Assembly: GCA_035642735.1 (NCBI GenBank)
Contig: DASQRV010000234.1
Location: 1-30,476 of the forward strand
Origin: Steroidobacteraceae bacterium
GTDB lineage: Bacteria > Pseudomonadota > Gammaproteobacteria > Steroidobacterales > Steroidobacteraceae
Direction: 5' to 3'
Length of the DNA stretch: 30,476 nt
Shown here: one piece after another, positions 1 through 30,476 of the stretch
Layout: every line of letters begins with the position of its first letter
Numbering within the stretch: the stretch's first letter is position 1
Made by a program: the position numbers and the translations under genes
Notes under the pieces: generated by a model
What the model was told of the DNA's origin: nothing
The model's input: the letters and a program-made list of their open reading frames with translations, nothing else
The model's database searches: none

Positions 1-46
1 GGCGGTAGCGCGCGTGCACGCGCCAGGCGAGCACCAGCAGGCACAT
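1..46 (-). CDS. NRDE/TANGO2-like (DUF833) protein, 5' fragment running off the window edge
   Basis: Minus-strand ATG at 46 reads MCLLVLAWRVHARYR, resembling the MCL-hydrophobic N-terminus of NRDE-family proteins. It starts 2 nt after the nudC stop. Only 15 codons are visible. Confidence 0.65.
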   Translation of the reverse strand, partial: MCLLVLAWRVHARYR

Positions 47-48
47 GA

Positions 49-945
49 CTAGGCGCTGCCCTTCAGCCAGCTCTCGATCAGCCGCCACGAGATCGACTGT
101 GTCGGCGGGGTGAGCGCCTCACCGGCGTGCACCTGCTCGCGTGTGAACCAGCGGGCGTCCTCGAGCTCACCGCCGACACGGACTTCGCTGTCAGCGGGCG
201 CGCGCGCCTTGAAGCCGAGCATCACGGAAGAGGGGAACGGCCAGGGCTGCGAGGAGTGATAACGCACCTCGGTCACCATCACGCCGGTCTCCTCCGCCAC
301 CTCGCGCAGCACCGCATCCTCGAGGCTCTCGCCCGGCTCGACGAAGCCGGCGATGGTGGAGTAGCGGCGTGGAGGCCAGCTCGCCTGACGCCCGAGGAGT
401 GCGCGCTCGCCGTCACTCACCAGGACGATGATCGCCGGGTCGATGCGCGGAAAGTACTCCTGCGCGCAGTTCGGGTCGGAGCACACGCGGCAGTGGCCGG
501 CCCGCGTTGCGACCGTGGGCGCCCCGCACACGCCGCAGCGGCGATGCCGCGCGCGCGAGATCACGAGGGCGCGCGCGTAGGCGAGCAGCCCCGCTTCATC
601 CGCCGGCAACTGCGCGGTGAGAGGCCGCAGCTCCGCGAGCTCGGTGCCGGGGGGCAGCTCGAGCGAGCGCCCGACCGGCAGCTCCGCGAGGATGCAGCGG
701 GCGCCCTGGAACCAGCCGAGCAGCACTTCGCTGCCCGGCTCCACTGCCGCAACGAGCGGCGAGCCAGCGCCGAGCAGCGCGACGTGCGGCTCCACGCCGC
801 TCTGCAGCAACTCCGCGGTGCCCTGGGAGATGAGGTAACGCGTCGCGGGATCGGCGCGCGCTGCCGCGAGCCACTCCGGGTCATCGCGTTCCTCGGATCG
901 CCGATCGATGTAGGGACCGGCGAAGAAATTCGGGCGCTCGCGCAT
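49..945 (-). CDS. nudC: NAD(H) diphosphatase (NADH pyrophosphatase)
   Basis: Zn-ribbon CGVCG...CRVCSDPNC, FPRIDPAIIV, Nudix box GFVEPGESLEDAVLREVAEETG and the NudC signature SQPWPFPSSVMLGF. Confidence 0.95.
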   Translation of the reverse strand: MRERPNFFAGPYIDRRSEERDDPEWLAAARADPATRYLISQGTAELLQSGVEPHVALLGAGSPLVAAVEPGSEVLLGWFQGARCILAELPVGRSLELPPGTELAELRPLTAQLPADEAGLLAYARALVISRARHRRCGVCGAPTVATRAGHCRVCSDPNCAQEYFPRIDPAIIVLVSDGERALLGRQASWPPRRYSTIAGFVEPGESLEDAVLREVAEETGVMVTEVRYHSSQPWPFPSSVMLGFKARAPADSEVRVGGELEDARWFTREQVHAGEALTPPTQSISWRLIESWLKGSA

Positions 946-978
946 CGAAGCCTGCCGCGCTCCTTTGAGGTGGTGCGG

Positions 979-992
979 CGGATTCTAATCCG
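979..992 (-). promoter_or_regulatory. Palindrome CGGATT-ct-AATCCG overlapping a TAGAAT -10-like box upstream of nudC
   Basis: 6-bp inverted repeat with a 2-nt spacer, seen directly. The minus strand reads TAGAAT inside it. Function is inferred. Confidence 0.35.
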
Positions 993-1015
993 GCGCCGTG
1001 TCATTCCGGCGTGCT

Positions 1016-1636
1016 TCAGCCTGGCTGTGCCGGACCTGAGCAATGCGTACAGCGCGAGGCACGCAGCGGGAAGCGCTCGGTGACCATGAGGCTGCCGCAG
1101 TCGCTGCAGGCGCCGAGGCACAGCTGATCGCCGCGCGCGAGCGCGGTGGCGAGGAACACCGCGTGCTCGAACGAGATCTGCGCCGAGGGCAGCATCAGGC
1201 GGAACGCCTCGAACGCCTGGCACAGCAGCTCCCCGCGCGTCACGCCGGGGAGCGTGGTGCCGGTGATGCGAGCCGCGGCGGTCGCGCCGGCCGCGGCCGG
1301 TGGCACTGCCGCGCCGCCCAGTGGGGCGCTCGCGGCGCCGGGCATCCCCGCGGGTACGACACCGAGCAAGGACAGCATGCTCGCGAGCAACGCGGTCTCC
1401 TGCTGCAGGCGCAGCGAGCGGGTGAAGTAGGCGACCTGGTGCGGTGACTTGCCGCGATGGCGCGGCAGCTGGCGCCGCGCCTGACTCATGTAGGAGCGAT
1501 AGAGCTTGCGGATGCGATCGTCGGACAGCCCGGTCCAGGCCCGGATGGTCTGCGTGCGCGCCTCGTGACGCAGGAAGCGCAGCGCCAGCTCCATGCGCGC
1601 GCGCTCGCGGCTGTAACGATCGTCCGAGATGCGCAT
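1016..1636 (-). CDS. FlhC-like transcriptional regulator subunit with C-terminal Cys4 zinc site (206 aa)
   Basis: Start reassigned to ATG 1636 (MRISDDRY). ELALRFLRHEARTQTIRAWTGLSDDRIRKLYRSY aligns without gaps to the FlhC segment [34 protein letters not shown] (recalled). RGKSP-x4-YF parallels KGMLP-x4-WF. C-terminal CSDC-x15-CTHC parallels the FlhC zinc site. Confidence 0.75.
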   Translation of the reverse strand: MRISDDRYSRERARMELALRFLRHEARTQTIRAWTGLSDDRIRKLYRSYMSQARRQLPRHRGKSPHQVAYFTRSLRLQQETALLASMLSLLGVVPAGMPGAASAPLGGAAVPPAAAGATAAARITGTTLPGVTRGELLCQAFEAFRLMLPSAQISFEHAVFLATALARGDQLCLGACSDCGSLMVTERFPLRASRCTHCSGPAQPG

Positions 1637-1643
1637 GGCTGAA

Positions 1644-1698
1644 TTTTGGTGAAAATTGACCAAAACGCAATCGGGCAAAATTGGGTAAAAATCCCCAA
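1644..1698. promoter_or_regulatory. Two operator-like palindromes (TTGG-N10-CCAA) in the AT-rich divergent promoter region
   Basis: TTTTGGT-gaaaattg-ACCAAAA at 1644-1665 and TTGGG-taaaaatc-CCCAA at 1681-1698. Both have an 8-nt A-rich spacer, and the TTGG cores are 35 bp apart. Confidence 0.55.
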
Positions 1699-1767
1699 AT
1701 CTGCACTGGCGTCCGCGGCGCCGTCCGCTACGATAAGAACGCGCTGTTGGTGTGCAGAGGTGGCGGG

Positions 1768-2493
1768 ATGCTACTGCATTGCGAGAGCGGGAGCGGCGCG
1801 GCGGACGATGGCGCAGCGCTCGCTGCCAGCTGGCTGCGAGCCGGCGCGCTCGATTCGCTGATCGAGCTGAACGAGTTGGGTCTGTCATTGCTCGCGGAGC
1901 AGGCAGCGGTGCGCAGCGGCCCACCGGGTGGGCTGCTGCAGCAGCTCGGCGAGCTGTGGCAGCGGCTCGATGCAGCGGCACGCCAGCGTGCTGCGGCCTG
2001 CCCGTACCTGCTGCTCGATGCCGGCTTTGCCGACCCGTTGCGCTGGCAGGTGCCGCCCGCACCGCAGGTGGGTGATGCGGGCGGCCACCGCTACACGTGT
2101 TACTTCACCGTGCCCGCCACGGCGGAGGTCGCGCGGCTGGTGTTCATTTACGCCTGGCATCTCGCGCGCTCCCAGTCGGCCGCGGCGCGGCTGCTGCTCG
2201 GAATGCCAGCCTCGAGCGCGGCACTGATCGGCCACTACACGCTGCGGCAGATTCAGACTCTCGCCGAGACGCACCTCGAGTGGCTGCGGCCGCGCTGGCC
2301 GGCGCGCGTGCAGGTGTGGCGCGAGCTGCTGCTCGCGGCGGTCTCCGGGGACGTGGCGGCACTCGAGCGCGCGCGGCTCTGGGGGCTGACGCTGCTCGCC
2401 GCCGAGGTCCGGCTTGCGCCCGCCCCGTGGCCGCCGCGCGCTGCCCTTCCCGCGGCTCCCGCCTTGCATTCCACGATCGCGCCGTCGCCCTGA
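1768..2493 (+). CDS. FlhD-like protein, probably two tandem FlhD-like domains (241 aa)
   Basis: ATG 1768 has GAGGT 6 nt upstream. The C-terminal half FIYAWHLARSQSAAARLLLGMPASSAALIGHYTLRQIQTLAETHLEWLRPRW aligns without gaps to FlhD [52 protein letters not shown] (recalled). The N-terminal half (LIELNELGLSLL...RQRAAACPYLLLDAGF) looks like a weaker copy. Confidence 0.68.
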   Translation: MLLHCESGSGAADDGAALAASWLRAGALDSLIELNELGLSLLAEQAAVRSGPPGGLLQQLGELWQRLDAAARQRAAACPYLLLDAGFADPLRWQVPPAPQVGDAGGHRYTCYFTVPATAEVARLVFIYAWHLARSQSAAARLLLGMPASSAALIGHYTLRQIQTLAETHLEWLRPRWPARVQVWRELLLAAVSGDVAALERARLWGLTLLAAEVRLAPAPWPPRAALPAAPALHSTIAPSP

Positions 2494-2558
2494 GGGCGGA
2501 TGTCCGTTTTTGATCGATGGGCGTCTCTCGCCCCTGTGGCGCAGCGGTTTCGGCTGCC

Positions 2559-2580
2559 GGAAGATATTGCCGAATCTTCC
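2559..2580. promoter_or_regulatory. Inverted repeat GGAAGAT-N8-ATCTTCC upstream of the cysteine hydrolase gene
   Basis: Perfect 7-bp arms ending 17 nt before ATG 2598. Confidence 0.4.
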
Positions 2581-2597
2581 CGCAAAGGCCGAGGACC

Positions 2598-3158
2598 ATG
2601 AAGCAGGCTTTGACCGTCGTCGACGTCCAGGAATCCTTCCGCCGGCGCCCCTACTTCCAGGAGCAGGAGCTGCCCGCCTTCCTGCACAACGTGCAGTCCC
2701 TCATCGACCGCTGCGAGTCGCGCGGCATCCCCATCGTGCAGATATTTCACGAGGAGCCGGGCGAGGATGCCGGCAACCCGTTCACGGCCGCCTCCGGCGG
2801 CGTGCGCGCGATGCGCGAGCTCACGCTGCGGCCCGACGCCGTGTTCCGTAAATCGGTGCACTCGGCGATGTTCGCGCGTTCCGCGGAGGGCACGACGCTG
2901 GAAGAGTGGCTGCGCCAGCGCGGCGTCGCCGAGTTGCTGGTGACCGGCATCCGCACCGAGCAATGCTGTGAGACCACCACACGCCATGCTTCCGACCTCG
3001 GCTTCAGCGTGCGCTACGTGACCGACGCGACGCTCACCTTCCCGATGCGGACGCGCGCGGGGCGCGAGGTGTCGGTCGCCGAGATCCGCGAGCGCACCGA
3101 GTTGGTGCTCGATGGGCGCTTCGCCCGGGTGGTCACGACCGCGGCCGCCCTGTCCTGA
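2598..3158 (+). CDS. Cysteine hydrolase / isochorismatase-family protein
   Basis: Start MKQALTVVDVQ after a GAGG RBS. Catalytic triad pattern D (VDVQ), K (RKSVHSAMF), C (GIRTEQCCETT), followed by TRHASDLGF. Confidence 0.9.
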   Translation: MKQALTVVDVQESFRRRPYFQEQELPAFLHNVQSLIDRCESRGIPIVQIFHEEPGEDAGNPFTAASGGVRAMRELTLRPDAVFRKSVHSAMFARSAEGTTLEEWLRQRGVAELLVTGIRTEQCCETTTRHASDLGFSVRYVTDATLTFPMRTRAGREVSVAEIRERTELVLDGRFARVVTTAAALS

Positions 3159-3190
3159 GTCACACCGGCGCCGCGATCGGGGAGGAGCGG

Positions 3191-4189
3191 ATGTCTGCGG
3201 TGCGGACTCGCGCAACCGAGGTCGTGTTCGTGCTGCTGCCCGATGTGGTGCTGCTCGATGTGGCCGGGCCGGCCGACGCATTCCGCAACGCCGCCAGTCG
3301 CATTCCGGGCAGCTACCGGCTGCGCTTCGTCGCGCCGCAGCCGGCCCTCGCGGCCGCCGTCGGGCTGAATCTGAGCGGACTCGAGCCGCTGCCCGAACGC
3401 CTTGCGCCGGGGACGATCCTGGTGCTCACCGGCGTCAGCGGCGCGCTGATCGATCCCCAGGCGCCCGCGATTCGGTGCGTGATCGAGTGGTTGCGCGAGT
3501 CCGCCCGGCCCGCGCTGCTCCTGTGCGTGTGCGCCGGCAGCGTGATCGCGGCCTACGCCGGGCTGCTGGCCGGGCGCGAGTGCACCACGCATCACTCGCA
3601 CATCGAGGAGCTGCGCCGCGTCGAGCCGGGTGCACGCGTGCTGGACAACCGCATCTTCATCGAGGACGGAACGGTCTTCACCAGCGCCGGCGTCACTGCG
3701 GGACTCGACCTTGCCTTGCACGTCATCGGCGAGCAGCACGGTCCGCGCCTTGCCGCGGACATCGCCCGCGACCTGGTGGTGTACCTGCGCCGCGCGGGCA
3801 CCGACCCGGCGCTCTCACCCTGGGTGATGCATCGCAACCACCTGCACCCGGCGGTGCATCGCGTGCAGGACGCCGTGGCACGCAACCCGGCGGCCAGCTG
3901 GAGCGCGGCCGAACTCTCCGCCATCGCCTGCACGAGTGCGCGCAACCTGTCGCGGCTGTTCGCCGAGCACGCCGGCTGCTCGCCGCTCGACTATGTGCAG
4001 CTCATCCGCTTCGCTCTCGCCAGGCAGATGGTGATGGGGAGTCCGCTCGACCTCGAGCACGTCGCAGCCCGCGCGGGCTTTCGCTCGGCGCAGCATCTGC
4101 GGCGGGTGTGGTCGCGCTGGGAAGCGCAGCCGCCGAGCGCCTTGCGGCTGCGCGGCGCGGCGTCGCGCGCGAGCCGGCCGCGGGACTGA
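3191..4189 (+). CDS. GlxA-family transcriptional regulator (DJ-1/PfpI domain + AraC HTH)
   Basis: LLDVAGPADAF, CVCAGS, CTTHH, TSAGVTAGLDLAL, then AraC HTHs (SARNLSRLF; VAARAGFRSAQHLRR). GGAGG RBS upstream. Confidence 0.9.
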   Translation: MSAVRTRATEVVFVLLPDVVLLDVAGPADAFRNAASRIPGSYRLRFVAPQPALAAAVGLNLSGLEPLPERLAPGTILVLTGVSGALIDPQAPAIRCVIEWLRESARPALLLCVCAGSVIAAYAGLLAGRECTTHHSHIEELRRVEPGARVLDNRIFIEDGTVFTSAGVTAGLDLALHVIGEQHGPRLAADIARDLVVYLRRAGTDPALSPWVMHRNHLHPAVHRVQDAVARNPAASWSAAELSAIACTSARNLSRLFAEHAGCSPLDYVQLIRFALARQMVMGSPLDLEHVAARAGFRSAQHLRRVWSRWEAQPPSALRLRGAASRASRPRD

Positions 4190-4199
4190 AGGCCTCCCC

Positions 4200-4874
4200 C
4201 TACGAGCCACTCTCCCTGGCCACCAGGTATCTCACCAGCTCCATGACCTGATCGTTGGTCTGGACCGAGTCGCGGATCACCCGGTACTTGCCGTTCACGA
4301 TGAGGGTGGGCGTGGATTCGACGTGCATGGCCAGGATCTGGGCATCCGCGGCACGTACCTTGCTGTCGATCGCGAAGGAGTTGGCCATCGCGAGGAACTT
4401 CTGCGGATCGACGCTGGCGACGCGCGCATAGAAACGCGCGGCGTCGGCGAGGGAGGGCAGCGGGTCCTTGAGGCGGTTGCCGGCCGTCGTGACGCCGAGC
4501 TCCCCGGTCTTCCAGACGGCATCGTACATCGCCTGGTGAGTGCGCTCGGCGATCCCGAGCGCCTGGGCGGCGAAGAAAGCGCGCTGGAACATTGGCCAGT
4601 CCTCCTGCGGGTTGAAAGCCGCGGGCAGGAAGACGATCTGTGCATTGGGTGGCAGGGTGCTGCGCAGCTTCTCCATCACGGGCTGAAAGGCATTGCAGGC
4701 GGGGCAGGCGTAAGAGAACACCTCTATAACCTCGACCTTGCCCGCCGGCACCGTGGTCTGTTGCGGCGGTGTGACGCGCACGTAGTGGATGCCCTCGGTC
4801 CAGGTGGCGGCAGGCGCCGCAAGCGGCAGCAACAGGGTCGCGACGGCAAGCAGGGAAAGGACGAGGCGAGTCAT
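4200..4874 (-). CDS. dsbA: Thiol:disulfide interchange protein DsbA-like
   Basis: Start reassigned to ATG 4874 (MTRLVLSLL..., signal peptide). EVFSYACPAC CxxC motif, cis-Pro loop VESTPTLIVNGKY. Confidence 0.88.
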   Translation of the reverse strand: MTRLVLSLLAVATLLLPLAAPAATWTEGIHYVRVTPPQQTTVPAGKVEVIEVFSYACPACNAFQPVMEKLRSTLPPNAQIVFLPAAFNPQEDWPMFQRAFFAAQALGIAERTHQAMYDAVWKTGELGVTTAGNRLKDPLPSLADAARFYARVASVDPQKFLAMANSFAIDSKVRAADAQILAMHVESTPTLIVNGKYRVIRDSVQTNDQVMELVRYLVARESGS

Positions 4875-4920
4875 GCGGATCTCCGGTCGATGAGGATTTG
4901 GGAACGCGGCTGCGGCCATA

Positions 4921-5832
4921 TCAGTAGATTGCGATCTCGCGGTGCCCGGCCGCATCGCGCGCGCCGCGGAACATGCCCTCGGTGCTGAAGTCCATGACGA
5001 TACGCGCGTCGCGGTCGATCGCGATGAGCCCGCCGTCGCCGCCAAGAGCGCGCAGCACCTGGTGTAGCAGCTCGTGTACCGCCTGCTCGAGCGTGAGCCC
5101 GCGGTACTCGACGGCCGCGCACACGTGGTGGGCGGCGACCGCGCGGATGAAATACTCACCGTGGCCGGTGGCGGATACCGCACACACGCCGTTCTTCGCG
5201 TACGTGCCGGCGCCGATGATCGGCGAATCGCCGACCCGGCCCGGGCGCTTGTTGGTCATGCCCCCGGTGGAGGTTGCGGCGGCGAGATCGCCCCGCGAGT
5301 CGCACGCTACAGCGCCCACCGTTCCCTGCGGCGCGGGCGGCACCAGGTCCGAGACGTGCTCGCCGCGCTGTTCGGACTCGAGTTGCTCGAGACGCTCGCT
5401 GGTGCGGAAGTAGTGGTTGGGGACCAGCGTGAAATGCTCTTCCAGCGCGAACTCCTCGGCCCCCGGGCCGACCAGCAGCACGTGGCGCGATTTCTCCATC
5501 ACCCGGCGCGCCAGGTCGATCGGATTCTTCACGTGCCGCACCGATGCCACCGCCCCGGCGCGCATCTGCCGGCCCTCCATGATGGCGGCGTCGAGCTCGA
5601 CGGCGCCATCGCGGCTGAGTGCTGCGCCGTGTCCGGCGTTGAACGAAGGATGATCCTCGAGCAGCCGCACGGCCGTGGCGACCGCATCGAGGCTCGTGCC
5701 GCCGGCCTCGAGCACCGCGTACCCGCCATCGAGCGCCGCTTCCAGCCCCTCCCGGTAACGGCGCTCGCGCTCGGGCGCGAGCGTCGCGCGTGGCACGGCG
5801 CCGGCGCCGCCGTGGATGGCGATTGCGTACAT
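4921..5832 (-). CDS. iaaA: Isoaspartyl peptidase / L-asparaginase (Ntn hydrolase), cytoplasmic
   Basis: Start MYAIAIHGGAG (ATG 5832). FNAGHG, ELDAAIM, catalytic GTVGAV, TSTGG, GRVGDSPIIGAGTYA. Confidence 0.92.
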   Translation of the reverse strand: MYAIAIHGGAGAVPRATLAPERERRYREGLEAALDGGYAVLEAGGTSLDAVATAVRLLEDHPSFNAGHGAALSRDGAVELDAAIMEGRQMRAGAVASVRHVKNPIDLARRVMEKSRHVLLVGPGAEEFALEEHFTLVPNHYFRTSERLEQLESEQRGEHVSDLVPPAPQGTVGAVACDSRGDLAAATSTGGMTNKRPGRVGDSPIIGAGTYAKNGVCAVSATGHGEYFIRAVAAHHVCAAVEYRGLTLEQAVHELLHQVLRALGGDGGLIAIDRDARIVMDFSTEGMFRGARDAAGHREIAIY

Positions 5833-5842
5833 GGCGGGTCCC

Positions 5843-6895
5843 TCAGTGATGCGCGTCGTCGCGGTACATGGCGATCTCGCGCCGTCCACGGGAATCGCGC
5901 GCGCCGCGGAACATGCCGACGCTGTTGAAGTCCATGGCGATGTTGCCAGCGCGGTCGAGGGCGATGATGCCGCCTTCGCCGCCGGTGCGGCGCAGCTTCA
6001 CCTGCACTACCTCGTGCACCGCCTGCGCCAGCGTCAGGTGGCGGAAGAGCACCAGGGCGCACACATCGTAGGCCACCACCTGGCGGATGTAGTACTCGCC
6101 CTCGCCGGTACCGGATACGGCACAGGACTCGTTGCTGGCGTACGTGCCGGCGCCGATGAGCGGGGTGTCCCCGACCCGCCCGCTGTGCTTGTTGGTGAGG
6201 CCCCCGGTGGAGGTGCCCGCCGCGAGGTTGCCGGCGCGGTCGAGCGCCACGGCGCCGACGGTCCCCATGCTGCTCGCCGCGCCCGCCATCACGGCCTGCG
6301 TGGTGGGCGTGCCGGCGCGGTGAGCGCTCTCGGCGCGCCGCGCCTCTTCGAGCTCGCGCTCGCGCGCCTCGGTGCGGAAATAATCGCGCGGCACGAGCAC
6401 CACACCCTGTTCCAGCGCAAAGTCCTCGGCGCCCTCGGCCACCAGCAGCACGTGCGGGCTCTTCTCCATCACGAGGCGTGCCAGCTCTATGGGGTTCTTT
6501 ACGTGCCGCACGCCGGCCACCGCCCCGGCGCGTGGTCCGGTGCCGTCCATGATGGCCGCGTCGAGCTCGGCGTCACCATCGCGGTTGAGCACCGCGCCGC
6601 GCCCGGCGTTGAACTGCGGATCGTCCTCCATGGTGCGAACCGCGGCTGTCACCGCATCGAGGCTCGTGCCACCGCGCTCGAGCACGTCGTAGCCAGCGTC
6701 GAGCGCGGCCGCGAGTCCGGCGCGGTAGGAGGCTTCGCCCGCCGCGGTCATCTTCGCCGGCTCGATGACGCCGGCACCGCCGTGGATGACGATCGCGATC
6801 GGCGGCGGCGCGGCGCCGCGCGCCGCGGCGGACAGCAGCGCTGCCGCCGCGATGAGCAGCACCGAGAAGAATTCGCTCAGCCTTGGGCGCGACAT
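5843..6895 (-). CDS. Isoaspartyl peptidase / L-asparaginase paralog with an N-terminal signal peptide
   Basis: Start at ATG 6895: MSRPRLSEFFSVLLIAAAALLSAAARG followed by IVIHGGAG. GTVGAVA, TSTGG and GRVGDTPLIGAGTYA are retained. Confidence 0.9.
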   Translation of the reverse strand: MSRPRLSEFFSVLLIAAAALLSAAARGAAPPPIAIVIHGGAGVIEPAKMTAAGEASYRAGLAAALDAGYDVLERGGTSLDAVTAAVRTMEDDPQFNAGRGAVLNRDGDAELDAAIMDGTGPRAGAVAGVRHVKNPIELARLVMEKSPHVLLVAEGAEDFALEQGVVLVPRDYFRTEARERELEEARRAESAHRAGTPTTQAVMAGAASSMGTVGAVALDRAGNLAAGTSTGGLTNKHSGRVGDTPLIGAGTYASNESCAVSGTGEGEYYIRQVVAYDVCALVLFRHLTLAQAVHEVVQVKLRRTGGEGGIIALDRAGNIAMDFNSVGMFRGARDSRGRREIAMYRDDAHH

Positions 6896-6968
6896 CGTTT
6901 CCCCGCAGCGGCTATGATCGAAGCGCTCATGGCGCACGCGCGTGCGTGCGGCGCGCCCCTTCATCCGG

Positions 6969-9900
6969 ATGGTAGATCTTAGTGTGAAACCCGCCGACTC
7001 GCAGCGGATACGCAGTGTTCTGGTCGCCAATCGCGGCGAGATCGCCATCCGCGTGATGCGCGCGGCGAGCGAGCTCGGCCTGCGCACGGTCGCGGTGTAC
7101 TCGCACGAGGACCGCTTCTCTCTCCACCGGACCAAGGCGGACGAGTCCTACCTCGTCGGTCCCGACAAGGGGCCCATCGAGGCCTACCTGGACATCGCCG
7201 ACATTCTGCGCATCGCGCAGGAGGCCGGGGTGGAGGCGATCCACCCTGGCTACGGCTTTCTCGCCGAGAATCCCGAGTTCGCGCGCGCCTGCGCGGCGGC
7301 CGGCGTGCGCTTCATCGGGCCCGAGCCCGACACCCTCGCCGTGTTCGGGAACAAGGTGAGCGCCCGCGCGCTCGCGGTATCGGCGGGTGTCGCGGTGATG
7401 CCGGCGAGCGGGCCGTTGCCCGCCAGCCCCGCCGAGTGCGCAGGCGTGGCGCAGGAGATCGGTTACCCGGTGATGCTGAAGGCGAGCTGGGGCGGGGGCG
7501 GGCGCGGCACACGCGTGGTGCGCGATGCGGGTGAGCTCGAGGAGCTTCTGCCGGTGTGCCGCCGCGAAGCCCGGGCGGCTTTCGGCAACGACGAGGTCTA
7601 TCTCGAGAAGCTCGTGGAGCGCGCGCGGCACGTCGAGGTTCAGATCCTCGGCGACCATCACGGCACGCTCGTGCACCTGTTCGAGCGCGATTGCACGGCG
7701 CAGCGCCGTCACCAGAAGGTGGTGGAGCGGGCCCCGGCCGTGTTCCTGACCGCGCCACAGCGCGCGGAGCTCTGCGAAGCCGCGCTCGCCATCGGCCGCG
7801 CCGCGCACTACTCGGGCGCGGGCACGGTCGAGTTCCTGCAGGATGCCGACACCGGCCGCAGCTACTTCATCGAGGTGAACCCGCGCATCCAGGTCGAGCA
7901 CACGGTGACCGAGTGCGTGACCGGCATCGATCTGGTGAAGGCGCAGATCCGCCTCGCGGGCGGCGCGCGCATCGGCACGCCCGAGAGCGGTGTGCCGGCA
8001 CAGGCCGACATCCGCGTGACCGGTCATGCCCTGCAGTGCCGCGTCACCACCGAGGACCCGGAGAACAACTTCGTTCCCGACTACGGCAAGATCGCCGCTT
8101 ACCGCAGCCCCGCGGGCTTCGGCATCCGCCTCGATGCCGGCACGGCCTACACGGGCGCCATCATCACCCGCTCCTACGACTCGCTGCTCGTGAAAGTGAC
8201 CGCCTGGGCACCGACCGCGGAGGAGACCATCGCGCGCATGCATCGCGCGTTGTGGGAGTTCCGCATTCGCGGCGTCGTCACCAACCTGCGCTTTCTCGAC
8301 CAGCTCATCACCCACCCGCGCTTCGCCGCGGGCGACTACACGACCCGTTTCATCGAGGCGACGCCTGAGCTGCTGCAGTGGCCCCGCAAGCGCGATCGCG
8401 CCACGCGCATCCTCAGCTATCTCGGCGCGACCATCGTCAACGGCAACCCCGAGGTTCAGGGCCGGGCGCGCCCGGCACGCCTCGCGGTCCCGCGCCTGCC
8501 TGCCGGCCCGCTGCCGCCGCCCGCACCCGGCAGCAGACAGAAGCTCGCCGAGCTCGGACCCGACGGGTTCGCGCGCTGGATGCTTGCCGAGCAGCGCGTG
8601 CTCATCACCGACACGACCATGCGCGATGCGCACCAGTCGCTGCTCGCGACCCGGCTGCGCACCATCGACATGACCGCCATCGCGCCGTACTACGCGAGTC
8701 TCCTGCCGCAGCTGTTCTCGGTGGAGTGCTGGGGCGGGGCGACCTTCGATGTGGCGATGCGCTTCCTGCGCGAGGATCCGTGGGAGCGGCTGCGCGCATT
8801 GCGCGAGCGTTTGCCGAACCTGCTGCTGCAGATGCTGCTGCGCGGCGCAAACGCGGTCGGCTATACCCACTATCCGGACAACGTGGTGCGCTTCTTCGTC
8901 GCGCGCGCCGCCGAGCGCGGCGTCGACCTGTTCCGCATCTTCGATTCCCTGAACTGGGTCGAGAACATGCGTGTCTCGATCGACGCGGTACGCGAGGCGG
9001 GCAAACTCTGCGAGGCGGCGATCTGCTACACGGGCGATCTCGGCGACCCGCGCGAGCGCAAGTACACCCTCGACTACTACCTCGGGCTCGCCCGCGAGCT
9101 GAAGGCCGCGGGGACCCACGTGCTCGGCATCAAGGACATGGCGGGACTGCTGCGGCCGCGCGCCGCGTACCAGCTGGTGAAGGCGCTCAAGGAGGAGACC
9201 GGGCTGCCGGTGCATTTCCACACTCATGACACCAGCGGCATCGCCGCGGCGAGTGTGCTGGCGGCGGTCGCGGCCGGTGCCGACGCGGTCGATGCGGCCA
9301 TCGATGCCATGAGCGGGCTCACCTCGCAGCCGAACCTCGGCTCGCTGGTCGAGGCGCTGCGTCACGGGCCGCGCGACTCCGGGCTCGACCCCGAGAGGGT
9401 GCGGCAGATCTCCGCCTACTGGGAGCAGGTGCGTCGCCAGTACGTCGCGTTCGAGAGCGACATTCGTGCCGGGGCCTCCGAGGTATATGTGCACGGCATG
9501 CCAGGCGGTCAGTACACCAACCTGCGCGAGCAGGCGCGGGCTCTCGGTATCGACGAGTCACGCTGGCCCGAGGTAGCGCGCGCGTACGCCGAGGTCAACG
9601 AGCTCTTCGGCGACATCATCAAGGTCACGCCGACCTCGAAGGTGGTCGGCGACCTGGCGCTGCTCATGGCGAGTGCCGGCATCAGCCGCGAGCAGGTGTT
9701 GGATCCGGATGCCGAGGTAGCCTTCCCGGAGTCGGTGGTGCAGCTGTTCCGCGGCGAGCTCGGCCAGCCCTACGGCGGCTTCCCGGAAGCGCTGCAGCGC
9801 AAGGTGTTGAAGGGCGCCGCGCCGCTCACGATGCGCGCCGGCGCGGCCCTCGCGCCGGTCGATCTCGCGGCCGAGCGTGCGCGGCTGCGACAACGGCTGC

Positions 9901-10442
9901 CACATCCGGTGACCGACGAGGAGCTGGCCTCTTCTCTCATGTATCCGCGTGTCTTCGAGGATTACGCGCGCGAGCGGCTGCTGTACGGCGACGCGGCCAT
10001 CCTGCCGACGCCGGCGTTCTTCTACGGCATGGAGCCCGGGCAGGAGATCACGATCGATCTCGAGCGCGGCAAGACCCTCATCGTGCGCTACCTTGCGATG
10101 AGCGAGCCGCACGAGGACGGCACCCGCACGGTGTTCTTCGAGTTGAACGGCCAGCCGCGGTCGGTACGGGTGGAAGACCGCAGCCGCGTGGCGAAACGCC
10201 CGCCGCCGCGCAAGATCGAGCCCGGCAATCCGCGTCACGTCGGGGCTCCGATGCCCGGCGTGGTGGCGACCGTCACTACCACGGCGGGTGCGCGGGTGTC
10301 GCGCGGCGCGATTCTGCTGACACTCGAGGCGATGAAAATGCAGACCGCGGTACGCGCCGAAGTCGCGGGTGAGGTGGCCGAGGTGCTCACGCGCCCCGGG
10401 CAGGCGGTAGAGGCGAAGGACCTGCTCGTGGTGCTGCGGTAG
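6969..10442 (+). CDS. pyc: Pyruvate carboxylase, single-polypeptide type (BC-CT-BCCP)
   Basis: VLVANRGEIAIR, IHPGYGFLAEN, RDCTAQRRHQK, RDAHQSLLATR, WGGATFD, HFHTHDT and biotin site EAMKM. Start could be ATG 6969 or GTG 6984. Confidence 0.97.
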   Translation: MVDLSVKPADSQRIRSVLVANRGEIAIRVMRAASELGLRTVAVYSHEDRFSLHRTKADESYLVGPDKGPIEAYLDIADILRIAQEAGVEAIHPGYGFLAENPEFARACAAAGVRFIGPEPDTLAVFGNKVSARALAVSAGVAVMPASGPLPASPAECAGVAQEIGYPVMLKASWGGGGRGTRVVRDAGELEELLPVCRREARAAFGNDEVYLEKLVERARHVEVQILGDHHGTLVHLFERDCTAQRRHQKVVERAPAVFLTAPQRAELCEAALAIGRAAHYSGAGTVEFLQDADTGRSYFIEVNPRIQVEHTVTECVTGIDLVKAQIRLAGGARIGTPESGVPAQADIRVTGHALQCRVTTEDPENNFVPDYGKIAAYRSPAGFGIRLDAGTAYTGAIITRSYDSLLVKVTAWAPTAEETIARMHRALWEFRIRGVVTNLRFLDQLITHPRFAAGDYTTRFIEATPELLQWPRKRDRATRILSYLGATIVNGNPEVQGRARPARLAVPRLPAGPLPPPAPGSRQKLAELGPDGFARWMLAEQRVLITDTTMRDAHQSLLATRLRTIDMTAIAPYYASLLPQLFSVECWGGATFDVAMRFLREDPWERLRALRERLPNLLLQMLLRGANAVGYTHYPDNVVRFFVARAAERGVDLFRIFDSLNWVENMRVSIDAVREAGKLCEAAICYTGDLGDPRERKYTLDYYLGLARELKAAGTHVLGIKDMAGLLRPRAAYQLVKALKEETGLPVHFHTHDTSGIAAASVLAAVAAGADAVDAAIDAMSGLTSQPNLGSLVEALRHGPRDSGLDPERVRQISAYWEQVRRQYVAFESDIRAGASEVYVHGMPGGQYTNLREQARALGIDESRWPEVARAYAEVNELFGDIIKVTPTSKVVGDLALLMASAGISREQVLDPDAEVAFPESVVQLFRGELGQPYGGFPEALQRKVLKGAAPLTMRAGAALAPVDLAAERARLRQRLPHPVTDEELASSLMYPRVFEDYARERLLYGDAAILPTPAFFYGMEPGQEITIDLERGKTLIVRYLAMSEPHEDGTRTVFFELNGQPRSVRVEDRSRVAKRPPPRKIEPGNPRHVGAPMPGVVATVTTTAGARVSRGAILLTLEAMKMQTAVRAEVAGEVAEVLTRPGQAVEAKDLLVVLR

Positions 10443-10451
10443 GCTCGCGGT

Positions 10452-11675
10452 TTACACTGTGTCCCTGAGCGGCACGCCCGGGTCGCCGAGCTTGTCGATG
10501 TTGGGCCGCGCATGCACCGCGATCAGCTTGCGCGCGGCCATCTGGTCCTTCGGTGTGTTGATGCTGTCGAGCGCGACCAGCTCCCCGCCGCGCAGGTAGC
10601 AGACGCTGAAGCTGCGGGTCGCGGGCGAGCCGCGCAGGATGGCGCTGTCGTAGCCGTACCCGACACCGACGATGATCAGTTTGAGGTCGAACTGGTCGGA
10701 CCAGAACCACGGCACCTTGTCGTGCAGGGTCGCTGTGCCGAGCAGGTTGAGGGCTACGGTAGTGCCCTGCTCGAAGGCATTGTCGACCGATTCCAGGCGC
10801 AGGTGCCGGCCGTACTGGCGGTTGAGATGGCTGGCGCAGTCGCCGGCGGCATAGATCGCCTCGTCGGCAGTGCGGCAGTACCCGTCCGTGACCACACCGT
10901 TCTCACACTCGAGCCCGGCGGTCTTCGCAAGCTCATCCGCGGGCGCCACTCCCACCCCGACGATCACGAGCTCGGCCGGGTACTCGTCGCCCGCCTCCGT
11001 GAGCACGGCTTGCACCCGCCCGGTGCGGTGATCGCCGTGAAGCGCACGAACCGCCTCGTTGCAGCGGATGCGCACGCCGTGCCGGGCGTGCTCGGCCTCG
11101 TAGAACGCGGACACCTCGGGACTCGTGACGCGGCTCATCACCCGGGCGGCCATCTCGAGCACGGTCACCTCCATCCCCCGCTCGCGCAGGGTGGCCGCGA
11201 CTTCCAGGCCGATGTAGCCGCCGCCAATGATCACGACCCGGCCGCCCGCCGCGCATTCGGCGCGGATGCGGTCGGCATCGGCGAGGGTGCGCAGGTAGTG
11301 CACGCCGGCGAGCTCGCTTCCGGGGACGGGCAGCGCGCGCGGCCGGCTGCCGGTGGCGAGCAGCAGCGCGTCGTACGGCAACACCCGCCCGTCATCGAGC
11401 CGCACGTGCCTCTCGCGCCGCGCGATCTCGGTGACCCGCTGCCCGAAATGGGTCGTGACGGAGTGATCGGCAAAGAAGGCCGCGGGTCGGATCAGCAAGC
11501 GCTCGCGCACGAGGCTGCCGGCGAGGTACTTCTTCGAGAGCGGCGGTCGCTGGTAGGGCGGCCAGGGCTCGTCACCGACGAGCGTGAGCCCTCCCGAGAA
11601 GCCGCGGCGACGCAGGGTGTCGACCGCCTGCACGGCGGCCTGCCCGCCCCCCGCGATCACGATCCGCTCGTACAT
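10452..11675 (-). CDS. FAD/NAD(P)H-dependent ferredoxin reductase (putidaredoxin reductase / HcaD-like)
   Basis: IAGGGQAA, PYQRPPLSK, LLLATG, IIGGGYIGLE, IYAAGDCA, VPWFWSDQFD. Confidence 0.92.
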   Translation of the reverse strand: MYERIVIAGGGQAAVQAVDTLRRRGFSGGLTLVGDEPWPPYQRPPLSKKYLAGSLVRERLLIRPAAFFADHSVTTHFGQRVTEIARRERHVRLDDGRVLPYDALLLATGSRPRALPVPGSELAGVHYLRTLADADRIRAECAAGGRVVIIGGGYIGLEVAATLRERGMEVTVLEMAARVMSRVTSPEVSAFYEAEHARHGVRIRCNEAVRALHGDHRTGRVQAVLTEAGDEYPAELVIVGVGVAPADELAKTAGLECENGVVTDGYCRTADEAIYAAGDCASHLNRQYGRHLRLESVDNAFEQGTTVALNLLGTATLHDKVPWFWSDQFDLKLIIVGVGYGYDSAILRGSPATRSFSVCYLRGGELVALDSINTPKDQMAARKLIAVHARPNIDKLGDPGVPLRDTV

Positions 11676-11689
11676 CGGCGGAAGAATAG

Positions 11690-12214
<525 letters not shown>

Positions 12215-12275
12215 ATGCGCTGCACCAGGCGCCGGCGCCGGGCCACCCACAGCGGCGTGCGTTATCCTTCCCCCC

Positions 12276-13250
12276 ATGCCCAACGCCATACGCCTCTACG
12301 AGAATGGCGGACCCGAGGTGCTGCGCCTCGAGGAGGTCGATCCGGGTAAGCCGGCGGCCGGCGAGGTGCAGATCCGCCACACTGCCATCGGCGTCAACTA
12401 CATCGACGTCTACGATCGCACCGGGCTTTACCCGATGAGTCTGCCAAGCGGACTCGGGCGTGAGGCAGCGGGCGTCATCACGGCGCTCGGGCGCGGTGTC
12501 CGTGGGCTGCGTGTCGGTGAGCGCGTCGCCTACGTGTTCCCGAGCCCGGGCGCCTACAGCGAGGTGCGTAACGTCCCCGCCGAGCGCGTCGTGCGCGTGC
12601 CGCGCGGCATCTCCGACGAGCAGGCCGCGGCCCTCATGCTGAAAGGGCTCACCGCGCACTTTCTCATCCGTCGCACACACAAAGTGGTACGCGGCGATCC
12701 GATCCTGGTGCATGCCGCCGCCGGCGGTGTCGGACTGATCCTGTGTCAATGGGCCAAGGCGCTCGGTGCCACCGTAATCGGCGTCGTGGGGAGCGAGGCC
12801 AAGGCGGAGCTGGCGCGCAAGTACGGTTGCAAGCACGTGCTCATCTCCGGACGCGATGAGCTGGTCCCGGGTGTCAGGGGCTTCACCAAAGGCTCGGGTG
12901 TCGCCGTGGTGTACGACGCGGTCGGCAAGGACACCTTCATGGAGTCGCTCGACTGCCTGAGGCGCCTCGGCATGATGGTGACCTTTGGCAATGCCTCGGG
13001 CCCACCGCCCGCCATCAGTCCGTTCGAGCTCACCAAGCGCGGCTCGCTTTTCCTCACGCGTCCGACGCTCTTCAACTACATTGCCACGCGCCGCGAGCTC
13101 GAGGCCGCGGCGCGCGAGCTGTTCGCGGCCGTCAGGAGCCGGAAGGTGAAAGTGGTCATCGGCCAGCGGTACAGCCTCGCACAGGCCGCCGATGCCCACC
13201 GCGACCTCGAGAGCCGGCGCACCTCCGGCTCGACGGTACTGCTGCCCTAG
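12276..13250 (+). CDS. qor: NADPH:quinone oxidoreductase (zeta-crystallin/MDR family)
   Basis: GGPEVL, AIGVNYID, GLGREAAG, LLKG-type ALMLKGLTA, HAAAGGVG, YDAVGKDTF, GSLFLTRPTL, TSGSTVL. Confidence 0.92.
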   Translation: MPNAIRLYENGGPEVLRLEEVDPGKPAAGEVQIRHTAIGVNYIDVYDRTGLYPMSLPSGLGREAAGVITALGRGVRGLRVGERVAYVFPSPGAYSEVRNVPAERVVRVPRGISDEQAAALMLKGLTAHFLIRRTHKVVRGDPILVHAAAGGVGLILCQWAKALGATVIGVVGSEAKAELARKYGCKHVLISGRDELVPGVRGFTKGSGVAVVYDAVGKDTFMESLDCLRRLGMMVTFGNASGPPPAISPFELTKRGSLFLTRPTLFNYIATRRELEAAARELFAAVRSRKVKVVIGQRYSLAQAADAHRDLESRRTSGSTVLLP

Positions 13251-13295
13251 TGCTGCCGCCTGGACCCTGAACGGCGCATCACCGCAGGGAGGATG

Positions 13296-13324
13296 CGCTG
13301 ATCAGACACTAGTCTGTTTCAGCG
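13296..13324. terminator. Bulged hairpin between convergent qor and ilvH
   Basis: CGCTGA-t-CAGAC[acta]GTCTG-tt-TCAGCG. There is no clear U-tract. Confidence 0.35.
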
Positions 13325-13437
13325 AAGATCTTGCGCCGATCTGCGCCGAAAAGCTCCGATAACACTATGAAAACGCGGCTGTCGCCACGACGCAACCGCG
13401 ATCCACGGTCCCCCTGCCGACGCGGCGCGCACGCCGC

Positions 13438-13953
13438 TCAGGCGCTCTCCGGCGCGGCACGGGCCCGCAGCGGGCGCGCGGTGCGGCTGATGCCGAGGGC
13501 GCCGCTGCGCACGACTTCGAGAAGCTCGGCGCGGTGTGCCAGATCGGCCATGAAGGCGTTGATCTCCGCCTCACTCGCGGTCAGCTCGACGATGAAGCCT
13601 TCGACCGCGGGGTCGAGCACGCGCCCGCCACTGCGCACGACCTGCCCGCGCACCGTATCGGTCTGTCCGGGCGCAACGCGCAGCTTGAGCAGCACCAGCT
13701 CGCGCTCCAGGTGCTCGCCGCGCGTCATGTCCAACACCTGCACCACGTCCACGAGCTTGTTCAGCTGGTTGGCGATCTGCTGGATGACCAGGTCAGAGCC
13801 CTTCGTGACCAATGTCAGTCGCGACACGGTCGGGTCGTCGGTCGGGGCGACCGAGAGCGACTCGATGTTGTAGCCGCGGGTTGAGAACAGGCCCGCGACC
13901 CGGCTGAGCGCGCCGGCTTCGTTCTGCAGCAGGATGGCGATGATATGACGCAT
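13438..13953 (-). CDS. ilvH: Acetolactate synthase small (regulatory, ACT) subunit
   Basis: Start reassigned to ATG 13953: MRHIIAILLQNEAGALSRVAGLFSTRGYNIESLSVA...QLNKLVDVV...ERELVLLK...EVVRSG. Confidence 0.95.
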   Translation of the reverse strand: MRHIIAILLQNEAGALSRVAGLFSTRGYNIESLSVAPTDDPTVSRLTLVTKGSDLVIQQIANQLNKLVDVVQVLDMTRGEHLERELVLLKLRVAPGQTDTVRGQVVRSGGRVLDPAVEGFIVELTASEAEINAFMADLAHRAELLEVVRSGALGISRTARPLRARAAPESA

Positions 13954-14095
13954 GGAAATCCGGGAAAAAGCGGCTGAAGGACTGGCCTGCAGGCGGCAGA
14001 ATAAAGGATCGGCACGCGCTTGCACCACGGACCCAAGCTGCTAGGCTCGGGAGTTCTTTCGCCCTCCCGCACGGAATCAAGACAAGCGCGTCTCC

Positions 14096-15943
14096 ATGAG
14101 TGACACGGTGATCCAGCCACGCCCGGTGGGACATCCCCTGGCCGGTCAGCGCATGAGCGGCGCCCGCATGATCATGCAGGTGCTGGCCGATGAGGGCGTC
14201 ACGGCGATATTCGGCTACAGCGGCGGGGCCATCCTGCCCACCTACGACGCGGTGTTCCTCTACAACGAGCAGGCCGCGCGCGCCGGTGAGCCGCAGATTC
14301 CGCTCATCGTGCCGGCGAATGAGCAGGGAGCGGGCTTCATGGCCGCGGGCTATGCGCGCGCGAGCGGCCGGGTGGGAGTGTGCCTCGTGACCTCCGGACC
14401 CGGCGCCACGAACACTGTTACACCGGTGCGCGATTGCACCGCAGATTCGATACCCATTGTCGTGATTTCGGGGCAGGTCGCGACTGCGGCGATCGGAACC
14501 GATGCTTTTCAGGAGGCTCCTGTCCCCACCATGATGGGGGCGGTCGCCAAGCACATCTTCCTGGTGACCGATCCCACGAAGCTCGAGCGCACGGTCCGGA
14601 CCGCTTTCGAGATCGCCCGCAGCGGCCGCCCGGGACCGGTGGTGGTCGATGTGCCGAAGGACGTGCAGAACTGGGAGGGTGTGTTCCACGGCGAGGGCCT
14701 CCTGCCCATACCCGGGTTCCGCCGTCGCCAGCAGGAGCTCGAGCAGGCGGTCGTGGAGGCGCCGGCGGCGGCCCACTTCTTTGCCATGCTGCAGGAGTCC
14801 TCGCGGCCGCTCATCTACGCGGGCGGCGGAGTGATCAATGGCAACGCGGCTGCCACCCTCACCGAGTTCGCCACCGCCTTCTCGGTCCCGGTCGTTACCA
14901 CGCTGATGGGCATCGGCTCGCTCGACACTACGCACCCGCTCTCCATGCGCATGCTCGGCATGCACGGTGCGGCGTACGCCAACTACGCCGTGGACGACTG
15001 CGATTTCCTGATCGCGGTCGGCGCGCGCTTCGACGACCGCGTCGCCGGCGTGCCGGCGAAATTCGCGAAGAACGCGCGGCGCATCGCGCATCTCGATGTC
15101 GACCGCGCGGAAGTGAACAAGGTGAAGCGCGTGCACTGGAGCCACGTCGGGCAGGTGCGCGAGGCGCTGCAGGCGCTCATCGCGCACGGCCGCGCGCACG
15201 GCTTCAAGCGCGATTTCGCCCCCTGGCTCGCCGAGGTCGCCGAGCTCAGGCGCGTCTACGCCATGAACTACGACCGCGCGAGCCCGCTCATCCAGCCCTA
15301 CTACGTCATCGAGGAGATCAACCACCACGCACGCGGCGCGGCGATCATCACCACCGGTGTGGGGCAGCATCAGATGTGGGCGGCGCAGTACTGCGACTTC
15401 ACCGCGCCCAGGCTGTGGCTGACCTCCGGCAGCATGGGCACGATGGGCTTCGGCCTCCCGGCAGCAATCGGTGCGCAGATCGCACAGCCGCAGCGCCTCG
15501 TCATCGACATCGACGGCGACTCGAGCATCCGCATGAACATCGGTGAGCTGGAGACCGCGACAACCTACAACCTGCCGGTGAAGGTCGTGGTGCTCAACAA
15601 TTTCGGCGACGGCATGGTGAAGCAGTGGCAGAAGCTGTTCTTCAAGGGACGGCTGTCCGCGAGCGACCGCTCACTGCACAAGAAGGACTTCATCAAGGCC
15701 GCGCAGGCGGATGGCTTTCGCTACGCGGCGCGCCTCGAGCACAAGGCGGACGTGTCGCGCGTCATCGCCGAGTTCCTCGCCTTCAAGGGCCCGGCTTTCC
15801 TCGAGGTCATGATCGACCCGGACGCGGGGGTCTATCCGATGGTGGGACCGGGCCAGAGCTACGAGGAGATGATCACCGGGGAGTTCATCCCCTCGCGTCA
15901 CAAGGTCGACATCAAGACGCCCGGTCCCTCGGAGATGTTCTGA
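14096..15943 (+). CDS. ilvB: Acetolactate synthase large (catalytic, ThDP/FAD) subunit
   Basis: FGYSGGAILP, EQGAGFMAAGYARASG, TSGPGATN, GTDAFQE, MLGMHG, GARFDDRV, TGVGQHQMW, SGSMGTMGFGLP, ThDP motif GDSS...NN. Confidence 0.92.
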   Translation: MSDTVIQPRPVGHPLAGQRMSGARMIMQVLADEGVTAIFGYSGGAILPTYDAVFLYNEQAARAGEPQIPLIVPANEQGAGFMAAGYARASGRVGVCLVTSGPGATNTVTPVRDCTADSIPIVVISGQVATAAIGTDAFQEAPVPTMMGAVAKHIFLVTDPTKLERTVRTAFEIARSGRPGPVVVDVPKDVQNWEGVFHGEGLLPIPGFRRRQQELEQAVVEAPAAAHFFAMLQESSRPLIYAGGGVINGNAAATLTEFATAFSVPVVTTLMGIGSLDTTHPLSMRMLGMHGAAYANYAVDDCDFLIAVGARFDDRVAGVPAKFAKNARRIAHLDVDRAEVNKVKRVHWSHVGQVREALQALIAHGRAHGFKRDFAPWLAEVAELRRVYAMNYDRASPLIQPYYVIEEINHHARGAAIITTGVGQHQMWAAQYCDFTAPRLWLTSGSMGTMGFGLPAAIGAQIAQPQRLVIDIDGDSSIRMNIGELETATTYNLPVKVVVLNNFGDGMVKQWQKLFFKGRLSASDRSLHKKDFIKAAQADGFRYAARLEHKADVSRVIAEFLAFKGPAFLEVMIDPDAGVYPMVGPGQSYEEMITGEFIPSRHKVDIKTPGPSEMF

Positions 15944-17952
15944 TGAATGCGCGGGGGGGGATGAGCGCAGCCGCGCTCTGCGTGCAGCTCGCGATGCTCT
16001 CGGGTGTGGCCGTGGCGCGTGAGGACCAGATTCTCATCCAGGGCCTTCCCGCCGGCGCCCAGACCATCGCCGACGACGCGGGTGCCACGCGCGCCGAGTA
16101 TTCCTTCAACGATCGCGGCCGCGGCGACCACATCATCGCTACCTGGAAGCTCGACCCCGCCGGTGTGCCGATCGACTACCGCGGCAGCGGCAACGACTAC
16201 ATGAAGGCGGCGGTCAGCGAGAGCTTCCACTTCGCCGACGGCAAGGCCTCCTGGCACAACCGGGCCGAGCAGGGCGAGAAGGCCGGCAGCGGGGAAGCCT
16301 TCTACGTTCCGGTCAGTGCTCCGCCGGAAATGCTGGGCGTCCTCGCGCGCGCGCTGCTGAAGTCCCCCGGCCACCGCCTCGCGCTGTTGCCGGCGGGCGA
16401 GGCCACAATCGAAGCCGTTGGCCCGCTGCCGGGCGATCAGGCTCCCGCGACGCGCGGCCTCACCCAGTACCAGATCAGCGGGCTCGACTTCTCCCCGACA
16501 CCTGTCTGGCTCGATCGGGATGGCGCGACTGCCGCGATCGTCTCGGGCTGGTTCTCGGTGCTCTCGCCCGCCACGCGGGAGCTCCTGCCGCAGCTGCTCG
16601 CGGCCCAGGACCGGGCGAGTGCTGCAAGGTCGGCCCAGCTCGCCGCTGCGCAGACCGTCGTGCCGGCGACCGATGTCCTGATCCGCAACGCGCGGCTGTT
16701 CGATCCGCGCGACCTCACCGTGACCGCGGGCACGAGCGTGCTGATCCGCGGTGAGCGCATCGTGCAGGTGGCGCCCGATGCCGAGCTGACCGCGCCGGCG
16801 GACGCTCAGGTGATCGAGGCGCGCGGGCGTTTCCTCATGCCGGGGCTGTGGGACAACCACCAGCATTTCGGCGACAACGACGGCGCGCTCGACATTGCCA
16901 ACGGCGTGACGAGCGCGCGCGACATGGCGAACGACACCGACACGTTCCTCGAGCGCGTCGCGCGCTTCGATGCCGGTACCGAGCTCGGACCGCGGGTCTG
17001 GAAGGCCGGCATCATCGACGGCACCGGCCCGTACGCCGGGCCGACGAAGATGCGCATCGACAGCGCCGCGGAGGCCATCCGGGATGTCGACTGGTACGCC
17101 GCTCACGGCTACGGGCAGATCAAGATCTACTCCTCGGTGCCGCCACCGATCGTGCCGGTAATCGCGGCCGAGGCGCACGCGCGCGGGCTGCGCGTCAGCG
17201 GCCACGTGCCGGCGTTCATGAGCGCGCAGCAATTCGTCGCCGACGGTGCCGATGAGATCCAGCACCTCAATTTCATCGTGCTCGACTTCCTCTTCGACCA
17301 GGTGAAGGAAACGCGCAACATGAATCGCTTCACGGCGGTTGCGGCGCATGCGCGCGAGTTCACGCCCGAGAAGCCGCAGGTGCAGGCGTTCATCGCCTAC
17401 CTCGCGCGCCACCACACGGTGCTCGATCCGACGATGAACGTGTTCGAGGCCAGGTTCTGCGGTGACCCGGCGGCGGTGACGCCCGGGCTCGAGCGGATCG
17501 CGCCGCGCATGCCGCTCCAGGTGCGCCGCACACTGCTCTCGAGTGCGCTGGCAGTTCCCAAGGGCGAGGAAGACGCCTACCGCGAGGCGCTGCCCGCCAT
17601 GCTGCGACTGCTGAAGGCGCTGTACGGTGCCGGTGTCACCATCATCCCCGGCACCGACGCGCTCCCCGGTTACACGCTCCACCACGAGCTCGAGCTCTAC
17701 GCGCGCGCCGGCATTCCGCCCGCCGAGGTCCTGCGCCTCGCGACCCTCACCTCTGCCCAGGTGATCGGCGCCAACGGCGAGCGCGGGGTGATCGCGCCCG
17801 GTAAGCTCGCCGATCTCATCCTGGTGGACGGCGATCCGAGCACGCAGATCGCCGACATCGACAAGGTGTCGCTGGTGATGAAGGGCGGCCGCATCTTTGA
17901 CCCGGCGCGCATCGAGCAGGCGCTCGGTATCGCAGCGCCGGATCGCACCTGA
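15943..17952 (+). CDS. Secreted metal-dependent amidohydrolase with an N-terminal accessory domain
   Basis: ATG overlaps the ilvB stop (TGATG); alternative start at 15961. Signal-like [23 protein letters not shown] (HxH), [39 protein letters not shown]. Confidence 0.87.
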
Positions 17953-17983
17953 GGGTTCACCACCGGTTCATGCGAGAAACCCT

Positions 17984-18403
17984 ATGAAGTACCTGCACAC
18001 CATGGTTCGTGTAACCAACCTTGAGGCATCGTTGAAATTCTATTGCGACGCTCTCGGCCTCGAGGAGCTCTCGCGCAAGGACTACCCGCAGGGCCGTTAC
18101 ACGCTGGTGTTCCTCGCGGCCCCCGGCGATGAGAGCGCGCAGGTCGAGCTCACCCACAACTGGGACCCCGAGAAATACACCGGCGGGCGCAACTTCGGGC
18201 ATCTCGCCTACGCGGTGGAGGACATCTACGCCACCTGCCAGCGCCTCGCCGATCACGGCGTCACCATCCTGCGGCCGCCGCGCGACGGGCACATGGCCTT
18301 CGTGCGCTCGCCCGACAACATTTCGATCGAGCTGCTGCAGAAGGGCGCATCGCTGCCGGCCGCCGAGCCGTGGAAGTCCATGCCCAACACCGGCAGCTGG
18401 TAG
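17984..18403 (+). CDS. gloA: Lactoylglutathione lyase (glyoxalase I, VOC fold)
   Basis: Start [10 protein letters not shown] (ATG 17984). Metal-ligand pattern H5, [23 protein letters not shown]. Confidence 0.87.
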
Positions 18404-18418
18404 CCCCGCCGCGGCAAC

Positions 18419-21046
18419 ATGAAGACCATTCCCAGCCTGCTGATCGCGGCGGTGTTCGCCTCGCTGACCTTCGCGGTGTGGGCGTACCTCAACCGACCGA
18501 CGCGCGAGCCCCCGTGGCCGCCGCTGATCCAGGGCTTCGCTTTTTCCCCGTTCCGCGCCAACGAGGATCCGACGCATTTCGAGATGCCGACCGACGCAGA
18601 GATCGATGCCGACCTGTCATTGCTCGAAGGCAGGGTGAAGGCGATACGCACCTACAGTGTCGGCGCGACGCTGGCGGACGTGCCGGAGCTCGCGGAGCGG
18701 CACGGCCTGAACGTCGCGCTCGGCGTCTGGCTCGACACCCACCGCGACAAGAACGAGGAGCAGCTGAAGGCTGCGATCGAGCTGGCCAATACCCACCAGA
18801 ACGTGGTGCGCGTCATCGTCGGCAACGAGGTGCTGCTGCGCGGCGATCTTCCGATCGAGGAGTTCACGAAATACCTCGACCGCGCCCGCGAGGCGATCTC
18901 GCAGCCGGTGGGGACCGCGGAGACCTGGGACACCTGGCTCGCCCACCCGGAGCTCGCCCATCACGTCGATTTCATCGGCGTGCACCTGCTGCCCTACTGG
19001 GAAGGCGTCGCGGTCGACCAGGCGGTCGACTATTCGCTGGCGCAGTTCAAGCGCCTGCAGAAGACCTTCCCGCACAAGCCGATCGTGGTCGCGGAGATCG
19101 GCTGGCCGAGCCGCGGCCGCACGCACGAGTCGGCGGTCGCCTCGGTGGCGAACGAGGCGCTGTTCCTGCGCCGCTTCCTGTACCGCGCACAGAAGGAGCA
19201 GATCACCTACTACGTGATGGAGGCCTTCGATCAGCCGTGGAAGGCGTTCCAGGAAGGCGCGGTTGGCTCCTACTGGGGCGTGTACGACGTCGAGCGCCGG
19301 CCCAAGTTTGAATTCACCGCTCCGATCGTGCGCATCCCCGAATGGCACATCCTCGCGGCGGTCTCGATCGGCGTGTCGCTGCTGGTACTCGGCCTCCTCT
19401 ATCTCAACAGCGTCACGCTGCGTAACCGCGGCCGCAGCTTCCTGGCGGTGGTCGTGTATGCCGCCGCCACCATCGCGGTGTGGGTGATCTACGATTTCAC
19501 GCAGCAGTACATGACCGTCTCGAGCGTCGTGTCGGGCGTGCTGCTGCTGCTCGGCATGCTGGGCGTGCTGCTGGTGCTGCTGGCCGAGGCGCACGAATGG
19601 GCCGAGGCGCACTGGGTCGAATACCGCCGGCGTCTCGGCACGCCGCTACTCAGCGGCAACACCTCCCCGCCCAAGGTCTCCATCCACGTACCGGCCTACA
19701 ACGAGCCGCCGGCGATGCTCATCGAGACACTCGATGCGCTGGCACGGCTCGATTATCCCGACTACGAAGTACTGGTGATCGACAACAATACGCGCGATGA
19801 GAGCGTCTGGCGGCCGGTCGAAGCGCACTGCGCGAAGCTCGGCGCGCGGTTCCGTTTCTCCCACGTCGCGCCACTCGCGGGCTTCAAGGCCGGGGCGCTC
19901 AACTACGCCCTCGAGCGCACCGCGCCGGATGCGGCGATCGTCGCGGTCATCGACAGCGACTACGTGGTCGATGCCGGCTGGCTGCGCGATTTGACGCCGG
20001 CGTTCCAGGACGAGCGCATCGCCATCGTGCAGGCGCCTCAGGACTACCGTGACGCGGACCAGAGCGCCTTCAAGGCGATGTGCTACGCCGAATACCGCGG
20101 TTTCTTCCAGATCGGCATGATCACGCGCAACGAGCGCAACGCCATCATCCAGCACGGCACCATGACGATGGTGCGGCGCAGGCAGCTCGATGCCTGCCGC
20201 TGGGCCGAATGGTGCATCACCGAGGACGCGGAGCTCGGCCTGCGCATCTTCGAGGCCGGCTTCGATGCCAGCTACGTGCCCGAGAGCTACGGCCGCGGCC
20301 TCATGCCCGACACCTTCATCGACTTCAAGAAGCAGCGCTTCCGCTGGGCTTACGGCGCCATGCAGATCATCAAGGCACATGCCCGTGCGCTGTTCCTCGA
20401 GGGCGGCCCGCTGTCCGCCGGGCAGCGCTACCACTTCATCGCCGGCTGGCTGCCGTGGATCGCCGATGGCTGCAACCTGCTCTTCAACCTCGCGGCGCTG
20501 GGCTGGTCGGCGGCGATGGTGTGGGCGCCGGCCAGGGTGGATGCGCCGCTCGTGCTGTACTCGGTCCTGCCCCTGTCACTGTTCACCTTCAAGCTCGCCA
20601 AGCTCGTGCACCTGTACCACGTGCGCGTCGGCGCCAACCTGCGGCAGACGCTCGCGGCAGCGATCGCCGGCCTCGCCCTCACCCACACCATCGGCCGCGC
20701 CGCCCTCAAAGGCCTCGTAACCCGCAGCGAGCCGTTCTTCCGCACACCGAAGACGGGCCGTTCCTCCGGGTTGTGGCACGCGCTCGCCGCCGCACGCGAG
20801 GAAACGCTGATGATGATCGGCCTGGTGCTCTCGGCCTGGGCGGTCTCGCACACTGCGCTCCCGCAGAATGCCGGCCCCGATCACTTCGCGTGGGTCGTAG
20901 TGCTGCTCATACAGGCGGTGCCCTATGCCTCCTCGCTCGTGGTGTCGCTGATCAGCGCATTTCCACTGCCGGCACGGCTGCTCGGCACCAGTTACCGTGC
21001 GATGGGCGGCGCCGGCCGGCAGCCGCAGGCGACCCTGAGCGGCTGA
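18419..21046 (+). CDS. ndvB: GH17 + GT2 fusion glucan synthase/transglycosylase (NdvB-like)
   Basis: N-terminal TM anchor. GH17 catalytic motifs VGNEVLLR and EIGWPS. TM block, then GT2 motifs VPAYNEP, FKAGALN, DSD, TEDAELG, KQRFRW and C-terminal TMs. 875 aa, the architecture of Pseudomonas NdvB. Confidence 0.82.
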   Translation: MKTIPSLLIAAVFASLTFAVWAYLNRPTREPPWPPLIQGFAFSPFRANEDPTHFEMPTDAEIDADLSLLEGRVKAIRTYSVGATLADVPELAERHGLNVALGVWLDTHRDKNEEQLKAAIELANTHQNVVRVIVGNEVLLRGDLPIEEFTKYLDRAREAISQPVGTAETWDTWLAHPELAHHVDFIGVHLLPYWEGVAVDQAVDYSLAQFKRLQKTFPHKPIVVAEIGWPSRGRTHESAVASVANEALFLRRFLYRAQKEQITYYVMEAFDQPWKAFQEGAVGSYWGVYDVERRPKFEFTAPIVRIPEWHILAAVSIGVSLLVLGLLYLNSVTLRNRGRSFLAVVVYAAATIAVWVIYDFTQQYMTVSSVVSGVLLLLGMLGVLLVLLAEAHEWAEAHWVEYRRRLGTPLLSGNTSPPKVSIHVPAYNEPPAMLIETLDALARLDYPDYEVLVIDNNTRDESVWRPVEAHCAKLGARFRFSHVAPLAGFKAGALNYALERTAPDAAIVAVIDSDYVVDAGWLRDLTPAFQDERIAIVQAPQDYRDADQSAFKAMCYAEYRGFFQIGMITRNERNAIIQHGTMTMVRRRQLDACRWAEWCITEDAELGLRIFEAGFDASYVPESYGRGLMPDTFIDFKKQRFRWAYGAMQIIKAHARALFLEGGPLSAGQRYHFIAGWLPWIADGCNLLFNLAALGWSAAMVWAPARVDAPLVLYSVLPLSLFTFKLAKLVHLYHVRVGANLRQTLAAAIAGLALTHTIGRAALKGLVTRSEPFFRTPKTGRSSGLWHALAAAREETLMMIGLVLSAWAVSHTALPQNAGPDHFAWVVVLLIQAVPYASSLVVSLISAFPLPARLLGTSYRAMGGAGRQPQATLSG

Positions 21047-21049
21047 CCG

Positions 21050-22021
21050 GTGCGGGAGCGGCGGCTGCGGGCCATCGCGACGATGATCGCCGCGGTCGCC
21101 GTATTCTCCCTGATGGATGCACTCCTGAAGCTGCTGGCGGCGGACTACCCGCCCATGCAGGTCGCGGCGCTGCGCGGTGCGACCTCGCTCCCCTTCACAC
21201 TGCTGCCGGTGCTGCTGCGCGGGCGGCTGCAGGACCTCAAGCCGCGGCGCTGGCCCATGCACCTGCTGCGAGGGTTGCTCATGCTGCTGGTGCTCGGCGG
21301 CTTCATCTACGCGGTGCGCGTGCTGTCGCTCGCCAACGCCTACGCGGTGTTCCTGTCGGCGCCGCTCATCGTGGCGGCGCTGTCGGTGCCACTGCTCGGG
21401 GAACGGATCGACTGGCGCAACTGGATTGCCATCATGGTCGGCCTCGTTGGCGTGCTCACCATGCTGCGCCCGAGCGCCTCGGGCCTGAGCACTCTCGGGA
21501 CCCTGGCCGCGCTGGTGGGGGCCTGCGCCTACGCTCTGAGCGCCATCGCGGTACGGGTGTTGACGCGCAGCGACACGACCGTCAGCGTGGTCTTCTGGGC
21601 CGTCGGCCTGATGACGCTGTTCGCCACGGCGATTTCCATCCCCGTCTGGGTGCCGATCGAGCACACGCACTGGAAATGGCTCGTCGGCCTCGGCGTGCTG
21701 GCGGCGATCGGGCAGTACCTGCTCACCGAGGCTTTCCGCTCGGCACCCCCCTCGGTCGTTACACCCTTCGAGTACACCGCGCTCCTCTGGGGAGCCGCCA
21801 TCGACCGCCTGGTGTGGAACGTGCTCCCCTCGGCACGTGTGTGTTTGGGCGGCGGGCTCGTGATCGCGACCGGGCTGTATCTCATCTGGCACCAGCGCCG
21901 GCTTGCAGGCGGCGAATCCGCGCGACAGACATGGCAGCCGGCGGCGGAGAAGGGCAGAATGTTGGGCCATTCGCCGACAGTCGAAGTTGTCGCTCGCAAA
22001 CAAGAGGAAGACCGACCATGA
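21050..22021 (+). CDS. DMT/EamA-family transporter
   Basis: About 10 hydrophobic segments in two repeats (AVFLSAPLIVAALSVPLLGERI; PSVVTPFEYTALLW). GTG start 3 nt after the ndvB stop. Confidence 0.9.
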   Translation: MRERRLRAIATMIAAVAVFSLMDALLKLLAADYPPMQVAALRGATSLPFTLLPVLLRGRLQDLKPRRWPMHLLRGLLMLLVLGGFIYAVRVLSLANAYAVFLSAPLIVAALSVPLLGERIDWRNWIAIMVGLVGVLTMLRPSASGLSTLGTLAALVGACAYALSAIAVRVLTRSDTTVSVVFWAVGLMTLFATAISIPVWVPIEHTHWKWLVGLGVLAAIGQYLLTEAFRSAPPSVVTPFEYTALLWGAAIDRLVWNVLPSARVCLGGGLVIATGLYLIWHQRRLAGGESARQTWQPAAEKGRMLGHSPTVEVVARKQEEDRP

Positions 22022-23250
22022 GCAACGCCGAAGTCCTGGGACGATTCGTCTGGCACGAGTTGCTGACAACCGACACCGCGGCCGCCGCCGCGTTCTACCC
22101 CAAGGTCCTGCCCTGGCGGACGGCACCCTCCAGCATGCCCGGCTACACCATCTGGATGGCCGGACAAACCCAGATCGGCGGCCTCATGGCACTGCCGGCC
22201 GAAGCCGGCGCGACACCGCCACACTGGCTCGTCTATGTCGGAACACCGAATGTCGACGCCACCTGCTCACAGGCTCAAGGGCTCGGCGCGCGCATCGTCA
22301 AGGCTCCTGCTGACATTCCGAACGTCGGCCGCTTCGCCGTCCTCACCGACCCACAGGGTGCAACGTTCGCACTGTTCACCCCCGGGGCCGGGCCCCCTCC
22401 CGGTGCGCCACCTGCGCAGGGCGGTTTCTCCTGGCACGAGCTCGCGACCACTGACGTCGCGGCTGCGCTGCGCTTCTACGGTCAGTTGTTCGGCTGGACC
22501 AAGGGTCCCGGGCACGACATGGGCGCCATGGGCGTGTACCAGATCTTCCAGCACGGTGGCGACCAGGTCGGTGGCATTGTCAACGTGCAGGGCCCCTCGA
22601 CCGCACCCTCGTGGTTGAGCTATGTGAACGTCGCCGAAGCCAGCCGCGCGGTCGCGGCCGCCAAGGCTGGCGGCGGCCGGCTCCTGCACGGACCGATGGA
22701 GGTTCCCGGCGGGAGCTGGATCGCCATGATGATGGACCCGCAGGGTGGCGCCTTCGCAGTGCAGGAAGCGCCGCGTGCCGCGAGCCAGAAACCGGCTGCC
22801 GCGTCGAAGCCGGTGGCGGCCGCCAAGCCGCCGGCGGCACCGAAGCCCGCCACCGCTCCCGCGACGCCCGCAGCCGTGAAGTCCGCGCCTGCCAAGCCCG
22901 CCGCTGCAAAGCCCGCAACCCCTGCGGCAAGCGTGGCCAAGGTCGTCGTGGCGGCGAAGGTGGCGAAGGTCGTCGTGGCCGCGAAAGTGGCGAAGACAGC
23001 CAGGAAGGCGGCGAAGAAAGCCAAGAAGGCGGCAAGGAAAGTGCGCCGGGCCGGGAGAAAGGTGGCGCGCAAAGTGCGTCGGGCCGGCAGAAAAACAGCG
23101 CGCAAGGCCGCCCGCCCGGGCGTCCGGCGCGCCGCCCGCAAAACCGCGCGCAAGACGGCGCGGCGCGTGCGCCGCAGCGCACGAGGAGCGGCGCGGGGCG
23201 TGAGACGGGCAGCGCGACGCGTGAGACGCGCGGCGCGCCGGCGGCGCTGA
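22018..23250 (+). CDS. Two-domain VOC/glyoxalase-family protein (CFP32-like) fused to a Pro/Ala/Lys linker and a K/R-rich histone-H1/protamine-like tail (410 aa)
   Basis: True start ATG 22018 after GAGGA RBS. Two repeats: GRFVWHELLTTD...FY...W...DPQGATFAL and GFSWHELATTD...FYGQLFGW...DPQGGAFAV. The tail follows in frame to TGA 23248-23250. Confidence 0.87.
   Translation: MSNAEVLGRFVWHELLTTDTAAAAAFYPKVLPWRTAPSSMPGYTIWMAGQTQIGGLMALPAEAGATPPHWLVYVGTPNVDATCSQAQGLGARIVKAPADIPNVGRFAVLTDPQGATFALFTPGAGPPPGAPPAQGGFSWHELATTDVAAALRFYGQLFGWTKGPGHDMGAMGVYQIFQHGGDQVGGIVNVQGPSTAPSWLSYVNVAEASRAVAAAKAGGGRLLHGPMEVPGGSWIAMMMDPQGGAFAVQEAPRAASQKPAAASKPVAAAKPPAAPKPATAPATPAAVKSAPAKPAAAKPATPAASVAKVVVAAKVAKVVVAAKVAKTARKAAKKAKKAARKVRRAGRKVARKVRRAGRKTARKAARPGVRRAARKTARKTARRVRRSARGAARGVRRAARRVRRAARRRR
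22936..23247 (+). repeat. Low-complexity basic repeats: (AKVVVAAKV)x2, (RKVRRAG)x2, RKTA and VRRAAR repeats
   Basis: Direct translation. 45 of the last 89 residues are K or R, with no D or E. Confidence 0.85.
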
Positions 23251-23266
23251 CACTCGATCCGACGAA

Positions 23267-23299
23267 GCGCACCGCGCACGCCCGGCGTGCGCGGTGCGC
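23267..23299. terminator. Perfect 15-bp GC hairpin between convergent genes (terminator- or REP-like)
   Basis: GCGCACCGCGCACGC-ccg-GCGTGCGCGGTGCGC with no U-tract on either side. Confidence 0.6.
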
Positions 23300-23310
23300 A
23301 CGTCAACTCC

Positions 23311-24285
23311 TCAGAGCCGCACCAGCGGCCGGCCGAAGTTGCCCCCCTGCATGACGAGCAGCAGATGGGCCGGCGCGTTGACGAGTCCTTCGACCACGTG
23401 ATCCTTGGTGGCGATGCGACCGGCCCCGTACCAGGCGATCGCGTCGCGCAGGAATTCCGAGCGGCGGTGCTCGTAGTGGTGCAGGTCCACGCTCAGGAGC
23501 TGCAGGCTTCCGGGCGCATAGCCGGCGCGGGCGAGCAATGCCTCCGGCTGCGCGGGCTTGACGCTGTTCTGCACGATGCGGGCGCCGCGCGCGAGGATCC
23601 CGCTCGTCACCACCCTCTCGAGCAACTCCCCGCCAACATTGTCGAAGTAGATGTCGACTCCGTGCGGCGCCAGCTGCCGCAACCGCGCCTCCAGGTTCTC
23701 GGCGGCGTAGTTGATACAGCCCGACAGCCGCGCATGCCGCGTCACCCAGTCGCACTTCTCGTAGGTACCGGCCATGCCGATCGCCCGTGCGCCCTTGAGC
23801 TGGGCGATCTGGCCGGCCATGGCGCCGGCGGCGTTGGCCGCCGTGGATACGAGCACGGTCTCATCGGGTCGCAGCCGTGCCAGATGCAGCAGGCCGAAGT
23901 AAGCCGCCATGCCGGGCGCGCCGAGGACTCCGAGCGCCGTCGAGGCGGGTGTCTGTCCAGGATGCAACAGCCACGCGTGATGTCCCTCGGAGACGCACAG
24001 CTGCTGCAGGCCGCAGTCGAGCACGACGAGGCTCCCGACGCCGAAGACGTCGTGGCGGGAGTCGATCACTTCGCCGACGCCGCGTGCCGGGACCACATCG
24101 CCGGGGCGTGGAAACTCACCGCTCAGGATGTCGGACGCACAGCGGAAAGGATCGACCGCCAGCCACAGAGCGCGCGCCAGGAAGGAGCCGTTGGTGAGGG
24201 GGGGTCGCTCGCCTTCGATCAGCTCGACGTCGCACGCTCGCGCTGGCGGACGCTTGATCCTGACCTGCAGGTTGTGCACGGTCAT
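23311..24285 (-). CDS. NADP-dependent oxidoreductase (prostaglandin reductase / YncB-CurA-like MDR), divergent
   Basis: Start MTVHNLQ (ATG 24285). LWLAVDP, ALGVLGAPGMAAYFGLL, GQIAQLKGAR, EKCDW, GVDIYFDNVGGELL, EGLVNAP, GNFGRPLV. Confidence 0.83.
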   Translation of the reverse strand: MTVHNLQVRIKRPPARACDVELIEGERPPLTNGSFLARALWLAVDPFRCASDILSGEFPRPGDVVPARGVGEVIDSRHDVFGVGSLVVLDCGLQQLCVSEGHHAWLLHPGQTPASTALGVLGAPGMAAYFGLLHLARLRPDETVLVSTAANAAGAMAGQIAQLKGARAIGMAGTYEKCDWVTRHARLSGCINYAAENLEARLRQLAPHGVDIYFDNVGGELLERVVTSGILARGARIVQNSVKPAQPEALLARAGYAPGSLQLLSVDLHHYEHRRSEFLRDAIAWYGAGRIATKDHVVEGLVNAPAHLLLVMQGGNFGRPLVRL

Positions 24286-24494
24286 TGTCCATCCGCATCG
24301 GCCGCCCGCCGCTGCTCGGCGGCCTGGCGGTAGGCGGCGTCGATCTGCTGGCGGACCTGGTCCTGCGCCGCCTGTGCCTGCGCCGCCTGCTGCGCTGCCG
24401 ATTCGGCCGCGGTCCCCGCGCCGACCCCGGTCCCGGCGACACCGCAACCGGCCAGGGGCAACGCCACGACGAGCAATGCCCAAAACCGTTCCAT
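24282..24494 (-). CDS. Small hypothetical lipoprotein (70 aa)
   Basis: Signal II with lipobox LAGC at residues 14-17, then a Gly-rich segment and an A/Q-rich helix. Its stop overlaps the next ATG (ATGA). Confidence 0.75.
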   Translation of the reverse strand: MERFWALLVVALPLAGCGVAGTGVGAGTAAESAAQQAAQAQAAQDQVRQQIDAAYRQAAEQRRAADADGQ

Positions 24495-24550
24495 GTCTTC
24501 AATTTACCCGGCCTGACCGCGGGCGCAAGAGCAACGCCGATCGTGGCACT

Positions 24551-25303
24551 ATGTTGCCCATGCCGAGGGGAACGCCGACCCAGCTGCCCGCGCCCGCGGC
24601 GCGCGCCCGCCGTGGCTACTTCGAATGCCGCTACGGGCAGCTTCATGTGCACCATGCCATGCCGCGCGGTGGTGGATTCGAGGAGGGAACACCGCTCCTG
24701 TGCCTGCACGACCTTCCGGGCTCCGGGCGGGTTTTCACCCGGCTGCTCCCGCTCGCCGGCGAGGATCGCTCGGTGTACGCGCCGGATCTGCCGGGTTTCG
24801 GCGAATCCGACGGTCCGCGCACGCGCCCGACCATGGCCGACTACGCGGCGGCCCTCGGGGATTTCATCGACAGCATGCGATTTCGAACTCTCGCAGTGCT
24901 GGGGCTGCGCGGCGGCGCCGTCCCCGCGACCGAGCTTGCCCTAACGCGTCCGACCCAGGTGAGCCGTGTGATCCTGGTGTCGGTGCCGCTGCTCACCGAG
25001 GCTGAGCGGCAGGTGGCGCGCAGCCAGACGCCCGCGCCGACCGACGGGGCGTTCAGCTCGGGCGAGGCCGCGCGCTGGGTGCTGGAGGCGGCGGCGCAGT
25101 ATCCGATGCGCGAGCGCCTCGCGCGGCTCACCCAGCGGCTGCTGGTGCTGCGCTCGCACGATGAGCTTTATGACGCAACGGGGCGCGTGCGCGAGGTGCT
25201 GCCCGCCGCGCGTGTAACGGAATTGCAGCAGAACGCCACGGAGGTACTGGTTGGCGCGCCGCAGGGCATCGCCGAAGCGGCGCGCGAGTTCCTGCGTTCC
25301 TGA
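24551..25303 (+). CDS. Alpha/beta-hydrolase-fold protein lacking a recognisable nucleophile
   Basis: RRGYFECRYGQLHV, PLLCLHDLPGSG, YAPDLPGFGESD, YAAALGDFIDSM. The elbow reads VLGLRGGA. Start is ATG 24551 or 24560. Confidence 0.8.
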   Translation: MLPMPRGTPTQLPAPAARARRGYFECRYGQLHVHHAMPRGGGFEEGTPLLCLHDLPGSGRVFTRLLPLAGEDRSVYAPDLPGFGESDGPRTRPTMADYAAALGDFIDSMRFRTLAVLGLRGGAVPATELALTRPTQVSRVILVSVPLLTEAERQVARSQTPAPTDGAFSSGEAARWVLEAAAQYPMRERLARLTQRLLVLRSHDELYDATGRVREVLPAARVTELQQNATEVLVGAPQGIAEAAREFLRS

Positions 25304-25330
25304 AAAAGGGGATTTTCGGGAGATTTTTCA
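25301..25330. promoter_or_regulatory. AT-rich inverted repeat TGAAAAA-N16-TTTTTCA upstream of the FHA gene
   Basis: Seen directly. A TACACT -10-like hexamer lies downstream at about 25375. Confidence 0.3.
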
Positions 25331-25412
25331 CTTAATCACTGCACTGCGCGCGGCCGCCGGCAGCGCACAGCGCTACACTTTTCATCACCCGCATGGAGCA
25401 CTGGGTACCTCA

Positions 25413-27497
25413 ATGAGTTCGCGTCCGAGGCGTCCGCCTGCCCCACCACAGGCGCGTTCCGATCTCGACAGCACGGCCGAGCTGCCGGTACTGGACGTCC
25501 CCGCGCCGGCTGCGAGCGCCACCGCGACGACCGCGAAGGTCGCGGCATCGGGCACAGAGGACGCGCTGGCCACGACCGGCACCTGGGCGCACCCGCTGGC
25601 GGAACAGGCTGCCTCGAGCGCCGCGGCGAGTGTGGAAGAGCAGCGCCGGCAACGACTCGAGCTGGAGTCGCGCACGGCCGCACTGCGGGAGGCGGAGGAG
25701 CGCCTGGCGAGCCACGGCAAGCGGCTGCTGCAGCTCGAGCAGGCACGCGACGAGGCGCTCGCGTCACAGGCGGCCGCCGCGCAGCGCGCCGCCAGCGCCG
25801 AGCAGCGTGCCGCGAGCGCCGAGCAGCGTGCCACCGCCGCCGAGCAACGTACCGCGTCGGTCGAGCAGCACCTTGCCAAGCTCGAGCAGCGCGCCGCCAG
25901 GTTGAGCGCGGAGCTCTCCCAACGGCAGGCCGCGGCGGCGCAGAACGCGGCGCGCCTCGAGGAGTCCGCGCGAGCCCTTGCGGCCGCCGAGCAGCGTGCC
26001 GCCGCCGCAAGCGAGGACCTCGCTCAGGCGCGGGCTGTGGCGAGCGCCTCCGGCGCACGCACCCAGGAGATGCAGCAGCGGCTCGAGCAACAGGAAAGCG
26101 CCGCGCGCGCACAACGCACGCGTGAGCTCGAGCAGCAGCAGACGCTGGCGACGGCGGGGCGTGCGGACGCCGCCGGCGTGATGGTGGATCTGCACAACGA
26201 GCGCGCCCGCGCCATGAGCTACCTCGAGTCGCTGCAGACGCTCGAGCGACGGCGGGAGATCGCGCAGCACCTGGTCACCGAGCTCAATCACGAGGCCGAG
26301 GACCGCGCCGCGGAGCTCGTACGGTTGACCCGCGAGCTCGCGAGCCGCGATGAGCTCGCACATCATCAGGAAGAGGCACTCACGCAACGCGGCGGGCGCA
26401 TCGCACAGCTCGAGCAACAGGTGAGCACGCTCACCAACATGCTCACGCAGCGCGACGCGCAACTGCAGGATCAGGATCACCAGACGCAGGGGCTGCGGTC
26501 GAGCCTCGCGCGACTGCAGGCAGAGATCAACGCCGGTACTGAGCGCGTTCACGCGCTCGAGGCGGATTTCGCCCAACGCGACAGCAGGGAAAGACAACAG
26601 CGTGAGGAGCTGGAACGGTTGCGCAGCGAGATCGTCAGCGCCGACGCCGCGCTCGAGGCGGCGCGCCGCAGCGCCGCGACGGCCGCGGTGCAGGCGAGCT
26701 CGCAACAGTCCGCACTCGCTCAGAAAAGCGAGCGGGCCGGGCAGCTCGAAGCCTGGCTCAGCGCCGAGCGGCAACGGGCTACACAGCTCGAGGGCGAGCT
26801 GGCCACCGTGCGCGGAGAGATGGAGGAGTGGGGCGGCGCCCTGCGCTCGGCGCAGCAGGAGCGCGGCGGTCATCTGGCGAGTATCGCCGTGGCGGAATCG
26901 CGCGTGCGCGAGCTCGAGCAGGCGGCCGTTGCCCGGGAGGAGCGCGTGCGTGCGCTCGAGGCCGAGTGCGCCACGCACGGCGCACGGCTGCGCGGGCTCG
27001 AGAAGGAACCGCCCGCGGCCGAGGAGTTGGTGCAGCGCCTCGAGGCCGACACGCGCAACCGCGCCGCGCGCATCACGGAGCTCGAGGCTACCGGCGATGC
27101 GCGCCACGCCGCCACCGCCATCCATCCGGCGCTGCGTGACCCCGCGCGGCACGCCGGGGAGGAAGCTCCCGGCGACGAGCCAATGCCCGATGGCGCGACG
27201 CGGCTGCTGATCCACAGCGCCGACGGTCGGGAGGTCGTGCACGTGCTCAGCCGCAAGACGAGCATCGGCCGCACGCCCGACAACGATCTGCAGCTCGACG
27301 CCAAGTTCATCAGCCGTCACCACGCCGTCATCCTGGTGGGACCGGCCAGTGCCGTCATCGAGGACTTAAACAGCACCAACGGCGTGCACGTCAACGGCCA
27401 GCGCGTCTTCCGTCAGACGCTGCGCGACGGTGATCAGATCGCGATCGGCCGGATGCAATACCGCTTCGTGGAGCGCAAGGCCGCCGACAAGCGCTGA
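25413..27497 (+). CDS. Long coiled-coil protein with a C-terminal FHA domain (about 694 aa)
   Basis: Likely start MSSRPRR (ATG 25413). About 500 aa of E/Q/R/A/L heptad-rich sequence, then FHA motifs IGRTPDND, ISRHHA, DLNSTNGVHVNG, DGDQIAIG. Confidence 0.88.
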   Translation: MSSRPRRPPAPPQARSDLDSTAELPVLDVPAPAASATATTAKVAASGTEDALATTGTWAHPLAEQAASSAAASVEEQRRQRLELESRTAALREAEERLASHGKRLLQLEQARDEALASQAAAAQRAASAEQRAASAEQRATAAEQRTASVEQHLAKLEQRAARLSAELSQRQAAAAQNAARLEESARALAAAEQRAAAASEDLAQARAVASASGARTQEMQQRLEQQESAARAQRTRELEQQQTLATAGRADAAGVMVDLHNERARAMSYLESLQTLERRREIAQHLVTELNHEAEDRAAELVRLTRELASRDELAHHQEEALTQRGGRIAQLEQQVSTLTNMLTQRDAQLQDQDHQTQGLRSSLARLQAEINAGTERVHALEADFAQRDSRERQQREELERLRSEIVSADAALEAARRSAATAAVQASSQQSALAQKSERAGQLEAWLSAERQRATQLEGELATVRGEMEEWGGALRSAQQERGGHLASIAVAESRVRELEQAAVAREERVRALEAECATHGARLRGLEKEPPAAEELVQRLEADTRNRAARITELEATGDARHAATAIHPALRDPARHAGEEAPGDEPMPDGATRLLIHSADGREVVHVLSRKTSIGRTPDNDLQLDAKFISRHHAVILVGPASAVIEDLNSTNGVHVNGQRVFRQTLRDGDQIAIGRMQYRFVERKAADKR
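25779..25862 (+). repeat. 21-bp tandem repeat x4 encoding (E/A)QR(A/T)(A/T)(S/A)(A/V) heptads
   Basis: gcgcagcgcgccgccagcgcc / gagcagcgtgccgcgagcgcc / gagcagcgtgccaccgccgcc / gagcaacgtaccgcgtcggtc. A further copy lies at 25989-26009. Confidence 0.75.
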
Positions 27498-27518
27498 CAA
27501 CTGCCGCCGAAGCACCCC

Positions 27519-27581
27519 GCGAAAATCCGCTTGGCCAGCGAGCGGCGGGTGTCCGTCTGTCACCGGGAAGCGAAATTTCGC
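27519..27581. promoter_or_regulatory. 12-bp palindrome GCGAAATTTCGC plus a 10/12 copy upstream of ilvA
   Basis: GCGAAAATCCGC at 27519-27530 and GCGAAATTTCGC at 27570-27581. A TAAGCT -10-like box follows at about 27593. Confidence 0.35.
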
Positions 27582-27639
27582 GGCGACCCCGCTAAGCTCC
27601 CGGGCGGTGCGCGCAACGCGCGGCGAGCGAGCGAGAGCG

Positions 27640-29157
27640 GTGGCAAGTCCCTACATCGAGAGAATCCTCAAGGCGCGTGTCTACGACCTCGCCATCGAGT
27701 CACCACTCGAGGAAGCTTCGCGGCTCTCGCGGCGGCTCGGCAACCAGGTGCTGCTCAAGCGTGAGGACCTGCAGCCGGTGTTCTCCTTCAAGCTGCGCGG
27801 CGCCTGCAACCGCATCGCGCACCTGTCCGAGCTCGCGGCGCGCCGGGGCGTGGTGTGTGCCTCCGCCGGCAATCACGCGCAGGGCGTGGCGCTCGCTGCG
27901 CACCGCCGCGGCATCACCGCAGTGGTGGTCATGCCGCAGACCACCCCCCACATCAAGGTGCAGGCGGTCCTCGATCTCGGCGCCGAGGTGGTGTTGCACG
28001 GCGATGATTACGACAGCGCGCTCGAGCGAGCGCTGCAGCTCGCCCGCGAGCGCAACCTGGTGTTCGTGCATCCCTTCGATGATCCGGACGTCATCGCCGG
28101 CCAGGGCACCATCGCCGTCGAGATCCTGCGCCAGACGGGCGGGAAGCTCGATGCCATCTTCGTGCCGGTCGGCGGCGGGGGACTGCTCGCCGGCGTCGTG
28201 GTGTTCGTGAAGTACCTGTATCCGGCGGTGAAGGTGATCGGGGTCGAGCCCCAGGACGCCGCCAGCATGCACGACTCGCTCAAGGCCGGTCGGCGCGTCG
28301 CGCTCGAGCGTGTCGGCATCTTTGCCGACGGGGTCGCCGTGCGGCGCGTCGGTGAGGAGACCTTCGCGCTCTGCCGTGGCCAGGTCGATGAGGTGCTGCT
28401 GGTCTCCACCGACGAGATCTGTGCCGCCATCCAGGATGTGTTCGAGGATACGCGCTCGATCGTCGAGCCGGCTGGTGCGCTCGCGGTCGCGGGGCTGAAG
28501 AAATACCTGGCGCGCGAGGGCTGGCGCGGCAAGCGCGTGGTGGCGATCAACAGCGGCGCCAACATGAACTTCGACCGCCTGCGGCACGTGGCCGAGCGCG
28601 CCGATTTCGGCGGCGAGCGCGAGGCGCTGCTCGCGGCGGTGATCCCGGAGCGGCCGGGAACCTTCCTCCACTTCTGTGAAGCGCTCGGGCAGCGCAGCGT
28701 CACGGAGTTCAACTACCGCTACGCCGGCGCCGACAGCGCCCAGGTGTTCGCGGGACTCGCGCTCAGCGGTGGCAGCGCCGAGAAGGAGGCGGTGCTCGGC
28801 GACCTGCGCGCCGCCGGCTTCACCGTCACCGACATGACCGGCGACGAGTTGGCCAAGCTGCACGTGCGCTACATGGTCGGCGGGCACGCCCGCGGCATCG
28901 CCGACGAGCGGCTGTACCGCTTCGAATTCCCGGAACGCCCCGGGGCGCTGCTGAAGTTCCTGCAGGCGATCGGCTCACGCTGGAACATCAGCCTGTTCCA
29001 CTACCGCAATCACGGCTCGGACTACGGCCGGGTGCTCGCCGGCATCCAGGTTCCCGCGGCACAGCGGCCGGATTTCCTGCAGCACCTCAACGAGCTGCAC
29101 TATGCCTACGTCGAGGAGACGGACAATCCGGCCTACCGCATGTTCCTCGGCACTTGA
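27640..29157 (+). CDS. ilvA: Threonine ammonia-lyase, biosynthetic
   Basis: GTG start (VASPYIERIL). KREDLQPVFSFKLRGA (PLP Lys), ASAGNHAQG, GGGGL, SGANMNF, and two regulatory repeats (IPERPG, FPERPGAL, SLFHYRNHG). Confidence 0.96.
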   Translation: MASPYIERILKARVYDLAIESPLEEASRLSRRLGNQVLLKREDLQPVFSFKLRGACNRIAHLSELAARRGVVCASAGNHAQGVALAAHRRGITAVVVMPQTTPHIKVQAVLDLGAEVVLHGDDYDSALERALQLARERNLVFVHPFDDPDVIAGQGTIAVEILRQTGGKLDAIFVPVGGGGLLAGVVVFVKYLYPAVKVIGVEPQDAASMHDSLKAGRRVALERVGIFADGVAVRRVGEETFALCRGQVDEVLLVSTDEICAAIQDVFEDTRSIVEPAGALAVAGLKKYLAREGWRGKRVVAINSGANMNFDRLRHVAERADFGGEREALLAAVIPERPGTFLHFCEALGQRSVTEFNYRYAGADSAQVFAGLALSGGSAEKEAVLGDLRAAGFTVTDMTGDELAKLHVRYMVGGHARGIADERLYRFEFPERPGALLKFLQAIGSRWNISLFHYRNHGSDYGRVLAGIQVPAAQRPDFLQHLNELHYAYVEETDNPAYRMFLGT

Positions 29158-29204
29158 AGCACCCCGGGGGATCACGCCTGGTGTGTGCGTCGGGCGATCA
29201 CCTC

Positions 29205-30302
29205 TCAGCCTGACGCGCGATTTCCCGGTGACCCCGCGCTCGCCTCGTGGCGACGCGGGCTCTCGCTCAACCACTCGCGCCAGATCGCCAGCAGCACGGC
29301 GAGTATCACGGGACCGACAAACAGGCCCACGAGACCGAACGCGGCGAGGCCGCCGAGCACTCCGAACAGCACGACCAGGAACGGGATCTGGGCTTCGCGG
29401 CTGATGAGCAGTGGACGCACGAAGTGGTCCGTCCAGCCCATGACGATGCCGCCCCAGATGAGCAGCCCAACCCCGGCGGCGGTGCTGCCCTTGACGAAGA
29501 GCCACACGCACACGCAACCCCAGATCGCCGGGGCGGCGAAGGGAATCAGGCCCGCGACCGTGGTGAGCGCGGCGAGGAATACCGGCGCGCTGACGCCCGC
29601 CGCCCAGTAGCCAATGCCGACCAGCACGCCCTGTACCAGCGCCGCGAGCACCAGTCCGTACACCACCGCCTTGACGGTCTGCTCGATGGCCCGGCGGTAG
29701 CTGTCGACGTACGGCCCGAGCACCTGCCCGAGAGCATCGGCGAGCTGGCCGGAGACACGCCGGCCATCCTTGTAGACGAAGAAGAGACTCACTGCGGTCA
29801 GGCCCATTTTTGCGGCTTCGCGCCCGATGCCGCCGATCAGGCGCACGATCTGCTCGAAGGAATGATCGGCAACCTTACGCAGCTCGAGCCCGAGAACGTG
29901 CGGGTCCTGCGATGCGCGGGCGGCGAGGTCGCGCAATTGCTCGCCGAGCCACGGGATCTTCAGGATCGCGGGCGGCAGCTGCAGGCCGCCGGCGAGCAGG
30001 TCCTGCGTGTCATGCCAGGCGCGCACCAGCTCGATGCGCAGCACGACGGCGAGCCAGGCGATCGGCGCGATCACGGCCACGGAGACCGCCGCGGTCAGTA
30101 TCAGCGAGGCGATCACAGCGCGCCCGCGGCAGGCCCGCAGCACCCGCTCGTAGGCCGGCCAGGTGACAAAGGCAAGGATCGCCGCCCACACCACCGGAAT
30201 GATGAAGGGCTCCATCACGCGGAAGCCGAGCAGCACCAGGCCCACGAGCAACGTCACGGTGATCAGGCGACGCAGCCACGGTGCGGAGACGAGGTCTTCC
30301 AT
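29205..30302 (-). CDS. AI-2E family transporter (YdiK/PerM-like)
   Basis: PVVWAAILAFVTWP, FFVYKDG, QGVLVGIGY, DHFVRPLLI, GVLGGLAAFGLVGLFVGPVILA. Confidence 0.92.
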   Translation of the reverse strand: MEDLVSAPWLRRLITVTLLVGLVLLGFRVMEPFIIPVVWAAILAFVTWPAYERVLRACRGRAVIASLILTAAVSVAVIAPIAWLAVVLRIELVRAWHDTQDLLAGGLQLPPAILKIPWLGEQLRDLAARASQDPHVLGLELRKVADHSFEQIVRLIGGIGREAAKMGLTAVSLFFVYKDGRRVSGQLADALGQVLGPYVDSYRRAIEQTVKAVVYGLVLAALVQGVLVGIGYWAAGVSAPVFLAALTTVAGLIPFAAPAIWGCVCVWLFVKGSTAAGVGLLIWGGIVMGWTDHFVRPLLISREAQIPFLVVLFGVLGGLAAFGLVGLFVGPVILAVLLAIWREWLSESPRRHEASAGSPGNRASG

Positions 30303-30476
30303 GGTGCGGCCCGCTCAGCTGAGAGCGGAGGGACACGCCATCGAAGACCTCGTCTCCGCACCGTGGTTACGCCGATTGATCACCGTGACGTTGCTCACGG
30401 GCCTGGTGCTGCTCGGCTTCCGGGTGATGGAGCCCTTCATCATTCCGGTGGTGTGGGCAGCGATCCTTGCCTTTGT
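30166..30476. repeat. Long inverted repeat: arms 30166-30302 and 30340-30476 with a 37-nt spacer, extending past the window end
   Basis: Codon-by-codon comparison gives 127/137 identical nt. Confidence 0.95.
30301..30476 (+). CDS. Second AI-2E-family gene or gene fragment (5' part only), head-to-head with the first
   Basis: Open frame MVRPAQLRAEGHA-IEDLVSAPWLRRLITVTLLTGLVLLGFRVMEPFIIPVVWAAILAF. The homologous ATG is ATC (30340), and an in-frame ATG lies at 30301. Confidence 0.6.
   Translation, partial: MVRPAQLRAEGHAIEDLVSAPWLRRLITVTLLTGLVLLGFRVMEPFIIPVVWAAILAF

What the first reader, a model, noticed from the sequence alone, without database searches (positions are those of the whole stretch)
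1016..2493. Divergent FlhC-like / FlhD-like gene pair with no flagellar or conjugation context: a candidate uncharacterised master regulator
Seen: the ORF-track proteins 1016..2062(-) and 1681..2493(+) overlap only because their starts are over-extended. With starts at ATG 1636 and ATG 1768 they form a clean back-to-back pair 131 bp apart. The minus gene matches FlhC in its N-terminal helix-turn segment (AR-x-Q...T-x-LS..R..KLY), the GxxP...F motif and a C-terminal Cys4 zinc site. The plus gene matches FlhD (about 15 of 60 identities, ungapped, against the sequence as I recall it). Established: FlhDC and its relatives AcaCD/SetCD are heteromeric sigma70-dependent activators of flagellar or conjugative-element genes and are normally encoded as co-transcribed adjacent genes. 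Here they are divergent, embedded among housekeeping genes (nudC, cysteine hydrolase), and no flagellar, tra or integrase gene is in the 30 kb. The FlhC-like protein also has an Ala/Gly/Pro-rich insert of about 35 aa and lacks the basic tail after the zinc site. Inference: a chromosomal FlhDC-family system controlling an unknown regulon.
Basis: partly seen in the sequence, partly recalled or inferred. Interest (0 to 1): 0.85.

Follow-up and report, generated by a model that had tools for sequence, protein, structure and literature searches.

The report
Chromosomal FlhC / double-FlhD regulator pair
Two back-to-back genes of an uncultured soil bacterium encode true but distant relatives of the two subunits of the flagellar master regulator FlhDC; the pair is kept across a whole bacterial order whether or not the cells have flagella, carries its own conserved DNA control palindromes, and its targets are unknown.

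Summary
Window 1016-1636(-) and 1768-2493(+) are a divergent gene pair 131 bp apart, and family alignments support both start codons.

- **FlhC homology.** The minus gene is an FlhC homologue: family profile vs PDB FlhC E 6.6e-9; predicted fold vs FlhC Z 15.3; the four zinc cysteines are invariant.
- **FlhD homology.** The plus gene is FlhD-like twice. Residues 114-217 match whole FlhD (profile E 2.8e-7, Z 6.8). Residues 22-101 match FlhD more weakly (E 4.7e-4; hhalign 73%). It is probably a fused double FlhD.
- **Conservation.** The module nudC <- flhC-like <> flhD-like recurs in about 100 Steroidobacterales loci. It is present in at least ten good genomes in which no FlhA or flagellin was found.
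- **Control region.** It holds twin TTGG-N10-CCAA palindromes, essentially the only such sites in each genome, in fixed register with both promoters. This fits self-regulation.
- **Relatives.** Paralogous pairs in related genomes lie in lower-GC regions beside type IV secretion genes.

The regulon and the complex remain untested. All public copies seen are annotated 'hypothetical protein'. This scan has already found the same module in at least eight other genomes.

The parts
1016..1636 (-). flhC-like gene, 206 aa (stop codon included)
   Evidence: Start conserved in relatives. Family profile vs PDB FlhC: E 6.6e-9 (8j56_C) and 1.2e-5 (2avu_E). AF2 model pLDDT 84. Foldseek top three hits are FlhC chains, E 6e-6 to 4e-5. 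VIA-align Z 15.3 and 14.5 over about 150 residues; the next hit scores 7.0.
1040..1108 (-). Cys4 zinc-ribbon region of the FlhC-like protein (C177, C180, C196, C199)
   Evidence: All four Cys are invariant in 35 relatives. They align to the CxxC...CxxC of E. coli and C. necator FlhC.
1247..1354 (-). Ala/Gly/Pro-rich low-complexity insert (about residues 95-130)
   Evidence: Variable in length and sequence among the close metagenomic homologues, and absent or much shorter in the 27 sequences from related genomes. pLDDT about 53.
1637..1767 (.). divergent control region, 131 bp, AT-rich island in a 68% GC genome
   Evidence: Sequence read. Its elements are conserved across orthologous loci.
1646..1663 (.). 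palindrome O1 (TTGG-N10-CCAA, A/T spacer), proximal to flhC-like
   Evidence: Two matches in the window against 0.13 expected. O1 lies between the conserved TTGCGT and CAAAAT hexamers of the flhC-like promoter. A second palindrome at this position is present in about half of the orthologous loci.
1681..1698 (.). palindrome O2 (TTGG-N10-CCAA, A-tract spacer), distal to flhC-like and proximal to flhD-like
   Evidence: A palindrome of this class is found in about 75 of 97 orthologous intergenic regions, and O2 is the near-universal member, 34-36 bp from O1. A PWM scan of the whole assembly finds only O1 and O2.
1643..1670 (-). candidate sigma70-type promoter of flhC-like: -35 TTGCGT (1665-1670), 16-nt spacer, -10 CAAAAT (1643-1648). 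The -10 ends 6 nt before the ATG, so the mRNA may be leaderless here.
   Evidence: Read from the sequence. Both hexamers are conserved in orthologues even where O1 has decayed. The strict consensus scan did not call it.
1729..1734 (+). candidate -10 hexamer (TACGAT) of the flhD-like promoter, with no recognisable -35
   Evidence: In 50 of 63 distinct loci with O2, a TA(C/G/A)(C/G)AT-type hexamer (mostly TACCAT or TACGAT) lies 29-32 nt downstream of the palindrome; in 46 of these it lies at 30 or 31 nt.
1768..2493 (+). flhD-like gene, 241 aa (stop codon included), two FlhD-like domains
   Evidence: Start conserved. 861 cluster representatives at E<=1e-3. AF2 model pLDDT 90, pTM 0.83.
1831..2070 (+). 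N-terminal, divergent FlhD-like domain (residues 22-101)
   Evidence: Profile of 64 N-terminal halves vs PDB: top hit FlhD 8j56_A at E 4.7e-4, residues 9-92; the next hit is at 0.26. hhalign vs 5 canonical FlhD: 73%, E 3e-5, 76 columns. Against: 0 of 64 single sequences hit PF05247, and the N and C halves show no direct similarity.
2107..2418 (+). C-terminal FlhD domain (residues 114-217)
   Evidence: Profile vs PDB FlhD: E 2.8e-7. VIA-align Z 6.8 and 6.5 over 101 and 96 residues covering whole FlhD; the top five hits are all FlhD and the next scores 2.8. 23 of 77 relatives hit PF05247.
49..945 (-). nudC (NAD+ diphosphatase), 70 nt downstream of flhC-like on the same strand; probable operon partner
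   Evidence: NCBIfam NF001299 equivalog, 219.8 bits against a cut-off of 158. Pfam NUDIX plus Zn_ribbon_NUD. It follows flhC-like in most loci with enough flank, including other families of the order. No terminator-like site lies between the genes.

Best explanation
The locus encodes a chromosomal, vertically inherited member of the FlhDC class of two-subunit transcription factors. It is specific to the order Steroidobacterales in the genomes sampled.

Shown:
- One gene encodes an FlhC-fold zinc protein.
- The divergent gene encodes a protein whose C-terminal half is an FlhD domain and whose N-terminal half is probably a second, degenerate FlhD domain.
- The two genes are always paired.
- The pair does not depend on flagella.
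- The control region carries one or two private palindromes in fixed register with both promoters.

Inferred:
- The double-FlhD chain replaces the FlhD homodimer. Two such chains and two FlhC-like subunits would then form the equivalent of FlhD4C2.
- This symmetric complex binds the TTGG-N10-CCAA palindromes.
- Binding at O1, between the -35 and -10 of the flhC-like promoter, would repress flhC-like-nudC.
- Binding at O2, whose near edge lies about 7 nt upstream of the -35 position of a promoter that has a conserved -10 but no -35, would activate flhD-like.
- The module would thus be a self-regulating switch whose only identifiable output so far is the co-oriented nudC. Other targets, if any, carry weaker or different sites.
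For: Homology:
- FlhC.
- FlhD C-terminal domain.
- FlhD N-terminal domain.

Obligate pairing and synteny (nudC <- flhC-like <> flhD-like).

Independence from flagella: the FlhC-like gene is in 36 of 41 relatives, FlhA in 22 of 41 and flagellin in 18 of 41. Genomes G008-G012, G021, G023, G027, G035 and G040 (91-100% complete) have the FlhC-like gene, and no FlhA or flagellin was found in them.

Taxonomic range: full-length two-domain matches occur only in the window's own order among 401 class genomes.

Palindromes:
- 2 in the window against 0.13 expected.
- Conserved in about 75 of 97 loci.
- They are the only PWM hits in the 2.56-Mb assembly.
- In five near-complete relatives, matches with at most 2 mismatches lie only at the pair, plus one extra site in G023.
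- Other families of the order carry different palindromes at the same place, twin in two of five sampled, as expected if operator and regulator co-evolve.
- O2 is phased 30-31 nt from a conserved -10 in 46 of 63 loci.

Other support:
- Soil metatranscriptome libraries hold contigs over both genes; this is weak evidence of expression.
- Precedent: AcaC and AcaD co-purify and only act together (PMC4207636). BisDC activates its own promoter (PMC7423338).
Against: - No interaction, DNA binding or expression was measured. The structure-prediction tool folds one chain at a time, so the complex could not be modelled.
- The N-terminal FlhD assignment rests on moderate scores (E 4.7e-4; 73%). 0 of 64 single sequences hit PF05247, and the N and C halves do not match each other.
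- The palindromes could belong to another, unlinked regulator.
- About a fifth of orthologous loci lack a TTGG-N10-CCAA site under my criteria.
- A strict sigma70 consensus scan called no promoter here.
- The nudC linkage may be inherited gene order rather than co-regulation. The RNA-library contig that approaches the junction reaches only 3 nt into nudC.
Confidence: 0.6

Rival explanations
1. The pair is a host-fixed copy of a conjugative-element regulator. Its real job is cross-talk with integrative conjugative elements: activating, sensing or silencing T4SS/DUF6502 modules elsewhere in the genome, as AcaCD does for genomic islands.
For: - Paralogous flhD-like <> (three DUF6502 genes)-flhC-like modules in G001, G007, G019 and G023 lie in 0.59-0.62 GC DNA beside TrbC pilin and VirB4 genes.
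- These paralogues branch inside the Steroidobacterales FlhC-like clade, sister to the Steroidobacteraceae chromosomal group.
- In G023 the only extra operator-like site lies between two DUF6502 genes.
- All known non-flagellar members of the class (SetCD, AcaCD, BisDC) sit on mobile elements (PMC4207636, PMC7423338).
Against: - The window locus has host-like GC and only housekeeping neighbours.
- The module keeps its position next to nudC across the order.
- The 77%-complete genome of the window shows no DUF6502 gene and no second palindrome.
- Lineage-specific palindromes of the pair were not found upstream of the sampled DUF6502 genes in five other genomes.
- The intergenic region of the element-borne paralogue carries a different palindrome.
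Confidence: 0.15
2. The two proteins act as a regulator on distant targets through a different, still unrecognised motif. The TTGG-N10-CCAA palindromes would be the operator of another protein that merely controls this pair.
For: - Nothing links the palindromes to these proteins except position.
- FlhDC, AcaCD and SetCD recognise unrelated motifs (PMC4207636), so no motif can be predicted from homology.
- Master regulators are commonly under foreign control.
Against: - A regulator with essentially one operator per genome, whose operator changes along with the pair across families, is most simply the product of the adjacent genes.
- No third conserved gene accompanies the pair other than nudC.
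Confidence: 0.2
3. It is an ordinary flagellar master regulator acting on class II flagellar operons elsewhere in the genome.
For: FlhC/FlhD homology. Some relatives are flagellated.
Against: - At least ten genomes 91-100% complete have the FlhC-like gene, and no FlhA or flagellin was found in them.
- Neither the chromosomal pair nor its paralogues lie near flagellar genes.
- Several flagellated relatives carry FleQ-domain genes next to their flagellin genes.
- The genes are divergent and the D subunit has two domains, unlike flhDC.
Confidence: 0.03

Closest known systems
FlhD4C2 (FlhDC), flagellar master activator of Enterobacterales and Burkholderiales (PDB 2AVU, 8J56, 1G8E)
   Same: - FlhC fold over the whole length, with the Cys4 zinc site.
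- FlhD fold in residues 114-217.
- Two gene products are needed (inferred).
- The candidate target is symmetric and lies upstream of a promoter with a -10 but no -35. That FlhDC uses this promoter type is my own recollection, not tested here.
   Different: - The genes are divergent, whereas flhD and flhC are adjacent on the same strand in E. coli.
- The D subunit is 241 aa with two FlhD-like domains, against 116 aa.
- FlhC lacks the C-terminal basic tail and, in this clade, carries a low-complexity insert.
- There is no association with flagella.
- Sequence identity is about 17-22%.
AcaCD of IncA/IncC plasmids (and its relatives SetCD of SXT/R391 and the SGI1 copy)
   Same: - A non-flagellar FlhDC-class activator.
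- The D subunit is about 200 aa, with the FlhD-like segment in its C-terminal half: AcaD residues 121-178 of 202 align to the C-domain here.
- AcaD therefore also has an N-terminal extension of about 100 residues, which aligns weakly and collinearly to FlhD (E 0.006, not significant).
- AcaC aligns to the FlhC-like profile over 141 columns (88%, E 3.4e-6).
   Different: - acaD and acaC are co-directional and overlapping on a plasmid beside transfer genes.
- Here the genes are divergent, chromosomal and linked to nudC.
- AcaC lies outside the Steroidobacterales clade on a very long branch.
- tblastn of the FlhC-like protein against 72,556 plasmids finds nothing.
BisDC of ICEclc
   Same: A two-subunit activator with an FlhC-like C subunit. 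It feeds back on its own promoter (PMC7423338). That is the behaviour proposed here from the private palindromes.
   Different: BisD is a ParB-domain protein with no detectable FlhD domain, and BisC carries DUF2857 (PMC7423338). Both are element-borne and co-transcribed.
Element-associated paralogues in the same order (loci L131-L134)
   Same: Same FlhC-like clade. Same two-domain FlhD-like partner (hhalign 98.6% for the N-domain and 99.8% for the C-domain). Same divergent orientation.
   Different: About 3 kb with three DUF6502 genes separates the two genes. The paralogues lie in lower-GC DNA beside TrbC/VirB4 and not next to nudC. At the one paralogue locus checked (L131) the palindrome is different.

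Membership tests
FlhC family (Pfam PF05280) | Match to the family model above its curated cut-off | tested here: inconclusive
   P0001 alone scores 18.7 bits against a cut-off of 27, over the N-terminal 40 residues only. 34 of 35 relatives match at E<1, best 9.6e-10. An element-borne paralogue reaches 27.2 bits.
FlhC family (Pfam PF05280) | Full-length collinear similarity to solved FlhC, by sequence profile and by fold | tested here: met
   Profile vs 8j56_C E 6.6e-9 and vs 2avu_E E 1.2e-5. hhalign vs E. coli FlhC 93.5% over 153 columns. Foldseek E 6e-6, TM 0.74. VIA Z 15.3 and 14.5.
FlhC family (Pfam PF05280) | C-terminal Cys4 zinc site | tested here: met
   C177, C180, C196 and C199 are invariant in 35 sequences and align to the FlhC cysteines. 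Metal binding itself was not tested.
FlhD family (Pfam PF05247) | Match to the family model above its curated cut-off | tested here: not met
   P0002 gives no Pfam match. 23 of 77 relatives match at E<1, best 1e-5.
FlhD family (Pfam PF05247) | Similarity to solved FlhD over the whole domain, by profile and by fold | tested here: met
   C-terminal half: profile E 2.8e-7, 4e-4 and 1.3e-3, the only PDB hits. VIA Z 6.8 with model residues 114-217 against FlhD residues 5-106. N-terminal half: E 4.7e-4 and hhalign 73%, which is weaker.
Flagellar master regulator FlhDC (functional class) | flhD and flhC co-transcribed, D before C | tested here: not met
   Divergent here and in nearly all of about 100 related loci. 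E. coli was used for comparison.
Flagellar master regulator FlhDC (functional class) | Occurs with, and controls, a flagellar gene set | tested here: not met
   The FlhC-like gene is present in ten genomes 91-100% complete in which no FlhA or flagellin was found. Control of flagellar genes was not tested.
Conjugative-element activators (AcaCD/SetCD type) | Encoded on a plasmid or ICE next to transfer genes | tested here: not met
   The window has only housekeeping genes and flat GC. The feature is met by the paralogues in L131-L134, not by this locus.
Conjugative-element activators (AcaCD/SetCD type) | D subunit of about 200 aa with the FlhD-like segment at the C-terminal end | tested here: met
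   AcaD residues 121-178 of 202 align to residues 131-190 here.
FlhDC class in general | The two subunits form a heteromer that binds DNA and activates sigma70 promoters | not testable with these tools
   Only single chains could be folded. The inference rests on strict co-occurrence and on the private palindromes.

The most novel reading that the evidence does not exclude
The module is a self-contained, possibly bistable, autoregulatory switch of the kind that drives transfer competence in conjugative elements. It would have been taken over by (or donated from) the host chromosome of a whole order. The FlhD homodimer would be replaced by a covalent double-FlhD chain, giving D'2C2 stoichiometry. 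The direct output would be nudC, that is NAD(H) turnover or removal of NAD caps from RNA. This would be the first FlhDC-class regulator of core metabolism.
Probability: 0.15. Interest if true: 0.75.

Novelty: new variant of a known kind. Interest (0 to 1): 0.55.

Why it matters
Until now the FlhDC class has had two known uses: starting flagellum synthesis, and starting conjugative transfer of plasmids and ICEs. This finding adds a third setting. It is a fixed chromosomal module, conserved across an order of abundant soil bacteria and tied to neither function.

It also suggests that the D subunit can be a fused pseudo-dimer. AcaD may share that architecture; I found no mention of this in the two AcaCD/BisDC papers consulted. 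That would bear on the stoichiometry and assembly of all these activators.

The compact control region has two private palindromes in fixed register with two divergent promoters. That makes the circuit directly testable in E. coli with synthetic parts, even though the hosts are uncultured. Every named public copy seen here is annotated 'hypothetical protein', so recognising the family would improve annotation of thousands of metagenomic genes.

Tried and rejected
1. Single-sequence searches (Pfam, NCBIfam, PDB) are too weak for either protein. Diverse family profiles were needed.
2. Direct N-half versus C-half profile comparison to prove an internal duplication found no similarity (0.2%). Single N-domains against Pfam gave 0 of 64 FlhD hits. 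The duplication claim therefore rests on each half matching FlhD separately.
3. The structural test of the N-domain alone was not possible.
4. tblastn of the FlhC-like protein, and of a class-level FlhC-like protein, against plasmids found no match.
It worked with the closer alignment.
6. The search for a regulon by motif gave nothing:
   - A PWM over the whole assembly finds only the two local sites.
   - A mismatch-tolerant pattern in five relatives adds one site in G023.
7. The idea that DUF6502 genes share the operator was not borne out. Lineage-specific palindromes were absent from sampled DUF6502 loci of G025, G026, G031, G032, G033 and G039.
8. The downstream isochorismatase-family gene is not a nicotinamidase (38 bits against a cut-off of 174). 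An 'NAD-salvage operon on both sides' reading was dropped.
9. A flagellar role was rejected on distribution.
10. The strict promoter and terminator scan found nothing.
11. Metatranscriptome contigs do not bridge the flhC-like/nudC junction by the required 31 nt. Co-transcription is not shown.
12. No paper on the 8J56 structure was found in the library.
Full report
**The locus.** The window is contig C234 of a 2.56-Mb, 77%-complete, 68%-GC metagenome-assembled genome. The closest named homologues come from soil Steroidobacteraceae MAGs. With ATG 1636 on the minus strand and ATG 1768 on the plus strand they give proteins of 206 aa (P0001) and 241 aa (P0002), separated by 131 bp. In alignments of 20 close relatives each, conservation starts at exactly these methionines.

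**The FlhC-like protein.**
- Alone, P0001 reaches only 18.7 bits on Pfam FlhC (cut-off 27), over its first 40-50 residues.
- A profile of 35 sequences spanning the order (35-94% identity) matches the two solved FlhC sequences and nothing else meaningful. The scores are C. necator 8j56_C at E 6.6e-9 and E. coli 2avu_E at E 1.2e-5, each in two collinear blocks: the N-terminal helices and the region around the four cysteines.
- 34 of the 35 sequences hit PF05280 individually.
- hhalign against E. coli FlhC covers 153 columns at 93.5%.
- The AlphaFold2 model (pLDDT 84) finds FlhC chains as its only significant Foldseek hits (E 6e-6 to 4e-5, TM 0.74). VIA-align gives Z 15.3 and 14.5 over about 150 residues, against 7.0 for the next entry.
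- C177, C180, C196 and C199 are invariant and align with the FlhC zinc ligands.
- The Ala/Gly/Pro-rich stretch (about residues 95-130) is a low-complexity insert. It is long in the close metagenomic homologues but absent or much shorter in the 27 sequences from related genomes, and it is modelled at pLDDT about 53.

**The FlhD-like protein.**
- P0002 alone matches nothing.
- An exhaustive search found 861 cluster representatives at E<=1e-3, mostly 200-260 aa.
- A profile of 77 of them hits only FlhD in the PDB: 8j56_A at E 2.8e-7, 1g8e at 4e-4 and 5hxg at 1.3e-3. The match runs from profile positions 115-201 to FlhD residues 16-101. 23 of the 77 hit PF05247.
- The model is confident (pLDDT 90, pTM 0.83). 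Its residues 114-217 superpose on whole FlhD at Z 6.8 and 6.5. The top five hits are all FlhD and the next scores 2.8.
- The strong FlhD domain is therefore the C-terminal half.

**The N-terminal half.** Another first-stage note on this window (e1-5317678) suggested a tandem dimer, so I tested the N-terminal half separately.
- For: a profile of 64 N-terminal halves has FlhD 8j56_A as its top PDB hit (E 4.7e-4; residues 22-101 against 9-92; next hit 0.26).
- For: hhalign against five canonical FlhD sequences gives 73% over 76 columns, compared with 85% for the C-terminal half.
- Against: the two halves do not match each other, and no single N-terminal half hits PF05247.
- I conclude that a fused double FlhD is likely (about 75%) but not proven.
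- AcaD of an IncC plasmid, fetched from NC_012692, has its FlhD-like segment at residues 121-178 of 202. Its N-terminal half aligns collinearly but not significantly to FlhD. The two-domain layout may therefore be shared with the plasmid activators.

**Distribution.**
- The FlhC-like gene is found in 36 of 41 relatives, and in 23 of 24 high-quality ones.
- In every locus with enough sequence the FlhD-like gene lies divergently upstream. This was shown by tblastn down to about 40% identity and by ORF inspection beyond that.
- Among 401 genomes sampled across the class, full-length two-domain matches occur only in the window's own order. Elsewhere the profile picks up only short (about 100-150 aa) FlhD-type genes. 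Some of these sit in co-directional D-C pairs next to ParA- or AlpA-like genes.
- FlhA is found in only 22 of 41 relatives and flagellin in 18 of 41.
- Ten genomes that are 91-100% complete (G008-G012, G021, G023, G027, G035, G040) have the FlhC-like gene, and no FlhA or flagellin was found in them.
- In several flagellated relatives a FleQ-domain gene lies beside the flagellin genes.
- The module is therefore not a flagellar regulator.

**Neighbours.**
- nudC (NAD+ diphosphatase equivalog, 219.8 bits against a cut-off of 158) follows flhC-like on the same strand, 70 nt downstream, with no terminator-like site between them.
- This order, nudC <- flhC-like <> flhD-like, holds in the great majority of about 100 loci. 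It holds even in other families of the order where FlhC-like identity is only 35-40%. The genes beyond flhD-like vary.
- The rest of the window is housekeeping: an isochorismatase-family hydrolase, a DJ-1/AraC regulator, DsbA, two isoaspartyl peptidases, pyruvate carboxylase, P-II, acetolactate synthase, threonine dehydratase and others. GC is flat at 0.66-0.73.

**Control region.**
- The 131-bp spacer contains two palindromes of the form TTGG-N10-CCAA with A/T-rich spacers, at 1646-1663 and 1681-1698, 35 bp centre to centre. That is two matches against 0.13 expected in the window.
- Such palindromes are present in about 75 of 97 orthologous intergenic regions. The one nearer flhD-like is almost universal, and the second is present in about half, 34-36 bp away.
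- A weight matrix built from them finds only these two sites in the whole assembly.
- In five near-complete relatives, matches with at most two mismatches lie only at the pair. The one exception is a site in G023 between two DUF6502 genes.
- Other families of the order carry different palindromes at the same place, twin in two of the five sampled, for example ATTGC-N10-GCAAT or TTGGTCC-N4-GGACCAA.
- The proximal palindrome lies between conserved TTGCGT and CAAAAT hexamers 16 nt apart, the likely flhC-like promoter.
- In 46 of 63 distinct loci the distal palindrome ends exactly 30-31 nt before a conserved -10-like hexamer, nearly always TACGAT or TACCAT. No -35 is recognisable.
- This geometry fits repression at the first site and activation at the second by one symmetric, locus-encoded complex. 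That is inference; nothing was measured.

**Relatives on mobile DNA.**
- Second copies of the FlhC-like gene in G001, G007, G019 and G023 lie in 0.59-0.62 GC DNA with TrbC pilin and VirB4 genes. Three DUF6502 genes separate them from a divergent two-domain FlhD-like gene.
- In a maximum-likelihood tree all Steroidobacterales FlhC-like proteins form one clade (support 95/94), apart from AcaC, E. coli FlhC and class-level element types. The element-associated copies are sister to the Steroidobacteraceae chromosomal group (support 90/86).
- The tree is unrooted, so the direction of exchange is open.

**Expression.** Contigs from two soil metatranscriptome libraries cover parts of both genes. DNA carry-over cannot be excluded, and no contig bridges the flhC-like/nudC junction adequately.

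**Comparison with what is known.**
- Known members of the class are FlhDC (flagella), SetCD, AcaCD and the SGI1 copy (conjugation), and BisDC (ICEclc, with positive feedback) (PMC4207636, PMC7423338).
- This module shares the folds, and with AcaD it shares the long D subunit.
- It differs in gene orientation, chromosomal fixation, linkage to nudC, independence from flagella and transfer genes, and probably in the fused double FlhD.
- I therefore class it as a new variant of a known kind. The public entries that carry a name call these proteins 'hypothetical protein'.
- The scan has already reported the same module in at least eight other genomes with concordant follow-ups. My tests reach the same conclusions.

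| Claim | Confidence |
|---|---|
| Homology to FlhC and FlhD | about 0.95 |
| The two proteins form a two-subunit regulator | about 0.75 |
| The palindromes are its own operators | about 0.55 |

Targets beyond the locus are unknown.

Noticed in passing
L131:4911-7502 and L133:5186-7766 (relatives G023, G007); also L032:1790-2270 (G023): Two to three DUF6502 (PF20112) genes sit between the element-borne flhD-like and flhC-like paralogues beside T4SS genes. In G023 the only operator-like TTGG-N10-CCAA site outside the chromosomal pair lies between two divergent DUF6502 genes. DUF6502 is found in 31 of 41 relatives but not in the window's own incomplete genome.
   Followed up: partly
window 1636-1648: In this genome the candidate -10 of flhC-like ends 6 nt before the ATG and there is no Shine-Dalgarno sequence, so the mRNA may be leaderless. 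Most orthologues have a 20-35 nt leader with a GGAAG-type ribosome-binding site.
   Followed up: partly
L130:1425-2030 (IncC plasmid pAR060302, AcaD): AcaD is annotated only as 'hypothetical protein'. Besides its C-terminal FlhD-like segment, its N-terminal half aligns collinearly with FlhD residues 8-74 (hhalign E 0.006, not significant). AcaD may therefore also be a double FlhD.
   Followed up: partly
L075 and L076 (contig CAWIOP010000001.1, 587-606 kb): One MAG carries two copies of the flhC-like/flhD-like pair about 10 kb apart on the same contig. Only one of them is followed by nudC.
   Followed up: no
window 4921-5889 and 5843-7135: Two adjacent Asparaginase_2 (isoaspartyl peptidase/L-asparaginase) genes lie on the minus strand, both with full-length Pfam matches (E 1e-110). 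The second has an N-terminal extension of about 110 residues.
   Followed up: no
L117-L122 (class-level genomes G414, G042, G265, G240, G059): Short FlhD-like genes (97-152 aa) are followed co-directionally by 217-227-aa FlhC-like genes. Two of these pairs are flanked by AlpA-like genes and one also by a ParA-like gene. They are probably element-borne FlhDC-class pairs of further types. G310 has four copies of a 98-aa FlhD-like gene.
   Followed up: no
window 1-3200: Near-identical DNA occurs in soil metagenome runs of at least 11 studies. Two soil metatranscriptome libraries hold contigs over nudC, flhC-like, flhD-like and the isochorismatase-family gene.
   Followed up: partly
window 25251-27497: A 748-aa protein with a C-terminal FHA domain (Pfam E 7e-19). 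This matches another first-stage note on this window and was not examined further.
   Followed up: no

What the first reader, a model, noticed from the sequence alone, without database searches (positions are those of the whole stretch)
22018..23250. Glyoxalase-fold (VOC) protein fused to a histone-H1/protamine-like polycationic tail
Seen: after two complete VOC domains (about 250 aa) the frame continues through a Pro/Ala/Lys linker (KPAAASKPVAAAKPPAAPKP...), (AKVVVAAKV)x2, and a tail where 45 of the last 89 residues are K or R. There is no acidic residue in the last ~158 aa, and the protein ends RRAARRRR. Established: such AK/PAK-rich and RK-rich disordered tails are the DNA-compacting parts of histone H1 and of bacterial H1-like proteins (Chlamydia Hc1/Hc2, Pseudomonas AlgP, the mycobacterial HupB tail). 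VOC domains bind metals and small electrophiles or antibiotics. I do not know of a characterised VOC-H1 fusion. Inference: a nucleoid- or polyphosphate-tethered detoxifier or sensor that protects DNA from electrophiles or DNA-damaging drugs, or a condensate-forming protein. A second VOC gene (gloA) lies upstream in the same co-oriented run.
Basis: partly seen in the sequence, partly recalled or inferred. Interest (0 to 1): 0.75.

Follow-up and report, generated by a model that had tools for sequence, protein, structure and literature searches.

The report
VOC protein with conserved polycationic tail
A real, conserved gene of soil Steroidobacteraceae (also seen in some Acidobacteriota and Gemmatimonadota) joins a glyoxalase-fold small-molecule-binding protein to a 160-residue, acid-free tail of charge +56 that most likely holds it on DNA or another cellular polyanion; no study of it turned up.

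Summary
Residues 1-250 are two VOC domains, closest to M. tuberculosis Rv0577 (PDB 3OXH). Residues 251-410 contain no Asp or Glu (K24, R32, net +56).

The tail is not an artefact. GC3 stays in frame, and dN/dS is about 0.1-0.4 against eight close orthologs. More than 100 homologs and every complete Steroidobacteraceae ortholog keep a basic tail of 84-184 aa. The tail sequences do not align, but their composition is conserved. About half of the 150 nearest 50%-identity clusters are tailed. Most of these form one clade that also holds Acidobacteriota- and Gemmatimonadota-labelled genes.

AlphaFold predicts a disordered Pro/Ala/Lys linker followed by two Arg-rich amphipathic helices. That helical pattern is special to this sub-lineage.

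The VOC core lacks the canonical glyoxalase-I metal ligands; invariant Trp residues sit at the ligand positions. Within the family, glyoxalase I lies upstream and a CurA-type enone reductase downstream.

Best reading (inference): a polyanion-tethered small-molecule scavenger, with the nucleoid the most likely target.

This protein was not noted before by the scan. Other enzymes with H1-like tails were noted on other DNA, so it belongs to a recurrent, undescribed pattern.

The parts
22002..22010 (+). Shine-Dalgarno-like AAGAGGAAG, 7 nt before the ATG
   Evidence: Read from the sequence.
22018..23250 (+). Whole gene: two-domain VOC protein with polycationic tail (410 aa plus stop). The ATG overlaps the TGA of the upstream EamA gene (ATGA at 22018-22021).
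   Evidence: The N-terminus MSNAE/D..GRFVWHEL is conserved in orthologs.
22042..22383 (+). VOC domain 1 (residues 9-122)
   Evidence: Pfam PF00903 residues 13-118. AF2 pLDDT 94-98 with beta-alpha-beta-beta-beta modules. Aligns to Rv0577 residues 162-276.
22384..22419 (+). Pro/Gly-rich inter-domain linker (residues 123-134)
   Evidence: Lower pLDDT block and no secondary structure. Variable columns in A1.
22420..22767 (+). VOC domain 2 (residues 135-250)
   Evidence: Second Pfam stretch. Aligns to Rv0577 residues 27-150 and to AbxF. AF2 pLDDT 94-98.
22768..22935 (+). Pro/Ala/Lys-rich flexible linker (residues 251-306, net +8, six KPxx units), predicted disordered
   Evidence: pLDDT 41-74 with no secondary structure. 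18- and 15-nt in-frame repeats. Length polymorphism among 96-98% identical homologs of 400, 410 and 415 aa.
22936..22998 (+). (AKVVVAAKV)x2 Val-rich repeat (residues 307-327)
   Evidence: 27-nt tandem repeat, 2.7 copies, 89% match; translation.
22957..23106 (+). Predicted helix 1 (residues 314-363), cationic and amphipathic, includes an 11-residue repeat RKVARKVRRAG
   Evidence: AF2 helix with pLDDT 74-88, above 80 from residue 330. K/R periodicity 3.6-3.67, resultant 0.47 against 0.13 for shuffles. 33-nt repeat.
23116..23244 (+). Predicted helix 2 (residues 367-409), Arg-rich and amphipathic, VRRAARR heptads, ends RRAARRRR
   Evidence: AF2; periodicity. The C-terminal motif is conserved in more than 100 homologs.
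23267..23299 (.). Perfect 15-bp GC hairpin between the convergent VOC and reductase genes; candidate bidirectional terminator without a T-tract
   Evidence: RNA fold -40.3 kcal/mol, z = -4.07. Not called by the T-tract terminator scan.
17984..18403 (+). Linked gloA (glyoxalase I). It lies close upstream of the tailed VOC gene in most family members. Here it is 3.6 kb upstream, because a GH17-GT2 gene and an EamA gene lie in between.
   Evidence: TIGR00068 113 bits against a cut-off of 120, with best hits all lactoylglutathione lyase; ligands visible; synteny.
23311..24291 (-). Linked convergent NADPH-dependent CurA/PTGR1-type enone (alkenal) reductase
   Evidence: Pfam ADH_N_2 and ADH_zinc_N. 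NCBIfam CurA 207 bits, below cut-off. Found directly downstream in many orthologous loci.

Best explanation
This is a genuine cytoplasmic protein made of two parts.

Part 1 (residues 1-250) is a two-domain VOC module of the Rv0577/Rv0911/KbpA/AbxF subfamily. Its pockets are lined by invariant Trp and Tyr residues instead of the glyoxalase-I metal ligands. It therefore more likely binds or transforms a small organic molecule without the classical metal centre.

Part 2 (residues 251-410) is a selected, acid-free tail of charge +56. It consists of a flexible Pro/Ala/Lys linker, a Val-rich repeat and two Arg-rich amphipathic helices.

The tail most likely acts as a sequence-independent electrostatic anchor that concentrates the VOC module on a cellular polyanion. 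Nucleoid DNA is the most likely target; RNA or polyphosphate granules are possible. The roughly 60-residue linker would let the module sweep the surrounding volume. There the VOC module would intercept or sequester reactive carbonyls of the methylglyoxal type, or DNA-directed drugs, before they damage the nucleic acid.

Shown here: the gene is real, translated and constrained; the fold; the tail's composition and its wide conservation; the synteny with gloA and an enone reductase. Inferred: polyanion binding, which polyanion, and the chemistry of the VOC module.
For: Real and selected:
- The frame stays open, and GC3 is 0.79-0.83 through the tail.
- dN/dS is 0.09-0.37 for the tail and 0.06-0.125 for the core against eight orthologs.
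- All DNA repeats in the tail have periods that are multiples of 3.

Conserved by composition, not sequence:
- More than 100 homologs of 370-442 aa keep the tail.
- Orthologs at 49-90% core identity in Steroidobacteraceae keep acid-poor tails of 84-184 aa, with K:R ranging from 55:4 to 17:37.
- 69 of the 150 nearest 50%-identity representatives are tailed (median 128 aa, 36% K+R, net +42).
- 62 of those 69 lie in one clade with SH-aLRT 94.
- Acidobacteriota- and Gemmatimonadota-labelled genes are tailed too.

Fold:
- AF2 pLDDT is 94-98 for the core. Foldseek matches 3OXH at TM 0.85 and AbxF at 0.82. The PDB sequence search gives E = 8e-34 to Rv0577.

Precedent for the tail's function:
- The AlgP tail (net +55, KPAA repeats) binds DNA and localises to polyphosphate granules (PMC9239181).
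- The PAKKA tail of M. smegmatis Ku modulates DNA binding (PMC3553676).

Link to carbonyl stress:
- gloA lies upstream and a CurA-type reductase downstream across the family.
[quoted passage not shown] Rv0911's homology to this protein rests on the literature; it was not tested here.
Against: - No binding or localisation data exist for any member.
- The tail matches no Pfam or PDB family.
- In this ortholog the basic residues follow a helical amphipathic pattern, which could also suit anionic membranes.
- The canonical VOC metal site is not conserved, so a glyoxalase-type reaction is unlikely and the substrate is unknown.
- The synteny with gloA is confined to one bacterial family and may be inherited gene order. 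Loci from other phyla show no shared neighbours.
- The assembled 77% of this genome holds no other protein with such a tail, so there is no sign of a shared targeting system.
Confidence: 0.45

Rival explanations
1. The anchoring principle is the same, but the physiological target is polyphosphate granules or RNA/ribonucleoprotein condensates, not the nucleoid. The VOC module would be a client of a stress-induced condensate.
For: AlgP, with a tail of nearly the same net charge, is enriched on polyphosphate granules (PMC9239181). The H1-like disordered region of PhaF was reported as an RNA-binding region (PMC12818456 abstract). The distal tail is Arg-rich like arginine-rich RNA-binding motifs (the resemblance is my own knowledge).
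Against: Sequence alone cannot separate DNA, RNA and polyphosphate. There are no polyphosphate or RNA-metabolism genes next to the gene.
Confidence: 0.2
2. The two cationic amphipathic helices bind the anionic inner-membrane surface, or a lipid or PHA granule surface. They would place the VOC module at the membrane, next to the co-transcribed EamA exporter.
For: K/R periodicity is 3.6-3.67, and there is an 11-residue repeat of the kind seen in surface-binding helices (the comparison is my own knowledge). The gene's start overlaps the stop of an EamA transporter gene.
Against: Amphipathic periodicity is not a family property: the median z is -0.4 over 69 tails, and many tails are Pro-rich. The apolar face is only Ala, Val, Gly and Thr. 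The EamA gene is a sub-lineage insertion between gloA and the VOC gene.
Confidence: 0.1
3. The protein is mainly a nucleoid-associated or regulatory protein. The VOC module would be a ligand sensor or a protein-binding module, like the kinase-binding KbpA. It would not be a detoxifying enzyme.
For: The best NCBIfam hit is KbpA at 93.6 bits. The 3OXH entry is titled 'kinase inhibitor homolog'. The canonical catalytic metal ligands are absent. The tail charge equals that of architectural proteins such as AlgP.
Against: The KbpA score is far below the 250-bit cut-off. No Ser/Thr kinase gene was found among the neighbouring genes scanned. The core's invariant residues are shared by tailed and tail-less relatives, which argues for one conserved pocket function.
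Confidence: 0.12
4. The tail is a neutral low-complexity expansion produced by replication slippage in GC-rich DNA. It is tolerated and has no function.
For: The tail DNA is a patchwork of short tandem repeats. Its length varies even among 96-98% identical homologs. It evolves 3-5 times faster than the core at the protein level.
Against: Acidic residues are excluded almost completely over 84-184 residues in dozens of lineages. dN/dS is well below 1. A basic C-terminus is retained in every lineage. The tail persists down to about 40% core identity and across phyla.
Confidence: 0.05

Closest known systems
Mycobacterium tuberculosis Rv0577 (CFP32/TB27.3, PDB 3OXH) and its paralogue Rv0911
   Same: Same two-domain VOC architecture. 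Sequence E = 8e-34 and Foldseek TM 0.85. Rv0911 is genetically linked to methylglyoxal tolerance and a lower mutation rate.
   Different: The mycobacterial proteins are about 260 aa and have no basic tail. Only 29% identity to Rv0577. Rv0911's relation to this protein was taken from the literature and not tested here.
Streptomyces KbpA (AfsK-binding protein, NCBIfam NF053614)
   Same: Best NCBIfam match, covering residues 62-248.
   Different: Scores 93.6 bits against a 250-bit cut-off, so this is not an equivalog. KbpA has no tail, and no kinase gene was seen in the neighbourhood.
AbxF (PDB 8STB, 9JT3, 8EO9), spiroketal-forming enzyme of anthrabenzoxocinone biosynthesis
   Same: Second-best structural and sequence relative. 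It shows that this VOC subfamily can act on aromatic polyketides.
   Different: 24% identity, no tail, and no biosynthetic gene cluster context here.
Pseudomonas AlgP and PhaF C-terminal KPAA-repeat domains
   Same: Acid-free Pro/Ala/Lys repeats and a net charge of about +55. The domain is appended to an unrelated N-terminal module and anchors it to DNA or polyphosphate (PMC9239181).
   Different: No sequence homology. Here only the proximal 56 residues are KPxx-like. The distal 83 residues are Arg-rich and predicted helical. The attached module is a VOC protein, not a helical or phasin domain.
Lys-rich PAKKA tail of Mycobacterium smegmatis Ku (and similar tails of actinobacterial HupB and TopA)
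   Same: A low-complexity basic tail on a folded protein that modulates DNA binding (PMC3553676; HupB and TopA from my own knowledge).
   Different: Those proteins already act on DNA. Here the folded part is a small-molecule-binding fold with no known nucleic-acid function.
Glyoxalase I (GloA), including the copy in this window
   Same: Same VOC superfamily fold, and genetically linked in Steroidobacteraceae.
   Different: The GloA ligands H5, E54, H72 and E116 are not matched: H5, H72 and E116 align to W12, W70 and A118 of the tailed protein, and the E54 position also holds no conserved ligand. There is no TIGR00068 hit.

Membership tests
VOC (vicinal oxygen chelate) superfamily, Pfam PF00903/PF18029 | Paired beta-alpha-beta-beta-beta modules forming a cupped sheet | tested here: met
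   Pfam E = 1.3e-15 in two stretches, above the gathering score. The AF2 secondary structure shows four such modules at pLDDT 94-98. Foldseek hits are all VOC proteins.
Rv0577-type two-domain VOC proteins (COG3324-like) | Two tandem VOC domains in one chain of about 250 aa, with W-x-E-L / D-P-x-G motifs, homologous to 3OXH | tested here: met
   phmmer E = 8.2e-34 with both domains aligned. TM 0.85 over 246 columns. Motifs are invariant in A1 and A2.
Glyoxalase I (lactoylglutathione lyase) | Four conserved metal ligands (His, Glu, His, Glu) and a match to TIGR00068 | tested here: not met
   No TIGR00068 hit. No invariant His in 80 relatives. In the hhalign against the window's own GloA, the ligand positions fall on W12, W70 and A118. 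That alignment has only 28% probability, so the mapping is approximate.
KbpA (AfsK-binding protein, NF053614) | Score above the curated equivalog cut-off | tested here: not met
   93.6 bits against 250.
Linker histone H1/H5 | Winged-helix globular domain (PF00538) plus a Lys/Ala/Pro-rich disordered C-terminal domain | tested here: not met
   No linker-histone or HC2 Pfam hit for the whole protein or the tail at E <= 10. Only residues 251-306 resemble an H1 C-terminal domain in composition.
AlgP/PhaF-type KPAA-repeat polycationic tails (a functional class, not a homology family) | Long acid-free tract of tandem KPAA-like units, predicted disordered, strongly positive | tested here: inconclusive
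   Acid-free over 160 aa and net +56. Six KPxx units in a disordered linker. More than half of the charge lies in Arg-rich predicted helices. Orthologs in other genera have AlgP-like AKKA/KPA tails.
AlgP/PhaF-type KPAA-repeat polycationic tails | Binds DNA and/or polyphosphate through the tail | not testable with these tools
   Needs EMSA, co-sedimentation or microscopy.
Bleomycin-resistance (binding) proteins | Metal-free VOC dimer that sequesters bleomycin-family drugs | not testable with these tools
   Only the N-terminal Ble-like_N motif matches (PF22677, 33.5 bits against 24.5). The Trp/Tyr-rich invariant set is compatible with this class but proves nothing.

The most novel reading that the evidence does not exclude
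Soil bacteria of several phyla station a metal-independent VOC scavenger directly on their chromatin through an H1/protamine-like tail. This would give a DNA-proximal shield against methylglyoxal-type electrophiles or DNA-targeting antibiotics. It would be one instance of a general, undescribed strategy in which ordinary enzymes are recruited to the nucleoid or to polyphosphate condensates by evolvable polycationic tails.
Probability: 0.3. Interest if true: 0.7.

Novelty: new variant of a known kind. Interest (0 to 1): 0.5.

Why it matters
If the tail does anchor the VOC module to DNA or to a polyanionic condensate, this would be a simple and widespread way of placing protective chemistry where damage matters. 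The fused clade holds dozens of 50%-identity clusters across at least three soil phyla. That would add an enzymatic layer to bacterial chromatin beyond architectural proteins and Dps.

It would also give the poorly understood Rv0577/Rv0911 VOC subfamily a testable functional context. That subfamily is relevant to methylglyoxal tolerance and mutation rate in M. tuberculosis.

The tail's turnover between Lys-rich coil and Arg-rich helix while the charge is kept makes it a natural test case for composition-level selection on disordered regions.

If the tail proves to be only a solubility or neutral feature, the gene is an ordinary VOC protein.

Tried and rejected
- Frameshift or assembly artefact: rejected on GC3, dN/dS, and more than 100 independent contigs with the same architecture.
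- The opposite-strand and off-frame ORFs over the tail are ordinary high-GC shadows. The off-frame third-position GC is 0.73-0.74 against 0.81 in frame.
- Searching with the tail alone in five related genomes found only the query itself, not even the orthologous tails. Pfam and PDB searches of the tail gave only noise. Whether other proteins of related genomes carry such tails could therefore not be settled this way.
- The own-genome scan found only weak candidates: a DksA with a basic N-terminal extension and a small basic coiled-coil ORF. A shared 'tail system' in this genome is therefore not supported, although the assembly is only 77% complete.
- Fusion from a separate downstream H1-like gene: the one candidate, downstream of a tail-less Gemmatimonadota homolog (L089), is a secreted PEP-CTERM-type protein and not a split tail.
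- Amphipathic helix as the conserved principle: rejected for the family as a whole.
- Conserved gene context outside Steroidobacteraceae: none found.
- The listing of cluster members gave almost no taxonomy.
- Literature searches for a VOC or glyoxalase protein with an H1-like tail found nothing relevant. The Rv0577 structure paper is not in the library.
Full report
**Observation**

The ORF at window:22018-23250(+) reads through to a 410-aa protein. Pfam places two VOC domains (PF00903, PF18029, PF22677, each in two stretches) within residues 9-250. After E250 there is no Asp or Glu. The 160-residue tail has K24, R32, A54, P14 and V18, with net charge +56. The folded part has net charge -4 and pI 5.8.

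The tail-coding DNA is a patchwork of tandem repeats with periods 18, 15, 27, 21, 33 and 21 nt, all multiples of three. A Shine-Dalgarno-like AAGAGGAAG precedes the ATG. The ATG overlaps the stop codon of an upstream EamA transporter gene. A perfect 15-bp GC hairpin follows the stop codon.

**Is the tail real?**

- Third-position GC stays at 0.79-0.83 through the tail in this frame, against 0.73-0.74 in the other two frames.
- A search of 5.8 billion proteins returned more than 100 homologs of 370-442 aa, some named 'VOC family protein [Steroidobacteraceae bacterium]'. Nearly all have an acid-free tail of 130-165 aa that ends in RRAARRRR or a close variant.
- Against eight orthologs with 76-90% core identity, dN/dS is 0.06-0.125 for the VOC core and 0.09-0.37 for the tail. 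The tail changes 3-5 times faster at the protein level but is clearly constrained. dS is saturated, so these values are rough.

**How widely is it conserved, and what exactly is conserved?**

- In 121 genomes of the same family, 61 genomes (25 of 40 genera) have a match.
- ORFs extracted from 11 of those genomes and from 80 GTDB species loci show that every complete Steroidobacteraceae ortholog (49-90% core identity) has a tail of 84-184 aa. One probable exception (L078) has an acidic, Arg-rich extension.
- The tails do not align between genera. The K:R ratio runs from 55:4 to 17:37. What persists is near-total exclusion of acidic residues, about 36% K+R, a Pro/Ala-rich proximal part and a basic C-terminus.
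- In an exhaustive HMMER search of 1.84 billion cluster representatives, 69 of the 150 best are tailed (46-268 aa, median 128, median net charge +42) and 65 are tail-less proteins of about 255 aa.
- On a tree of the VOC cores, 62 of the 69 tailed representatives fall in one clade of 68 rows (SH-aLRT 94). The label needs 12 changes on the tree, against 46.7 for shuffled labels.
- Genes from MAGs labelled Acidobacteriota (L080, L087), Vicinamibacteria (L088) and Gemmatimonadota (L090) are tailed, and L087 and L088 group with tailed representatives of that clade. Other Acidobacteriota, Thermoanaerobaculia and Gemmatimonadota homologs are tail-less. At least five gains or losses are forced by well-supported branches.
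- The fusion is thus old, mostly inherited, occasionally lost or regained, and not confined to one phylum. MAG taxonomic labels carry the usual binning caveat.

**Anatomy**

AlphaFold2 with an 80-sequence alignment gives the VOC core at pLDDT 94-98. Residues 251-312 are disordered (pLDDT 41-74). Two long helices follow, 314-363 and 367-409, separated by a Pro-Gly turn; pLDDT is 74 at residues 321-330 and 81-88 after that.

Within both helices the K/R residues show 3.6-3.67 periodicity (resultant 0.47-0.49 against 0.13 for shuffles). Each helix therefore has a cationic face and an Ala/Val/Gly face. The repeats are VRRAARR heptads and an 11-residue unit RKVARKVRRAG. This amphipathic pattern is special to the window's sub-lineage. 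Over the 69 tailed representatives the median z-score is -0.4, and many tails are Pro-rich coils. The family-level constraint is therefore charge and composition, not a particular structure. That fits non-specific electrostatic binding to a polyanion better than a stereospecific interface or a membrane-inserting helix.

**The VOC module**

- The closest solved relative is M. tuberculosis Rv0577 (3OXH; E = 8e-34; TM 0.85). Next is AbxF, a spiroketal-forming enzyme of an aromatic polyketide pathway.
- The best NCBIfam model is the kinase-binding KbpA, but at 93.6 bits against a cut-off of 250.
- Across 80 tailed and tail-less relatives, the invariant residues are W12, D111, P112, W139, F153, W160, Y174, Y202 and D240. 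No His is invariant.
- In a profile alignment to the window's own canonical GloA (ligands H5, E54, H72, E116), the ligand positions fall on W12, W70 and A118. That alignment has low probability, so the mapping is approximate.
- The module is therefore not a glyoxalase I. It looks like a metal-independent binder or catalyst with aromatic-lined pockets.
- The literature links the subfamily to methylglyoxal. An Rv0911 transposon mutant of M. tuberculosis is methylglyoxal-sensitive and shows a 10-fold higher rifampicin-resistance mutation frequency (bioRxiv 10.1101/2024.11.03.621721). Rv0911 has two VOC domains and belongs to the SigG regulon; sigG is induced by DNA-damaging agents (PMC3776920). 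I did not test Rv0911's homology to this protein myself.

**Context**

In most Steroidobacteraceae loci the order is as follows:

- gloA lies upstream on the same strand. It is 28 nt away in some loci. In others it is about 360-700 nt away, and in the one such locus checked (L051) a YiiD_C thioesterase gene fills the gap.
- The tailed VOC gene comes next.
- A convergent CurA/PTGR1-type NADPH enone reductase often follows.
- An alpha/beta hydrolase comes last.

In the window's sub-lineage a GH17-GT2 glucan-synthase-like gene and the EamA gene are inserted between gloA and the VOC gene. Two reactive-carbonyl detoxifying enzymes next to the gene are suggestive. The linkage is confined to one family, however, and the loci from other phyla share no neighbours.

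**Mechanism**

The best-supported reading is a polyanion-tethered small-molecule scavenger. The tail's charge and composition match the AlgP C-terminal domain (net +55), which binds DNA and localises to polyphosphate granules (PMC9239181). It also resembles the Lys-rich tail that modulates DNA binding by M. smegmatis Ku (PMC3553676). The H1-like region of PhaF was recently reported to bind RNA (PMC12818456 abstract). DNA, RNA and polyphosphate therefore cannot be told apart from sequence.

I estimate about 0.6 that the tail is a polyanion anchor. I put the whole statement, including the protective role, at 0.45. The rivals are a polyphosphate or RNA target, membrane binding, an architectural or regulatory role, and neutral expansion.

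**Novelty**

No paper describing a VOC or glyoxalase-fold protein with such a tail was found. Databases call it only 'VOC family protein'. The scan had not seen this protein before. It has noted H1-like tails on other enzymes in other genomes: Bcp peroxiredoxin, adenylate kinase, PPDK and aconitase (AI notes, unchecked). This is therefore a new variant of a known kind, namely bacterial proteins with H1-like polycationic tails, and part of a recurrent, undescribed pattern. It is moderately interesting on its own and more so as one instance of that pattern.

Noticed in passing
window:18419-21046 (+) and 21050-22021 (+): An 875-aa fusion of a GH17-like glycosidase N-terminal part with a membrane GT2 processive glycosyltransferase (beta-glucan-synthase-like), followed by an EamA transporter gene. 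In this sub-lineage the pair sits as an insertion between gloA and the tailed VOC gene; in other genera gloA lies much closer to the VOC gene.
   Followed up: partly
L004, L010, L077, L084, L092 (C-termini of the tailed VOC orthologs); also P0138: In one group of orthologs the basic tail ends in a well-conserved extra motif, FAxARRFAxKQADSLLKRLRGKKxR. It contains an acidic residue and looks like a short amphipathic helix, so it may be a specific docking element added to the generic tail.
   Followed up: no
window:23267-23299: A perfect 15-bp GC-only hairpin (-40 kcal/mol, z = -4.1) without a T-tract lies between the convergent VOC and reductase genes. It could be a bidirectional terminator or a REP-like element.
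   Followed up: partly
L051:3399-3875 (+): In the one locus checked (L051), a YiiD_C-type hotdog thioesterase gene (Pfam E = 8e-45) lies between gloA and the tailed VOC gene. It is not found at that place in the window.
   Followed up: partly
G000 contig C108:6039-7154 (-): The genome's DksA homolog appears to carry a moderately basic, Pro/Lys/Ala-rich N-terminal extension (MPAKRPAQKSTKGKKAAS...). The start codon was not verified.
   Followed up: no
L089:4868-5593 (+): Downstream of a tail-less Gemmatimonadota VOC homolog lies a secreted protein with a KPAAKP-rich region, a long Pro-rich stretch and a PEP-CTERM-like C-terminus. It is unrelated to the VOC tail.
   Followed up: partly
P0153, P0167, P0252 (representatives): A few members nested in the tailed clade carry long non-basic C-terminal extensions instead, up to 540 aa. 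These may be other fusions or gene-calling read-through.
   Followed up: no
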